Shown here one piece after another: positions 1-64,000 of a stretch of 64,000 bases of DNA; position 1 is the stretch's first letter; each line of letters starts with the position of its first letter. A program made the position numbers and the translations under genes. Source of the DNA: Rhodospirillales bacterium (GTDB taxonomy: Bacteria; Pseudomonadota; Alphaproteobacteria; Bin95); NCBI GenBank assembly GCA_038143065.1, contig JAYQLI010000035.1:2752894-2816893 (forward strand), written 5' to 3'. The notes under the pieces are model-generated. The model saw nothing but the letters and a program-made list of their open reading frames with translations. It had not been told where the DNA came from and made no database searches.

Positions 1-1601
1 ATCTTGCTGTCGAACGAATGCTAAGGGAACTCGACAACCTTCTTCAGGCCCCCGGTTTAGAGCCTTCGGGTGAGCATCGTGAGATTTTAGAAGCTTTTCG
101 ACTTGCTGCAAGTGATGATGCTTGGATTAGGCGTATTAGAAATGGTGTTGAGCAAGGAATGACAGCTGAGGTTGCAGCTCGACGAGTTCAAACTGAGGCT
201 CGTGTCAGAATCCGTCGTGCGCCATCTGCTTACCTTCGAGAAAGGCTTGCTGATCTGGATGACCTTGCTGGCCGTTTGGTGCGTGTATTGGCTTCAGAGG
301 CCGAGAATTTTGGTGTCGCTGAATTGCCTGAACGGTCAATTGTTTTTGCTCATTCGATGGGCCCTGCAGAACTTTTGGAACTCGATCGATCACGTATTGT
401 TGGCTTAGTTCTTGAGGAAGGATCTTCAGCCTCCCATGTCGCTGTAGTTGCAAGAGCATTGGGTGTGCCCGCAATTTCAGGAATACCTGGCGCTTTGGCT
501 ACAGTGCAGCCAGGGGATGAGATAATTCTTGATGCAGATCACGGGCAAGCGCTTCTGCGTCCATCCTCTCAAATTCTCTCTAGTTTTCAGGCTTCTGTAG
601 CTGCCAGGTCAGCTCGCAGGGCGCGTTATGCAAACTCTACTCGTGGTCCTGCAAGGACCAGAGATAAGCAAACAATATCGATCATGGCTAATGCTGGACT
701 TCTAATGGATGTGGAAACAGCTTTTAGTGAAGGAGCCGAGGGTATTGGCTTATTTCGAACGGAATTATCTTTTCTTGGCCGGTCAGGACTTCCAAGCATT
801 GAAGAACAAATCGCTCATTATTCAGAGGTTCGAAAAATATCTGGTGATCGCCCTGTATTTTTTAGAACATTTGATCATGGTGGCGATAAAACACCGTCAA
901 CTTTAGTTCGGAGCAGGGAGGCTAACCCAGCCCTAGGTTGGCGCGCTATACGTATAGCGCTGGACTTACCAGAAACACTGCAAGAACAGTTGTATTCTCT
1001 TGCTGTAGCTTCCGCTGGCGAGGAGCTCTGCATAATGTTTCCTATGGTCGCAGAGGTGGCTGAAATTAGAGAAGCCCGATCAATTCTTGCGGTAGCTCTT
1101 GAGCAGGCTGCCATTGACGGAAGGGCTCCAAGTCATGTTCGTGTGGGTGTCGCTATTGAAACACCATCTTTAGTCTGGCAGGCCGAAACGGCGCTCAAAC
1201 GAATAGATTTTGCGACTATTGGAACGAACGATTTATTGCAATTTACCTTTGCGGCAGACCGTGATGGAGTTCGGATGACCGAGCGATACGATTCATTGTC
1301 GCCACCAGCGCTCTCAATGTTGCGGCATATTGTTGGCCAAGCGCAAATAGCTGAGACATCACTTTCAGTATGTGGGGAGATGGCCTCTGACCCTTTAGGA
1401 GTAATAGCACTTGTAGGTCTTGGAGTGCGAAGTCTATCGGTTGCACCTACTTCAATTAATTTAATAAAAGAGGTGGTTAGAAACCTCGATGCGACGAGCG
1501 CCGAAAAACTAGTTTTGGACTTGATTGATTCAGAGGAACATAGTTTGCGTAGTCAATTTCATGAATATGCTTTATCGGAAGGAATCCCTCTAGAACCTTG
1601 A
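1..1601 (+). CDS. ptsP: Phosphoenolpyruvate-protein phosphotransferase, enzyme I(Ntr); 5' end outside window
   Basis: Phospho-His motif GSSASHVAVVARALGVP, GIGLFRTE, EANPALGWRAIR, IGTNDL, VCGEMA; upstream of rodZ-ispG as in Alphaproteobacteria. Confidence 0.9.
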   Translation, partial: LAVERMLRELDNLLQAPGLEPSGEHREILEAFRLAASDDAWIRRIRNGVEQGMTAEVAARRVQTEARVRIRRAPSAYLRERLADLDDLAGRLVRVLASEAENFGVAELPERSIVFAHSMGPAELLELDRSRIVGLVLEEGSSASHVAVVARALGVPAISGIPGALATVQPGDEIILDADHGQALLRPSSQILSSFQASVAARSARRARYANSTRGPARTRDKQTISIMANAGLLMDVETAFSEGAEGIGLFRTELSFLGRSGLPSIEEQIAHYSEVRKISGDRPVFFRTFDHGGDKTPSTLVRSREANPALGWRAIRIALDLPETLQEQLYSLAVASAGEELCIMFPMVAEVAEIREARSILAVALEQAAIDGRAPSHVRVGVAIETPSLVWQAETALKRIDFATIGTNDLLQFTFAADRDGVRMTERYDSLSPPALSMLRHIVGQAQIAETSLSVCGEMASDPLGVIALVGLGVRSLSVAPTSINLIKEVVRNLDATSAEKLVLDLIDSEEHSLRSQFHEYALSEGIPLEP

Positions 1602-1707
1602 ATTTAAATCGTTGCCGTTGGCTGTAGCAGCGGTTATGAGTATCTTGGAAAAGGATTCATTTAGATTCACATATCGATCATAGAGTACGGTAGGTGGTCT
1701 ATCGAAA

Positions 1708-2881
1708 TTGGAAACGGGCATTCCTTCGGTGGGTAACAAAGGCAATCTAAAGCTTTGGGTGGTGGCAGGAGCTACCCAAAATGCGACACCAAAATTGGTG
1801 CCGGAAGATGGAGAGTCTGTTGGTCTTTTCCTGAGGAGCCTGCGCGAGCAAAAAGGCATTACAGTTGATGAAGTTGCTAGGCAAATTCGAATACGTAACG
1901 TTTATATTTCTGCGATTGAGGATGACAGGTACGAGGCTTTGCCTGGCAGAGCATACGCATTAGGGTTTGTCCGAACTTATGCTGAATATTTAGGGGCAGA
2001 TTCTGCAGAGGTTTCCCGACGTGCCATGAAAGGCATTAACACGCTTCCAAAGGCATCGCTTAAAACAAAAGTCCCTGAGGTTGAGCGAGAGCCTAGGACC
2101 GCAGTAGCAGCGGCAGCAGGGGTATTGTATTGCCTTGGCTGGATATGTCTACTGGTATTTCGATAATAACAAATCACGATTTGAAAATGCAGCTGAAACG
2201 CTAGCAAAGGTCGAGAGCCCCTCATTTTTGGATGGACCTGAACCAGTCCGCTTAACCTCAGATCCATACCGTCCTTTCCCTGAGATTCAGCCGCCGTCTA
2301 GTCCTAAAATTATGGCGCTTCAGCTTCCATCAGACGTTAACGTACCTGTAGCCAGGCCACTGCCGCCCTCAAGACAAGGCTCGAGGAGCTCAGTTGATAA
2401 TCAAATTATTCGACCATCTGATCTTCCAGCTCAGGGCAGCTTGGCTGAGGAACTTCCAGAACCGCGTTTGGTTGCTGCTCAGTTCGATGACAATTGGTCA
2501 ATACCTGCGCCAGGCCCTGCAATGGCTGCGATAGGCCCTAGTTATACCACTGTAGCTCCTTCCGCTCACACAACCCCTTCTTTGCCTAATAATGCCATTT
2601 CCTCTCCAGATCCCGCCTCTGGTATGGTGCAGCTCGTGGCCGCCTTTGATACCTGGATCGAAATTCGTTCAGTTAAGACTGATAAAGTTCTTTTTTCGCG
2701 AGTGCTTCGTAAGGGAGAAGTCTATCGAGTTCCAGATCGAACTGGGTTGACGCTTACCACAGGGAATGCTGCAGGACTTGAAGTGCACATTGATGAGCTA
2801 TTAGCTCCTCCGATCGGAAAGTATGGGGAGGTTGTGCGTGATTTGCATTTGGATGCGAAGGAACTTCTTGCTAGCCGTTAG
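1708..2881 (+). CDS. rodZ: RodZ-like cytoskeleton protein (HTH, TM segment, Pro-rich linker, DUF4115 C-terminus); frameshift near 2130, start uncertain
   Basis: ORF 1708-2166 has HTH motif IEDDRYEALPGRAYALGFVRTYAEYLG; ORF 2135-2881 has WIEIR...LTTGNAAGLEV...IGKYGEV; upstream of ispG. Confidence 0.8.
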
Positions 2882-2958
2882 CCTCTTCTGAGCAATCGAG
2901 GAATTAACGAACAGGCAATATTCAATATTAAAATGTCAATTACCTGGGTGTGTCTAAA

Positions 2959-4087
2959 ATGAGCATTCGGCCTTATCGCCATATTGAAACACGCAAGTCT
3001 CGGCAGATTATGGTTGGGAACGTAGCTGTTGGCGGAGATGCGCCGATAACCGTTCAAACAATGACTAACTCTCTAACGAGTGATGCTGGTGCTACAATTG
3101 ATCAGATTAGAATAGCAGAGGAAGCAGGTGTTGATATCGTTCGCGTTTCTTGCCCGGATGAAGCCTCAACTGCTGCTTTAAAAAGAAATTGTTCGCGCCG
3201 CAAATGTTCCAATTGTTGCTGATATCCACTTTCTCTATCGTCGCGCTATCGAAGCAGCAAAATCTGGGGCGGCATGCCTGCGCTTAAATCCTGGTAACAT
3301 TGGCTCTGCTGAACGAGTTAAGGAAGTCGTTCAGGCTGCAAAAGATCATGGTTGTGCTATCCGTATCGGAGTAAATGCAGGAAGTTTAGAGAAGCATCTT
3401 CTGGAAAAATATGGAGAGCCTTGTCCAGAGGCGCTTGTTGAAAGTGCTCTAGACCATGCTCGAATATTAGAAGATCACGACTTCACAGAGTTCAAAATAA
3501 GCGTAAAGGCATCTGACGTTTTCCTTGCTGTTGCCGCCTACCAAGGTCTCGCAGACGCGTGTGATTATCCGCTACACCTTGGCATCACTGAGGCTGGTGG
3601 ACTTCGCGGAGGGACGGTAAAGAGTTCGGTCGGCATTGGGTCTTTGCTTTGGGCTGGTATTGGCGACACGCTCCGTGTTTCCCTTTCAGCCGACCCAGCT
3701 GAGGAGGTTAAGGTTGGCTTTGACATATTAAAGTCACTTGGCCTTCGTCATCGGGGTATCAACGTTATTTCTTGTCCATCTTGTGCTCGCCAACAATTCG
3801 ACGTGATAAATACTGTGGCGCTCTTGGAAAAACGACTAGCTCACATATCCACACCAATGACAGTCTCTGTGATTGGTTGCGTTGTTAATGGACCAGGAGA
3901 AGCTCGGGAAACTGACATTGGTGTTACTGGTGGTGGGAAGGGTACCCATATGGTCTATGTGAGTGGTTTGCCCGATCATCGAATTACTGATGTTGATCTC
4001 GTGGACCACCTGGTTGCCCAGATTGAGTCAAAAGCTGCTGAGATCGAAAATGAACGTTTAGAAGCTGCCTCTGCAGAGTTGCAATAG
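2959..4087 (+). CDS. ispG: (E)-4-hydroxy-3-methylbut-2-enyl-diphosphate synthase; extra A in the run near 3180-3184
   Basis: [19 protein letters not shown] and RLNPGNIG in the shifted frame, [17 protein letters not shown] and GCVVNGPGE Fe-S motifs. Confidence 0.95.
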
Positions 4088-4103
4088 TAGAGAGTTATTA
4101 TTG

Positions 4104-5349
4104 ATGTCAGTGCGCCCAGTCCGCGGGACGGTTGATCTTTTTCCAGATGATATTCGTCGTCATCGTCGCGTAATAGAAACTGCTCGAGATCTTGCCGAAC
4201 TTTATGGGTTTGGAGAAATACAGACCCCTATTTTTGAATTTACGGAGGTGTTTGCGCGCACTCTTGGGGACGTTTCTGATGTAGTGACAAAAGAAATGTA
4301 CACATTTGAGGACCGTGGCGGAGAGAAAATTACCTTGCGCCCAGAGAACACTGCTGGTGTTGCAAGGGCTTATATTTCTGGGAAACTCCAAAACGAACTT
4401 CCGCTAAAATATTTCTATGCGGGACCCATGTTTCGATATGAGCGACCGCAAGAAAGGTCGTCAGCGTCAGTTTCATCAAATTGGTGTTGAATTGTTTGGC
4501 GTTCCATTCCCGTCAGGGGACGTCGAGGTAATAGCTCTTGCTGCCCAATTGTTAGATAAACTGGGAATGCGTGATCACTGCGTGCTAAACCTCAATACTT
4601 TGGGCGATACAGAAAGCCGTGAAACTTACCGTGCCGCATTAGTTGAATATTTTTCTTCACATAAGGCCAGGTTATCTTCCGACAGTCTCGCCCGTCTTGA
4701 TAAAAACCCGTTGCGTATCCTTGATTCCAAGGATGAGAGTGACAAAAAAGTGGTTGAAGGAGCCCCCTCTTTCAATGAATTTCTTACAACTACTGCTTCG
4801 GACTTCTTCGCTGAAGTGCGTCAGGGCTCGATGAGTTAAATATTTCTTATGTTCTGAACCCACGCCTCGTAAGGGGGCTTGATTATTACTGCCATACAGC
4901 TTTTGAGTTTGTAACAGATGCATTAGGTGCTCAAGGGACTGTCATAGGTGGGGGCGCTACGATGGCCTCATTGGTATAATGGGGGAGCTAGCACACCTGG
5001 AGTGGGTTGGGCTGGTGGTATAGAACGGCTCGCAATGCTTGCTGATCAGACATTGCCTGAAATAACCACTTCTAAACCTATTTCGCTAATTCCAATTGGC
5101 GTTGCTGCAGAGCAAAAATTAAAGCAACTTGCCTATGATCTCAGGGGGAATGGTCAACATGTCGATATTTCTTTCTCTGGAAATCTCAAAAGGCGCATGC
5201 AGAGGGCTGGCAAGCTTGGTGCCCGGTTTGCATTAATTGTTGGTGAGGACGAGTTGCACGCTAACAAAGCTACACTCAGAGATATGGAGAGTGGCTCGCA
5301 GGAAGAGATAAGACTGCAAGATGTAGTTAAGCGGTTATCTGATCTATGA
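4104..5349 (+). CDS. hisS: Histidyl-tRNA synthetase; indels near 4452, 4830 and 4950-4980
   Basis: [55 protein letters not shown] in the shifted frame, GIERL, anticodon-binding C-terminus. Confidence 0.95.
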
Positions 5350-6419
5350 GCTTTGATGAAAAACTTGCACAGGTTTTAAGTCGTGTTGAAGAATTATCAG
5401 CACGCATGTCAGGCGAAGAGCTATCGGCAGAAGAGCTGGTGAAACTTTCTAAGGAGTATAGTGAACTTGACCCTATTGCCGCTGCCATCCGAAACCTTCA
5501 AGCTCTGCGTGATGAATTTAGTGATCTAGAAGAAATTCTGAATGACCCTGAGTCCGATGCCGAGATGCGCCAACTTGCAGAGCTTGAGAAGCTAGACTTA
5601 GGTCAAAAAATTGAAACCGCAGAGCGTGATGTAATGATTGCTCTGCTGCCAAAAGATGCGGACGATGAGCGCAACGCAATCTTAGAAGTGCGGCCAGGAA
5701 CAGGAGGCGACGAGGCTGCCTTATTCGCAGCAGATTTGTTTAGGATGTATCAGAGATATGCTGAGTCACAAGGTTGGAAGTTTGAACCTTTATCTATCAG
5801 CGAAACAGAACTTGGCGGTCTAAAAGAAGCTGTTGCAGAAATCGGTGGTCGTGGTGTCTTCGCAAAGATGAAGTTTGAATCAGGAGGCCATAGAGTGCAG
5901 CGTGTTCCAACAACGGAGCAAGGTGGGCGCATCCATACCTCTGCAGCAACCGTGGCTGTATTGCCCGAGGTTCAGGAAGTCGATGTTTTAATAGACGAAA
6001 AAGATCTCAGGATTGACACGTTCCGATCTCAGGGTGCTGGTGGACAGCACGTCAATACAACTGACTCTGCCGTCCGGATTACACATATTCCGACTGGTAT
6101 TGTCGTCAACCAGCAAGATGAGAAGTCGCAACATAAAAATCGCGCCAAGGCAATGACTATCTTACGTGCTAGAATTTATGAGGCTGAGCGTGAGCGTCGA
6201 GATGCCGAGCGAGCAGCAGAGCGGCGAACGCAGGTAGGGTCTGGTGATAGATCTGAGCGAATTAGGACTTATAATTTCCCTCAGGGCAGGGTTACAGATC
6301 ACCGTATTAATCTAACTCTTTACAAAATCGACCAAGTTGTAGCTGGAACAGGTTTAGCTGAGTTTATAGATGCATTAGTCGCTGAAGATCAGGCTTCACG
6401 ACTGGCTAATATGGAATGA
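5346..6419 (+). CDS. prfA: Peptide chain release factor 1
   Basis: GGQ motif (GAGGQHVN), HRVQRVPTT (PxT), [17 protein letters not shown]. Confidence 0.97.
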
Positions 6420-7270
6420 CGGCTGATGAGTGGATTAAGGCGGCTTCCTATCGATTGACGGGACTGGAGCGGCCCCGTGCTGAAGCCAGGAATTTACTTG
6501 CTTTGGCATTGCAGGTTTCACCGGAATACTTGTTTTCTTACCCAGAAACTGAAATGTCAGCTGAGAATATTTCAACTGCTGAATTATTCATTGAACGTCG
6601 TATTGTAGGTGAACCTCTTTCAAGAATTTCCGGTTTTCGTGAGTTTTGGAGCCTAAAGTTTTGCATCGGCGATGAGGTTTTAGATCCTCGGCCTGACACC
6701 GAGATTTTAGTTGAAGCCGGCTTAGAGGCTATCAAGCAACGGGAAATTCCTTACATTTTGGACTTGGGAACTGGCTCAGGTTGTATTCTGTTGGCTTTGC
6801 TATCCGAAATTCGAGACGCATTCGGTATAGGGATTGATCGGGCCAAGGGCGCTTGCAGATTTGCAAAGAGGAACAGTCAAAGGCTTGGGCTTTCTAATCG
6901 TTCTGCATTTCTATGCGCAGATTGGGGAAGGGCCCTCAAAGCCGTAACTTCGCAATTTCAGGGGTTTGATCTGATTGTCACAAATCCCCCATATATAGGA
7001 ACGGTTCAAGGTCCGCGGCCAGACACGGCCACTGAAAGTTTTGACCCACCCTCGGCCCTTTATGCTGGCATTGATGGTCTTAGTGCTTACACAGAATTAA
7101 GTCACCAAATCCCCAAGCTTATGGCGGCCAATGGTACCGTCGTGATTGAAATAGGTGAGGGACAAGCTGCATCAGTGAATAAGATATTCACTGATGCTGG
7201 CTTGAGGATGAAAGGTGAATTCTATGCTCTTGGGGGGCATTTGCGCTGCCTAACCTTCAAAGTTGCTTAA
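6416..7270 (+). CDS. prmC: Release factor glutamine methyltransferase
   Basis: [19 protein letters not shown]; overlaps prfA stop. Confidence 0.95.
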
Positions 7271-7473
7271 AATTACGCAGATTTTTCAATAAAGATGTTG
7301 GCATTTCATATAAATTAGGTATACGTACTATTGCGCTTAAGTGGAGTTTGCTCCTAAGGCGTGCCATTTTCACAGACACAGCATAAGACCACCTTCAAAT
7401 TGATGGTGTCGTGAAGTTGTAGTTTGGGTTGTAAATATGGCCACCCCCGCAACTTAGAGCGGATATTCAGACT

Positions 7474-8184
7474 ATGAATCAAAGACGGCCGCGTGGTCGA
7501 AATAACAACAATAATCGTGGTAGGCACCAAAATCCACGGAATCAGACCTTTGACAGTAATGGTCCGGGAGGCCGGGTGCGTGGGTCTGCTTCGCAAGTGT
7601 TGGACCGTTATCTGGCGCAAGCGCGTGACGCTCAGGCAGCTGGAGACTCCATCCTTGCAGAAAACCTGTTCCAGCATGCAGAGCACTATTATCGAGTGCT
7701 AAGTGCAGCAAATGCTGCCATGGAACAGCAGCAACGAGAACGTCACGGCTCTTACGAGGACCGACGCTCCTATCGCCCTGAAAACACAGATGCTGAGCAT
7801 AATGCTCGATCCGAAGATCAGAGCGATCGCGATGACCGGCAGGACCGTTCTGAGCGCTCTGATCTGCGTGAGGATCGCGATTCTGATAATTATGTTGCGA
7901 CGGAGGATGCAGAGCCGCGCAATCCTCGTAGAGTATCAGGCCGCGTAAGGTCTGCAGAAGCAGAAATGGGTGAAAGCGATAGCGATCAGGCCGTTATAGA
8001 AAATGACACCCCCCAACCGCGCCGCCGAACTGCTCGTACTTCGAAGCCGGTAGAGGAGCCCAGGCTTGAATTAGAAGGTGAAAATACAGAGGAGCTCGAC
8101 GTTGCATTCTTAAAGGCGGAGCCTAAGCCTCGGCGCCGGCGTCGTACTTCTGCAGAGACAGAACCAGCTGAAACATCAGATTGA
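7474..8184 (+). CDS. DUF4167-family protein with disordered charged tail
   Basis: FDSNGP..RVRG..Q..DRYLAQARDA..GD...AEN..QHAEHYYR; usual position after prmC in Alphaproteobacteria. Confidence 0.85.
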   Translation: MNQRRPRGRNNNNNRGRHQNPRNQTFDSNGPGGRVRGSASQVLDRYLAQARDAQAAGDSILAENLFQHAEHYYRVLSAANAAMEQQQRERHGSYEDRRSYRPENTDAEHNARSEDQSDRDDRQDRSERSDLREDRDSDNYVATEDAEPRNPRRVSGRVRSAEAEMGESDSDQAVIENDTPQPRRRTARTSKPVEEPRLELEGENTEELDVAFLKAEPKPRRRRRTSAETEPAETSD

Positions 8185-9029
8185 TTGCAGTGTCGACTAA
8201 AATACTAACTTCCCAGCAGTCGCAGAGTTATAAAAACGACGGTTTTGTATCACCAATACAGGTGCTTTCAGCGGAGGAAGCGCTTAGGTATCGTAAGCGA
8301 TTTGAGGTTTATGAGCATGAGCATGGTGGGTGGTATGAGCTATCAAAAGGTCAGAAATTATATTTGATACAAACATGGGCGGCCGAACTCGCTTCTCATC
8401 CTAAAGTCCTCGATGGTGTCGAAGATGTATTGGGTTCTGATTTGTTGGTTTGGGGATTGAGTCTTTTCGTTAAAGAAGCCGGGGCGCCAGGCTTTGTCTC
8501 ATGGCATCAAGATTCCACCTATTGGGGACTATCTAAACCCAAAGTGGTCACGGCATGGATAGCGCTTTCACCAGCAACTATTGAGTCGGGATGTATGAAA
8601 ATGCTTCCCGGCTCTCACTCGATGGACCAAAGACCTCACAAAGATACGTTGGCTTCTGATAACCTTCTTACGCGAGGCCAAGAAATCCAGATGAACATCA
8701 ATGATTCAGATGGCGTGTTCTGTCCTCTTGAAGCTGGCGAAATGTCACTTCATCACGTTCGTACGGTTCATGCGTCTGAACCTAATAATGGTTCAGATCG
8801 ACGTATTGGTGTTGCCATTCGATATATTACTCCCGATGTCGCACAAGTTAATGGTGCAAAAGATAGTGCATGGCTTGTTCGGGGAGAGGACCGATTTAAC
8901 AATTTTATTCTCGAGAGTCCGCCTAAGTCAGATATGGACGAAGCGGCTCTAGCCGAGCGGGAACGGATTATGAGTCTTCGGCAAGATGTCCTCTATAAAG
9001 GCGTCGAGGGGACCCCTGCAAAACTCTAA
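8181..9029 (+). CDS. Phytanoyl-CoA dioxygenase (PhyH) family Fe/2OG enzyme
   Basis: WHQD (HxD), VTAWIAL, GCMKMLPGSH, HAS..N..DRRIG. Confidence 0.88.
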   Translation: MIAVSTKILTSQQSQSYKNDGFVSPIQVLSAEEALRYRKRFEVYEHEHGGWYELSKGQKLYLIQTWAAELASHPKVLDGVEDVLGSDLLVWGLSLFVKEAGAPGFVSWHQDSTYWGLSKPKVVTAWIALSPATIESGCMKMLPGSHSMDQRPHKDTLASDNLLTRGQEIQMNINDSDGVFCPLEAGEMSLHHVRTVHASEPNNGSDRRIGVAIRYITPDVAQVNGAKDSAWLVRGEDRFNNFILESPPKSDMDEAALAERERIMSLRQDVLYKGVEGTPAKL

Positions 9030-9121
9030 AGGTAAAATTCTAGTGGATTGGGTTTAGCGATAGCAGTACTTCAAAATATTTGAATGTTTAATTTCTATAA
9101 TCTCTAATAATTATTCAGCAC

Positions 9122-9149
9122 AAAGTGCCCGCACCCTAGGGGCGCAGGC
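9122..9149 (-). terminator. Probable intrinsic terminator downstream of rpsU
   Basis: Minus-strand stem GCCTGCGCCC-cta-GGGTGCGGGC followed by a short T tract. Confidence 0.5.
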
Positions 9150-9181
9150 TTAATATTGACGAAATACAAAAAGTTTGTGGC

Positions 9182-9385
9182 TTAGTAGCCTTCGCGCTCA
9201 AGGCGCTTGCGAAGCATTTTTCTATGGCGACGCACGGCCTCTGCCCGCTCACGGGCGCGCTTTTCCGATGGCTTCTCGAATGAGCGGCGAAGCTTCATTT
9301 CGCGGAAGATACCCTCACGTTGCATCTTCTTTTTGAGGGCACGAAGAGCCTGATCTACATTATTATCACGAACACTTACTAGCAA
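9182..9385 (-). CDS. rpsU: 30S ribosomal protein S21 (TTG start)
   Basis: [38 protein letters not shown]. Confidence 0.96.
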
Positions 9386-9537
9386 AATTTTTCCTTTAGT
9401 CGAGCATATGAGCAATCGCGGTTGTAACCACGAAAGCTTTTCATTTCTTTAAACCAAGTACATATAACATTTCAAGCTATTCTTGCACTTAGTTGTTGTG
9501 TGGCGCGTTGTCATAACTGTTAGCGTGAGTTCGGTAT

Positions 9538-10098
9538 ATGTCTATTCTGAAAATTGCTCGTATGGGCCATCCAATTTTATTGGAAAGGTCGAAGACATTA
9601 AATTCAAGTGAAATTGCCAGCAACCTAGAGCTTCAAAAGCTTATTGATGACATGGTTGAAACGCTCAAAGATTCTGGTGGCGTTGGTTTAGCTGGTCCGC
9701 AGGTATATGCAGATCAACGAGTAATATTGGCAATGGCACCGCAATTTAATGATACAAGCCATGGAAATGGTGAATTTACCGTCCTCATAAATCCAGAGTT
9801 GGAATTTAAGGACAAAGAGCAGGAGCTTGGCTGGGAAGGGTGTTTATCGATTCCTGGCCTGCGAGGAGCAGTGCCCCGGGCTCGTAAATTGATTTATAGA
9901 GGATTTGATCGAACTGGGCGAAGTGTAGAAGCTGAAGCTGAGGGTTTTTTTGCTCGTATCTTGCAGCATGAGGTCGATCACTTGGATGGTATTCTTTATC
10001 CTATGCGGATGACAGATTTTCGTCATTTTGGTTTCGATGAAGAGTTGGCGCGAATTGAGCGAGAAGCCGCTTCTGCTACAGAGGAGAGCATTGAATGA
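9538..10098 (+). CDS. def: Peptide deformylase
   Basis: GVGLAGPQ, EGCLS, QHEVDHLDG. Confidence 0.95.
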   Translation: MSILKIARMGHPILLERSKTLNSSEIASNLELQKLIDDMVETLKDSGGVGLAGPQVYADQRVILAMAPQFNDTSHGNGEFTVLINPELEFKDKEQELGWEGCLSIPGLRGAVPRARKLIYRGFDRTGRSVEAEAEGFFARILQHEVDHLDGILYPMRMTDFRHFGFDEELARIEREAASATEESIE

Positions 10099-10757
10099 AC
10101 AAAGCTAATGAAAAATTTAGGCTGGAAATTTTAAATGCAGCTCTCGAACATATTCCATTTGATGGCTGGACCCACCATGCCTTAAAGGCGGGTGCAATCG
10201 ACGCTGGGTATCCAGAAATAGACGCAGAGCGAGCATTCCCGGGAGGACCCGCAGAAGCCGCGGAGTTTCACTCGTTTCTGTCTGATAGGGCTATGGTGTC
10301 GTCGTTTTTTGAATGCGAACCAATGCCATCACGCACCAAAGAAAAGGTGGCAGCACTGATCCGCATACGTCTTGAAGGGGTTGCGGGCCAAAAGGAAGTG
10401 GTCCGTTTAGGATTGGGTTTACTTGCGAGACCTCAACATTGGAACAAGGGCGCACGAGCGCTTGCAAAAACAGCAGATGAAATTTGGAAAGCAGCGGGGG
10501 ATCGCTCGTCGGACTTTAATTGGTATACAAAGCGCGGCTTAGTTGCAGCTGTGTATTTCTCTACAGTTACTTATTGGCTGAACGATGTGTCAGAGGATTA
10601 TCAGGAAACGTGGGCATTTCTTGATCGTCGGTTGGATGATGCCATGCGTATCCCAAGGAAAGCCATGGATGTTCTGGATAAACTTCGCACAAACCTTCCT
10701 CGGTCCGAAGGACTTTTCGCGGCTTTAAAACAGCGCCATATGGCAAGGCGATGGTGA
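10095..10757 (+). CDS. COQ9-family (rpsU-divergently transcribed) protein
   Basis: HIPFDGW, FPGG, DEIWKAAGDRSSDFNWYTKR, ETWAFLDRR; divergent from rpsU. Confidence 0.88.
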   Translation: MNKANEKFRLEILNAALEHIPFDGWTHHALKAGAIDAGYPEIDAERAFPGGPAEAAEFHSFLSDRAMVSSFFECEPMPSRTKEKVAALIRIRLEGVAGQKEVVRLGLGLLARPQHWNKGARALAKTADEIWKAAGDRSSDFNWYTKRGLVAAVYFSTVTYWLNDVSEDYQETWAFLDRRLDDAMRIPRKAMDVLDKLRTNLPRSEGLFAALKQRHMARRW

Positions 10758-10886
10758 TTAGTCAGCCTGCATACTTTTAGTTAAGTGGTAGGCTTTGCTA
10801 ATACGTTTTTGCCCTTACATGCGAAGGTCTAATTTATTTTTCCAGAATTTCTTTCATAGCCCCCTTTTCGGAGTTATCATTTTGAA

Positions 10887-11522
10887 ATGAGAAGGCTGTC
10901 ATCTGCATTAAGGAAAGGGATTGTTCATAAATCATCTGTTGCATTGCTGTTTTTTCTAGCTTCATGTGCGCCAGGGATCCCAGACAACCCTGATAATGCC
11001 TGTGATATATTTAAGGAAAAAAGAAGTTGGTATCTCTCATCATTTGACATTGAGGAAAAGCACGGGCTTCCAATGCAAGTCCAGCTAGCGATCATTCGTC
11101 AGGAGTCTAGCTACGTTCATGATGCAAAGACCCCAAGAAAAACCTTTTTGGGCATACCCCTGTGGTGGCGTCAGTCAACAGCATACGGGTATGTTCAGGC
11201 TCTAGACGGCACTTGGCGTGACTTTCAAAATGCTACGGGTGATAGATCTGCTCGAAGAGACAATTATGACGACTCAGTAAAGTTTCTAGGTTGGTATAAC
11301 AACATATCGTTTAACAGATTAAAAATTCGTAAAAATGATGCGTATAATTTGTACCTTGCGTATCACGAGGGCCACGGTGGCTGGAAGAGAAAAACATATC
11401 TTAAAAAGAAATGGCTAATGAAAGTGGCTAAGAAGGTTCAGAGAAACTCGTTGATATATGGAAAACAACTTAGTCGTTGCAGAAAATCCTTGAAATCATC
11501 TTGGTGGGCTTTCTGGGAGTAG
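10887..11522 (+). CDS. Lipoprotein with lysozyme-like/SLT transglycosylase domain
   Basis: Lipobox LASC; IIRQES catalytic Glu, AYGYVQALDGTW, LYLAYHEGHGG. Confidence 0.8.
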   Translation: MRRLSSALRKGIVHKSSVALLFFLASCAPGIPDNPDNACDIFKEKRSWYLSSFDIEEKHGLPMQVQLAIIRQESSYVHDAKTPRKTFLGIPLWWRQSTAYGYVQALDGTWRDFQNATGDRSARRDNYDDSVKFLGWYNNISFNRLKIRKNDAYNLYLAYHEGHGGWKRKTYLKKKWLMKVAKKVQRNSLIYGKQLSRCRKSLKSSWWAFWE

Positions 11523-11547
11523 TGGTTAATGTCTCCGTGTAAGAGGG

Positions 11548-11766
11548 TTAGTCTATATCGCCTTCTCTTATTAGAGTGATTTCAATCTCTCCATTGCTTC
11601 CTAGCCTGACTAGTTTCCAGCTTTCTACCTCTAATCCGAGTATTTCCTGCGCTTCAAATAGCATTCCAACAATTAAGTCGTCCTTTAAATTTTCGTCATT
11701 ACTCTGTGTTTTAATATCGACTAGGTCTCTGCCATTTCGCGCGGTTAAAACAAATTCATAAGTCAT
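11548..11766 (-). CDS. Small acidic hypothetical protein (72 aa)
   Basis: ATG ORF filling an intergenic gap; no recognisable motif. Confidence 0.45.
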   Translation of the reverse strand: MTYEFVLTARNGRDLVDIKTQSNDENLKDDLIVGMLFEAQEILGLEVESWKLVRLGSNGEIEITLIREGDID

Positions 11767-11863
11767 GTTAGCATTCCAACAGTTGGTACTCTGTTAACTG
11801 GATGCCATTTTATTTTTTTCAATGGGCAGACGTTGTTACTCAGGTTTAGCAAATTTTTCTATG

Positions 11864-12157
11864 TCAATTGATAATTCCGAATTCTATAAGAATCGTTAAG
11901 CCACCAATCCATACACCAAAGAATGCTGCACAGAACCCAATCACCTTAAAAGCTTTTGCCCAAGTCGATTTTTGCAGCATTATTCTACTTCGAGTTTTTA
12001 GTCCTTTAAGTGTTTCAATTGCTTTTAGGCTAAATGATAATAACACGATGTAGAGAAATATAGCGGCAAAGATATGCTGAAAATCAGCATCACCCCAACC
12101 CACCTGCCAAGTTGCTGTCTTAACCGTAGCGTCTGCCCATCTGTCAAAACCATTCAT
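11864..12157 (-). CDS. Small two-TM hypothetical membrane protein
   Basis: ATG at 12157 after GGAGG; two hydrophobic segments. Confidence 0.55.
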   Translation of the reverse strand: MNGFDRWADATVKTATWQVGWGDADFQHIFAAIFLYIVLLSFSLKAIETLKGLKTRSRIMLQKSTWAKAFKVIGFCAAFFGVWIGGLTILIEFGIIN

Positions 12158-12201
12158 TGTTTCTCGTTTCGTCCTCCATCTTGATGCTACGTACCTCAAT
12201 G

Positions 12202-12229
12202 AAAAAAGGGCTTCACCGAAGTGAAGCCC
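12202..12229 (-). terminator. Intrinsic terminator of rplM-rpsI
   Basis: GGGCTTCAC-TTCG-GTGAAGCCC-TTTTTT on the minus strand. Confidence 0.9.
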
Positions 12230-12260
12230 CAAAAAATATATAATATTTTTTGTGTAACGA

Positions 12261-12771
12261 TTAACGCTTTGAGAACTGGAAGCTCCGTCGGGCCTTTGGC
12301 TCGGCCGTACTTCTTACGTTCGACAACGCGACTATCTCGTGTCACAAACCCTGCCTGCTTCAAAGCAGGGCGAAGGCTTGGTTCAAACGCGATAAGAGCG
12401 CGAGTAAGGCCATGGCGGACAGCGCCTGCCTGACCTGACAACCCGCCGCCTTTAACCGTGCACATTAAGTCGTATTGGTTAAGGCGATCCGCAATTGCAA
12501 AAGGAGCCAACGCATGCATCTGTAGGGGTGGCCGGGCAAAGTAGTCGGTAATTTGCTTCCCGTTCACCGACATCTGTCCTTTTCCAGGCTTAATCCAAAC
12601 CCGGGCTACGGACGACTTTCTGCGACCTGTTCCATAACTGCGTCCAAACTGGTCGATTTTTGGCTCAGGAAGTGCAGCGGTAGTTTCAGCTGAGGCGTTA
12701 ACAACCTCTGATGAAGCTTCCTCATCAAGCGCGTCTTTTAAGTCTGCAAGAGTGCGCGTTTCTTCGGTCAT
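12261..12771 (-). CDS. rpsI: 30S ribosomal protein S9; 1-nt indel near 12292, true end ...RSFQFSKR*
   Basis: [39 protein letters not shown]; QFSKR-stop in the adjacent frame. Confidence 0.96.
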
Positions 12772-13250
12772 CAACGGGTCCTCCGCGGGCGCTGGGCATT
12801 TTTAACGTTCATGCTCGAAACATCGAGCGGCTTTGGCTGTTGTGCATCGTGAGAATGCTCTGCTCCGCCATACACATGCAGCTTTTTCATTGCAGCACGG
12901 GCGAGTTTTGTCTTTGGCATCATACGCTCAACTGCTTTTTCGATGACGCGCTCAGGAAACTCGCCTTCTAGAATTTGGCGAGCCGTTCTGCCTTTGATGC
13001 CCCCAGGATATCCTGTGTGCCAATAATAAGTCTTAGTATCGCGCTTATTATTACCGTTCATCGCCACCTTTTCAGCATTTATGACGACGATATGGTCGCC
13101 ACAGTCAACGTGCGGGGTGTAAGATGGTTTATGTTTGCCTCGGAGACGCATGGCAATCAACGCAGCCAACCGACCGAGAACTAACCCGTCCGCATCGATC
13201 ACGTACCAATCGCGTGCAACTTCCCCTGGCTTGGCGGAGACCGTAGTCAT
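12771..13250 (-). CDS. rplM: 50S ribosomal protein L13
   Basis: WYVIDA...LGRLA...[24 protein letters not shown]. Confidence 0.97.
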
Positions 13251-13393
13251 CGCTTGCCTACTCCAGTAAAATAAAAATCATCAACGCCGAAGCGCTGCTC
13301 AAAGGAACGCGTGTTCTAAAGTCGCAAATACCATTCGTCAATGAAAAAATGCTGGAAATTCCGATATTTGCAAATGGGGTACGATAGTAGCGC

Positions 13394-13858
13394 TTATGAT
13401 GGCAGAGCGTATGAACCTGTACCATGTGCAACTATCGAGGCTTGGTTTGAAGATGAATGGACGTGCACTTCAAAGAATGCCATCCGGCGGCCTATTCGGA
13501 GGGGATTAGCCTTAGCAATCAGTTCTTCAAGGTCTGGTGGTTGTAAAAAGGTTGTATTGATGTTTGCTGTTAGCGCCATGGGGGTCCAGCCAAAATAAGC
13601 GTTGACCCCAGCAAACATAGCGACGTCTATTAAAGCCATTACTGCAGGCCCTGAAATTGATCCACCCGGTCTAACAAGATCAGGGGCATACGGAAGCCGA
13701 CTTTCCGCTTCTCCATTATTTCTAAGTGCTGTAGCCATTATCCCAAGCTGTTTAGAGAGGGGGACGAGCTGATGCAGTCTTTTAGTAAACTCAAAAGCAT
13801 TAAGTGGCTTTCCTATCTCATACTCTTCCATGCCGTTCCCCATTGGCCTTTGGACCAT
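13394..13858 (-). CDS. PaaI-family hotdog thioesterase
   Basis: RPGGSISGPAVMALID, TANINTTFL, RIGRR. Confidence 0.85.
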   Translation of the reverse strand: MVQRPMGNGMEEYEIGKPLNAFEFTKRLHQLVPLSKQLGIMATALRNNGEAESRLPYAPDLVRPGGSISGPAVMALIDVAMFAGVNAYFGWTPMALTANINTTFLQPPDLEELIAKANPLRIGRRMAFFEVHVHSSSNQASIVAHGTGSYALPS

Positions 13859-13902
13859 GCAGCGTTAATCTTTACTAATGAACTTCGAAGGTTAAGTGCA
13901 CT

Positions 13903-14703
13903 ATGCCCGAAACTTTGACATCACCCGATAGCTCCTTCGTTCTTCGCGAAGATCAGTCCGGTATAGCGATTTTAACCCTGAATAGGCCAGAGAAGCGAAA
14001 TCCCCTTTCTGAAGGTATGCTTAAGCAGCTCACAGAGATTTTAAACGATATCAATGACGATCCTGCGGTACGGGTAGTTATTCTTTCTCATACAGGTCCG
14101 TCATTCTCCGCTGGGCACGACCTAAAAGAGGTGCGGGCCAACCAATCCAGTCAATACTATAACTGGTTGATGAATTTGTGTTCCAATTTAATGCTGAGTA
14201 TCGTCCGCCTTCAAAAACCTGTGATAGCGGCAGTTGAAGGTGTCGCTACCGCTGCGGGTTGCCAGCTCGTAGCATCCTGTGATCTCGCAATAGCGGGTGA
14301 AAATGCAAGTTTTTCGACTCCGGGTGTAAATATTGGTCTTTTCTGCTCTACCCCGATGGTGGCGCTTTCACGGAATGTTGCTTCCAAGCATGCTATGGAA
14401 ATGCTGCTCACAGGCGATCCAATAGATGCAAAAGAAGCGGCTCGTATTGGTCTGATAAATCGCGCAGTTACCGCTGGTACTGCTTCCGCTTAAGCATATC
14501 AATTGGCTTTAAAGATCGCATCTAAGTCAGCAATGACACTCCGTATTGGTAAGGAAGCGTTTTATCGACAGCAGGAAATGCAGCTTGATGTTGCTTATTC
14601 TTTTACTTCGGAAGTCATGACAACAAATTTAATGGCGGAAGACGCAGGTGAAGGCATAGATGCTTTTATCGAAAAACGTTCGCCGCAATGGAAAGATCGA
14701 TAG
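13903..14703 (+). CDS. Enoyl-CoA hydratase (ECHDC3-like); in-frame TAA at 14491-14493
   Basis: LNRPEKRNPLS, FSAGHDLKE, ATAAGCQLVASCD, TPGVNIGLFCSTP; same frame resumes to EGIDAFIEKRSPQW. Confidence 0.85.
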
Positions 14704-14715
14704 AAAGGTTTTCGT

Positions 14716-15664
14716 ATGCAGATTGGTGTTCAAGTTCCTCATCGTGGGCCAATGACGGATCCAGCTTGTATCCAGGCGATCGTCTCAGAGGGAGAAGCCC
14801 TAGGATATGAAGTATTGATTGTATCCGACCATATTGTCGTTCCAAAGGATATCGATAGTAGGTACCCGTATTCTGAAGCTGGCGATTTTCCAGGCCGTGT
14901 GGGCGGCGAGTGTATGGAACAGCTTACCTTGCTAGCTTACGTGGCCGCGATGACCAAAAAGGCAAAGCTCCTTACATCTGTAATGGTCGTGCCGCACAGG
15001 GAACCTCTTTTGGCAGCTAAATCTTTGGCAACAACGGACCAGCTTTCAGGTGGTCGATTGATCGTTGGTTGTGGAACTGGTTGGATGAGAGAAGAGTTTG
15101 ACGCGATTGGAGCGGACTTTGATAATCGTGGCGCTGTAACCGATGACTACATTAGAATTTTTAAAAAGGTATGGACAGAGGATGACCCCCAGCATTCAAG
15201 TCAGTGGTCAACCTTTTCCAATATTGCTTTCAGGCCTCAGCCTCTTCAAAAACCTCATCCTCCCATATGGATTGGGGGAGTCAGGTAGAGCACAGCGCCG
15301 CGTCGCAGAGTTAGCGGACGGCTGGTACCCACTTGGGGCCAATCCTCGTCAGCCCTTAGATACACCCGATCGATACTTAGCTGCACGCGATCAGCTTTGG
15401 AAGAAGGTTGAGGCTGCGGGCCGTAGCCCAGAAGATATTACTCTTGCTTATAATGCACCTTTTCACTTTTCCGAAGAGCAGAAGAACCGTGAGGGAACTC
15501 GACAATTCTTGACGGGCTCTGCTCAGGCAAGAGCAGATGATTTGAATGCCTTAAAAGACATTGGGGTATCCACTGTTGTCATTTCTACAGCTGGAACAAC
15601 ACTAGAGAAAACCTTAGATCGCATGCGAGAATTTCAGGAGAATGTGCGGCCATTGATGTCTTAG
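14716..15664 (+). CDS. Luciferase-like (LLM) oxidoreductase, putative F420-dependent, Rv2161c-like; frameshift in G-run near 15274
   Basis: SDHIVVP...YPYS, LLTSVMVVPHR.PLLAAK, SGGRLIVG.G.GW..EEF, PPIWIGG, DGWYP. Confidence 0.85.
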
Positions 15665-15745
15665 CCCTTGAGCAATCTCTAGCTTGGTCAGACGCAAAAG
15701 TTGATTCTCCAAGTTGGTATAGGCTCAACGGGCTGTCTGTTGAGC

Positions 15746-16984
15746 CTAGTATTTGGTTGCAGCCCGTTTAAGCTCAGGTACGGTCCAAAAGATTGCAACT
15801 GGGATACAAATGGCGGTTAAGGACCAAGCAATCACCATAATGTATCCATCGGTCAAATCGTGGATTACACAGCCCATCGTTGCTCCAACTGCTGCCCCAG
15901 CACCCATACAGAGGAAAATCGCGCCCATAATTAATCCAAGATCTCGTCCACGGCCAAAAATTCTTGCTGTGAGTGCGGAAATTACGGGGCCACGACTTCC
16001 AAAACTCGCGCCGTACGAAATAACAAAAGCCCAGAGTAGAAAATTTGACGGACTAACTGCCATCATGAAGAGAAGTAAATACCCTGATATCGTTAAGCTG
16101 TAGGACAATGTTACTGAAAGCAGAGCACCATACCTATCCGCGATTATTCCGAAAATCAGAAGACCACAAGTTGCAGAAATTCCAGAAACACCAAAAGCGC
16201 TTGCTGCTGTTATCGGATTCGTGCCTTGCTCAATGAGAAAAGCGACAACTTGGGGTTGAACGGCAAACATTGATATTGCTGTAAGAAAATGAACTGCTGA
16301 CAAAGACCAGTAAGGCCTAGAACGAACCGCACGGCGAAAAGTCCAATCAGATGTTGGAGAGTGTCTACCTTCTGTTTTCGGTCGTCGAAGGTCTGCCCGG
16401 CCTTCAGAAATTTTTTGCCATGGAGCAATTGCCACAAGTATGCCAACGCAAATGACAATCAGTCCAATTGAGCCGTAAGCATTTCGCCAACCAAGATCAT
16501 CAATGAAAGCTTGGGCTACAGGGGAAAAAATCATGACTCCTACGCCAGCTGCACCCGACACCACAGCAACAGCGGTGGTTAAAGATTGCTGAAACCATCG
16601 GGCTAGTAATGCGGATTGCACCGCAATACCAAGCGCTGCTGCTCCGAACCCCACGAGGAGGCTTAAGCACAGATAAAATTGCCATAGCGCTTCAAGTTGT
16701 GAGGCTAAAATTGGTCCTACAGCAAGGCATCCCATTCCCAGGGGAAAGAGAAATCTTGGTCCAAACTTATCAAATAGCTTACCTGCAACCGGAGAAAAAA
16801 GCCCAAGGCAAAGCATTCCAAAAGCGTATACACTGGCTGCCTCCGCTCTGCTCCATCCAAGTTCTTTACTGACCGGAAGAAGGAAGACGGCAAAAGTCTC
16901 AGATACACCTCGTGCAGAGGCACTCATCAATACAAAAACGGCAGCAGCTAAAAATCCGAGGTTAAACCGATGATGCAGGGTCAA
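15746..16984 (-). CDS. MFS transporter
   Basis: About 12 hydrophobic segments, MFS motif A GKLFDKFGPR and GIIADRYG. Confidence 0.88.
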   Translation of the reverse strand: MTLHHRFNLGFLAAAVFVLMSASARGVSETFAVFLLPVSKELGWSRAEAASVYAFGMLCLGLFSPVAGKLFDKFGPRFLFPLGMGCLAVGPILASQLEALWQFYLCLSLLVGFGAAALGIAVQSALLARWFQQSLTTAVAVVSGAAGVGVMIFSPVAQAFIDDLGWRNAYGSIGLIVICVGILVAIAPWQKISEGRADLRRPKTEGRHSPTSDWTFRRAVRSRPYWSLSAVHFLTAISMFAVQPQVVAFLIEQGTNPITAASAFGVSGISATCGLLIFGIIADRYGALLSVTLSYSLTISGYLLLFMMAVSPSNFLLWAFVISYGASFGSRGPVISALTARIFGRGRDLGLIMGAIFLCMGAGAAVGATMGCVIHDLTDGYIMVIAWSLTAICIPVAIFWTVPELKRAATKY

Positions 16985-17592
16985 CGCGGTGGCATGCCAA
17001 GATATTCCCGAAAGCGGGTTTTCAAAAATGCCCCGTCCTGTGGAGGTAAAGACATTCCAGCTGCTTCTGGACTAATATGAACAGCAGCGAAGGCAGGGCC
17101 CTGCACAGATTGCATCCAATCGCGGAGTTCTGTGGCTTCTTCGGTGCTATCAATTCTCCGGGTTGATTTAAAGCCTAATCCTACGGCGGTTTGCACCAAG
17201 TCTACCCCGCGCGCAGTATGAGTTAACTGCTGCCCAGTTTCACCGTACCTTCCATTGTCTAATACGATTACTACCAGATTATCCAGGCCTTCCGCACCAG
17301 CTGCTGCAAGTCCAGTGAGGCCCATGAGAACCTCGCCGTCTCCGGTGAGCGCTAAAACGCGTTTGGTTGGTTGTGCTGCAGCTAGACCAATTGCCATTGG
17401 CACTGCTCCACCCATTGCGCCCCAAAGGTAAAAATTTAGTGGGTGGTCTCCCGCAGCCATCAGGTCGTAGCAAGGTGATCCAAGTCCGGCTACAACAAGC
17501 AGATCATCAGATCTGTCGTGCATAAGATTTGCCACTAAAATACGCCGATCTATTAGACCATCTGACTTCTTGATTATTTCAGGGGCACTCAT
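16981..17592 (-). CDS. ThDP-dependent decarboxylase beta subunit (ComE / phosphonopyruvate decarboxylase-like)
   Basis: GAMGGA..GLA, ThDP motif TGDGE...LDNG.YGETG.Q; ATGA overlap with the alpha subunit. Confidence 0.8.
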   Translation of the reverse strand: MSAPEIIKKSDGLIDRRILVANLMHDRSDDLLVVAGLGSPCYDLMAAGDHPLNFYLWGAMGGAVPMAIGLAAAQPTKRVLALTGDGEVLMGLTGLAAAGAEGLDNLVVIVLDNGRYGETGQQLTHTARGVDLVQTAVGLGFKSTRRIDSTEEATELRDWMQSVQGPAFAAVHISPEAAGMSLPPQDGAFLKTRFREYLGMPPR

Positions 17593-18143
17593 TGTTTGTT
17601 GTCTCCTGCACTTCCTGCTGCAAATTTCTTCGTGCCAACTAACTTCTGCGCCAATAATACGGCAGTCATGCAATCACCATTGTATGCTTGGTCAATGGCT
17701 GCCCGCACTGTGTCAGCTACATCCTCTGCGCGTTCAACTCTGTAACATTTTACTCCGGCTAACTCGAAATGAGCCTGTGTAGTACCTCCCATTGGCATTT
17801 GCCACGAGTTGAACTCACCCCACTCACCACGCATCGTCACAAACATTGGCATGGGAAATCTGCAAGTGGTCATAAGGCTCAGCATATTGATTGTGTTTCC
17901 AACCCCACTGGATTGCATCAGCAACGCACCCTTATCACCGCCCAACCAAGCACCTGCTAGACAGGCTACGGCGTCTTCTTCAGTAGTAACTGAAATTGCG
18001 CGCATCTCATTAGCAGCGTGGGCGCGCTCAATAAGCTTTTTGTGGCCAGCGTCGGGTACATAAGCAATTTGTTTTATCCCGGCATTAACTAGGGCTTCAA
18101 AAATATCATCCCGCCAGTCATGGGTCATTTCAGCATCTGTCAT
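17589..18143 (-). CDS. ThDP-dependent decarboxylase alpha subunit (ComD-like)
   Basis: YVPD, TTEED...AGAWLGG, LMQSSGVGN, TMRGEWGEFNSWQMPMG. Confidence 0.8.
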   Translation of the reverse strand: MTDAEMTHDWRDDIFEALVNAGIKQIAYVPDAGHKKLIERAHAANEMRAISVTTEEDAVACLAGAWLGGDKGALLMQSSGVGNTINMLSLMTTCRFPMPMFVTMRGEWGEFNSWQMPMGGTTQAHFELAGVKCYRVERAEDVADTVRAAIDQAYNGDCMTAVLLAQKLVGTKKFAAGSAGDNKQ

Positions 18144-18205
18144 CGTTAACTCAATAAGATTAATATGAAACCTGACTTTTACACGAGGCTGTTCTAGACC
18201 GCCAT

Positions 18206-19432
18206 ATGTCTAACCGCATGACCGATATGCCTGAAGCGCTTGTCCGGGAAGCAAACGCTTTGAGTTGGCCATCCGTAAGGATTAGTTTTTATTACATTGC
18301 GATGTTTGGAACCGTTGGAGTTTTTGCACCTTTCCTTCCAATTTGGCTAAAGGACCGAAGCTTATCAGCAGAAGAAATCGGGATAGTGATGTCTGCAATC
18401 GCTTGGACCCGAGTAATGGTCAATCCGCTTGCTGCACACGTCGCAGATGTAACTGGGCGACGTAGAAGATTGGCATTAATGACTGCAGCTGGGGCTTGTG
18501 TGGGTTTGGGATTTGTAACGCAGTCTTATGGGTTTTTTGCTATTTTAGCGGCACTGATTTTTACAGCGGCTTGCCAAGGTCCCGTTTTACCTGTTGTTGA
18601 GAATCTTTGCTTACTAACTATTATAGCCCGTAATTTGTCGTATGGACGACTACGTGCATGGGGCTCGGTCGCTTTCATCGCGGTAGTTACTGGCGCCGGC
18701 TATTGGCTCGAGACCGCTCCATCAGATCATGTGATTTACATGTTAATTGGCGGCTGGCTTTTGATCCTGTTTTCGGTAGCTTGGTTGCCTGATCTTCGAT
18801 CTCCGCCATGGGGCAAGAAAGAAAGAAGGTTTCAAGCAGCTCCTGCATGGGCTCTACTTCGCAATAAAACATTCATACTGCTGCTAGCTGCGGCAGCCGC
18901 TAATATGAGTTCACATGCAGTTTTGAATGCCTTTTCATCAATTCACTGGATTGGCGCAGGGATTAGTGAAAGCTCTATTGGCTATCTTTGGTCTATCGGA
19001 GTTTTGGCTGAGATAATTCTTTTCTGGATGGCGGCTCCAATCGTTGCACATCTGGGGCCCGGTTGGCTTATGGCCCTTGGTGCTGCTGGAGGTGTTATTC
19101 GATGGGTTGGCTTGGGTTGGACAACAGATTTTTACGCACTCCTTTTCTTTCAAACTTTGCATGGATTGACCTTTGGCGCCGCTCATTTAGGGGCGATGAC
19201 ATACCTTCAACGACATGTCCCAGCTGAGAGCTCTGCAACAGGTCAAGCGCTATACTCTGCTCTCGGAATGGGAGCTGCTTTGGCTTTAATGCAGCCAATT
19301 GCGGGCTGGCTCTATGCTAAAAATGGAGGCGGCGCTTTTTATGCAATGGCTATCTTGGCGGCAGTTGGATTTTTATTCGCAGTATTGCTCGCTTTCAGAC
19401 TAAGGAAAATTGACCAAAATAGTCCAACCTAA
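18206..19432 (+). CDS. MFS transporter, HcaT/MFS_1-like
   Basis: PFLPIWL, YGRLRAWGSVAFI, LWSIGVLAEI, QTLHGLTFGAAHLG. Confidence 0.85.
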   Translation: MSNRMTDMPEALVREANALSWPSVRISFYYIAMFGTVGVFAPFLPIWLKDRSLSAEEIGIVMSAIAWTRVMVNPLAAHVADVTGRRRRLALMTAAGACVGLGFVTQSYGFFAILAALIFTAACQGPVLPVVENLCLLTIIARNLSYGRLRAWGSVAFIAVVTGAGYWLETAPSDHVIYMLIGGWLLILFSVAWLPDLRSPPWGKKERRFQAAPAWALLRNKTFILLLAAAAANMSSHAVLNAFSSIHWIGAGISESSIGYLWSIGVLAEIILFWMAAPIVAHLGPGWLMALGAAGGVIRWVGLGWTTDFYALLFFQTLHGLTFGAAHLGAMTYLQRHVPAESSATGQALYSALGMGAALALMQPIAGWLYAKNGGGAFYAMAILAAVGFLFAVLLAFRLRKIDQNSPT

Positions 19433-19611
19433 ATACATGTTGTGGGATTTAATTCGCACATAAGTTGCGGCTGCTTGTAATTGTTATAGTAAATTTGATT
19501 TTTGTAATTTCAAAATGAAGGTTGGCAAAATTGGTAAGCAATTACACAAACCTTGCGTAAACTCTTGCTAGAGTCTAACTCGATTGTTCTTTTGTCCAGG
19601 GATTTAGATAA

Positions 19612-20555
19612 ATGGGTTCCTCTGTCTTTATCGACGGTGAGGCTGGCACAACTGGCCTTCAGATATTCGACCGATTGAAGGATCGGAAGGACATAAGTCT
19701 CATCCGCCTTGATGACATAGAAAGGAAGGAATTAAAGGCGCGACAAGAAGCTCTTAATGCGGCTGATATTGCTATCTTATGCCTTCCTGACGATGCAGCT
19801 CGCGAAGCGGTTGATCTTATTAGAAATACAACCACCCGGGTAATTGATGCTTCAACAGCCCATAGAACGGCTGAGGGTTGGACATATGGTTTCCCGAATA
19901 TTCAAAAGACCAAAGACGCCTGATTGGTGAATCTAATAGAATAAGTAACCCTGGCTGCTATTCGGTCACCTCAATTGCGATGCTACATCCGATTATTGCA
20001 GCTGGCTTAATTAAGGCAGATTGGCCAATTACAATAAACGCTGTGTCTGGATATTCTGGTGGAGGAAAATCACTTATTGGTGAATTTGAGGGTGAAAATG
20101 CATCGCCCAATCAGCAAGTAGTATTTTCTTACGCGTTGAGCTTAAAGCATAAACATCTCCCGGAAATTAAGCGCTGGGGCGGCCTTAGTCATAATCCAAT
20201 TTTTGAGCCGCATGTGGGGCGTTATCATCAAGGAATGATAGTTAATATTCCTCTGCCTCTTTGGGCGATGCCAGATAAGCCAACACCCGTAGCAATCAAT
20301 CAGACACTCGCTGCCCATTATGAAAATGAGCCGTTTGTTGAGATTGCACCGCTAGGTCCACCTATGGGTTCAGACCGTTTGGATCCTGAGTGTTTAAACG
20401 GTACGAATAAACTTCGGATTCATGTGCTTACTAATCCAGATGGGGATGCTGTGGTATTGTCAGGCGTTTTGGATAATTTGGGTAAGGGCGCATCTGGCCA
20501 AGCAGTGCAGACATTGAATTTCTTGATTGGTTCCAGCGAAGATACGGGATTGTAA
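19612..20555 (+). CDS. argC: N-acetyl-gamma-glutamyl-phosphate reductase type 2; frameshift near 19893
   Basis: [52 protein letters not shown]. Confidence 0.93.
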
Positions 20556-20558
20556 ATC

Positions 20559-21116
20559 ATGCAGTCAGTAAGTTCTTTACCAGCGCCCAAGGGATTAATT
20601 TTACCTTTCAAAGGTATCAGCCCACGAGTGGCAGATGATGTATTTCTAGCTCCAAATTCTGTGGTCGTTGGAGATGTGGAGATAGGTGAGCGCTCAAGCC
20701 TTTGGTATAACGTGGTTGTGCGTGCTGATGTAGGGTTAATCAAGATTGGAGCAGGCACGAATATTCAAGATGGATCGGTTGTTCATGTGACAGGTGGCCA
20801 ATTTGATACTCATATTGGTGACGATGTTCTGATAGGGCATCTGTGCATGATCCATGGGTGCGTCCTTGAAGACAGAGCATTTGTTGGAATGAAAGCAACA
20901 ATTTTAGATGGTGCTAGAGTTGAGGCAGATGCAATGGTTGCTGCTGGCGCCGTAGTCACACCAAATAAAGTTGTTAAATCAGGTGAGCTTTGGGCTGGAG
21001 CACCAGCTAAAAAAATGCGTGATATGGATGCAGACGAAATCCAAAGACGTCGCAAGTCGGCGCCAAATTATGCAATTAATGCTTTAGATCATATTAACTC
21101 ACTTCGACATGCTTAG
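20559..21116 (+). CDS. Gamma carbonic anhydrase family (YrdA-like)
   Basis: Hexapeptide repeats, VRAD, NIQDGSVVH, IGH...IHGC. Confidence 0.9.
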   Translation: MQSVSSLPAPKGLILPFKGISPRVADDVFLAPNSVVVGDVEIGERSSLWYNVVVRADVGLIKIGAGTNIQDGSVVHVTGGQFDTHIGDDVLIGHLCMIHGCVLEDRAFVGMKATILDGARVEADAMVAAGAVVTPNKVVKSGELWAGAPAKKMRDMDADEIQRRRKSAPNYAINALDHINSLRHA

Positions 21117-22296
21117 GAGCGACATCATGCAGGAATTTTTGGCTGCTAAAGCAGTGTTGCCTGATGATGGAATGGATGGTTGTCTAGTTGCACGAGTTTG
21201 GAGACCTAGTTTAGGGGCGTCACTAGCTGTCATAAAGCCTACAGGCGTTTTCGACATAACGCGCAACTTTCCAACCCTGTCAGACCTCTTAAGTACCGTT
21301 GATCCTTCCAATGCGCTTGCTGAGATTACTTTGGGTGAGCGTGTTGGTAGTCTTGATGAGCTTTTAAGAAATAGTTCGTGTGAAATACGATCTGAGAGAG
21401 TTGCCCATTTTCTGGCACCACAAGATATTCAGCCGGTTAAAGCTGCAGGAGTTACCTTTGCAGCCTCCATGCTCGAAAGGGTTATAGAGGAACAAGCAAA
21501 AGGTGACCCGGCCAAAGCTCAGGCTGTGCGCGCCGCCGTACAGGAAAAAGTTGGTGACGATTTATCAAAGGTAGAACCAGGGTCATCAGCTGCCGAAGGC
21601 TTAAAGGAAAAACTAATAGAGTTGGGTGTGTGGTCTCAATATCTAGAAGTGGGAATTGGCCCATACGCTGAAATTTTCACCAAATGCCCACCTATGGCCG
21701 CTGTTGGCATAGGGGCAGAGGTTGGTTTGCGTCCTGATAGCCAGTGGAATAATCCTGAACCGGAAATAGTGCTCGTCATCGCGCCTAATGGTGAAATCGT
21801 AGGGGCAACACTTGGGAACGATGTTAATCTTCGTGATATAGAGGGCCGTTCCGCTCTATTGCTTGGGCGTGCAAAAGATAACAATGCGTCTTGTAGCTTA
21901 GGACCTTTTATACGGTTTTTTGATTCTACTTTCTCTATTGATGATGTTCGTCGATCAGTAGTCTCTTTGACTGTAACGGGACAAGATAACTTCCGAGTGG
22001 TTGGTCGCTCTTCAATGTCTGAGATAAGCAGAGATCCATACGCTTTAGCGAAGGCTACTTTGTCTGAAGATCACCAATATCCAGATGGTGTGTTTTTGAT
22101 GTGTGGAACAATGTTCGCACCCACAGACCTGCGAGATGGTGAAGGTTTCACCCACAAGTTTGGGGATATTGTGCAAATCTCCACGCCAAAACTTGGATGT
22201 TTAGTGAACCGTACCGCATCTACGCACCAAATTCCGGCTTGGACGTATGGTATGCGTGCGCTGATGCGTAGTTTGGCCAAAAGAGGTCTTAATTAA
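21109..22296 (+). CDS. Fumarylacetoacetate hydrolase family protein
   Basis: KAAGVTFA.SMLERVIEE, WNNPEPE, GATLGNDVNLRDIEGRSALLL..AKDNN, GTMFAP. Confidence 0.88.
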   Translation: MLRSDIMQEFLAAKAVLPDDGMDGCLVARVWRPSLGASLAVIKPTGVFDITRNFPTLSDLLSTVDPSNALAEITLGERVGSLDELLRNSSCEIRSERVAHFLAPQDIQPVKAAGVTFAASMLERVIEEQAKGDPAKAQAVRAAVQEKVGDDLSKVEPGSSAAEGLKEKLIELGVWSQYLEVGIGPYAEIFTKCPPMAAVGIGAEVGLRPDSQWNNPEPEIVLVIAPNGEIVGATLGNDVNLRDIEGRSALLLGRAKDNNASCSLGPFIRFFDSTFSIDDVRRSVVSLTVTGQDNFRVVGRSSMSEISRDPYALAKATLSEDHQYPDGVFLMCGTMFAPTDLRDGEGFTHKFGDIVQISTPKLGCLVNRTASTHQIPAWTYGMRALMRSLAKRGLN

Positions 22297-22365
22297 AATC
22301 GTTTTGCACAGTGCTTTTCCAGGAAATCGGGACTTTGAAACCTTACTCTTTTGTAAATAAGTAGA

Positions 22366-23178
22366 TTAACTCAGCTTTGTTTTAAAGCGAGATCCTGGAG
22401 GAGGGGGATTATTAGGTGGGCCAGCGAAACATTGTGCTTGCCTCATCCAATTCTTCGCACTTTTTCCGGATACTTCGAGTGCTACGTCTTCAATATTCCG
22501 TGTTTGTGTCACAACCTGGCAAAACTCTGTTGCCGCACCTTTCACAAATTCTCCAGAATTAATTTGATCCGAATTCCATTCCCATATTGCCCCTGATGGT
22601 GCATTCAGAAGGATATGCGGTGGTGGTCCTGGAGGAGCCTCTCCACGATTGGAAAAAGTCCAATTAAATGTGATTGCCCCAAGATGAGCGATGGCTCGGA
22701 TCCTATCATCATCTTGCCTTTCGGTGCCCAACAAATCATAGATTGCTTGGGAATGAGACCATGTTTCCATAAGGCGTGCTGTTATACTTGACCGGGCACT
22801 CATTTCGGGTCCTACCCATGCAACACGGTGTTTTGGTTCTGCCTCTGCGTAAGCACTTGCTGTTTCAGCGGAAGATTCAAGCCAAGCTTTTACGAGGGCT
22901 TGTCCCTCTAATCCTTTCACCCAGCCCCGTTGGTATTCAAAGCGTGAAATTCCACTTTCCGATGCTTTTATTCGAGCATGCTGGGCCGCCTGAAACGCTT
23001 CTGGGTCAATGAGTGTTAGCCTTGCGTTGGTGTCACCCATATAAAGGTGCGCAAAAATATCGTTAAGGGTCCACCCTTTAAATTGCGTTTCGCGGTTGAA
23101 TTCAGTGTCGTTGAGAGGGGTGACTAGTTTCTTAAGCGCCTGGCATTCGGCGGCAAAGTCATCGGCCTCTTTGATCAT
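22366..23178 (-). CDS. TIGR03084-like metal-binding protein (mycothiol-dependent maleylpyruvate isomerase N-terminal fold)
   Basis: GWT..D..AHL, WVGPEMSARSSITARLMETWSHSQ, FCQVVTQTRN, AQCFAGPP. Confidence 0.8.
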   Translation of the reverse strand: MIKEADDFAAECQALKKLVTPLNDTEFNRETQFKGWTLNDIFAHLYMGDTNARLTLIDPEAFQAAQHARIKASESGISRFEYQRGWVKGLEGQALVKAWLESSAETASAYAEAEPKHRVAWVGPEMSARSSITARLMETWSHSQAIYDLLGTERQDDDRIRAIAHLGAITFNWTFSNRGEAPPGPPPHILLNAPSGAIWEWNSDQINSGEFVKGAATEFCQVVTQTRNIEDVALEVSGKSAKNWMRQAQCFAGPPNNPPPPGSRFKTKLS

Positions 23179-23404
23179 AGGTTGGTTCCTTGTGGCAATG
23201 TGTATTTAGAGATACTCAGATGACTAGTTTGTAGGTTAACGGGCAATGTTTTTGAACAATATTTCATACGGGTAACTTAGTTGCAAAATACAAAGTAGTA
23301 AGAAAATATAATGATTGTTTTAAGGTAACTGCCGCAAGTTCGTTTGTTAGGTACCTTTTTAATTAATTCTAATGAAGCCCAAATAGATTTTGATGAGGAA
23401 GCAA

Positions 23405-24082
23405 ATGATGCAGATAGGTTTTCGCATTCGTGACAATAAAGACAAGGTTTCTGATGCCATATCTGCACAGTTCAAAGATATGCCGGTTGCTAATGTTTCT
23501 GACTGTATGGCGAGGATGACCGCGGGAGGCCCAACTCTAAGGCCAATGCATGAATCAGGTTCACTTTCAGGGCCAGCGTTAACTGTCAAAACCCGACCTG
23601 GTGATAATCTTTTGCTTCACAAAGCGATTGATATGGCCAGGCCCGGCGATGTTATCGTTTGCGATGGTGGGGGTGATTGCACAAACTCGCTGATGGGCGA
23701 GATAATGTTAGCCTATGCAATAACTAGAGGCGTGGCTGGCTTTGTTATCAACGGAGCTATCCGCGATCTTGATGCTTTTAAAGAACGAAATTTGCCTGTC
23801 TTTGCAGCAGGTGTTTCTCACCGTGGACCTTATAAGGACGGACCCGGTGAAATTGGTTATGCGATTGCTATTGATGGAATGGTCATTCAGCCAGGCGACC
23901 TTGTTATTGGAGATTCGGATGGGGTTCTTTGTGTGCCAAAAAACTCGGCCGAAGAAGTTTTAAAAGCAACCCAGGCTAAAAATGAAGCAGAAGTAAAACA
24001 ATTTGCTGAAATTGAGGCAGGTACAGTTAATCGTGGGTGGGTGGATGACACTCTCAAGCGGTTAGGATGTGTGATGGAATAA
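23405..24082 (+). CDS. RraA / HMG-aldolase family protein
   Basis: ANVSDCM, GPALTVKTRPGDNL, GEIM, GAIRD, GDLVIGDSDGV. Confidence 0.88.
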   Translation: MMQIGFRIRDNKDKVSDAISAQFKDMPVANVSDCMARMTAGGPTLRPMHESGSLSGPALTVKTRPGDNLLLHKAIDMARPGDVIVCDGGGDCTNSLMGEIMLAYAITRGVAGFVINGAIRDLDAFKERNLPVFAAGVSHRGPYKDGPGEIGYAIAIDGMVIQPGDLVIGDSDGVLCVPKNSAEEVLKATQAKNEAEVKQFAEIEAGTVNRGWVDDTLKRLGCVME

Positions 24083-24090
24083 CGCCTAAA

Positions 24091-24999
24091 TTATCCGTAC
24101 TTGCTCTGAAGTAGCCATCTCACCCAGTTGCTATAAAAAATACATGAATTGCTCCCCCAAGTTTGTTTAGGCTCTTGGTTAGGGTCGTCATCTGGATAGT
24201 AATTTTCAGGTAAGGATATTTCATTACCCTTCTGAAGGTCTCGACGGTATTCAGCATCTAATGTGAGAGCGTCGTACTCAAAGTGATTCAAAACGTGAAG
24301 GTGTTGCAAACGTTTGTCAAATAGTGCGCCAAGCCCAGACTGTTCTGAAAAAAGAAGCGGTTTTAAATGAGAAAATTTTCTCAAATCGTCTATTTTGGTC
24401 TCAGTCCAACGAGAAACAGGCATTGATGGTTTTGTATCTAGAGATTTTAAAAAAGGTAGGTCTGCTTCACAGAGTGTGTGCTCGTAAACACCAAATTTCT
24501 TCGAAGCCATTAAGTGCTTTGGAATATCATAGTAGTGGTAAAGTGCAGCTTGGGCTCCCCAGCAGAGACTTAGAAGTGGAAGCCCGTTGGTACCATTTTT
24601 CCCCCGGACCCAATCTAAAATTTCTGTCATTTCTCTCCAATAGATAACATCTTCAAACGGCAGTATTTCTATAGGGGCTCCAGTTATTATAACCGCATCA
24701 AACGATGAGTTTGGTCCCAAAGCTGGCCAACGTTTGTAAAATTGATCAAGGTGTCCTGGGGGTGCATTCTTTGCGGCATAATTTGACGGTGCAGCAAAAG
24801 TCAGCGAAACATTTTCGTTCGTTTGGCCAAGGACCCTGGCTAATTGGAGTTCTGTATCCAATTTTTTGGGCATCAAATTAAATACACAAATTTCAAGGCG
24901 ACGGGTGATATCCATGCTGCCTTCGGTAGTGTACACATCTAAGCCTTCGGCCGCGAGAGAAGCTGCGGCCGGTAAATTTTCTGGAAGAATTATACTCAT
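24091..24999 (-). CDS. metA: Homoserine O-acyltransferase of the MetA family, predicted O-acetyltransferase
   Basis: NLMPKK..TE.Q, TGAPIE (Glu at the specificity position indicates acetyl), catalytic CWGAQA, HFEYD, NYYPDDDP. Confidence 0.9.
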   Translation of the reverse strand: MSIILPENLPAAASLAAEGLDVYTTEGSMDITRRLEICVFNLMPKKLDTELQLARVLGQTNENVSLTFAAPSNYAAKNAPPGHLDQFYKRWPALGPNSSFDAVIITGAPIEILPFEDVIYWREMTEILDWVRGKNGTNGLPLLSLCWGAQAALYHYYDIPKHLMASKKFGVYEHTLCEADLPFLKSLDTKPSMPVSRWTETKIDDLRKFSHLKPLLFSEQSGLGALFDKRLQHLHVLNHFEYDALTLDAEYRRDLQKGNEISLPENYYPDDDPNQEPKQTWGSNSCIFYSNWVRWLLQSKYG

Positions 25000-25949
25000 C
25001 CAGCAATGTTCCGATTGCGTGATTCAAGACGAGTTCTGCAGGTTGCAATATACCTGTTAGCTGTTTCTGTGCCGAAGGGATTTTCTTTAATTTCTCGCAT
25101 GAGGGCGTTGTAAAGAATTTCCATAAAGTTCTCAGGGTCAGGAGTGGTATCGGTGTTAGGGCCGAATAGTTCGGCAGCGTCGATAGTCACACCAAAGCGC
25201 GTTGCCATGCGCTCATACCTCGGTTTTCTAAACTCTAGTAATTCTGGAAAAAGTGGTCTGGCAAACTCTATTGGGTTTATGCCAACGCCATCTTCAGGTG
25301 TCTTCTCAAGCTTTGGGCCTATGAAATTAGGGTTGTAGAAAAGCGGTTTGGGATGGCTTCTAGCTCGTTCCTTTAAAGCTTCTTCTGCGTAGGCGTCCGC
25401 TCTTATGTAAAGAATGAGCGAGTTGTCTATTAGGGGCCTAATGACCGGGTCTTCTGGATCATCAGGGGTAACGATTTCACACAGAGAACCAGATGCGTCG
25501 TTTACGAAAGAACTACAACTATAAATATTCCAAGATTTGGAGATGAAGTGAGGTACGTCCTTCATTGATTGGATCTCAGCCTGTCTGTAGAGATTTTGTC
25601 TCTGAAGAAATTCTGTTTTTTTGAGGCCGCCAAATTCTGGGTCGCCATAGATGCCAAGAAATGTGGAAACAGGCTCTAGATTATCTACCGATATATTATG
25701 ACCAATAAAAATTGAGTCGGACCGTAATAAATTTGCGACGAATGGATCTTCCATGGACATAATTTTGAATTTCACGTTATCCAAAATTGGTTCAGACAGA
25801 TAACGCGTCCCGATCCGATAATCGGCCGAATAATGAAACCAACCTCCATCGCGTCTGAGCGTTTTGGAAAGTGTTGTCTTGCCAACCCCAGACATTCCTA
25901 GAAGCGAGATGGCATGCGGCATTTGGGAGAATTCAGTCAGATCGATCAT
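24996..25949 (-). CDS. Uncharacterised P-loop ATPase/kinase-like protein coupled to metA
   Basis: Walker A GMSGVGKT, WFHYSADYRIGTRY, DASGSLCE, PKPLFY; stop overlaps the metA start (ATGA). Confidence 0.8.
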   Translation of the reverse strand: MIDLTEFSQMPHAISLLGMSGVGKTTLSKTLRRDGGWFHYSADYRIGTRYLSEPILDNVKFKIMSMEDPFVANLLRSDSIFIGHNISVDNLEPVSTFLGIYGDPEFGGLKKTEFLQRQNLYRQAEIQSMKDVPHFISKSWNIYSCSSFVNDASGSLCEIVTPDDPEDPVIRPLIDNSLILYIRADAYAEEALKERARSHPKPLFYNPNFIGPKLEKTPEDGVGINPIEFARPLFPELLEFRKPRYERMATRFGVTIDAAELFGPNTDTTPDPENFMEILYNALMREIKENPFGTETANRYIATCRTRLESRNRNIAG

Positions 25950-26067
25950 GAGTAAGGTAGACTTATTATTTTCCTGAAAGGTCGCGGATGATAGGGCCAG
26001 ACTTGAGGAATGCAAGCGCTGGTTAACTATTGGCAGTCGTGTCTGGGCATCTTATATGGCGTAGACA

Positions 26068-26556
26068 ATGATTACTTCACGATCAATTATGTTAACGGCT
26101 GCCTTTGACCGACTTGACCGCGGTGCGATGGAGATAGCTGCCACTGCTCTGGCTGCTAATCTTCAACTTGGTGATTGTATTGTGTTGGCGGGTCCTCTTG
26201 CTGCCGGCAAGACCACTTTCGTTCAGGCGCTAGCTAAAGCCCTTGGTGAGGTGGATGAGATCACAAGTCCAACATTCACCCTTGCTCACTTCCACACTAA
26301 TGGCCGTCTTCCGTTGTTACATATTGATGCCTATCGCCTAGAGAGTAGTCACTCATTTAAAGATCTTGCTTTAGACGATTTTTACGAAACCCACGTAACC
26401 GCCATTGAATGGGGTGAGAAATTTATAAATTTTTTGCCAGAATATTATAGAGTTGAGTTAGTTCCTGATGGAGAGGATACTCGTCGTCTCATTGTCAGTG
26501 TCCCCGCACAAAAAGATGAGAATTTGAAAAAAATTTCTAGGGCACTCGGCAGATGA
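26068..26556 (+). CDS. tsaE: TsaE-like ATPase (t6A pathway)
   Basis: GPLAAGKTT, ITSPTFTL, HIDAYRL, IEWG. Confidence 0.88.
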   Translation: MITSRSIMLTAAFDRLDRGAMEIAATALAANLQLGDCIVLAGPLAAGKTTFVQALAKALGEVDEITSPTFTLAHFHTNGRLPLLHIDAYRLESSHSFKDLALDDFYETHVTAIEWGEKFINFLPEYYRVELVPDGEDTRRLIVSVPAQKDENLKKISRALGR

Positions 26557-27188
26557 CACTTACACTTTGCCTTCATTCATCCTCGGCGAAGCCATCTGTA
26601 TTTGTTTTCCGAGATGGTCAGAAATTCGCACCAAAAATCGATAATTGTATAGGGGATCCTGCATCTGGGCCTTCAATTGCAGAATTAGCAGCAGATGCTC
26701 TCTCAGCTGCTGATGCCGGTGCAGATGATGTAGACCAGATAGCGATTGATATTGGTCCTGGAAGACTTAGTGCTGTTAGAGCTGCTGTAGCCTTTACGAA
26801 TGCTTTTAGTTTTGGATTGGGTAAGCCAGTTCTCCCTATTATTTCAAGTTTTGCAGTCGGTTTACTTGCTGAGAGAAAATTTGGATTACCTGCAATTGTG
26901 GTCCATAAATCGGCAGGGGGTACAGCTTTTGTAGGGCGTGTTGTAAACGGCTCTTTGGAAACATTACGTCATGGTTCCATAGATAAAACAGTCAGATTAG
27001 TTGCCAAAGGATTAGAATCCGTATCCCTCGTTGGGGCACCAGCCTCTTTGCTGAAAGATATAGAAGTAACACAGATGGGGAATCCAGAAATTTCAGATGA
27101 AATATTCCCTGAGCTCATCAAAATTGGAGAGTTTGTGGATGCTCCTGTTCACCCAATCACAGAACAATCGGCTTTGATTAATGTCTAA
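26553..27188 (+). CDS. tsaB: Divergent TsaB-like protein
   Basis: IAIDIGPGRLSAVRAAVAFTNAFSFGLGKPV resembles TsaB IAVxxGPGSFTGxRxG; between tsaE and tsaC. Confidence 0.65.
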   Translation: MTLTLCLHSSSAKPSVFVFRDGQKFAPKIDNCIGDPASGPSIAELAADALSAADAGADDVDQIAIDIGPGRLSAVRAAVAFTNAFSFGLGKPVLPIISSFAVGLLAERKFGLPAIVVHKSAGGTAFVGRVVNGSLETLRHGSIDKTVRLVAKGLESVSLVGAPASLLKDIEVTQMGNPEISDEIFPELIKIGEFVDAPVHPITEQSALINV

Positions 27189-27756
27189 AGAAAGTGCTTT
27201 TAAAGCCGCCAATACTCTTCAAGCTGGAGGTGTTATCTTAGCCCCAACAGATACGGTCTATGGGCTAATGGCATTGCCTTGTCACGACGATGCCAGGGCG
27301 AAAATTTTCAGGCTGAAGAGGCGCCCTGAACATATGAACCTGCAGCTACTTTGCCCAACTGCTTTCGATCCCAAGGATATAGGTGCAATCGTACCTTCAA
27401 TTGCGGCAGAACTTTTGCGTTGCGATGATATTCGTTCAAAAATTACCTTTATCCTGCCACTGGATCTGTCTGAAAAGCCAAGATGGTTGTCTGATCGTGT
27501 TGAGGTAGGAATAAGAATTCCGGCTGCTTCTTCTCTACAGGAGATGCTATTAAGCACTGGGCCTGTATTTGCCACATCAGCGAATGCGCATGGCAATAAG
27601 CCGGGTAAGACCGTGAGTGCAATACTCTCCCAACTAGATGGTTCTCCAGACTTTGTATGGGATGCTGGGCCGCTATCTGATGAGGCCTCCACAGTAATTA
27701 ATTTCAATATTGACCCTCCTGTAGAACTTCGGCGAGGTGCGGCTGGAGATCTCTAA
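27181..27756 (+). CDS. tsaC: Threonylcarbamoyl-AMP synthase, YrdC-only (TsaC-like)
   Basis: PTDTVYGL, KRRP (KxR), GIRIP, TSAN, ASTVI, LRRGA. Confidence 0.85.
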   Translation: MSKESAFKAANTLQAGGVILAPTDTVYGLMALPCHDDARAKIFRLKRRPEHMNLQLLCPTAFDPKDIGAIVPSIAAELLRCDDIRSKITFILPLDLSEKPRWLSDRVEVGIRIPAASSLQEMLLSTGPVFATSANAHGNKPGKTVSAILSQLDGSPDFVWDAGPLSDEASTVINFNIDPPVELRRGAAGDL

Positions 27757-27770
27757 ATTTGGTGTTCATT

Positions 27771-28765
27771 ATGACTGAACAGCTAATTTTAGGTATTGAA
27801 TCCTCTTGCGATGATACAGCTGTTGCGCTGGTTTCTGAGACAGGTGACGTAATATCCGCAATTACACAAAACCAGGTGCGGATTCATAAAGAGTGGGGAG
27901 GTGTATTTCCCGAATTAGCTAGTCGAGCGCATGCGGCTGAAATTATCCCAACTATCAAAGCTGTAATGGCTCAAGCCAATGTTAGTTTGGACTTAATTAG
28001 GGCTATCGCTGTCACTCGTGGCCCAGGACTTATTGGCCCATTAATGGTCGGGGTAAATTCAGCAGCTGGCCTTGGAATGGCTTGGGGGAAGCCGGTAATC
28101 GGCATCAACCACCTTCGCGGTCATTTGCGCAGTGCAGCCTTAGAAGGTGGAAATGTGAAGTATCCAGCCTTGGTGTTGCTGGTCTCTGGTGGCCATACAT
28201 TACTCGCTCTAATGACTAACCCGGATGACGTGAAAATTCTTGGCTCTAGTAGAGATGATTCTGTAGGTGAGGCCTATGATAAAACAGCAAGACTACTCGG
28301 TCTTGGATTTCCAGGTGGGCCAGAGATAGATAAACTCGCCAAACTTGGAAGACCGAATATTGAATTTCCACGTCCGATGTTGAGAGAAGGACTTGAATTC
28401 TCCTTCTCTGGGTTGAAGGCCGCCGTTGCTCGATATGTTGAGCGATACCTGATAGTGAGTCTAAGGATGTGGCGGCTTCATTTGTAGCCTCAGTACTTGA
28501 TGTTTTAGCAAGTAAATGTGCTATGGCCTTAAAAGAGACCAAAGCCTCCTCTTTGGTTGTAGTGGGTGGTGTGGCGGCAAGCCCGCAAGTTCGTCATCGG
28601 ATGGAAGAAGTCGCAGTCAGTGCAGGAGCTGAGCTTTCTTTACCCCCTCTGAAATGGTCAACTGACAATGGTGCAATGATAGCATTGGCTGGATGGGATT
28701 ATGTTAGGTCAGGGCGGTATCCATTGCTCAGACCTGTTGCTCGGCTTTCAATCCAGGATTTTTAA
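27771..28765 (+). CDS. tsaD: TsaD-like carbamoyltransferase; 1-nt deletion near 28448
   Basis: LGIESSCDDT, PELASRAH, GPGL, NHLRGH, LVSGGHT, GEAYDK..RLLGL.FPGGP, FSFSGLK; next frame GGVAAS and TDNGAMIA. Confidence 0.9.
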
Positions 28766-28796
28766 GTGCAAGCTTTCTCTAATTTTGGAGAATCAA

Positions 28797-29678
28797 ATGC
28801 AGAAAACGTCCGAAGATACTAGAATTATCTTAGACCCACTTGGGTATGCTTTGGGCGCTGAAATTAGCGGTTTAGATATATCGCTTCCGCCAAATCGGAA
28901 GGATGTTGAGGCGGTAAATGCTATCTGGCAGGAACACCATGTTATGGTTTTTAGAGGTAGAAAGTTGCAGCCAAGTGAGATTGTAAATTTTGCCCAAGAA
29001 TTTGGTCAGTTAGATGACCATGCTTCAACCCCATTCTACAGGCATAAAGATTTTCCCCAACTGCTGCAAATTACTAATCGCTCAATAGATGGAAGACCTT
29101 CTGAGACCCGAAACACTGGTAGAAATTGGCATTCTGATTATTCTTACACGGGGCGGCCGGCAGCGGCATCAATGTTGTACTGCGATCAGAGACCGCCCGT
29201 CGGTGGTGACACCATGATTGCTAAGATGGTTCGGGCTTATGAGACTCTCTCTACTACGATGCATGGCATCGTTGTTAATCTCCACGCTGTTTATGATATT
29301 TCATTAACTGCCGGTTTAAACGAGCGTGACCCTGACAAAACGAAAGAAGTTCGATTGCTGAATCCGCCCATCGCTCATCCAGCGGTTCGGGTACATCCAC
29401 GAAGTGGGAAGCGCGCTCTCTACGTGTCGGAACGGGTATCTCATTTTCACGGAATGACAAGATCAGAAAGCAGGCCCTTGATAGACTTTTTGTGCTCTCA
29501 CGCAACCCAGCCAGAAAATATCTATCGCCATGTGTGGCAAGAGGGAGATTTAGTGTGTTGGGATAATCGCACGGTGATGCATATCGCGCTTGCTGATTTT
29601 GACGAGGGCAAGCCCCGTCATATGTTGAGAGCTACAGTGCTTGGAGAGCCATCTGGTTTCATTGTCGGAGAACATTAG
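28797..29678 (+). CDS. TauD/TfdA family Fe(II)/2-oxoglutarate dioxygenase
   Basis: LGAEISGLD, WHSD (HxD), GGDT, HPAVRVHP.SGKRALY, WDNR..MH; GGAG RBS. Confidence 0.9.
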   Translation: MQKTSEDTRIILDPLGYALGAEISGLDISLPPNRKDVEAVNAIWQEHHVMVFRGRKLQPSEIVNFAQEFGQLDDHASTPFYRHKDFPQLLQITNRSIDGRPSETRNTGRNWHSDYSYTGRPAAASMLYCDQRPPVGGDTMIAKMVRAYETLSTTMHGIVVNLHAVYDISLTAGLNERDPDKTKEVRLLNPPIAHPAVRVHPRSGKRALYVSERVSHFHGMTRSESRPLIDFLCSHATQPENIYRHVWQEGDLVCWDNRTVMHIALADFDEGKPRHMLRATVLGEPSGFIVGEH

Positions 29679-29728
29679 GCCAAGCTAACAGCTTCATAAC
29701 TAACAGGCCTGCCTGTCAGTTATGGTGA

Positions 29729-30256
29729 TTATCCGTTCTGATGCATCCAGCGAGCATGGTTGGGTGCCCGCTTTGTTTGAGTCCATTCCTCAAGCATTTC
29801 CCATTTGACGTCATCTAATTTTTTGCGCATCTCCGTGGTGCCCGTATTCACCGCCAATTCACACCGGTGTCCATTTGGATCGAAAAAATAAATTGATTTG
29901 AAGATGGTGTGGTCGACCGGACCTATAACCTCAATCCCATCAGCTTCCATTTTGGCCTTAGCATTTTCAAGTTCTGCGAGTGTTGAAACCTTAAAGGCTA
30001 AATGCTGCACCCAAGCCGGTGTGTTGTGATCTCTACCCATTGCTGGTTTCGTTGGTAGTTCAAAAAACGCAAGAACATTTTCGCCTCCAGCATCCAAGAA
30101 TACATGCATATAAGGCTCAGGCTCTTTTGTTGAAGGGACTTGGTCTTCAGCGATCGCAAGTATAAAATCCATGTTGAGGTATTTGCCATACCATTCAACC
30201 GTCTCTTTTGCATCCCTGCATCTGTACGCCACATGATGCACACCTTGAAGTTTCAT
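29729..30256 (-). CDS. VOC/glyoxalase family protein
   Basis: HHVAYRC, YMHVFLD, LAFFE, HLAF, SIYFFDPNGHRCE. Confidence 0.88.
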   Translation of the reverse strand: MKLQGVHHVAYRCRDAKETVEWYGKYLNMDFILAIAEDQVPSTKEPEPYMHVFLDAGGENVLAFFELPTKPAMGRDHNTPAWVQHLAFKVSTLAELENAKAKMEADGIEVIGPVDHTIFKSIYFFDPNGHRCELAVNTGTTEMRKKLDDVKWEMLEEWTQTKRAPNHARWMHQNG

Positions 30257-30398
30257 AGCGCGTATCTCCTTTGGTCTTTAGAGATAATCTCAGTTAATAA
30301 GGTATTCTGGCAAGTTTGTAGGAAGGATTAGCTTCTCTAAGTCTAAGCCTTGCTCTAAACAGTAAGCCAGACCATCATTTTAAAACTCGAAAGCTATT

Positions 30399-31241
30399 GT
30401 GGCGATGCCAGAAGTTGATGCTATGACTTTAGATGCTCTCCGCCAAGAGATTGATCGGATCGATGGTGAGATACATAAACTACTCCTTGCACGCGCTGAA
30501 GTTGTTACAAATGTTGCAGCGGCGAAGGCTAACGCTAGTGATGGCAGTCCCGCCCCAGCTTTTCGTGCGGCCCGGGAGGCCGACGTATTACGGCAGCTGG
30601 TAGCCCGCCATAGAGGACCCCTGAAGCTGCGGTCTCTAGTTCGCATCTGGCGCGAAATTATGTCTGGAATGACTGAAATTCAGCAGCAAATCGTTGTTGC
30701 TGTGCATGTGCCAGAAACAGCTGATAAAACGGGTTGGGATATCGCACGAGATCACTTTGGTCTTGGGATGAAATATTTGCCGCTGCGTTCTTCACGGGAG
30801 GTTGTTGCAGCTGTTAACGATGGTCGTGCCGGAATAGGTGTTCTGTCTGCTCCAGATGCTGGAAGTGATGGAGATCAATGGTGGCCCTTGCTTGCAGCAG
30901 TTTCCGAAGAAATGCCGAAAATTGTTATGAAGTTGCCATTTTTGCTTTCCAAAGAGTCAGTTACAACAAATTCAAAGGTTGCAATTTGCATGCCTGGGCC
31001 TGAACCAGAAATCTTGGATGCGGCATATGTGGTTATCGAGACCGTGCCTGGCATTTCGCGTGAGAAAGTTGCAAGTACATTAAGGGCAGCGGGGATTGAA
31101 CCCAAGGTACTACATTCAGACCCCAAAACCTCCTTTTATTTGGCGGAGATAGAAACTACTTCGACTGATGCAGTTGATCGTAGGGTGATCAAAAATATAG
31201 TTTCAATCGGTGGTTATCCGACTCAAATAGCAACCGAGTGA
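30399..31241 (+). CDS. Chorismate mutase with C-terminal prephenate-dehydratase-like region
   Basis: LDALRQEIDRID..IH.LL..R, REA, IWREIMS; upstream of hisC-tyrA. Confidence 0.85.
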   Translation: MAMPEVDAMTLDALRQEIDRIDGEIHKLLLARAEVVTNVAAAKANASDGSPAPAFRAAREADVLRQLVARHRGPLKLRSLVRIWREIMSGMTEIQQQIVVAVHVPETADKTGWDIARDHFGLGMKYLPLRSSREVVAAVNDGRAGIGVLSAPDAGSDGDQWWPLLAAVSEEMPKIVMKLPFLLSKESVTTNSKVAICMPGPEPEILDAAYVVIETVPGISREKVASTLRAAGIEPKVLHSDPKTSFYLAEIETTSTDAVDRRVIKNIVSIGGYPTQIATE

Positions 31242-31312
31242 TTGACCTGTAAACTTTAATCTTAACATTCAATGAGAGAGCTGCTCCAAAGACAGCTAAA
31301 CGGATTGATATC

Positions 31313-32407
31313 ATGTCAAATTCCCCGTTAGTTCCAAGACCAGGCATAATGGATATAGCTCCATATGTTCCTGGTGAGGCTAAAATTTCTGGCCATTCTG
31401 AGCCTGCTCAGCTGGCAGCCAATGAAAATGCTCTTGGCCCTAGCCCCGCAGCCGTTGCAGCATATAATTCTGCTGCTAACTCACTCCATCGTTATCCAGA
31501 TGGCGGATCAACAGAGCTCACAAATGCAATTGGTGAGGTCCACGGCTTGGACCCTAAGCGAATTGTTTGTGGTGCAGGTTCAGACGAAATTTTAGCGCTT
31601 CTTGGCCGCGGTTATGTGGGGCTGGGCGATGAAACCCTCCACTCAGCCCATGGCTTTTTGATGTATCCAATCATCACAAAAAGTTTAGGTGCTACGCCTT
31701 TGCAAGCCCCGGAGACAGATTTAACCGCTAACGTAGATGCGTTACTTGCTTCGGTTACTCCTAAAACGAGAATAGTTTTTCTTGCTAATCCTAATAACCC
31801 GACGGGAACAATGTTACCTGCCGAGGAATTGAAGAGGCTGCGCAAGGGCTTAAATGACGATGTATTGTTAGTTATAGATGCTGCGTATGCAGAGTACGTT
31901 GATGACCCTCTCTACAGTGATGGGCGCGATTTAGTTGATGCTAATGATAACGTTGTAATGACTCGAACATTCTCAAAAATTTATGGCCTTGCAGCTCTGC
32001 GTATTGGCTGGTGCTATGCTCCTCCCAGCATTGTGGATGTTCTGCATAGAATACGGGGGCCATTTAATGTGACCGCACCAGCCATTGCCGCTGGAGCCGC
32101 TGCGGTTCGAGACCAAGAGCATGTCGAGCGTAGTCGTCACCATAATAAGGTTGAGCGGAAGCGTCTTGCCAGTCGATTGGCTCAGCTTGGTCTTTCAGGC
32201 CCGGTAAGTCATGGCAACTTTTTGTTGATAAGCTTTAAAACTCCTGAAGTAGCAGAAGGGGCACTTCAAGCTATGAACGCATTGGGAGTGATTCCAAGGC
32301 GTGTTGCTGGTTATGGATTGCCAGAATGTTTGCGTATCACGGTTGGAACGGCCGCTGAGAACGATCGTGTTGTCTCTGCTCTAGCTGACTTCACTGGTGC
32401 GAAATGA
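31313..32407 (+). CDS. hisC: Histidinol-phosphate aminotransferase
   Basis: LAANEN, RYPD, NPNNPTG, DAAYAEY, RTFSKIYGLAALRIG. Confidence 0.93.
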   Translation: MSNSPLVPRPGIMDIAPYVPGEAKISGHSEPAQLAANENALGPSPAAVAAYNSAANSLHRYPDGGSTELTNAIGEVHGLDPKRIVCGAGSDEILALLGRGYVGLGDETLHSAHGFLMYPIITKSLGATPLQAPETDLTANVDALLASVTPKTRIVFLANPNNPTGTMLPAEELKRLRKGLNDDVLLVIDAAYAEYVDDPLYSDGRDLVDANDNVVMTRTFSKIYGLAALRIGWCYAPPSIVDVLHRIRGPFNVTAPAIAAGAAAVRDQEHVERSRHHNKVERKRLASRLAQLGLSGPVSHGNFLLISFKTPEVAEGALQAMNALGVIPRRVAGYGLPECLRITVGTAAENDRVVSALADFTGAK

Positions 32408-33297
32408 TGACAGAGGGTTTTGATCCTTGGGATGAAATAGCGATCATTGGCATTGGCCTTCAAGGGGCTTCAATAGCAATTAATGCGAGGGAGCGTGGTT
32501 TAGCCAAGCGAGTAGTTGTTGGGGATATCTCGAAAACAAATAGAGAGCGAGCTCTGGAACTTGGCCTTTGTGATTATGCAACAGCTGATCTCGCTGATGC
32601 TGTCAAAAATGCAGATTGCATCTTCATCTCTGTGCCGCTGGGAGCAATGGCTTCAGTGGGGCAGGAAATTGGAGCTGCACTGAAATCGGGATCCATCGTA
32701 ACTGATACGGGTTCTACAAAGCAGTCAGTTATCAAGGACCTGGGATCATACATACCATCAGACGTCCATTTTGTTCCAGCACATCCTATCGCTGGAACGG
32801 AGTACTCTGGGCCAGATGCTGGGTTCCTAACCTTATTTCAGGACCGTTGGCTAATTATTACTCCGCCTACAGGTACTGATAACAATGCCTTAAACAGGGT
32901 GCGTAATTTCTGGGAAGCTTGCGGTTCAATGATTGAAATCATGGAGCCAGCGCACCATGACCAGGTCCTTGCTGTTACCTCGCACTTACCTCATCTCATT
33001 GCTTTTGCGATTGTTGGCACCGCCTCTGACCTTGAGGATCATCTAATGCAAGAGGTAGTAAAGTTTTCTGCGTCAGGTTTCAGAGATTTCACTAGAATTG
33101 CTGCGTCTGACCCAGTTATGTGGCGGGATGTTTTTCTGAACAACAAGGATGCACTGTTAGAGTGCTCTGCTCGTTTGTCAGAAGACTTGGCAAGACTTTC
33201 GCGAGCCATCCGTTGGGGAGAAGGTGAGCAGATCGAGAGTCTAATTCTACGGGCTCGAGAAATCCGGCAGGCTCTTATTGAGGCAAAGCAAGTATAA
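32404..33297 (+). CDS. tyrA: Prephenate/arogenate (cyclohexadienyl) dehydrogenase
   Basis: IGIGLQG, TDTGSTK, HPIAGTEYSGP, HD.VLA.TSHLPH, GFRDFTRIAASDP.MW. Confidence 0.9.
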   Translation: MMTEGFDPWDEIAIIGIGLQGASIAINARERGLAKRVVVGDISKTNRERALELGLCDYATADLADAVKNADCIFISVPLGAMASVGQEIGAALKSGSIVTDTGSTKQSVIKDLGSYIPSDVHFVPAHPIAGTEYSGPDAGFLTLFQDRWLIITPPTGTDNNALNRVRNFWEACGSMIEIMEPAHHDQVLAVTSHLPHLIAFAIVGTASDLEDHLMQEVVKFSASGFRDFTRIAASDPVMWRDVFLNNKDALLECSARLSEDLARLSRAIRWGEGEQIESLILRAREIRQALIEAKQV

Positions 33298-33435
33298 CAA
33301 CCCTCGTTTCCGAATACTTCCAAAGCTGGTATAGTGGATGTTTTTGGCCTAGGAGCTTCTTTTATACAGGGCTTCTTAGAGGCATTTAGGTATAAAACTT
33401 AGCGCAAATTGAGATGCAATATGGGGGTAGAAGCA

Positions 33436-33990
33436 ATGGCACGTATTCCTTATCCAAACTTGGATGATCTAGACCCTGAAGTAGGGGCATTCATGAAACG
33501 AATTGACCCCATGATAAATGTATTCCACATGATGGCGCACGCGGAAACAGCAGTTCGTCCATTCATGCGCCTTGGAAATGCTTTACTTTTCAAGGGTGAG
33601 CTTGATGACGTTCTTCGTGAGATCGTGATCCTTCGAGTAGGACATGTAACCGGATCGACCTACGAGGTGCATCAGCATCGTATCGTAGGTCGAAATTGTG
33701 GGATGACCGAAGAGCAAATTGATGGGGTGGCGGAAGGTTCTAAAGCTGCGGTTTTTGATGAACGTCAAAAATTAGCAATCCGGATGGTAGATGAGGTTAT
33801 CGCTGATGTGCGAATGTCAGATGAAACCTTCAATGAGGCTGTAGAAATTTTTAATAGTCGCGAAATAACTGAAATTCTGATTGTGATTGGTTTTTACAAT
33901 ATGATTGCTGGGGTTCTAGAAAACCTTCAGGTGGAAATAGAGGCCCCCGGCCTGGTCGATAACCCATTAAAACGAGCAAAGCCAGGGTGA
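33436..33990 (+). CDS. Carboxymuconolactone decarboxylase/AhpD-like protein
   Basis: LREIVILRVG....YE..QH, IGFYNM. Confidence 0.8.
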   Translation: MARIPYPNLDDLDPEVGAFMKRIDPMINVFHMMAHAETAVRPFMRLGNALLFKGELDDVLREIVILRVGHVTGSTYEVHQHRIVGRNCGMTEEQIDGVAEGSKAAVFDERQKLAIRMVDEVIADVRMSDETFNEAVEIFNSREITEILIVIGFYNMIAGVLENLQVEIEAPGLVDNPLKRAKPG

Positions 33991-34246
33991 TAGATATTCC
34001 AAACCATTGTTAATAGAGCCTGCTGGCTTCGCATGTGTTTGGACTAGGATAACTCGAGAAAATTTTCTTTATCCAATTATTGATATTGCAACGTTGAGTG
34101 CTGGAGTGACGATATATTTTTATTAAAAATGTTCGAGACAACCGATGATTTTGAAAAATACAAATCTGTAGTGAGTTTTTGATATGTTGTTACTTCAATA
34201 CTTAATCGTCGCAAAATTATGAATATACATGTTGGAGTAAGTTAAA

Positions 34247-35289
34247 ATGAAGGTTGGCATGGTAATGGGGTACTCTGGGGCTAAGTTTAAATTTCCCCAA
34301 GCCGAGGTTGAGGCCGCCGATCAGCTTGGATTTGACTCAATTTGGACATCCGAGGCGTGGGGGTCCGACGCAGTTACGCCGGCGACGTGGGCATTAGCCC
34401 GAACTAAGCAGGTAAAAGTAGGCACCGCAATTATGCAGATGCAAGCGCGAACCCCAGCTTGCGCAGCTATGACTGCGATGACACTTGATGCTATGTCTGA
34501 TGGACGATTTGTCTTGGGTATAGGTCCGTCTGGCCCTCAGGTTATTGAAGGCTGGCATGGTGTCCCATATGGGAAACCTCTTCTTCGAACCAAAGAATAC
34601 ATCAGGATCATCCGAAAAATTCTTGCCCGAAATGGGCCCCTAGAACATGTAGGAGAACACTATGAAATTCCTTACCATGGGCCCAACTCGACGGGTCTCG
34701 GAAAGCCATTAAAAAGCATTCTCCACGGAGATCCGAAGTTAAAGATTTATACGGGAACCATTACTCCTGCTGGTGTTGAAATGTCAGCCGAGGTTGCAGA
34801 TGGAATGTTTCCGGTGTTTGCAGTGCCGGAGAAGCTAGATATTTTTGGACCTGACCTTGAGAAGGGGTTTGCGAAGGCAGGAAATGGAAAGTCTTTAAAG
34901 GATTATGACATCCTACCGTTTGTGCCCATGGTTATGGGAGACGACTTGGAAGAGTGTCGTAAGCCTATAAAAGAACATCTTGCTCTTTATATTGGTGGTA
35001 TGGGTGCAAGAGAGAAAAATTTTTATAATGACTACGCTAAGCGACTTGGTTATCAGGCTGCCGCTACTCAGATACAGAACCTGTTTTTAACTGGGAAACG
35101 TAATCAGGCTGCTTCTGCTGTGCCAGATGAATTAGTCGATGCAATTGCTCTAGTGGGACCAGAGCTAAAATACTTTCTCGGATCGAAGAATGGCGTAAAG
35201 CATCAGGTGCGGATTATGTGCACTCAATCTTGTTGATGCACCCAACAATTGAAGCAATGAGCTTGGTCTCTAAGGCCGTTAGGGACTGA
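34247..35289 (+). CDS. LLM-class oxidoreductase, putative F420-dependent, Rv3520c-like; frameshift near 35160
   Basis: SEAWGSDA, GTAIMQMQARTP, GIGPSGPQVIEGWHG, ALYIGGMGAREKNFYN; shifted frame runs to TGA at 35289. Confidence 0.87.
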
Positions 35290-35293
35290 AATT

Positions 35294-36046
35294 TTGAGTA
35301 TACTTGGGGCCATATTAGGAGGTGCTGCTGGTTTTGCCATAGGCGGCCCAATAGGTGCGTTGGTCGGCGCAGCTGCGGGACATGCTGCCCAGAGATTTGG
35401 AAATGCTGAAGCGAACGATGTCTCGGATGCCTCTGCCTCGAAAGATCAAGCGACGCGTAAAGTTACTTTCACTATCGGAGTGATAGTGCTTGGGGCAAAA
35501 ATGGCCAAAGCAGATGGCCGCGTAACCGAGGACGAAATCAGGGTGTTTCGCCGTGTCTTCCGGACTTCGCCTGAAGAAGAGAAGAATGTTGCAAAGCTGT
35601 TTAATCAGGCAAAACGCGATACCCGTGGATTTGAAGCTTATGCTCGTCAGCTTAATCGTATTTTATCAGGCGCACCTGAGGTAAAGGAGCAGGTCATTGA
35701 TTGTCTGTTTGAGATAGCTAAAGCAGATGGAAAAATTCATCCAAAAGAAGCTGCCTTCTTAGAAGCAGTTGCGGAGTTAATGGATGTTTCAAGTCTCGCA
35801 TTTTCTCGACTGCGCAACTTGCACGTAGGTGATGATGAACGAGATCCATATGCTATTTTGGGACTTAAAAGCTCGGCGGAGCCGGAGCAAATTAAGTATC
35901 GTTACCGAGAGCTGGTCCGCAATCATCATCCAGATAAGCTGACAGCTGAGGGTATGCCCGAAGAAGCAATTGAAGTTGCAAACCAAAAACTTGCACGTAT
36001 CAACGCTGCATATGATGAAGTCGCTAAGTCAAGAGGGATTCGCTGA
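35294..36046 (+). CDS. djlA: DnaJ-like membrane co-chaperone (TerB + J domain)
   Basis: Gly-rich N-terminal TM, AKMAKADGRV, DPYAILG, HHPDK, INAAYD. Confidence 0.88.
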   Translation: MSILGAILGGAAGFAIGGPIGALVGAAAGHAAQRFGNAEANDVSDASASKDQATRKVTFTIGVIVLGAKMAKADGRVTEDEIRVFRRVFRTSPEEEKNVAKLFNQAKRDTRGFEAYARQLNRILSGAPEVKEQVIDCLFEIAKADGKIHPKEAAFLEAVAELMDVSSLAFSRLRNLHVGDDERDPYAILGLKSSAEPEQIKYRYRELVRNHHPDKLTAEGMPEEAIEVANQKLARINAAYDEVAKSRGIR

Positions 36047-36058
36047 TAATCCGATATG

Positions 36059-36091
36059 AAAAACCCGCCAAGCTTTTACACTTGACGGGTT
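36059..36091 (-). terminator. Intrinsic terminator between convergent djlA and leuD
   Basis: Minus strand AACCCGTCAAG-loop-CTTGGCGGGTT followed by T run. Confidence 0.7.
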
Positions 36092-36125
36092 GAGCAATTA
36101 ACCAAGGAATTATTGTTAAAGATTT

Positions 36126-36746
36126 CTATATTTCGATTTTCGGCATCCAAGGACGGGAGTTGTCATCCTGACCCTCAAAACCATCGATTTGATCCTTGTT
36201 GCCCATCGTAAGACCAATGTCGTCTAATCCATTCAAAAGGCAATGCTTTTTAAATGGGTCAACGTCAAACTTGATAACTTCGCCATTTGGACGCGTTATC
36301 GTTTGGTCTTCTAGATTGACAGTCAGTCTTGCATTAGCGCCCAGTTGAGCATCTTCCATCAATTCGTCGACGATCTCTTTTGGAAGCTTGATTAACAACA
36401 TTCCATTTTTGAATGAGTTATTAAAGAAGATATCAGCAAAATCGGTGCCTATAAGGCATTTTACACCGTAGTCATTCAGGGCCCAAGGGGCGTGCTCACG
36501 TGAAGAACCACAGCCAAAGTTATTTCCGACCACTAACACTTCCGCCCCACGGTAAGCCGCTTTATTGAGAATGAAATCTTCATTCTCCGAGCCATCGCCG
36601 TTATAGCGCATATCGTTAAAGAGATGCTTGCCGAGACCCTTCCGCTCGATTGTCTTTAAGAAGCGGGCAGGTATTACCTTGTCAGTATCAATATTTTGAG
36701 CAGGCATTGGAGCAGCAACGCCTGTAAAAGTCTGGAACTTGTCCAT
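36126..36746 (-). CDS. leuD: 3-isopropylmalate dehydratase small subunit
   Basis: [44 protein letters not shown]. Confidence 0.96.
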
Positions 36747-36765
36747 CAATCGGTTCCTTTCCAGT

Positions 36766-36978
36766 TCAGCAGTTACCCTTGAGGTCACTACCGTTCAGTG
36801 CAGCAAGATGGATTACGTTGGTGTCTGTGCAATCTTCAGTCCAAGTAACCCGTGCGATATCGATAGCGCGTAACTTTCCATCCCTTCCGCGCACAACAGC
36901 ACTTCTTGGTGTTGAAATAGGTGCGTCTTCGAAATGGCTAAAATCGATAGCTAGTACGCTACCCCTAAAAGATGTCAT
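36766..36978 (-). CDS. Small hypothetical protein (70 aa) between leuC and leuD
   Basis: ATG overlaps the corrected leuC stop (ATGA) and the ORF ends just before the leuD RBS. Confidence 0.5.
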
Positions 36979-38385
36979 TTTAAAAATTCCCTGACATCAG
37001 CTAAGTGGCCCTTAATTGGCAGCGGCAGCCGCCATTGCAGGAGAGACCAAATGCGTGCGCCCACCAGGCCCCTGACGGCCTTCAAAGTTTCTATTTGAAG
37101 TTGAAGCTGATCGTTCGCCAGAGCGCAATTTATCAGCGTTCATGGCGAGGCACATTGAACAGCCTGGCTCACGCCACTCAAAGCCTGCTTCCATGAGAAT
37201 TTTGTCGAGGCCTTCGGCTTCTGCTGCTTCTTTCACTAATCCGGAACCCGGGACTGCGAGTGCACGCACGCCGGAGGCAACCTTTTGCCCTTTTGCTATT
37301 TCAGCTGCAGCTCTGAAGTCTTCTAGTCGTCCATTCGTGCAGGAGCCAATGAAGACTGTATCGACCTTTATATCAGTTATGGGCATTCCACCTGTGAGGC
37401 CCATATACTCCAAACTGCGCGCTACTCCGGCCTGCCGTCCTTCATCGTCAAATTCTTCTGGTTTCGGTACCATTGCAGTAATCGGCAGAGCATCCTGAGG
37501 GCTAGTTCCCCAGGTCACGTAAGGCTCGATCGTTGTAGCGTCCAGCTCAATTTCTTTGTCATACGATGCTCCCTCATCTGACGGCAAGCTAGACCAATAA
37601 GAGACGGCCTGCTCCCATTTTCCACCTTTTGGTGCGTATGGCTTGCCTTTGAGGTATTCAAAAGTTTTTTCGTCAGGAGCAATTAAGCCCGCTCTCGCAC
37701 CTGCCTCGATCGACATGTTGCAGACGGTCATCCTACCTTCCATTGAAAGATTCTTAATCGCTTCCCCAGCATATTCGATAACGTGACCGGTTCCGCCGGC
37801 TGTTCCAATTTTACCAATGATGGCCAGGATTAAATCCTTGCCTGTGGTACCTTTGGGAGGAATGCCTTTAACTGTAATCCGCATGTTCTTTGCGGGCTTT
37901 TGCACTAATGATTGAGTGGCAAATACATGCTCCACCTCGGACGTGCCTATGCCGAAGGCGAGTGCACCAAATGCACCATGCGTGGACGTATGGCTATCGC
38001 CGCAAACAACCGTCATGCCTGGCTGAGTAAGTCCTTGCTCTGGACCGATTATATGGACAATACCCTGACGAATATCATCAACTGGAATGTAGGGAACGCC
38101 AAACTCTTTGACGTTACTTTCCAAAGTTTCTACCTGTAACTTAGACTCAGGATCTTCAATGCCCTTTGATCGATCTGTGGTAGGAACATTATGATCTGCA
38201 ACCGCTATTGTTCGGTCGGGCCTGCGCAGTTTACGTCCAGCTGCTCGCAAGCCGGCAAAAGCCTGTGGGCTCGTGACTTCATGAGTAAGATGAAGATCAA
38301 TGTAGATGAGGGCGGTGCCATCATCTTCAGTGCGAACGACATGGTTGTCCCATATCTTATCAAATAACGTGCGTGGTTTTGACAT
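36975..38385 (-). CDS. leuC: 3-isopropylmalate dehydratase large subunit; 1-nt insertion near 37018, true end [13 protein letters not shown]
   Basis: [50 protein letters not shown]. Confidence 0.96.
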
Positions 38386-38417
38386 CGCACCTATCTCCCA
38401 TGTTCAAAAGCCTAAGC

Positions 38418-38447
38418 GGCCATTCTTTCTAGTTTGAAAGAATGGCC
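38418..38447 (-). terminator. Perfect 12-bp hairpin between rplS and leuC (terminator or stabiliser)
   Basis: GGCCATTCTTTC-6 nt-GAAAGAATGGCC; only a weak T tract. Confidence 0.55.
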
Positions 38448-38465
38448 TGCCTGATGCCTGCGTTT

Positions 38466-38843
38466 TTAATCTTGCGTCTTGGTTGTGCGACGGCGCTCAC
38501 GGATACGAGCTGCACGACCGCGACGACCGCGAAGGTAATATAGCTTTGCGCGGCGAACCCGACCTTGGCGAATAATTACGATTTTTTCTACATTTGGCGA
38601 ATATAGAGGGAAGACGCGTTCCACGCCTTCGCCTGAAGCAATCTTCCTCACTGTAAATGCAGATGCGACACCGGCATTTTTACGCGCAATGCATACACCT
38701 TCAAATGCCTGAATACGCTCACGTTCACCTTCAACGACGCGATAGTCAACTCGAACAGTATCACCGGGACGAAAGTCCGGAATTTCTTTACCTTCTGTGA
38801 CACGAGCTATCTCTTCTTGCCCGATTTTCTGTACTATATTCAT
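38466..38843 (-). CDS. rplS: 50S ribosomal protein L19
   Basis: [40 protein letters not shown]. Confidence 0.97.
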
Positions 38844-38921
38844 GTGGCCGGTTCCTTTTTCTTCTCGCCATTCATGATGTTAAACGCGGGACTTCGGTGT
38901 TCCCGAAGGCCGGCGCCGACT

Positions 38922-39611
38922 TTAACCTCTTCTTGTAAAGAGCGCCCACATGTCTGGGCGCCGCTCACGCGTAGTGGCCTCAGCCTGTTCCTGACGCCAA
39001 GCCGCTATGCGGGCATGATCGCCAGATGTTAATACGGCCGGCACTTCGATCCCATTCCATACCCTCGGACGGGTATAGTGAGGGTATTCTAGTAACCCGC
39101 CTTCAAAACTCTCCTCAACAAGACTTCCTGCTTGGCTCATAAAGCCAGGAAGAAGCCTTATACAAGCATCAATAAGGATCATGGCACCCAGCTCTCCGCC
39201 AGATAACACATAGTCCCCAACACTGATTTCCTCTGCCTCGCGTGCATCAAGTACACGCTGGTCAATTCCTTCGTAGCGTCCCGATAAAAGTCTGACCCCT
39301 GGCCCAGCAGCTAAGTCTTTCACTTTAGCTTGAGTCAAAGGCGCGCCTCTAGGAGACAAATAAATTAGTGGTCCGATCTCGCCCGAAGCTTCTATAGCTG
39401 CATCGACTACATCTGACCTCATAACCATGCCGGCACCACCTCCGAAAGGCGTGTCATCCACAGTTTGGTGCTTATCGCGCGTGAAGTCGCGGATGTCCAG
39501 TGTTTTAAGAGCCCAAATTTCTTTTTCGAGTGCTTTACCAGATAAAGCCATGCCCAATGGGCCTGGGAACATTTCTGGAAAGATTGTCAGCACAGTTGCT
39601 TTCCAAGTCAT
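38922..39611 (-). CDS. trmD: tRNA (guanine37-N1)-methyltransferase
   Basis: [47 protein letters not shown]. Confidence 0.96.
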
Positions 39612-40147
39612 TCATCACCTTTATGGACGTCTTTTGGAACCCAAAGCCCGGAAGGGGGATCAACTTCTATAGTTCCTTCCGCGACATCAATCACTGGCAC
39701 TACAGCTTTTGTGAATGGTAAAACTAAAGGGAGGCCTCCATCCGATAGAGCTATTTCTATGAGATCGCCTGCCCCGTGGTTAAAAAGTGCATTTACTTTC
39801 CCAATTGAAGATCCCTGCACTAGGACATTTAGGCCTATGAGGTCAGCGTGAAAATACTCATCAACATCAGGATCCGGTAGACATGAGCGTCGAAGGTAAA
39901 GGATTTGGCCCTTTAATTTTTCCGCTGCGTTTCGGTCATTAGACCCTGATACACGACATATTGCGACCGTATCTCTCGCCTCTAGCACTTTGAGTATGAA
40001 GGAACGTTCGCCTGTTTCATCACTCAAGGCGCCGTATGAATCAATCCCTGCAGGGATTTCTGTGAATGTTTTCACGCGAACATGACCTTGCAGACCATGC
40101 GCCGCAACAATCACGCCAGCAGGGATTAACTCAGTCTCTTTTTCCAA
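39608..40147 (-). CDS. rimM: Ribosome maturation factor RimM (TTG start at 40147)
   Basis: [44 protein letters not shown]. Confidence 0.92.
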
Positions 40148-40151
40148 GCCT

Positions 40152-40760
40152 TTACTTGTCAGATTTTTCTTCCTCTGAGGCTTCCTGCTCAGCAGGTGCT
40201 TCTTCAGCAGGTGCTTCTTCAGCAGGTGCTTCTTCAGCAGGTGCTTCTTCAGCAGGTGCTTCTTCAGCAGGTGCTTCTTCAGCAGGTGCTTCTTCAGCAG
40301 GTGCCTCTTCAGCAGGTGCTTCTTCAGCAGGTGCCTCTTCAGCAGGTGCCTCTTCAGCAACTTCTTCAGCAGGTGCTTCTTCAGCAACTACTTCCTCTTC
40401 AGCAGCAGCTTCTTCAGCTGCCTTTGCAGCCTCAGCAGCCTCACGCAGGCGTTCTTGAGCCTTGGCTTTTGGTAGGTTTTTCTTGGTTTGAGTTGGGATG
40501 GCGCGGCGCTCCATCAACCCGGCATCTGCCAAGAACCGTGCTACACGATCAGAAGGTTGCGCACCATCACCCAACCATTTTTGAATTCGATCAGTTTTTA
40601 ATCGTACACGATCCGAATGATCGCTGGGTAGCATTGGATTATAGGTGCCGACCTGTTCGATGAAACGACCATCACGCGGGTCACGAGAATTCGCAACTAC
40701 AATTCTGTAATATGGGCGTTTTTTAGCGCCGCCACGTGTTAAGCGAATTTTAACTGACAT
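40152..40760 (-). CDS. rpsP: 30S ribosomal protein S16 with long acidic C-terminal extension
   Basis: [44 protein letters not shown]. Confidence 0.96.
40191..40382. repeat. 15-bp tandem repeat encoding (EEAPA)n in the S16 tail
   Basis: 11 consecutive AGCAGGTGC[T/C]TCTTC units at 40191-40355, a 12-bp variant, then one more unit. Confidence 0.95.
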
Positions 40761-40809
40761 TTTTTATTCTTCCTTCTACGAAATTTAGAAATTTGTGCTG
40801 ATTAGAGGG

Positions 40810-42290
40810 TTATTGACCAAAAGGGGTGAATGGACCTTTACCCGGGAGTGTAGGAAATTTGGGTAATCCCGAACCTTCCCCAAGAGGTCCTGAAAGTGCG
40901 TTACTGCCTGAATTGGGCAGTCCCATACCAGGAGGCAGAGAAGGCATTAGTCCCTTTTTCCCCTTCTTTTTTCCGAGCTTGTTCATCTGTTTCATCATGC
41001 CGCGCATTTGATCGAATTGCTTAAGCAAACGATTGACCTCTTGAACTTCTACGCCTGACCCAGCTGCAATTCGTCGCTTGCGAGAAGCTTTCAGAAGCTC
41101 TGGCTTCCGCCTTTCCGTTGGGGTCATGGATAAAATGATAGCTTCTTGGCGAGCCAGAACCTTCTCATTGACGTTGGCTTCCGCCATCTGCTGTTTCAAT
41201 TTTCCAACTTGCGGAAGCAGGCCCATCAATCCGCCAAGTCCACCCATCCGTTTCATTTGACGAAGCTGGGAGAGTAAATCTGAGAGATCCATCTTCCCGG
41301 CCTGAAGTTTTTGGCGAGGTTTTCTGCTTCTTCTTGCTCTATGGTCTCTGCAGCGCGTTCTACGAGGCTTACAATATCGCCCATCCCGAGGATGCGGGAT
41401 GCAATACGATCTGCATGAAATGGCTCAATAGCATCTAACTTTTCGCCAGTTCCCATAAACCGGATTGGTTTTCCGGTAACTGCACGCATCGACAGTGCTG
41501 CACCACCGCGTGCGTCTCCATCGATGCGGGTTAATACAATGCCTGTTACCCCGAGGCGCTCTCCAAATGCCTCAGCGACGCTAACGGCATCTTGACCGGT
41601 CATGGCGTCCGCAACCAGTAAGGTTTCAGTAGGACTGACGATGCGCGAAACGGCTTCAGCTTCCTGCATCATCGTTTCATCTACTGTCGTGCGCCCAGCT
41701 GTGTCGATGAATACTACGTCGTAGCCTTGCTTTTTAGCGGTATCAATGGCGCGGCGAGCGATCGCTGGAGCAAGTTCACCAAAGACTACTGGAAGCGTAT
41801 CTATATTTGCTTGTAATCCTAAAGTGGCTAACTGCTGCTGAGCTGCTGGTCTATGCACGTCCACAGAGGCCATAAGACAGCGTTTCTTCTCTCGCTCTCG
41901 CAGACGAATTGCTAACTTCGCAGTGGTAGTCGTCTTTCCAGATCCCTGAAGGCCACACATTAGTATTACAGAAGGAGGATTGGTACCAAGTGATAATTCG
42001 GAATTAGCTAAAGGAGGCGAGCCTTCGCCCTCAAGCATATTAACCAACTCATCATTAACAATTTTAACTACTTGCTGGCCAGGGGTGACGCTTTTGAGAA
42101 CTTGGGATCCGATAGATTTTTCTGTAGCACGTTCAATAAATTGACGTGCGACTGGAAGAGCTACGTCCGCTTCCAAAAGAGCGAGGCGGACCTCGCGCAT
42201 CGCCTGCCGAACATCTTCTTCGTTTAAGACACCTTTGCCCGTAAGCTTCTTAAAGGCGTCTGAGAGACGACCACTTAAGCTTTCAAACAT
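40810..42290 (-). CDS. ffh: Signal recognition particle protein; frameshift near 41300
   Basis: [39 protein letters not shown]; M domain [11 protein letters not shown]. Confidence 0.96.
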
Positions 42291-42315
42291 GGTTTCAGCT
42301 CCTATCGATCCCTAT

Positions 42316-42365
42316 GTCCAACGCCAAACGCGCCAGTGCGCGAACACTCGCGGACTGGCGTCAAC
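42316..42365 (-). ncRNA. Structured ffh leader, consistent with the alphaproteobacterial ffh RNA motif
   Basis: Minus strand GTTGACGCCAGTCCGCGAGTGTTCGCGCACTGGCGCGTTTGGCGTTG: stem CGCCAGT/ACTGGCG with inner CGCGA/TCGCG, about 25 nt before the ffh start. Confidence 0.65.
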
Positions 42366-42416
42366 TTTTGTACACTCAAAAGCTGTGGGCAATTGAACTG
42401 CCGGAATAAGGTCGGC

Positions 42417-43206
42417 TTATGACTGATTTGGTGGGAGATTGCAAGGATCAGTTGAAGCAGGGCTGCTATTTTGGTGACGATTGTCGCCAATAGGTATCAT
42501 ACCTCGTTTGCCGGAAGCAGCAGCAAGAGCTTTATTTCTGGGTGCAAGTCCATAAATCGATTTCGTTGCATCTACGATAACAACACCTGAAAATCCCCGA
42601 GCCAACGATGGCCAAATTTTTCAAGAGTATCGGATGACCACAATGGAAGCGTTCTGTTGCTTGGCGGTTGGTAGAGCGCATAAACGCTTTGTTCCACATT
42701 AAAAAGCGATTGCTCCAGGGTTTTTGTTAGTTGTTTCGATGAGTATGGACGCCCGTGACCAAATGGAGAATTATCCGTCCTGCACCAAAGACCACGTCTG
42801 TTAGCTGCTATGACAATTAAGCGCCCGGAGTCGGCCAGGACGCGCCAGATTTCACGCAATAAAACCCGCTCCGCTGATGTATCTTCGAGAGCATGCATAA
42901 GTATGATCCGATCAATGGACCGATCAGGAAGGGGAGGTTTGTCTCATTGGTCACAGCATTCAGGCATTTTTTGCCTACAGGCCATGCCCATCCCCCTTGT
43001 TCCGCGGGCATTAATGACATTACTCGACCCGCACCTGCTTTGATCAAAATCGGCTCTAAAATGGGAGGAGTGTAGCCAAAACCCATAACAGTCTCGCCTT
43101 TTAGGTTTGGCCACAACGTCTCAACACGACGCGCAATTTGGCGTGCTGCTGCCTGTCCTAGGGCGTTTTCGTAAAACGCTTTCATTAAGGAAATATCAGT
43201 ACGCAT
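42417..43206 (-). CDS. Class I SAM-dependent methyltransferase (YafS-like, divergent from gloB); two frameshifts
   Basis: FYENALG, GFGYTPP, MPAEQG..WP, HALE...LLREIWRVL..SGRL, NRRGLW, PFGHGRPYS across three frames. Confidence 0.82.
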
Positions 43207-43277
43207 AGCTTTTTTCTATCTTGGTGTTACCCTTTAAATCAGGCCTTAAAATGACTTGAAAACTGGAGACTCTCTTA

Positions 43278-44042
43278 ATGGCACTCGAAGTCGAAATGGT
43301 GTCCGCGCTTAGCGACAATTACGTCTACCTGCTGCGAGATACTGAAACAGGCGTGGTAGCAGTAATTGATCCTGCAGAACCAGATCCTGTAGATAAGGTC
43401 CTTGTTGCAAAGCAATGGAAGCCATCAATCATTATTAACACCCACCATCATGGCGATCATATCGGTGGAAATGAAGCGTTGATCGCCAAATATGGATGTC
43501 AGTTAGTTGGCCCTAAAGCGGAAACACACCGTATCCCAGGAATGAATCAAACTGTCAGTGAAGGTGACCAAATCAAAGTTGGGTCGCAGATCGGTAAAGT
43601 TTTTGAAACACCTGGGCACACTAAAGGACATATCTCTGTATACTTTCCTGAAGGAGCAGCGCTCTTCGCAGGAGACACCCTTTTTGCGCTTGGTTGCGGG
43701 AGAATGTTCGAAGGTACACCGCAGGAATTTTGGCATTCGTTGTTGAAGCTGAGAGCTCTTCCGGATGATACCCTTCTTTATTGTGGGCACGAGTATACTC
43801 AATCTAATGCAAGGTTTGCTCTATCTGTTGATCCCTCGAATCAGACGCTTTTGACTCTATCGGAAAAGATAGATGAGAGACGGTCAAAAGGATTGCCAAC
43901 AATACCATCAAGACTTGGAGATGAGAAAATAGCCAACCCTTTTCTTCGAGCAGATGATAAGAAATTAGCAGTTGATGTTGGCGCCAGCGAAGATCCAATT
44001 CATGCTTTTGCTGTAATAAGAGAGCTGAAAGACAATTTCTAG
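43278..44042 (+). CDS. gloB: Hydroxyacylglutathione hydrolase
   Basis: DNYVYL, THHHGDHIGG, TPGHT.GH, GDTLF..GCGR, CGHEYT, NPFLR. Confidence 0.95.
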   Translation: MALEVEMVSALSDNYVYLLRDTETGVVAVIDPAEPDPVDKVLVAKQWKPSIIINTHHHGDHIGGNEALIAKYGCQLVGPKAETHRIPGMNQTVSEGDQIKVGSQIGKVFETPGHTKGHISVYFPEGAALFAGDTLFALGCGRMFEGTPQEFWHSLLKLRALPDDTLLYCGHEYTQSNARFALSVDPSNQTLLTLSEKIDERRSKGLPTIPSRLGDEKIANPFLRADDKKLAVDVGASEDPIHAFAVIRELKDNF

Positions 44043-44149
44043 TACATTTGTTGCATTTCATCAGAAATTTTGGGTTAGCTAGCTCATCTTTTTTGCCATG
44101 ATTGGCGCAAAGCTCTTGCATCTGAGCATTAACGGTCTTATCAGACACG

Positions 44150-44260
44150 CATCACACACATGGGCCAAAACCCAAGGCGGTCTAATGACTGTCAATTCCG
44201 GTGCTGAATGCGGCTCTGCTGCTGAGGCCCTGGCCCATGGAGGAACAACCGGACCAGGGG
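44150..44260 (+). ncRNA. rpsB leader (S2 autoregulatory element)
   Basis: CATGGGCCA (44159-44167) pairs with TGGCCCATG (44231-44239); TCCGGT (44197-44202) can pair with ACCGGA (44248-44253) as a pseudoknot; directly upstream of rpsB. Confidence 0.7.
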
Positions 44261-44273
44261 AGATGGTAAGGCC

Positions 44274-45152
44274 ATGATGCCGACTTTTACTATGCGCCAG
44301 CTTTTAGAATCTGGCGTTCACTTCGGGCACCACACACGTCGGTGGAACCCGAAAATGAAGCAGTACATTTTTGGTGTACGAAATAACACACACATCTTAG
44401 ATCTGCAGCAATCTGTGCCAATGCTTCATCAGGCACTGAATGCTCTTCGTGATGTCTCCGCAAACGGTGGCCGTATACTGTTCGTGGGTACCAAACGGCA
44501 GACACGAGACCTAGTTGCGCAGCATGCTGAGCGGTGCGGTCAGTACTTCGTCAACGACAGGTGGCTTGGTGGAATGTTGACCAATTGGTCAACAATTAGC
44601 CAGTCCATCAAACGGTTGAAAGAGCTAAGTTCAGAGCTCGAAGGTGAAGAAGAAGGCGCAGGGCGCAGCAAACGCGAGCAGCTTGAGCGCACACGGACCC
44701 GGGATAAGCTAGAACGTACACTGGGTGGAATTAAAGATATGGCTGGTGTGCCAGATCTGCTTTTTGTAATCGATACAGTCAAAGAGCACATTGCAATCGC
44801 AGAAGCAAAAACGCTCGGTATACCGGTGGTGGCCATAGTAGATAGCAATTCTGATCCATCAGATATCGCGTTCCCCATTCCAGGAAATGACGATGCAATC
44901 CGAGCGGTGAATTTGTATTGCCAGCTAGCGGGTGACGCAATTTTGGACGGGCTACAACAGGGCCTCGTTGAGTCAGGCGTTGACATTGGGGCATCGGAAG
45001 ATGTGCCAGCAGCTGAGGTGCCGGTTGAAGAAGCTGCAGCTGACGCAGAAGCTGCAGCTGACGCAGAAGCTCCAGCAGAAGCAGAAGCTCCAGCAGAGGC
45101 TGAAGACACAAAAGGCGAAGAAACCAAGCCTGAAGATGCCGCTGCTAGTTAA
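44274..45152 (+). CDS. rpsB: 30S ribosomal protein S2 with acidic tail
   Basis: [36 protein letters not shown]. Confidence 0.97.
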
Positions 45153-45196
45153 GTAGTTCTTCGGAATTTAACATCAATTTATGAGAGGGTAGAACG

Positions 45197-46122
45197 ATGG
45201 CGGCAATTACAGCGAGCCTCGTTAAGGAGCTGCGTGAGCAATCTGGCGCGGGTATGATGGATTGTAAGAAGGCTCTAACAGAGACTGACGGAGACTTAAA
45301 CGCGGCTATTGATTGGCTAAGAACAAAAGGTTTGGCTGCAGCTCAGAAAAAGCAGGGCGCGTTGCAGCAGAAGGTCTCGTTGCCGTGGCTGTGGATGGCA
45401 ATGTAGGATCCGTTGTTGAGCTCAACTCCGAAACAGATTTTGTTGCGCGAAATGAAGACTTTCAGAACCTTGTCGAAACCATAGCGCGTCTTGGGCTAAA
45501 ATCAGGTGGAGACATTGAAGCGCTTAAACAAGCAACGGCTGCAGATGGCAAAACCGTTGCAGAGATGCTCCAGAACGCGATTGCAACAATTGGCGAGAAT
45601 ATGAATCTCCGTCGCTATGAGGTAATTTCAGTGTCTGAGGGTTCGATAGCGAGTTACGTGCATACCGCTGTTAAACCAGGCATGGGAAAAATTGGGGTAT
45701 TAGTAGCCTTAGAGTCGTCCGCTGAGGCTGAAAAGGCTGCTGAAATTGGTAAGCAGGTGGCTATGCATGTTGCCGCTGCTTCTCCCAAGGCTGCAAATCG
45801 TGATGAAATTGATGCAGCAGACGTGCAATGGGAGCGAGACATCTTAACAGCTCAAGCTAAAGAGTCAGGGCGTCCCGATAATATCATTGAAAAAATGGTA
45901 GAAGGACGACTTCGCAAATTCTATGAAGAGTCAGTTCTCGTAGAACAAGCCTTTGTTATTGATCCAGATCAAACTGTTGGTCAGGCCCTTGAGTCAGCGG
46001 GTAAAGCAGCCGGAGCAGACATCAAGGTAAAAGGTTTTGTTCGACTTGGCTTAGGTGAAGGTGTTGAGCGCGAAGAAAGTGATTTCGCGGCAGAGGTAGC
46101 GGCTGCAGCTGGTACATCCTAA
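45197..46122 (+). CDS. tsf: Elongation factor Ts; frameshift near 45350
   Basis: [44 protein letters not shown]. Confidence 0.96.
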
Positions 46123-46217
46123 TCTATTCGGCGCACTGGTCATTAGGGCCTATTGCCCTCTGACACCAATCACGAGTACGGAAGAGGTATCGCAACTGTA
46201 ATAGGAGGCGGATGATA

Positions 46218-46946
46218 ATGGCGAGTAAGCCCAAGTACCGCCGGGTTCTGCTAAAAGTGTCTGGAGAAGCCCTTATGGGCGGTCAACCTTTTGGTATTGA
46301 TCCTGTTGTGATTAACCGTATCGCAAAAGATATAGTTGAGGTCAGGGAAGCAGGTGTTGAAGTCGCTCTTGTAGTAGGTGGGGGCAATATCTTCCGCGGT
46401 GTGTCGGGTGCTAGTGCGGGTATAGAGCGTTCAACGGCTGATTATATGGGAATGCTCGCAACAGTAATGAATGCTCTAGCTATGCAGGCAGCCCTTGAGA
46501 CACTGGGTTCGCCGACGAGGGTGTTGTCAGCCATTCCAATGTCTTCTGTATGTGAACCATATATTCGAAGACGGGCCGAGCGGCATATGGAAAAAGGTCG
46601 AGTTGTGATTTTTGCCGCCGGCACTGGAAATCCTTTCTTTACGACTGATACTGCGGCAGCTTTACGAGCATCTGAAATGAACTGTGAAGCCCTTTTAAAG
46701 GGAACACAAGTTGACGGAGTTTATTCCGCAGACCCCAAGATTGACCAAAACGCTAAACGTTTCGATAAACTTTCTTATAAAGACGTGCTGGCCAACGATC
46801 TTAATGTAATGGACGCTTCGGCAGTCTCACTTGCTCGAGAAAATCAAATCCCCATAATTGTGTTTTCTATACATGAGGCCGGTGGATTTAGTGATGTCAT
46901 CCACGGAAACGGCGCTTATACGTTGGTAAGTGATACAGAGAATTAA
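46218..46946 (+). CDS. pyrH: UMP kinase
   Basis: [35 protein letters not shown]. Confidence 0.97.
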
Positions 46947-46994
46947 AGTCAGGTTTTAATTCCTTAAGACCGCAAGCTAGGAGTTCTTAAAATT

Positions 46995-47552
46995 ATGTCA
47001 GAGCCTGACCTTGATGATATTGCGCGGCGTATGAGTGGAGCTGTTGAGGCTCTGCGGCGGGAATTTCAGGGCCTTAGGACAGGACGTGCTTCAGCTGCTC
47101 TGTTAGATCCTGTGGTGGTTGAAGTTTATGGTGCAAAGACCCCACTAAACCAGGTAGGAACGGTTGGTGTTCCGGAGCCTAGAATGTTGACTGTTCAAGT
47201 ATGGGATAAAAGCAATACCTCGGCAGTGGAAAAAGCGATCCGTGATGCTGGCCTCGGTCTAAACCCAATGACGGATGGTAATCTTATCCGCATCCCAATT
47301 CCTGAACTTTCTGGTGAGCGTAGACAAGAGCTAACAAAAGTGGCCGGACGGTATGCTGAGCAGGCCAGAGTTGCTATTCGAAATATTCGTAGAGATGCAA
47401 TGGATGGTCTTAAGAAAGCTGAAAAAGACGGCGAAATTTCCCAAGATGATCAAAAGCTTTATTCCGATGAGATTCAATCCTTGACCAATAAGTATGTTGG
47501 TGAAGTAGACGAGACCGCAAAGCAGAAGGAAGCTGAAATTCTTCAAGTTTGA
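46995..47552 (+). CDS. frr: Ribosome recycling factor
   Basis: [31 protein letters not shown]. Confidence 0.97.
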
Positions 47553-47707
47553 TCGTCTGGTAACTTGTTCCAAGCACTCTTTTTTGATCTGAGTTTTTCA
47601 AAATTCCATGATGGTGTCTTCACTGAAATCATGGTTGATAGGGGCGTAGATAAAACCTTTCGGAAGTTCTTTGGTTGTGGTCTGACGTGATGCTAAACGA
47701 AATGTGA

Positions 47708-48360
47708 GTGTTGATGGATTTCTCGGAAAATTTTCTTAAGCGATCAATTACAGCGGCCATACTCACTCTGGCATTTCTTGCGACTAACATTCTATATTTC
47801 GAAACATTCTTTCTGCTCTTGGTAGTCTCATCAATTGCTCTTTTGAAAGAGTGGTGGGAGTTGTCAGTTAAGTGGAACGGGTATTTTAGACGTTCGGTAA
47901 TCGGTTTTTTTGGTTTGCACCGGCTTTGTTGCGTTAGGTTGGTTGAGATATGTACGGAGCATCTCCTGTATTTTGGGCTGTTTCAATCATAGTCGCATCT
48001 GATGTTGCGGCTTATTTTTTGGTCGAACTTTTGGCAAAAGAAAAATTTTTCCTATCATTAGCCCAGGAAAGACATGGGAAGGATTTTTAGGTGGTCTCAC
48101 TGCCGCTGGTGTTGTTGGGGTAGTGCTTGGAATTTTTTAGGTGGGGATTGGGCTTTATTTGGGGTGCTGGTAGCTCTTTTACAGGTATAGCCGGAGTGGT
48201 GGGAGATTTGGTGGAGTCCTACGTTAAGAGGTGGGCTGGGGTAAAGGATTCTGGGAAAATTTTGCCTGGTCACGGTGGTGTTTTGGACCGACTGGATAGT
48301 CATTTGTTCGGATTGCCGATATTTGTTGTGGGTGTGACAATGATTGGATGGCCGACATGA
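47708..48360 (+). CDS. cdsA: Phosphatidate cytidylyltransferase; several indels
   Basis: [48 protein letters not shown]. Confidence 0.88.
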
Positions 48361-49516
48361 CAGTTAAAACCGTCTCGATCCTAGGTGCGACCGGTTCTGT
48401 GGGGCGAGCGGCAGCCGATCTAGTTATTGGAGCGCCTGAACGTTTTCAAGCTGAAGCTATTGCCGCGGGAAGTGATGTCGATGCACTAGCAACCTTGGGT
48501 CGTGAACTTAAAGCACGTTTCGTAGCCGTAGCTGACGAAAATCGCTACCAAGATTTGAAAAACGCCCTATCCGGATATAAATGCGAAATCGCAGCAGGTG
48601 CCGCGGCCGTTAAAGAGGCTGGCCTAAGGCAAGCAGATATTGCCGTTGCTGCGATAGTTGGTTTGGCAGGCCTTGAGTCCACTCTCGCTGCTTGTATGAC
48701 TGGAAAAACTGTCGCTTTAGCTAATAAGGAAGCTCTTGAATCCGCGGGTGATGTTGTAAAAGCTGCAGCTGCTGCTAACGGTGCACAAATATTGCCTGTT
48801 GACTCAGAGCACAGTGCTCTTTTCCAGGCTTATGAGCCTGAGCGCGCCTCCACAGTTGAAAAACTCACTTTGACAGCTTCCGGCGGTCCATTCTGGAAGT
48901 GGTCGCAATCACAGATTGCAAATGCAACGTTGGAAGATGCGCTGAGGCATCCAACATGGGACATGGGATCAAAGATCACTATTGATTCTGCTACGATGAT
49001 GAATAAGGGTTTAGAGCTAATTGAAGCGGCTCGTTTGTTCCCCTCTCCGAGGACAGGATTGACGTTTTAATTCACCCCCAGTCCATTATCCATGGCATGG
49101 TGTCATATAGAGACGGGTCAGTCATGGCTCAACTTGGCGCCCCTGATATGCAAACACCAATAGCAGTTGCACTAGCTTGGCCTGACAGGATGCAAACACC
49201 CGTTCAACGATTAGACCTAGCGAGTATTGGTCAGCTAACCTTTGATGCTCCAGACCCTGAAAGGTTTCCATCCATAAATCTTGCGCGACAGGCGCTTCGG
49301 GATGGAGGTGATCGTCCTGCAGTTCTTAATGCAGCGAATGAAGTTGCTGTGGCTGCCTTTTTAGAAGGACGCATTAGTTTTGTGGCCATCGTGGAAACAG
49401 TCATGGCAGCTCTTGCAGCTGTGCCGGGGATGCACGCAAATACTTTGGAGCAAGTGGTAGAAGTTGATCGCCAAGCGCGGCTGGCCGCGTTAAATCATAT
49501 CAGTTCGTTGATCTGA
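48357..49516 (+). CDS. dxr: 1-deoxy-D-xylulose 5-phosphate reductoisomerase; frameshift near 49040
   Basis: [59 protein letters not shown]. Confidence 0.96.
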
Positions 49517-49531
49517 TTAGGAAAAGTTTCT

Positions 49532-50899
49532 TTGGCAATTTTAATTGATTACCTTCCTTGGTTTCTCGCTCTCCTGACGGTCTTGGTATTTGTTCATGAG
49601 CTTGGTCACTATCTTGCTGCACGGGCTGTGGGCGTTCACGCCGAAACATTTTCAATCGGCTTTGGTCCAGAGATTTTTGGTTTTAATGATCGTCGTGGAT
49701 GCCGTTGGCGCTTCGCATTAATACCACTTGGTGGCTATGTGAAAATGCGAGGTGATACAGATGTAGACAGCGCTAGCACGATTTCTGAGCAATTAATTCC
49801 GGGAAGTTTGGCATCAGCTACCATAGGTGCACGGGCTTTAATATTTGTGGCTGGGCCTTTAGCTAATTTTGCGTTAACCGGCGTTGTCGCTTTTTTGATG
49901 TTTCTGATTGTTGGCCAGTCTTCGACCCCTCCAATTTTGGGCGCTGTAACTCCTGGTGGTGCAGCCGCTTCCATAGGCCTAGTGCCAGGTGATCGTTTTA
50001 TTGCAATTAACGGTCGGAGCGTAAGAAATTTTGAGGATATCCGTGATGCTGAGCTAATGGCGGCCGGAAGAGATATTGAGCTACTAATTGAAAGGGAAAA
50101 CACGCGTATTACACTAGATGTCTCTCCACAAATTCGCTCTTTTGAAGACCGTTTTGGCAATCAGTACGAACACGGAGACTTAGGGGTCCGGCCAGAAATT
50201 CCTGTCAAACTGGGTGAAGTGCTTCGTGACGGAGCAGCGTACAAAGCGGGGCTCAGGGCAGGTGATAAAATTTTGAAAGTAGATGGGATCAATATTCGGG
50301 ATTTTGGCGCATTTGCAGACTATGTTCAAGCGCGGCCCGATAAACTCGTTGGGATGGAGGTTGAGAGAGAGGGCTCAATCATTAATATCGCAGTAACCCC
50401 AGCTGGCATCGAGGTGGATGAAAAATTTATAGGTAGGATAGGGGTGGCGGCCGCACCATTCGATCCAATTCCTTTGGGAATTGGATCAGCTGCCCTTGAG
50501 GGGGCATTGTTTGTTTGGCAGAAGTCAGGGCTCATCCTTGATTATTTGTGGCAGATCATAGCGGGTGTTCGTCCTGTTGATGAAATTGGTGGTGTGCTTC
50601 GTATTGCTCAAATAGCAGGCGACACAGCAGCAATAAGTTTCGCGGCTTTGGTTGGGTTTGGAATGATGCTATCTCTCAATCTTGGCCTAATCAATTTATT
50701 CCCAATACCTATGTTAGATGGCGGCCATCTTCTGTTTTTAGCTATTGAGTGGGCACGAGGGCGACGCTTAAGTGAGCGCGCAGAAGAACTTAGCTTCCGA
50801 TTAGGGTTTGCAATAGTAATAGTAGTAATGCTATTTGCCACGTGGAATGACTTGATGCATTTTCAAGTTATTGAAAGATTAAGAACTTGGATTGGTTGA
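49532..50899 (+). CDS. rseP: RIP metalloprotease with two PDZ domains
   Basis: HELGH, FSIGFGP, IPLGGYVKM, NLFPIPMLDGGH. Confidence 0.95.
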   Translation: MAILIDYLPWFLALLTVLVFVHELGHYLAARAVGVHAETFSIGFGPEIFGFNDRRGCRWRFALIPLGGYVKMRGDTDVDSASTISEQLIPGSLASATIGARALIFVAGPLANFALTGVVAFLMFLIVGQSSTPPILGAVTPGGAAASIGLVPGDRFIAINGRSVRNFEDIRDAELMAAGRDIELLIERENTRITLDVSPQIRSFEDRFGNQYEHGDLGVRPEIPVKLGEVLRDGAAYKAGLRAGDKILKVDGINIRDFGAFADYVQARPDKLVGMEVEREGSIINIAVTPAGIEVDEKFIGRIGVAAAPFDPIPLGIGSAALEGALFVWQKSGLILDYLWQIIAGVRPVDEIGGVLRIAQIAGDTAAISFAALVGFGMMLSLNLGLINLFPIPMLDGGHLLFLAIEWARGRRLSERAEELSFRLGFAIVIVVMLFATWNDLMHFQVIERLRTWIG

Positions 50900-50905
50900 C
50901 TTAAT

Positions 50906-53331
50906 ATGGTGACGTCCAAATCACGGCTCAGTTTTATTTGTGCAGCTATACTCTCTTTACTTGTAGGATGGCCGAGTACCAGTACTGCGCAATCTTTAGT
51001 GACTTCACCAATTATAAACGGCGCAGGTTCTTTAGCAGATGCTGCAAATAGTGTGTCTGGAAAGCAAGGCCAATCGTCTCAAATTTCTGAAAAACCTCTG
51101 CTGTTAGCACAAAATTTAGCTGGTAGTGAAAAAATAGCTCAGTCCAATATCATCAATGAGATAGTGGTAGAGGGGTCTCAACGCGTCGACCCAGACACCG
51201 TTATTTCATACATGCGACTAAAAGTTGGAGATCGTTACGAGCGTGATAAGTTAGATGAGTCTCTAAAATCACTTTTTTCTACAGGTTATTTCCGTGATGT
51301 GAAATTTCGTCGAGATGGAAGCGTCCTAGTAGTTCAGGTCAAGGAAAATCCTGTCATTAATCGAATAGCTTTCGAAGGCAATAAACGCATCAAGGACGAT
51401 ATTCTTGAGCCAGAACTAAAGCTAAAGCCAAGGCTGGTTTATACACTCAACAAAGTTCAGGCTGATGCTGAGCGTATAATTGAGGTTTATCGAAGAAGTG
51501 GTCGATTTTCTGTCAAAGTAGAACCTAAGCTTATTGAGCTTGACCAAAACCGTGTGGACATCGTTTTTGAAATTACTGAAGGTGAACTTACTAAGGTACA
51601 TCGAATTGTTTTTGTGGGAAATAAGCGCTTTTCCGACAGCCAACTACGATCAGTCGTAAGCACAAAAGAGTCTCGATGGTATCGTTTTTTAACTTCTGAT
51701 GATATTTACGATCCTGACCGTGTTTCCTACGATCAAGACCTCCTTCGACAATATTACCTTGGTAATGGGTATGTTGATTTTCAGGTCATTAGTTCAGTAG
51801 CTGAGCTAACCCCCAGCCGTGATGGGTTTATTATCACCTTTACCGTTGAAGAGGGTGAAAGGTACGACGTAGGCTCTGTAACTGTTGTTAGTAGCCTTCC
51901 AAACGTCAACGGCGAATTACTCCAAAACGAGGTCACAATAGAAATAGGTGACCACTACAATTTAGATCTGGTAGATGAAACGATAGATGTGCTTACAGAC
52001 ACTATCGGCAAATCTGGGATCGCATTTTATGACGTTTCGCCAAAAGTTACTCGCCGTACGGATGAGAAACTAGTTGATATTGTTTTTCAGATAGGAGATG
52101 GCCAACGGGTCTATGTTGATCAGATTGATATATCTGGCAATGTCAGAACTTTGGACAGCGTTATCCGACGTGAGATGCAGTTGGCCGAAGGGGATGCCTT
52201 CAATAGGGCTAAAGTTAGAGAGTCAGAGCGCCGCATTCGGCGTCTTGGATTCTTCGAGACTGTTAAGCTGGACGCGGTCCCAACTCCAATTGCTGATAGA
52301 ATCATCTTGGCGGTTAAAGTAGTTGAAAAGTCAACTGGGGAATTATCTTTTGGAGCGGGTCTCTCTTCAGACGATGGTGTTCTGGGTAATGCCTCAATTA
52401 GAGAGCGAAATTTACTTGGTAAGGGGCAAGATCTTGCTTTGTCTTTCGGAGTTTCACTTCAAGATACACAGATAGATCTGTCGTTCACCGAACCATATTT
52501 CCTAGACCGTCCCCTATCGGCAGGTTTTGACATCTTTGCATCAGAACAAGACCGTAAAAGTGAGTCAGCATACTCTGAACGTGCTGCGGGATTTGGATTA
52601 AGAGTGGGCTATGAGCCGGCGCCTAGGTGGCGACAAACTTGGGGCTATTCTTTCAAAGATTCTGATATTGATGCATCGGCTGGAGCTTCTCGTTTCATTA
52701 TTGCTCAGGATGGCCGTTCTTCCACCTCCCAACTGACGCATAAACTCTCCTATGACAACACGGATAACTTTTTTGATCCCTCAGAAGGCTTGCGATTATC
52801 TTGGAATACTAGGTTTGCAGGTCTTGGAGGATCAGTCGCTTATTTAAATAACGAAGCCAAAGCTTCCCAATTTTTCCCCTGGCCGAGCAAACTGTGCTTC
52901 AGCTCTCTACTCGGGTAGGTGCTGTTTTTGGCTTGGATCAGGATGTGCGGTTGGTTGATAGATATTTTCTTGGTGGGACAAACTTCAGAGGTTTCGCATT
53001 CTCAGGGGTTGGAGCTCGTGATTCAGCGACAGGTGATGCCTTGGGTGGAAATTATTACTACCAAAGTACTGCCGAGCTAACCTTCCCTCTTGGGTTATCG
53101 AAAGAAGTGGGCATCCGTGGACGCACTTTCATCGATGTTGGTGCAGTATTTGGCACTGATGACGAGGGGGCAGGAATTAGGGACAGCTCAGATCCTCGAG
53201 TTTCTATAGGCGTTGGACTTACCTGGGCATCAGTTCTTGGTCCGCTGAGACTAGATTTTGGCTATGCCGTTTTGAAAGAAGATTTTGACGAAGACCAAGT
53301 GTTTTCCTTCTCATTTGGCACCCGATTTTAG
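50906..53331 (+). CDS. bamA: Outer-membrane protein assembly factor; frameshift near 52875
   Basis: POTRA repeats, [27 protein letters not shown]-terminal FSFGTRF. Confidence 0.95.
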
Positions 53332-53341
53332 GTCTGAATTA

Positions 53342-53791
53342 ATGGCTGCTTCTAACATGATTGATATACAACGCATTCTGTCGATGATCCCCCATCGCTA
53401 TCCCATACTCCTGGTTGACCGGTTGGAAGACGTAGAGCTGGGAGAGAGTGCAGTCGGTATAAAGAATGTTACATTTAATGAGCCACATTTTCAGGGACAT
53501 TTTCCCGGAGCACCGGTTATGCCTGGCGTTCTTATAATTGAAGCAATGGCTCAAACTGCGGCTGCTCTTGTGGTTGCCACTTTGGGGGAGGAAGCTGAAG
53601 GTAAGCTTGTTTATTTCATGACCATAGACGAGGCCCGCTTTCGCCGACAGGTTGTTCCTGGAGACCAGCTCAAACTTCACGTGCAAAAGACTAGAGCAAG
53701 ATCAAAAGTGTGGAAATTTGAAGGTAAGGCCTACGTAGATGGGCAACTTGCAGCTGAGGCTCAGTTTGGAGCGATGATAGCTGATAGCTAA
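53342..53791 (+). CDS. fabZ: 3-hydroxyacyl-ACP dehydratase
   Basis: [40 protein letters not shown]. Confidence 0.96.
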
Positions 53792-53954
53792 TTAGAATTT
53801 TCCAATTAGATGACACAGTTTAGATTATCTAAAGCTCTGCTGCTGGTTCCTAAAATATCTCAGTTACCCAAAGTCAATTGGAAACATCAAATTTTCAATT
53901 CATTTAACCGCTCTATGACAAGCTGCCAGTTAAATTGATCGTAAAAAGTGTTGA

Positions 53955-54386
53955 TCATTGATGAATTGTTGTCAGGCGCACAATAGTTACAATGAGAGCA
54001 ATAATTTGAACCACCACAATAAAAGTCATTCTCCCTTGCGTTTGCAGTAATTCCTTCCTCACTTGCTGTCCTTGTTGCCGTAAATCGTCTAATCGGTGCG
54101 CAATTGGCATTAGCCAGAGCCAAGCGAACGCAGATGTCAGCGCGACAGCAGCTAAAATGCCCGCTTCTATGGGCCGGGGCACTGCAAGCGCTGCGCCCCC
54201 TGCAACTGATAGAGCTGTAAGGATACAATAGTACACTGGAAATGCTGCCCGCAGAAAAGTACTAGCGTATTCTTCTGGCAAAGATCGGTAGGCAATCCTT
54301 CCGATGAAAAGGGTCATCATAGGTGCAAGCCCGAGTGCTAATGCTGCGCTGATGGCACCTAGGCCGATTAACCAAGGACTTTGCAT
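53955..54386 (-). CDS. DUF4149/TMEM205-like four-TM membrane protein
   Basis: Four hydrophobic helices, LPEEYASTFLRAAFPVYY, LMP. Confidence 0.7.
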   Translation of the reverse strand: MQSPWLIGLGAISAALALGLAPMMTLFIGRIAYRSLPEEYASTFLRAAFPVYYCILTALSVAGGAALAVPRPIEAGILAAVALTSAFAWLWLMPIAHRLDDLRQQGQQVRKELLQTQGRMTFIVVVQIIALIVTIVRLTTIHQ

Positions 54387-54702
54387 TGGGCTATCCCGCT
54401 CATAGATAGAAACATTATTTATAATCTTATTTTTTTATGTTTATTGCCACCTCTATCGTTTGATCAAAAAACGATGTCTGCTTCTACGCATATCTTTGGC
54501 TCTCCCCGTTATGGTAACATTTGATCAAGCTTGATGCGGGGCATTAAATTAATAACTCCAACTTGGGAATTAATGGATCAAAGTTATCGGTTGGGTAAAT
54601 TTCAATTTTTAGATGCTTGCGCATTTTGTTGCGAAGGTTGAAGCTAAAGTTCGGAAGATTTTCTGGGTCAAATCGATATTAGTGCCGTCTCTTGGAGTTC
54701 AA

Positions 54703-55302
54703 ATGCCTACAATAAGTGAAACCACTAAAATACCTGCGCCGATAGAACAGGTGTGGCCGTTGCTTCGCGATCCTGCTGTAGTAGCGTCTTGTATTCCTGG
54801 TGCCGAATTATCGCCTGGCAGTAAGGAAGGGATGTGGAAGGGCGCAATAAAAGTAAAATTTGGTCCAACTGTTGCGTCATTTAAGGGTGAAGCATCCCTT
54901 GATTACGATGACGCCGCAAAAACCTGTAAAATCCAAGGCCGAGGGATCGACGGACGTGGGGCATCCCGAGCGCTGGCATCCGGATTGATGACTGCAGACG
55001 GTGATGCTGAGACAACCCTAAAAATTGACGGGGATTTTACTGTTACCGGACCATTAGAAACTTTTGCAAACGCTGGTGGAGTTCATGTAGCGCGCGCACT
55101 GCTCGCTGAGTTTTCTCAGAACTTAGCGCTTAAAGTTGGCTCTGCTGGAGATGATTTGGAAACTGAAGGACAAGAAAAAGAAATGCAGTCAGCCGCTGAG
55201 CAGTCTGATGCAGTTAAGCAAGCAACAGAACTAAATGCTGTCTCTCTTTTCTTTCAAACCTTGAAATCAATGATTGCCGGCTTTTTTAGCCGAAAGGGAT
55301 AA
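54703..55302 (+). CDS. SRPBCC/CoxG-family ligand-binding protein
   Basis: VWPLLRDPAVVASCIPGA, VKFGPTVASFKG; GGAG RBS. Confidence 0.82.
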   Translation: MPTISETTKIPAPIEQVWPLLRDPAVVASCIPGAELSPGSKEGMWKGAIKVKFGPTVASFKGEASLDYDDAAKTCKIQGRGIDGRGASRALASGLMTADGDAETTLKIDGDFTVTGPLETFANAGGVHVARALLAEFSQNLALKVGSAGDDLETEGQEKEMQSAAEQSDAVKQATELNAVSLFFQTLKSMIAGFFSRKG

Positions 55303-55308
55303 AAAATT

Positions 55309-56973
55309 ATGGAAAACCCAAAAGTTTATGATGTTTTAGCTGAAGCGTTTAAGGGTGAAGGCGTTGAGCACCTTTTCACTTTGATGGGTGATGCCAACAT
55401 GTATTGGGCCCAGAAAATGGCTGACGAATATGGTGTCCAAGTTGTTCATGCGAGACATGAACATTGTGCGGCGGCGATGGCTGATGGGTATGCTCGGGCA
55501 ACAGGGAAAATCGGCGTTGCTTCAACTACATGTGGGCCAGGCTATACGCAAATTATGACAGCTCTCACCATTGCGGCACGAGGCAATGTACCTCTTGTAG
55601 TATTTGCAGGTGATAGTCCCATTGGAGCTGCATGGTATCTGCAGCAGATTGACATGGCCCCACTTGCCCTTGCTTGTGGCGCCCATTTTGTCGCTGTGAA
55701 ATCCCTCGATCGCCTACTGGACAATGTTAGAGAAGCTTTTCATGTAGCAGCAACAGAGAGAAAGCCAGTGGTGCTCTCTGTTCCAATGGATCTGCAAGCT
55801 CAAGAATATCCCTACATGGTGGATTACACTCCTTCTGCTGACCTCGGCCCGATTGCCCAGCGACCTGTTCCTGATCCAGTTTTGGTTGAACGAGTTGTTG
55901 ATATGATTGCTGAAGCAGAACGTCCAATCATTCTAGGTGGTCGAGGAGCGGTTCGGTCTGGTGCGCGAGAAGCTCTTGAAGCTCTCGGTGATAGAGCAGG
56001 TGCGCTGCTCGGAAACTCTCTTTATGGAAAGGGTCTGTTTGATGGAAATCCATACAACATCGAAATAGCCGGTGCTTTCGCGTCTGATTTTGCACGGGAA
56101 CGATTTTCGGAGGCTGACTTAGTTATAGGTGTTGGTGCTGGTCTAGGCCATTACACGACTGAGGGTGGGTATTTGTACCCAATGGCTTCAACCGTGCAAA
56201 TTGATACAAATCCACGGGGGCTATGGCAGGGATTACGCACTGCAGACCTACATATCCGTGCTGATGCTAAGGCAGCCGCTGAGGCAATTTTCGAGGCAAT
56301 GGACCGACGCGGAATTAAGAAAACCGGTCTCAGAACAGCTGAAATGGCGGCTTCAATTGCTGCCGATACTCCAGACTCTAAAGAATTTCCTGTTCAATCA
56401 AACACCGTTGATCCGCGAAAAATTGTCTTAGAGTTAGACCGAACAATTCCAAAAGACTGGGATATAGTCGTGGGAGGTGGACATTATTTTTCAATGGTGA
56501 TGACCCATATGAAAGGACGCCCAGCTGAAAAGTATCATGTTGTGAATGATTTTGGAGCGATTGGATCTGGTTTACCCGCTGCAATAGGAATAGCCGCTGC
56601 AAGAGGCGATGGTAAGGTCGCGTTAATTGAAGGAGATGGCAGTCTGTTAATGAACATCCAAGAGCTCGAAACGATTCAGCGCCACGGTATAAAACTGCTG
56701 ATCAATATAATGAATGATGGAGGATATGGAGCAGAGTTCCATAAGTTCCGTGCTAGAAATATAGAGCCACGGCAGGCTATTCATGGTCGCGGTGATTTGG
56801 CGGCTACTGCTAAGGGGTTTGGTATGCGTTCAGAGACGGTGAACACAATGGGACAAATGTCTGCGTACTTTGGTGAGCATCAGCAGGCCAATATTGCAAC
56901 ACTCTGGGATGTTCATACGGATGATAAAATTCCATCTCGTGCATACAGGAGAGTGCATTTCGGTGAGGCTTAA
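55309..56973 (+). CDS. ThDP-dependent enzyme, acetolactate-synthase-like family, substrate unknown
   Basis: ARHEHCAAAMADGYARATG, TCGPG, GAIGSGLPAAIG, GDGS...MNDGGYG. Confidence 0.85.
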   Translation: MENPKVYDVLAEAFKGEGVEHLFTLMGDANMYWAQKMADEYGVQVVHARHEHCAAAMADGYARATGKIGVASTTCGPGYTQIMTALTIAARGNVPLVVFAGDSPIGAAWYLQQIDMAPLALACGAHFVAVKSLDRLLDNVREAFHVAATERKPVVLSVPMDLQAQEYPYMVDYTPSADLGPIAQRPVPDPVLVERVVDMIAEAERPIILGGRGAVRSGAREALEALGDRAGALLGNSLYGKGLFDGNPYNIEIAGAFASDFARERFSEADLVIGVGAGLGHYTTEGGYLYPMASTVQIDTNPRGLWQGLRTADLHIRADAKAAAEAIFEAMDRRGIKKTGLRTAEMAASIAADTPDSKEFPVQSNTVDPRKIVLELDRTIPKDWDIVVGGGHYFSMVMTHMKGRPAEKYHVVNDFGAIGSGLPAAIGIAAARGDGKVALIEGDGSLLMNIQELETIQRHGIKLLINIMNDGGYGAEFHKFRARNIEPRQAIHGRGDLAATAKGFGMRSETVNTMGQMSAYFGEHQQANIATLWDVHTDDKIPSRAYRRVHFGEA

Positions 56974-57059
56974 AAACACCCTTAAAGTCTCGATATCATA
57001 TTTGCACTGAGCTGTGTTCTAGCAGCCTAAAGTAAGACTGAAAAAGCAGGGGAATAGAA

Positions 57060-58015
57060 ATGCAATTTGGTCTGCATTTTGGATCTCGTGGTAATGCAGG
57101 GGAGCCAGACTCACTAAAAAAGTTAGCACTCTTAGCTGAAAAATTAGGGTATGCCCATTTTGGTATGAGTGATCATGTGGTCGTGGCTGACACGGTTAAC
57201 AGCGCATATCCGTATTCACCAACTGGTCGCTTTTTCGCTCAGGATACTGGCGTTTCGCTCGAGCAAGTAACAGCCCTTAGTTTTGTAGCGGCTGCCACCA
57301 CTAAAATCCGTCTCCTTACCTCTGTTTTGGTTTTGCCTCATCGCCACCCAGTCTTAGCTGCAAAGATGCTTTCTACTGTGGATGTTCTATCTAAGGGGCG
57401 ACTAACTGTGGGTGTTGGAGTTGGTTGGATGGAAGAAGAAATCGCCTTACTTGGTGGTCCACCATTTCAAGATCGAGCAAAAGCTTCAGATGAGTATGTT
57501 CAAGCGTTTCGGGAGATGTGGACTTCAGACCGACCAGATTTTCAGGGCCAGTTTGCTCAAGCAAAGGAGATGTTATTCGCTCTAAGCCTATACAAGCTGG
57601 TGGTGCGCCAATTTGGGTTGGTGGCGAACATCCAGGAGCGAGGAGAAGAGCTGGGCGAATTGGTGATGGCTGGTATCCGGTTGCAGCAAATCCAAAATAT
57701 CCCCTAGATACTCCGGAGCTGTACTATCAAGGACTTACACAAGCCCGAGAAGCCGCTGCGGGGGTAGGGCGTGACCCTTCTCTAACTGGTGCTTTATTGG
57801 CAATTTACAGCAGAATTGGAGACGAGCAGGAAGGTCGGGATGGGAAACGAAAACCTTTCACAGGATCAGCACAAGCAATACTAGATGATATTGAAGCCTA
57901 CCGCTCAAAAGGCATGTCTCATTTCTTGATTGGCGGCGATGGTGATGACTTGCCTAAGACCCTCGAGCGGCTGGAGGAATTTTCGCAGGACGTAATTGCA
58001 AAAGTTGACGGTTGA
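57060..58015 (+). CDS. LLM oxidoreductase, Rv2161c-like; frameshift near 57580
   Basis: SDHVVV...YPYS, LLTSVLVLPHRHPVLAAK, GRLTVGVGVGW, PIWVGG, GDGWYP. Confidence 0.85.
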
Positions 58016-59477
58016 ATGGCACTCAAACCTGATTCCATCAATAGTCTTAAAAACCTTGAGAAATAAATCGCACGCGATTTAGAGCTCCTTTGTTATCCGC
58101 CAAAACCCTGGACACGGGAAATTTTAGGACGTGGTGGTTCTCCGGTCAGCGATGTTTTGATTGTTGGTGCAGGTATGGCGGGTCTAACGGTCTGTTTTGC
58201 TTTACTTCGCCAGGGTATTAATCGCCTTCGTGTGATAGATCATGCAAAAGTGGGCAAAGAAGGCCCATGGGCCACATATGCTCGGATGTTGACCTTGAGG
58301 AGTCCTAATCATCTCTCAGGGCCAGCCATGGGTCTGCCGAATTTGACCTTTCGCGCTTGGTATGAGGCAACTCATGGAAGTTCTACCTGGTCAAGACTAG
58401 GTAAAATTCCGCGACTAGTTTGGATGGATTATCTGCTTTGGTACCGTCGAGTGCTGTCATTGCCTGTCGAGAATGGCATAAGGCTTTTGTCCGTAAAGCC
58501 ATCAGTCCATGGACTTGAATGCAGACTGATTCATAATGACGGGCGAGAAGAGATCGCAACAACGCGTAAACTGGTTTTGGCTACAGGTAGAGAAGGGCAG
58601 GCGCATCCTCGCATTCCAGAGATGCTCAGACCTCATTTAGGAAAGACTGTATGGCACGCTTCTGATGTCATCAATTTTGAGGCTCTGAAGGAAAAGAATG
58701 TTGCTGTAGTGGGCGTTGCGGCCTCTGCTGTAGATAATGCAGCTACTGCTATCGAAGCCGGAGCAAATCATGTCACACTTTTGGTGCGTGCAAATTCAGT
58801 TCCTCGCGTCAACAAGCCAAAAGGTGCTAGCTTTCCTGGCTTTGTTGAAGGTTTTTCAAAATTAAAGCCAAGCATGCGTTTTAAGTTCATGGATTACATG
58901 GCTGCTAAACGTATTCCGCCACCAAGAGACTCGGTTCAACGTCTTTTTAAAAACAGTAATGTAAGTATGTGGTTAGGAGCTCAAATCACAGGAGCGGAAA
59001 CGAATGGAGAGCAGCTTCGTTTGATTACCTCGAAAGGTAACATCATTGTCGATGCAATTATACTTGGCACTGGTTTTTTATATTGATATGACCGCCGCTG
59101 ATGAACTCAGACCTTTTTTGTCAAAAATAATGACGCACGCAGATTTGTTAAATGGCGAACCCATTAATGAGGATAATGAATGGCTAAAGTTTCCAGCTCT
59201 TTCCTCGAGTTTTCAGTATCAAGAAAGAATTAATGGAAGCGCGCCATATCTCAAAAACATTTACTGCTTCAGTTATGCAGCGGCAATGAGTCATGGCAAT
59301 GTTGCAGGTGATATTCCAGCAATAAGTGATGGAGCTGACCGTCTTTCTCGTGGTCTAGTTGGTGATTTGTTTTCTGAGGATGCTGAATTCCATTGGAAAT
59401 CGACATGCAGTTATGAAGATTTCGAACTTTTAGGAGATGAAATTCCCGACATATCCGATTGGGATCCGCCATTGTAG
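58016..59477 (+). CDS. FAD/NAD(P)-dependent flavoprotein monooxygenase (HpyO-like); in-frame TAA at 58064, frameshift in T-run near 59075
   Basis: RDLELLCYPPKPW, IVGAGMAG, EGPWATYARMLTLRSP, VLATG, second Rossmann VVGVAASAVD, ILGTGF, GDIPAISDGADRL. Confidence 0.8.
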
Positions 59478-59487
59478 CGATAATCAT

Positions 59488-59562
59488 TGGCTGGGGCGCC
59501 TGGATTCGAACCAGGGATCACGGGATCAAAACCCGATGCCTTAACCACTTGGCCACGCCCCA
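59488..59562 (-). tRNA. tRNA-Gln (anticodon UUG), CCA encoded
   Basis: TGGGGCGTGGCCAAGTGGTTAAGGCATCGGGTTTTGATCCCGTGATCCCTGGTTCGAATCCAGGCGCCCCAGCCA folds as a cloverleaf; anticodon loop TT-TTG-AT. Confidence 0.97.
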
Positions 59563-59739
59563 TCATTCAATGTGAGCGAGAATATGGCGAAGTGTCTCGT
59601 TAGATGCAACCCAGTTCTAACCAGAAAAAACTACCTCGCTTATCTTTTTACGTCTTTCTAACGAAGACTCTCACAATATAGGTGTTGTATAGACCATCTG
59701 GTCGAAAAACTTACGTCTCTTTTTGGAGTTTGTTACCTT

Positions 59740-60855
59740 ATGTCCGCCAATCTTTTCTCACCAATCAGCCTTCGGGGGCTTACGCTTGCAAATCGGATAG
59801 TTGTTGCCCCGATGTGTCAGTATTCTGCGGTTGAAGGCGTTGCTACTGACTGGCATATGATCCACTGTGGGCAACTCGCTCTTTCTGGAGCAGGGTTAGC
59901 TTTTATCGAGGCAACTGGAGTGGAACCTCGCGGCCGCATTAGCCCAGGCTGTGTGGGACTCTGGGATGATGAGACCGAAGCAGCTCTCAAGCGTGTTGTT
60001 GATGCTTGCCATGTTCATGGCGTGACACCTCTTGGCATCCAGCTTGGACATGCAGGGCGTAAGGCATCTGCCTATGCGCCGCAAGGTGGAGGAGGGCCTC
60101 TCACAGCGGAAGACGGCGCCTGGCAGACGCTTGGCCCCTCAGCTATTGCTTTTGATGATGGTTGGCATACCCCAAAGGCTATGGACCGTGCAGATATGGA
60201 TGCAGTCATTACTGCCTTTGTTGATGCGGCAAAACGATCGGCTCGGATTGGCTTTGTTGCTGCTGAATTGCACTGTGCACACGGGTATTTGCTTTCATCA
60301 TTCTTATCACCCATCGCAAACCGACGTAATGATGCTTATGGGGGTGATATTCATGGCCGGATGAAGTTTCCTTTGGAAGTTTTTGAGGCTACGCGCGCTG
60401 TATGGCCAGAAGATAGACCACTGGGTGTTCGTATGAATGGTGTTGATTGGGATGATCGTGGTCTCATTATTGATGATGCGATCGCCTTTAGTAAGGCTTT
60501 GGCGCCTCTTGGTTGTGACTTCTTCGATATTTCGGGTGGAGGTAATAGTGCCCAAGTACGTCCAGACTTGGGGCCAGGCTATCAAGCTAGTCATGCGGCA
60601 GCAGTTGAAGCAGCCACAGGTGTACCAACGATGGCTGTTGGCATGATTAGGGACCCTAAATTGGCAGATAACCTCATCAAAGATGGAGATGTCTCGATGG
60701 TCGCTCTTGCTCGCGGTCTTTTATATGAGCCCAAATGGCCTTGGCGTGCAGCTTTTGAGTTGGGCGTCGAACCACCAATGCCCGCTCAGCACGGCCGAGG
60801 ATTCCCAACAAAATGGCGCCATGCATTTCCTGAACTTATGGAAGCTAATAAATAA
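59740..60855 (+). CDS. NADH:flavin oxidoreductase (Old Yellow Enzyme, NamA/YqjM-like)
   Basis: NRIVVAPMCQYSA, EATGV...GRI, QLGHAGRKAS, HCAHGYLLSSFLSP..N.R.D.YGG. Confidence 0.92.
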   Translation: MSANLFSPISLRGLTLANRIVVAPMCQYSAVEGVATDWHMIHCGQLALSGAGLAFIEATGVEPRGRISPGCVGLWDDETEAALKRVVDACHVHGVTPLGIQLGHAGRKASAYAPQGGGGPLTAEDGAWQTLGPSAIAFDDGWHTPKAMDRADMDAVITAFVDAAKRSARIGFVAAELHCAHGYLLSSFLSPIANRRNDAYGGDIHGRMKFPLEVFEATRAVWPEDRPLGVRMNGVDWDDRGLIIDDAIAFSKALAPLGCDFFDISGGGNSAQVRPDLGPGYQASHAAAVEAATGVPTMAVGMIRDPKLADNLIKDGDVSMVALARGLLYEPKWPWRAAFELGVEPPMPAQHGRGFPTKWRHAFPELMEANK

Positions 60856-60865
60856 GTTTAATCAG

Positions 60866-61723
60866 TTACTGACTATTGCGGGTTAGACTTTCAGAAACGT
60901 CCCAGAGAAGCTCCTGCGCTTGTTCATCAAGTGCTGGAGCGTCTGGATTTTTCGGTTTGCAGAGATCAAAATACTTTCCCGTTATACCTTCAACTTCTGG
61001 TGAAGTGGCAAGGTGAATTTGGGTTCTTGCTCCCTTTTCGGCTGAAATTGCACCGAAGGTCATGCCTACTGAAACAAGTGCTGCGAACAAACCGCCATTA
61101 TCCTTTGCAAAGCGAGTTTTAACAAATCCTGGGTGTAGAGAATTACATGTGATGCTCTCGCCCTCTAACCTACGAGCCAATGCATTAGAGAACATTATAT
61201 TTGCGAGTTTAGAGCGTTGATAAGCAATCCAACCGCCCCGTATTTTCTTATAAATCTTATTGTTTTCAATATCTTGCAGATCTATTTTAACACCACGGTG
61301 CGCCATGCTCGCAACATTGATTATACGTGCGGATGGAGCAGAGCGCAGGCGGTCGAGTAACAAATTTGATAGAAGAAAATAATTCAAGTGATTGAGTGCA
61401 AATGTTTTTTCTATTCCTTCTGCAGTCTTTTGTTCCTTCCAGAAGATGGTCCCTGCATTATTGATCAAAATATCTAAACTTTCATAAGTCTCGGCTACAT
61501 CTCGGGCAACCCTACGAACATCTCTTTGAAGGGAGAGATCAGCCTGCTTGAAGTATATTTCCTCGTTTCGGCATTGTTGGCGTAATTCACGGGCTACACG
61601 TTCACCTTTTTGTGCGTTTCTAGACACTAAGGCGAGCGTCCACCCAAGCTTGCCGAGTTCTCGTGCCGTTATTAGACCAATGCCATCCGTAGCACCGGTA
61701 ATGAGGCAAACTTTTCGGCTCAT
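60866..61723 (-). CDS. Short-chain dehydrogenase/reductase (retinol-dehydrogenase-like)
   Basis: TGATDGIG, LINNAG, YQRSK (YxxxK), LHPGFVKT. Confidence 0.9.
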   Translation of the reverse strand: MSRKVCLITGATDGIGLITARELGKLGWTLALVSRNAQKGERVARELRQQCRNEEIYFKQADLSLQRDVRRVARDVAETYESLDILINNAGTIFWKEQKTAEGIEKTFALNHLNYFLLSNLLLDRLRSAPSARIINVASMAHRGVKIDLQDIENNKIYKKIRGGWIAYQRSKLANIMFSNALARRLEGESITCNSLHPGFVKTRFAKDNGGLFAALVSVGMTFGAISAEKGARTQIHLATSPEVEGITGKYFDLCKPKNPDAPALDEQAQELLWDVSESLTRNSQ

Positions 61724-61812
61724 GTTAATAACTCCTGATCTATATTCTTGGTATTTAGCCTGAAAAGCGAGTTGTGTTACAGATTCATTCTGAGGATAAC
61801 CAAGGAGTAGTT

Positions 61813-63072
61813 ATGGCTCTTACAGAGGCTGACCTAAGCCGTCTTGCCGCGGCAGTTGACGAAGAACGGCTTTGGCAGATGCATATGGAAATGGCTAAAT
61901 TCGGAGCAACGCCCCGCGGTGGTGTTTGCCGCGAATGTCTTACGCCCGAAGATATTCAAGCTAGACTGCTTCTTAAAAGATGGGCGGAAGACTTAGGCTG
62001 CGATGTTTCAATTGATGCGATAGGAAATATGTTCGTCCGTCGCAACGGATCGGATATGGCCGCTCTCCCCATTGCTACAGGTAGCCATCTGGATAGTCAG
62101 CCAACGGGTGGAAAATTTGATGGTGCCTATGGAGTGTTGGCAGGCATCGAAATGCTATACGCCATGCGTGATGCAAATATTCAAACTGAGCGCTCCATTG
62201 AGGTAGTAAATTTTACTAATGAAGAGGGAGGACGTTTTCAGCCTGGCGTAATGGGAAGCCAGGTTTTTGTTCGCCCAAATGAGTTGGAACGAATGCTTGG
62301 GGTGGTTGGAACAGATGGTGTGACCATGGCAGACGCTTTGGCTGCCTTTATGGCGGAGGTTGGTCCTGTAAATACCAAACCTTTGAAAGCACCTTTTGCA
62401 GGTTTTGTAGAAGCACACATAGAGCAAGCTCCAAGACTGGAAGAAACAGGAAATACAATTGGTGTAGTTACGGGTATACAGGGCGCCCGGAAGTATCAGG
62501 TAACTGTGAAGGGTGAGGAAGCACATTCAGGCACGATGCCCATGCGTCGAAGAAAAGACGCGGTGTTAGCAGCATCAAAAATGGTGGTAGCTCTGCATGA
62601 ATTAATGGCTGATCCAGATGACTTAACCCGGTTCAATGTTGGACGTTTCCAGGCTTATCCAGGTGCTCCTTCCGTTGTTCCAGGAGAAGTCCGTTTTTCA
62701 ATTGATTTTCGATGTCCTAATGATGACCAGCGCGAGGTATTAGGTAATCGTATCGCTGAAGTTTGTTCAACTGTGGCCGGCCCATGTGATGTGGAGGTAA
62801 ATGAAATCCAGCGCGCAGAGACAACACCTTTTGACCCGGGTGTCATGCAGATCATAGCTAGAGCAGCAGATCGTATTAATTGCCCCAGAATGGATTTACT
62901 TTCTGGTGCAGCACACGATGCTCGAAACATGGTGCGGATTTGCCCCCCCGGGATGGTCTTTATTCCTTGTGAGGGAGGTATTAGCCACAATGAGGTCGAA
63001 TCTGCGACGCCTTCTGACCTAGCTGCAGGCGCAAGAGTGATTGCCCAAACTGTTGCCGAGATGGCGGGATAA
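61813..63072 (+). CDS. M20 Zn amidohydrolase (N-carbamoyl-amino-acid hydrolase / beta-ureidopropionase family)
   Basis: GSHLDSQPTGGKFDGAYGV, NEEG.RF, EAHIEQ, HSGT.PM..RKDA, SGAAHDA, GISHNEVE. Confidence 0.9.
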   Translation: MALTEADLSRLAAAVDEERLWQMHMEMAKFGATPRGGVCRECLTPEDIQARLLLKRWAEDLGCDVSIDAIGNMFVRRNGSDMAALPIATGSHLDSQPTGGKFDGAYGVLAGIEMLYAMRDANIQTERSIEVVNFTNEEGGRFQPGVMGSQVFVRPNELERMLGVVGTDGVTMADALAAFMAEVGPVNTKPLKAPFAGFVEAHIEQAPRLEETGNTIGVVTGIQGARKYQVTVKGEEAHSGTMPMRRRKDAVLAASKMVVALHELMADPDDLTRFNVGRFQAYPGAPSVVPGEVRFSIDFRCPNDDQREVLGNRIAEVCSTVAGPCDVEVNEIQRAETTPFDPGVMQIIARAADRINCPRMDLLSGAAHDARNMVRICPPGMVFIPCEGGISHNEVESATPSDLAAGARVIAQTVAEMAG

Positions 63073-63097
63073 ACACTCTACAGGAGAAACTGAAATT

Positions 63098-63559
63098 ATG
63101 ACTTGGCGCGTTTACCTATCTGGAGAAATCCATACATCATGGCGTGATGAAATTGCGCTGGCTGTTGCAGAAAAAGGACTGCCAGTGGAATTTACAGCTC
63201 CAGTGACTGACCATGATGCATCAGACGATTGTGGGGTGTTAATCATGGGGGCTGAAGAAAAAAAATTCTGGCATGATCATAAAGGCGCGAAGCTCAATGC
63301 TATTCGCACGCGGACGTTAATAGAGAAGGCTGATATCGTGATTGTCCGCTTTGGTGAGAAATATAAGCAATGGAATGCTGCATTTGATGCTGGGTTGGCG
63401 GCGGCTTTGGGCAAAAGCCTTATCGTTATGCATCAGCCGGAGCACGCTCATGCGCTTAAGGAAGTGGATGCTGCGGCGCTCGCTGTTATTGAGCAGCCAA
63501 AGCAAGCAGCACTAATTTTAGATTATATAATAAATGGCTCAGTACCTGAGGCATTATAG
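63098..63559 (+). CDS. YtoQ-family protein (nucleoside 2-deoxyribosyltransferase-like fold)
   Basis: VYLSGEIHT.WR, PVTDHDASDDCG, RFGEKYKQWNAAFDAG, HALKEVD. Confidence 0.85.
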   Translation: MTWRVYLSGEIHTSWRDEIALAVAEKGLPVEFTAPVTDHDASDDCGVLIMGAEEKKFWHDHKGAKLNAIRTRTLIEKADIVIVRFGEKYKQWNAAFDAGLAAALGKSLIVMHQPEHAHALKEVDAAALAVIEQPKQAALILDYIINGSVPEAL

Positions 63560-63596
63560 AATTTGCTTTATTTAAAACTGACTTATGGAGAGCCAA

Positions 63597-64000
63597 ATGG
63601 CCGTTGTAGAAACTGAAACGCGAGGCCAGGTCCTGATTGTTCGGATGAACAGGCCAGAGGTGTTGAATGCTTTGAATTATGAGCTGCGAGTAGGCCTCGC
63701 TGAGACTTGGACCATGTTCAGAGAGTCTTCGGATCTAGAGGTTGCTGTGTTTACGGGCACAGGGCGAGGTTTTTGCGCTGGCGAAGATATGAAAGAGGCC
63801 CTGAAAGATAACACACCAGGTGGCCGATCCATCCCAATCGCTGACCCGTTTAAGGATGGTACATTAGAGAAACCTGTTATTGGGGCCATAAATGGCTTTG
63901 CAATGGGCGGTGGTTTCATGCTGGTGGAAGGGACAGATCTTCGTGTTGCAGCAGACAACGCGATATTCGAGGTTTCTGAAGCTAAACGTTGGTTACTTGG
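63597..64000 (+). CDS. Enoyl-CoA hydratase/isomerase family; runs off the window
   Basis: MNRPEVLNALN, GRGFCAGEDMKE, KPVIGAINGFAMGGG read directly from the sequence. Confidence 0.85.
   Translation, partial: MAVVETETRGQVLIVRMNRPEVLNALNYELRVGLAETWTMFRESSDLEVAVFTGTGRGFCAGEDMKEALKDNTPGGRSIPIADPFKDGTLEKPVIGAINGFAMGGGFMLVEGTDLRVAADNAIFEVSEAKRWLL

Follow-up and report, generated by a model that had tools for sequence, protein, structure and literature searches.

The cluster tsaE-tsaB-tsaC-tsaD described here very likely represents the sole t6A37 machinery of this organism, encoded by an operon of a particular type (EBCD type) that most likely displaced scattered tsa genes and a long Sua5, with the adjoining TauD-family gene as a probable bystander. 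As chemistry, this housekeeping t6A pathway is ordinary: TsaC would convert threonine, bicarbonate and ATP into threonylcarbamoyl-AMP (TC-AMP), and TsaD, bound to TsaB and driven through its cycle by the ATPase TsaE, would pass the threonylcarbamoyl group on to A37 of ANN-decoding tRNAs. Its interest is evolutionary, as an essential four-protein system for a universal tRNA modification is organised as one portable operon, with a TsaD clade of its own across four phyla.

Gene content of the locus and defects of its sequence

The window, i.e. the whole stretch of 64,000 nucleotides that was analysed, carries five genes on the same strand at 26068-29678, and Pfam searches agreed with the preliminary description on all five. 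They are listed below, followed by the two genes located upstream in the opposite orientation.

tsaE, 26068..26556, + strand: P-loop ATPase subunit of the t6A transferase complex (PF02367, 106.7 bits)
tsaB, 26553..27188, + strand: divergent dimerisation subunit, a TsaD paralogue of the ASKHA type (PF00814, 38.6 bits)
tsaC, 27181..27756, + strand: short single-domain TC-AMP synthase of the YrdC type (PF01300, 102.7 bits)
tsaD, 27771..28765, + strand: catalytic threonylcarbamoyl transferase (PF00814, 226 and 52.8 bits, in two pieces)
TauD-family gene, 28797..29678, + strand: TauD/TfdA-family Fe(II)/2-oxoglutarate dioxygenase (PF02668, 214.1 bits, cut-off 27)
metA, 24091-24999, - strand (HTS, 295 bits)
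Gene of a 339-aa P-loop protein, 24996-26015, - strand (only weak P-loop matches)

The metA and P-loop protein genes (24091..26015) are divergent from tsaE and form the left edge of a block conserved in the genus; the pair is kept in the genus and is also present in the sister genus g3, without adjoining tsa genes. Within the operon, the ATGA at 26553-26556 is the tsaB start overlapping the tsaE stop, and tsaB and tsaC overlap by 8 nt (27181-27188). As the window reads, the tsaC stop (27754-27756) is followed by 14 nt before the tsaD ATG at 27771, and tsaD by 31 nt (28766-28796) before the TauD-family gene. These junctions are found in the window as previously described, but the 14-nt gap stems from a 2-nt deficit at 27749/27750, which also shortens the 3' end of tsaC. 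Neither this shortening nor a frameshift in tsaD had been noticed. In the window tsaD is not a single open frame: a C is lacking from the CCC run at ~28447-28449, which leaves two pieces, 27759/27771-28487 and 28469-28765. In a relative that is 97% identical (L017), tsaC encodes 199 aa and overlaps the start of tsaD, and tsaD is intact, with 343 aa. The window was also compared with contigs of public runs, four in number and each from a different study (two of DNA and two of RNA). All four carry an extra C behind 28447 and an extra TC behind 27749, at 100% of depth. As both defects are absent from the contigs of all four runs, they are mistakes of this assembly or changes private to it, and in nature the four tsa genes overlap or adjoin one another. 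The case illustrates how, in long-read assemblies, homopolymer indels can make an essential gene look broken. The operon is covered by metatranscriptome contigs from two studies. In this genus the four tsa genes would form one translationally coupled operon.

TsaE scored 92.3 bits against the equivalog TIGR00150 (cut-off 60.1) and TsaD, scored on the intact L017 orthologue, 377.1 bits against TIGR03723 (cut-off 296.1). The NHxxxH, GGHT and TDN sequences of TsaD, which are the metal-site motifs of these proteins, align to solved TsaD structures. TsaB exceeded the PF00814 cut-off of 24.8 bits but not that of TIGR03725 (44.2 bits, cut-off 69.3); in this protein the more distant species within the genus share only 41-46% identity, and the position of its gene between tsaE and tsaC is kept in 60 of 72 homologous clusters. 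TsaC reached 108.7 bits with TIGR00057, under the cut-off of 123.2. Its K-R-R-P and T-S-A-N sequences align to the KxR/SxN motifs of Sua5 (2eqa), which YciO does not have in the same alignment, and a passage of PMC4615747 gives this tetrad as the criterion parting TsaC/Sua5 from YciO. Three features of a bacterial t6A system, namely a TsaD of the proper type, a TsaE ATPase and a KxR/SxN-containing TC-AMP synthase, are present.

The E. coli-type t6A pathway, composed of TsaC/YrdC and the TsaD-TsaB-TsaE 'DEZ' complex, relies on the same four protein families, and here too TsaC is short and single-domain with the KxR/SxN motifs, TsaD and TsaE pass their equivalog cut-offs, and the set is the only one. 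However, the tsa genes are scattered in E. coli, whereas the four genes here overlap within a single operon, and this TsaD is placed in a clade of its own. The Gram-positive operon, exemplified by B. subtilis ydiB-E with the order tsaE-tsaB-rimI-tsaD, likewise has tsaE, tsaB and tsaD in this succession, and a single gene separates the last two. This gene is rimI in the Gram-positive operon but tsaC here, and the operon here therefore encodes the complete pathway. The Acidimicrobiia and Bacillota loci in which tsaE is near tsaD, with no tsaC, fall outside the EBCD TsaD clade. The proteins of the operon are separate and include TsaB and TsaE, which mark the tRNA-dependent bacterial system; the operon unites as separate genes what is fused in TsaN, TobZ and HypF, namely a domain forming TC-AMP or carbamoyl-AMP and a transferase domain. 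Fusions of YrdC-like and Kae1-like domains are described for TsaN in a passage of PMC10484737 and for TobZ and HypF in one of PMC10321239, and the co-transcription of tsaE, tsaB and tsaD in the alr-groEL1 operon of M. tuberculosis in one of PMC5335608.

Copy number of the t6A genes

Six-frame Pfam searches of the 4.63-Mb genome (G000, 97.6% complete) detected no TsaD or TsaB outside the cluster and no second TsaE, and tblastn searches of this genome with the TsaD, TsaE and Sua5 of the sister genera gave no further match. Two other YrdC-family loci were considered in G000. One was rejected as a TC-AMP synthase, as it is a multiply frame-broken HypF, and the other, also set aside, is a weak, 38-bit YrdC-like gene adjoining an amidohydrolase-like ORF, the identity of which was read from its translation rather than from a profile scan. 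Each of the nine other genomes of the genus contains one TsaD and one TsaE, and the sole strong YrdC-family match in all nine is the one in the cluster (cut by the contig start in G005). The cluster is the only tsaD/tsaB/tsaE/TC-AMP-synthase set of the organism, in G000 and in its genus, and it therefore represents the housekeeping t6A system and not a second pathway.

The preliminary description had instead proposed a second, paralogous tsaEBCD set residing beside the housekeeping genes, with the dioxygenase as a tailoring enzyme, for a variant A37 modification or for a ureido/carbamoyl small molecule. The operon is indeed complete, compact and divergent, the alphaproteobacterial housekeeping clade does not include its TsaD, and the TauD adjacency is conserved within the genus. 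However, paralogy is contradicted by the genome search for canonical tsaB, tsaC (sua5), tsaD and tsaE elsewhere, an analysis singled out beforehand as able to refute it, which found none. Since TsaD, TsaB and TsaE are confined to the cluster also in all five carrier genomes tested in other lineages (a Runella, a Yoonia, a Labedaea, a Rhodospirillum and an alphaproteobacterial MAG), and since TauD is missing from all 72 homologous clusters elsewhere, this proposal appears extremely improbable. In two of the five carriers there is no YrdC-family gene other than the cluster TsaC; a third has one further YrdC-family match, in an open frame of 776 aa that we take to be HypF. The TsaD, TsaB and TsaE of the cluster thus stand alone in every genome tested, including those of a genus whose sister genera keep scattered genes and Sua5.

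Origin and distribution of the operon

In the sister genera g2 and g3, which belong to the same family, no tsaE, tsaB, tsaC or TauD gene was found within 1.5 kb of TsaD at any of 14 loci, and the distance between TsaE and TsaD, by position, ranges from 81 kb to 3.2 Mb in four complete g2/g3 genomes. Their synthase is the long Sua5 (TsaC2) of typical Alphaproteobacteria (183-197 bits, open frames of at least 314 aa), encoded at a separate locus and carrying a SUA5 C-terminal domain (Sua5_C), which was demonstrated in one genome. It has the same catalytic domain as the short TsaC of this genus and likewise synthesises TC-AMP, but the two are only 28% identical. Identity to g2/g3 is 43-47% for TsaD and 31-39% for TsaE; for comparison, the vertically inherited neighbours, the P-loop protein (compared with g3) and TauD (compared with g2), are 66-70% identical. 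The TsaD type found here occurs in 4 of the 195 sampled genomes of the class with a TsaD match, G000 included. Among 200 sampled Alphaproteobacteria, three have a TsaD that is at least 54% identical, all three with the cluster, and the next-best two (47-48% identical) are without it. The earlier view that the arrangement is unusual for Alphaproteobacteria is thus borne out.

Outside the genus, a motif search derived from the TsaC alignment yielded 72 loci, 60 of which have the order tsaE, tsaB, tsaC, tsaD on one strand. The TsaD proteins at these loci are 57-67% identical to the TsaD studied here (median 63%). The EBCD type occurs in Acidobacteriota, Actinomycetota, Bacteroidota and Proteobacteria, as well as in candidate division KSB1. 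All 32 TsaDs of the cluster type came out as a single clade of a 67-row tree (SH-aLRT 100, stem 1.47), which includes subclades of Acidobacteriota (SH-aLRT 99) and of Actinomycetota (99); a third subclade (96) is mixed, as Bacteroidota share it with one Chromatiaceae and one KSB1 row. At the base of the cluster-type clade stand the alphaproteobacterial members, in a branching order that the tree does not resolve. All trees were 'quick' searches, with SH-aLRT as the only support. The TsaD tree, which the preliminary description had called for, shows no grouping with the housekeeping TsaD of the family itself, and the EBCD type is a distinct, phylogenetically coherent operon type with a patchy distribution.

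The presence of the operon is most likely due to the replacement of native genes by a transferred operon. The ancestor of the genus would have acquired the operon as a whole and lost its native scattered tsaD, tsaB and tsaE together with the long Sua5; we infer the direction and number of such transfers. More generally, the tsaEBCD cassette is likely to be a self-sufficient, transferable module that repeatedly displaced native t6A genes in several phyla. Horizontal transfer of single genes and Sua5/TsaC swaps are on record in a passage of PMC10321239; for a tsaEBCD operon transferred as a whole, no report was found in the literature searched. If displacement of native genes by the whole operon is true, even co-adapted essential complexes related to translation would be swappable as a unit, and tsaC between tsaB and tsaD would offer annotators a simple marker.

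Vertical descent without transfer, in which rearrangement gathered the native genes, the C-terminal domain of Sua5 was lost and all four proteins then evolved fast, is very unlikely. It would agree with the G+C content of the operon (0.45-0.47), which matches that of the genome, with the repeated loss of the SUA5 domain mentioned in PMC10321239, and with an AU test that did not reject a sister relationship between this TsaD and all Alphaproteobacteria sampled (p=0.46). However, an AU test rejected this genus (g1), g2 and g3 as a single TsaD clade (delta lnL 40, p=0.0007); the groups put to these tests were chosen after the first tree had been viewed. Moreover, accelerated evolution would reduce identity to everything, whereas this TsaD is closer to the cluster TsaDs of Acidobacteriota, Actinomycetota and Bacteroidota, with which it groups at maximal support, than to those of its own family, and TsaE and TsaC repeat the pattern of TsaD. 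Ancient paralogy followed by differential loss may also lie behind the EBCD-type TsaD, as the p value of 0.46 and the basal alphaproteobacterial members would allow.

As the operon stands alone and its motifs are conserved, its predicted product is plain t6A. The long stem of the EBCD TsaD clade could, however, indicate a functional change rather than history alone. The module might then everywhere make a different N6-carbamoyl-adenosine, for instance with another amino acid, which would also fit the scores of TsaC and TsaB under their equivalog cut-offs and the second YrdC-like gene carried by some Pseudonocardiales clusters. Given that TsaC has a canonical KxR/SxN tetrad and TsaD canonical metal-site motifs, that TsaD is over the TsaD equivalog cut-off, and that no flanking gene common to EBCD clusters across phyla was found that could supply another substrate, such a product appears quite unlikely.

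The adjacent TauD-family gene

The last gene of the cluster encodes a protein with a full-length Pfam TauD match, and its WHsD, H and R residues align with the HxD...H iron triad and the C-terminal Arg of E. coli TauD (1gqw), of the TfdA/AtsK family, and of other TauD structures. Unlike E. coli TauD, it scored only 183.2 bits against the taurine dioxygenase equivalog NF007104 (cut-off 313), and it was not classed as a taurine dioxygenase proper; among solved structures it is closest to taurine and phenoxypropionate dioxygenases. The gene lies directly after tsaD in eight of the nine other genomes of the genus, with a junction of 31-42 nt. The neighbourhood of the dioxygenase and the tsa set, as noted earlier, is thus kept in the genus, but the pairing is restricted to it, as a survey of neighbourhoods, proposed in that same description, found TauD after tsaD in none of the 72 homologous clusters of other lineages. 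As no terminator-like site was detected in the 31-nt gap and one 131-nt RNA-library contig spans it, the gene is probably co-transcribed with the operon.

For the role of a tailoring oxygenase, as first suggested, the support is thus limited to synteny at the level of the genus. A modified form of this suggestion, in which the operon is the sole t6A system and the co-transcribed TauD protein hydroxylates threonine or the t6A of tRNA to give hydroxylated t6A, is quite improbable. It could draw on the maintenance of the junction despite rearrangement of the DNA beyond TauD in six of the eight congeners, and on the readthrough suggested by the gap. In addition, a passage of the review PMC9654439 states that the ht6A of echinoderm mitochondria is made by the t6A enzymes from hydroxy-threonine, and the supply of a hydroxy-amino acid would therefore suffice. 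However, TauD orthologues that are 68-70% identical occur in six of ten g2 genomes, away from the tsa genes, where they neighbour a TauE sulfite-exporter homologue (2/6), a second TauD (3/6) or catabolic genes, of MR_MLE or enoyl-CoA hydratase type (3/6). The nature of the nearest solved relatives and the absence of the gene from every other EBCD cluster also argue against a part in the pathway. We accordingly give very little credence to the idea that the tRNAs of this organism carry hydroxylated t6A, formed by hydroxylation of threonine or t6A by the dioxygenase through an undescribed bacterial route.

The TauD-family gene is thus probably a passenger functionally unrelated to t6A, i.e. a dioxygenase native to this family of bacteria, at the 3' end of the operon, which would be read through and would have no role in t6A synthesis, although some functional coupling with the operon may exist in this genus. 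A chance neighbour of this kind is likely because the TauD family is hugely expanded, with about 44 TauD-family matches in the genome.

Gene layout and frame breaks

The ORF listing and Pfam searches placed five genes on the + strand of the window, coding for TsaE, a TsaB-like protein, a short TsaC/YrdC protein, TsaD and a TauD-family dioxygenase. The gene junctions described for them in the preliminary description were correct on re-reading of the window sequence.

Features of the tsa operon region (ORF listing and Pfam; positions in the window)
24091-26015, - strand: metA and a gene for a 339-aa P-loop protein, divergent from tsaE
26068-26556, + strand: tsaE
26553-27188, + strand: TsaB-like protein
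27181-27756, + strand: short TsaC/YrdC
from 28701 (listed ORF), + strand: TauD-family dioxygenase
downstream of TauD, - strand: glyoxalase-fold gene (Pfam)
downstream of TauD: aromatic amino-acid genes (Pfam)

The likely start of TauD is the ATG at 28797, which has a GGAG upstream. The metA and P-loop genes overlap by 4 nt, and the P-loop protein has no clear family, the sole hint being a P-loop match of 24 bits to a model for a non-canonical homoserine kinase, for which the cut-off is 197. A promoter and terminator scan returned sites no more numerous than in shuffled sequence and was uninformative on transcription units.

Both the ORF listing and Pfam showed TsaD divided between two frames. 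Alignment to two references with an intact 343-aa TsaD, the relatives L017 (97% identical) and L018 (86% identical), located the break at ~28447-28449, where a CCC run lacks one C. Compared with L017 by blastn, 11.5 kb of the window contain five indels, namely that in tsaD, 2 nt missing at 27750, which makes tsaC shorter, a C-run deficit at 19893 and two others at 22380 and 24091. Logan contigs aligned on 25900-29900 carried an extra C behind 28447 and an extra TC behind 27749 at full depth in all of four runs, which come from four studies (two DNA runs labelled as estuary metagenomes, two RNA-library runs labelled as seawater and salt marsh) and are only partly independent, as one DNA run may be the assembly's own sample of origin. 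Both breaks are therefore specific to the assembly of G000, the genome to which the window belongs, either as errors or as private changes. With the TC put back, the tsaC stop falls within the tsaD start, so that overlaps run through all four tsa genes. Programmed frameshifting was rejected as an explanation for tsaD, since 28440-28487 contains no slippery site and all four runs have the in-frame sequence.

The indel at 19893, one C fewer in a CCCC run than in a 97.6%-identical relative, concerns an ORF (19878-20555) limited to the dimerisation domain of a semialdehyde dehydrogenase; to judge from this comparison, the assembly probably has a further homopolymer frameshift here.

The proteins of the cluster look competent from their sequences. 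TsaD (as the intact orthologue) and TsaE score above the NCBIfam equivalog cut-offs and TsaB and TsaC under them; the HxxxH and TDN motifs are present in TsaD, and TsaC carries the KxR/SxN tetrad, which PMC4615747 gives as the criterion dividing TsaC/Sua5 from YciO.

Copy number of the t6A genes

The preliminary description had put the cluster forward as a candidate second, paralogous carbamoyl-adenosine system. The G000 assembly (4.63 Mb in 52 contigs, 97.6% complete, 5.5% contamination) contains no other TsaD, TsaB, TsaE or Sua5; the observation of the gene set was largely right, and its headline interpretation is wrong. PF00814 matched only the cluster TsaD (in two pieces) and the cluster TsaB, PF02367 only the cluster TsaE, and PF01300 the cluster TsaC plus two loci elsewhere. 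One of these, on contig C33, is a HypF (with acylphosphatase, zinc-finger, YrdC and Kae1-like parts) broken across several frames; the other (L007, G000:C35:1205750-1206478) codes for a divergent 243-aa YrdC-like protein (38 bits), flanked by amidohydrolase-like and transporter-like ORFs as judged from their translations. When G000 was searched by tblastn, two TsaD queries and TsaE from sister genera gave no match outside the cluster, and Sua5 from a sister genus gave none at E<=1e-3. The nine other genomes of the genus have one TsaD and one TsaE each, and in all nine the strong YrdC-family match lies in the cluster only (58-122 bits, the 58-bit match of G005 being cut at a contig start); a weak YrdC-like gene of 34-38 bits is also present in eight of them.

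The HypF carbamoyltransferase gene on C33 (L005/L006, G000:C33:62648-66162) is spread over at least three frames, and the hypE- and hypD-like ORFs next to it look fragmented as well, which reflects either more assembly indels or a decaying hydrogenase-maturation cluster.

Relatives and origin of the operon

In eight of the nine congeners the cluster is present with TauD directly after tsaD, and in the ninth the contig stops within tsaD. The block metA, P-loop gene, tsaE, tsaB, tsaC, tsaD and TauD is shared by six species of the genus that are more distant; beyond both its ends their DNA is unlike the window. This arrangement was absent from all 20 loci of comparison (eight from sister genus g2 and six from sister genus g3 of the same family, six from other alphaproteobacterial families), where neither tsaE, tsaB, tsaC nor TauD lies within 1.5 kb of TsaD; in four complete genomes of g2/g3 or other families, TsaE and TsaD are 81 kb to 3.2 Mb apart by position. 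The synthase of g2 and g3 is the long Sua5 (183-197 bits, open frames of at least 314 aa) in 24 of 27 genomes, the others having a weaker or truncated match (two) or none (one), and the Sua5_C domain was shown in one g2 genome (G016). Identity to g2/g3 is 43-47% for TsaD and 31-39% for TsaE, and TsaC is 28% identical to their Sua5. As a yardstick, the adjoining P-loop protein shares 66-70% identity with its g3 counterpart, barring two fragmentary matches in one fragmented genome; it has a match in all 17 g3 genomes and in none of the 10 of g2 (E<=1e-10), and the metA/P-loop pair is likewise kept in the genus and all 17 g3 genomes and was not found in g2. A search for a donor or an insertion trace showed that the g3 site beside this pair has no tsa genes or TauD within 1.5 kb and that the G+C content of the operon does not deviate; it pointed to no donor.

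A first search with a single TsaD piece gave only distant TsaDs (at most 54%) and suggested an orphan lineage, an artefact of exact-peptide seeding that was rejected because a search with a TsaC alignment found real relatives. A single TsaC sequence had retrieved three loci only; when six aligned TsaC sequences from the genus served as the seed, 80 loci were kept from the contigs of 185,579 species. Eight of them belong to the genus, L165 being the contig of L017 and six more matching in length contigs of genomes already counted, and add nothing independent. Among the 72 loci outside the genus, 60 have tsaE, tsaB, tsaC and tsaD in this order on one strand, four have E, C and D, no TsaB being detected in between, five have C-D only (four cut by contig ends, one rearranged as C-D-E-B), two end after tsaC and one has TsaC alone. 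Their TsaDs are 57-67% identical to that of the window (median 63%). The carriers belong to the Acidobacteriota (many Pyrinomonadaceae), the Actinomycetota (Pseudonocardiales, Mycobacteriales, Streptosporangiaceae), the Alphaproteobacteria (Rhodobacteraceae, Brevundimonas, Rhizobiaceae, a Rhodospirillum), the Bacteroidota and KSB1, with one Chromatiaceae; no flanking gene common to the phyla was found among the cluster loci. Four Pseudonocardiales loci (L272, L273, L277 and L287) have a second YrdC-like gene in the same cluster, just upstream of tsaE and ~1.3-1.9 kb upstream of the cluster tsaC, whose product is 26-28% identical to the window TsaC.

Five carriers were checked for further copies (a Runella, Yoonia sediminilitoris, Labedaea rhizosphaerae, a Rhodospirillum and an alphaproteobacterial MAG chromosome). 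None has TsaD or TsaB outside the cluster, nor TsaE, sub-threshold P-loop hits aside. Yoonia and the MAG have no YrdC-family gene besides the cluster TsaC, and the Rhodospirillum has one further match, within a 776-aa open frame taken for a putative HypF. By gene content, the cluster is the sole t6A system wherever checked. In a sample of 200 Alphaproteobacteria drawn evenly over families, 194 had a TsaD match at E<=1e-40 (a count that takes in G081, a genome flagged as unpublished, whose ordinary 44% match bears on no conclusion); three TsaDs were 54-61% identical, all three with the cluster, and in the next two genomes (47-48%) TsaD stands alone.

For the phylogeny, 108 TsaD sequences were taken from the loci, of which L071 (424 aa) and L079 (11 aa) were dropped for length; the broken G000 copy and the truncated G004 copy were left out. 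The trees are quick searches. That of 106 rows contained a starred clade of 22 alphaproteobacterial TsaDs, with the 10 rows of the genus outside it on a stem of 1.64. In AU tests on a hand-picked subset of 44 rows, with groups named after a tree had been viewed, a clade of the genus with all Alphaproteobacteria was not rejected (p-AU 0.46), and one of the genus with its own family (g2 and g3, a grouping taken from genome taxonomy and not from the tree) was rejected (delta lnL 40.1, p-AU 0.0007). In a 67-row tree, built from the 44-row set minus L041, L045, L047 and L066 and from 27 cluster-type sequences hand-chosen for spread, all 32 cluster-type TsaDs formed one clade (SH-aLRT 100, stem 1.47), separate from the 35 others. 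Starred clades inside it comprised the Acidobacteriota, the Actinomycetota, and a mixture of Bacteroidota with the rows of Chromatiaceae and KSB1; at its unresolved base lay the alphaproteobacterial members, among them the genus.

The cluster type forms a coherent lineage that unites the whole t6A pathway and is rare in Alphaproteobacteria. The favoured explanation is that the ancestor of the genus would have acquired the operon and then lost its native tsa genes, because identity across phyla exceeds identity to its own family, the family clade is rejected and the switch from Sua5 to TsaC is concordant. Ancient paralogy with differential loss is a tenable alternative to such an acquisition. 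Single-gene transfer and swapping of tsaC/sua5 are documented in PMC10321239; nothing found in the accessible parts of the literature describes a tsaE-tsaB-tsaC-tsaD operon type or reports its transfer, and supplementary neighbourhood data (for example Supplementary Table 4 of PMC12506659) might list it. The finding retains a modest but real interest as an evolutionary curiosity.

The TauD-family gene

The TauD protein has the family fold and the iron triad and scores well under the cut-off of the taurine dioxygenase equivalog. In its 4.6 Mb, G000 has 44 Pfam matches to the TauD family, several of which are fragments of split genes, and first-look counts of TauD/TfdA candidates in the same bacterial family range from 21 to 66 per genome, which suggests a family-wide expansion of these dioxygenases. 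The association with the tsa set, put forward as that of a tailoring oxygenase, is conserved within the genus and does not extend beyond it, none of the 72 outside clusters having TauD.

An orthologue of TauD, 68-70% identical, is found in six of 10 g2 genomes and in none of 17 g3 genomes (E<=1e-70). It adjoins an unannotated ORF of ~220 aa at five of the six g2 loci, a second TauD paralogue at three and a TauE sulfite-exporter homologue at two; an MR_MLE or enoyl-CoA hydratase orthologue is present at three. TsaD, TsaB and TsaE are absent from all six loci. TauD is thus a native gene of the bacterial family, and the operon came to be placed next to it.

Read-through from tsaD into TauD is plausible, because the gap of 31 nt has no terminator-like site and is spanned by one RNA-library contig of 131 nt. 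Such contigs cannot prove a single transcript and RNA libraries can include DNA, for which reason a role of TauD in t6A chemistry is considered very improbable.

At one g2 locus (L209, G016:C36:17000-30000, 4220-8367), the TauD orthologue lies ~2 kb from the long Sua5, with MR_MLE and enoyl-CoA hydratase genes between them. This proximity is probably a coincidence, since the five other g2 TauD loci, each reaching at most ~6.5 kb from TauD, have no Sua5 match, and the distance between TauD and Sua5 is 14 kb and 40 kb in two of those genomes.
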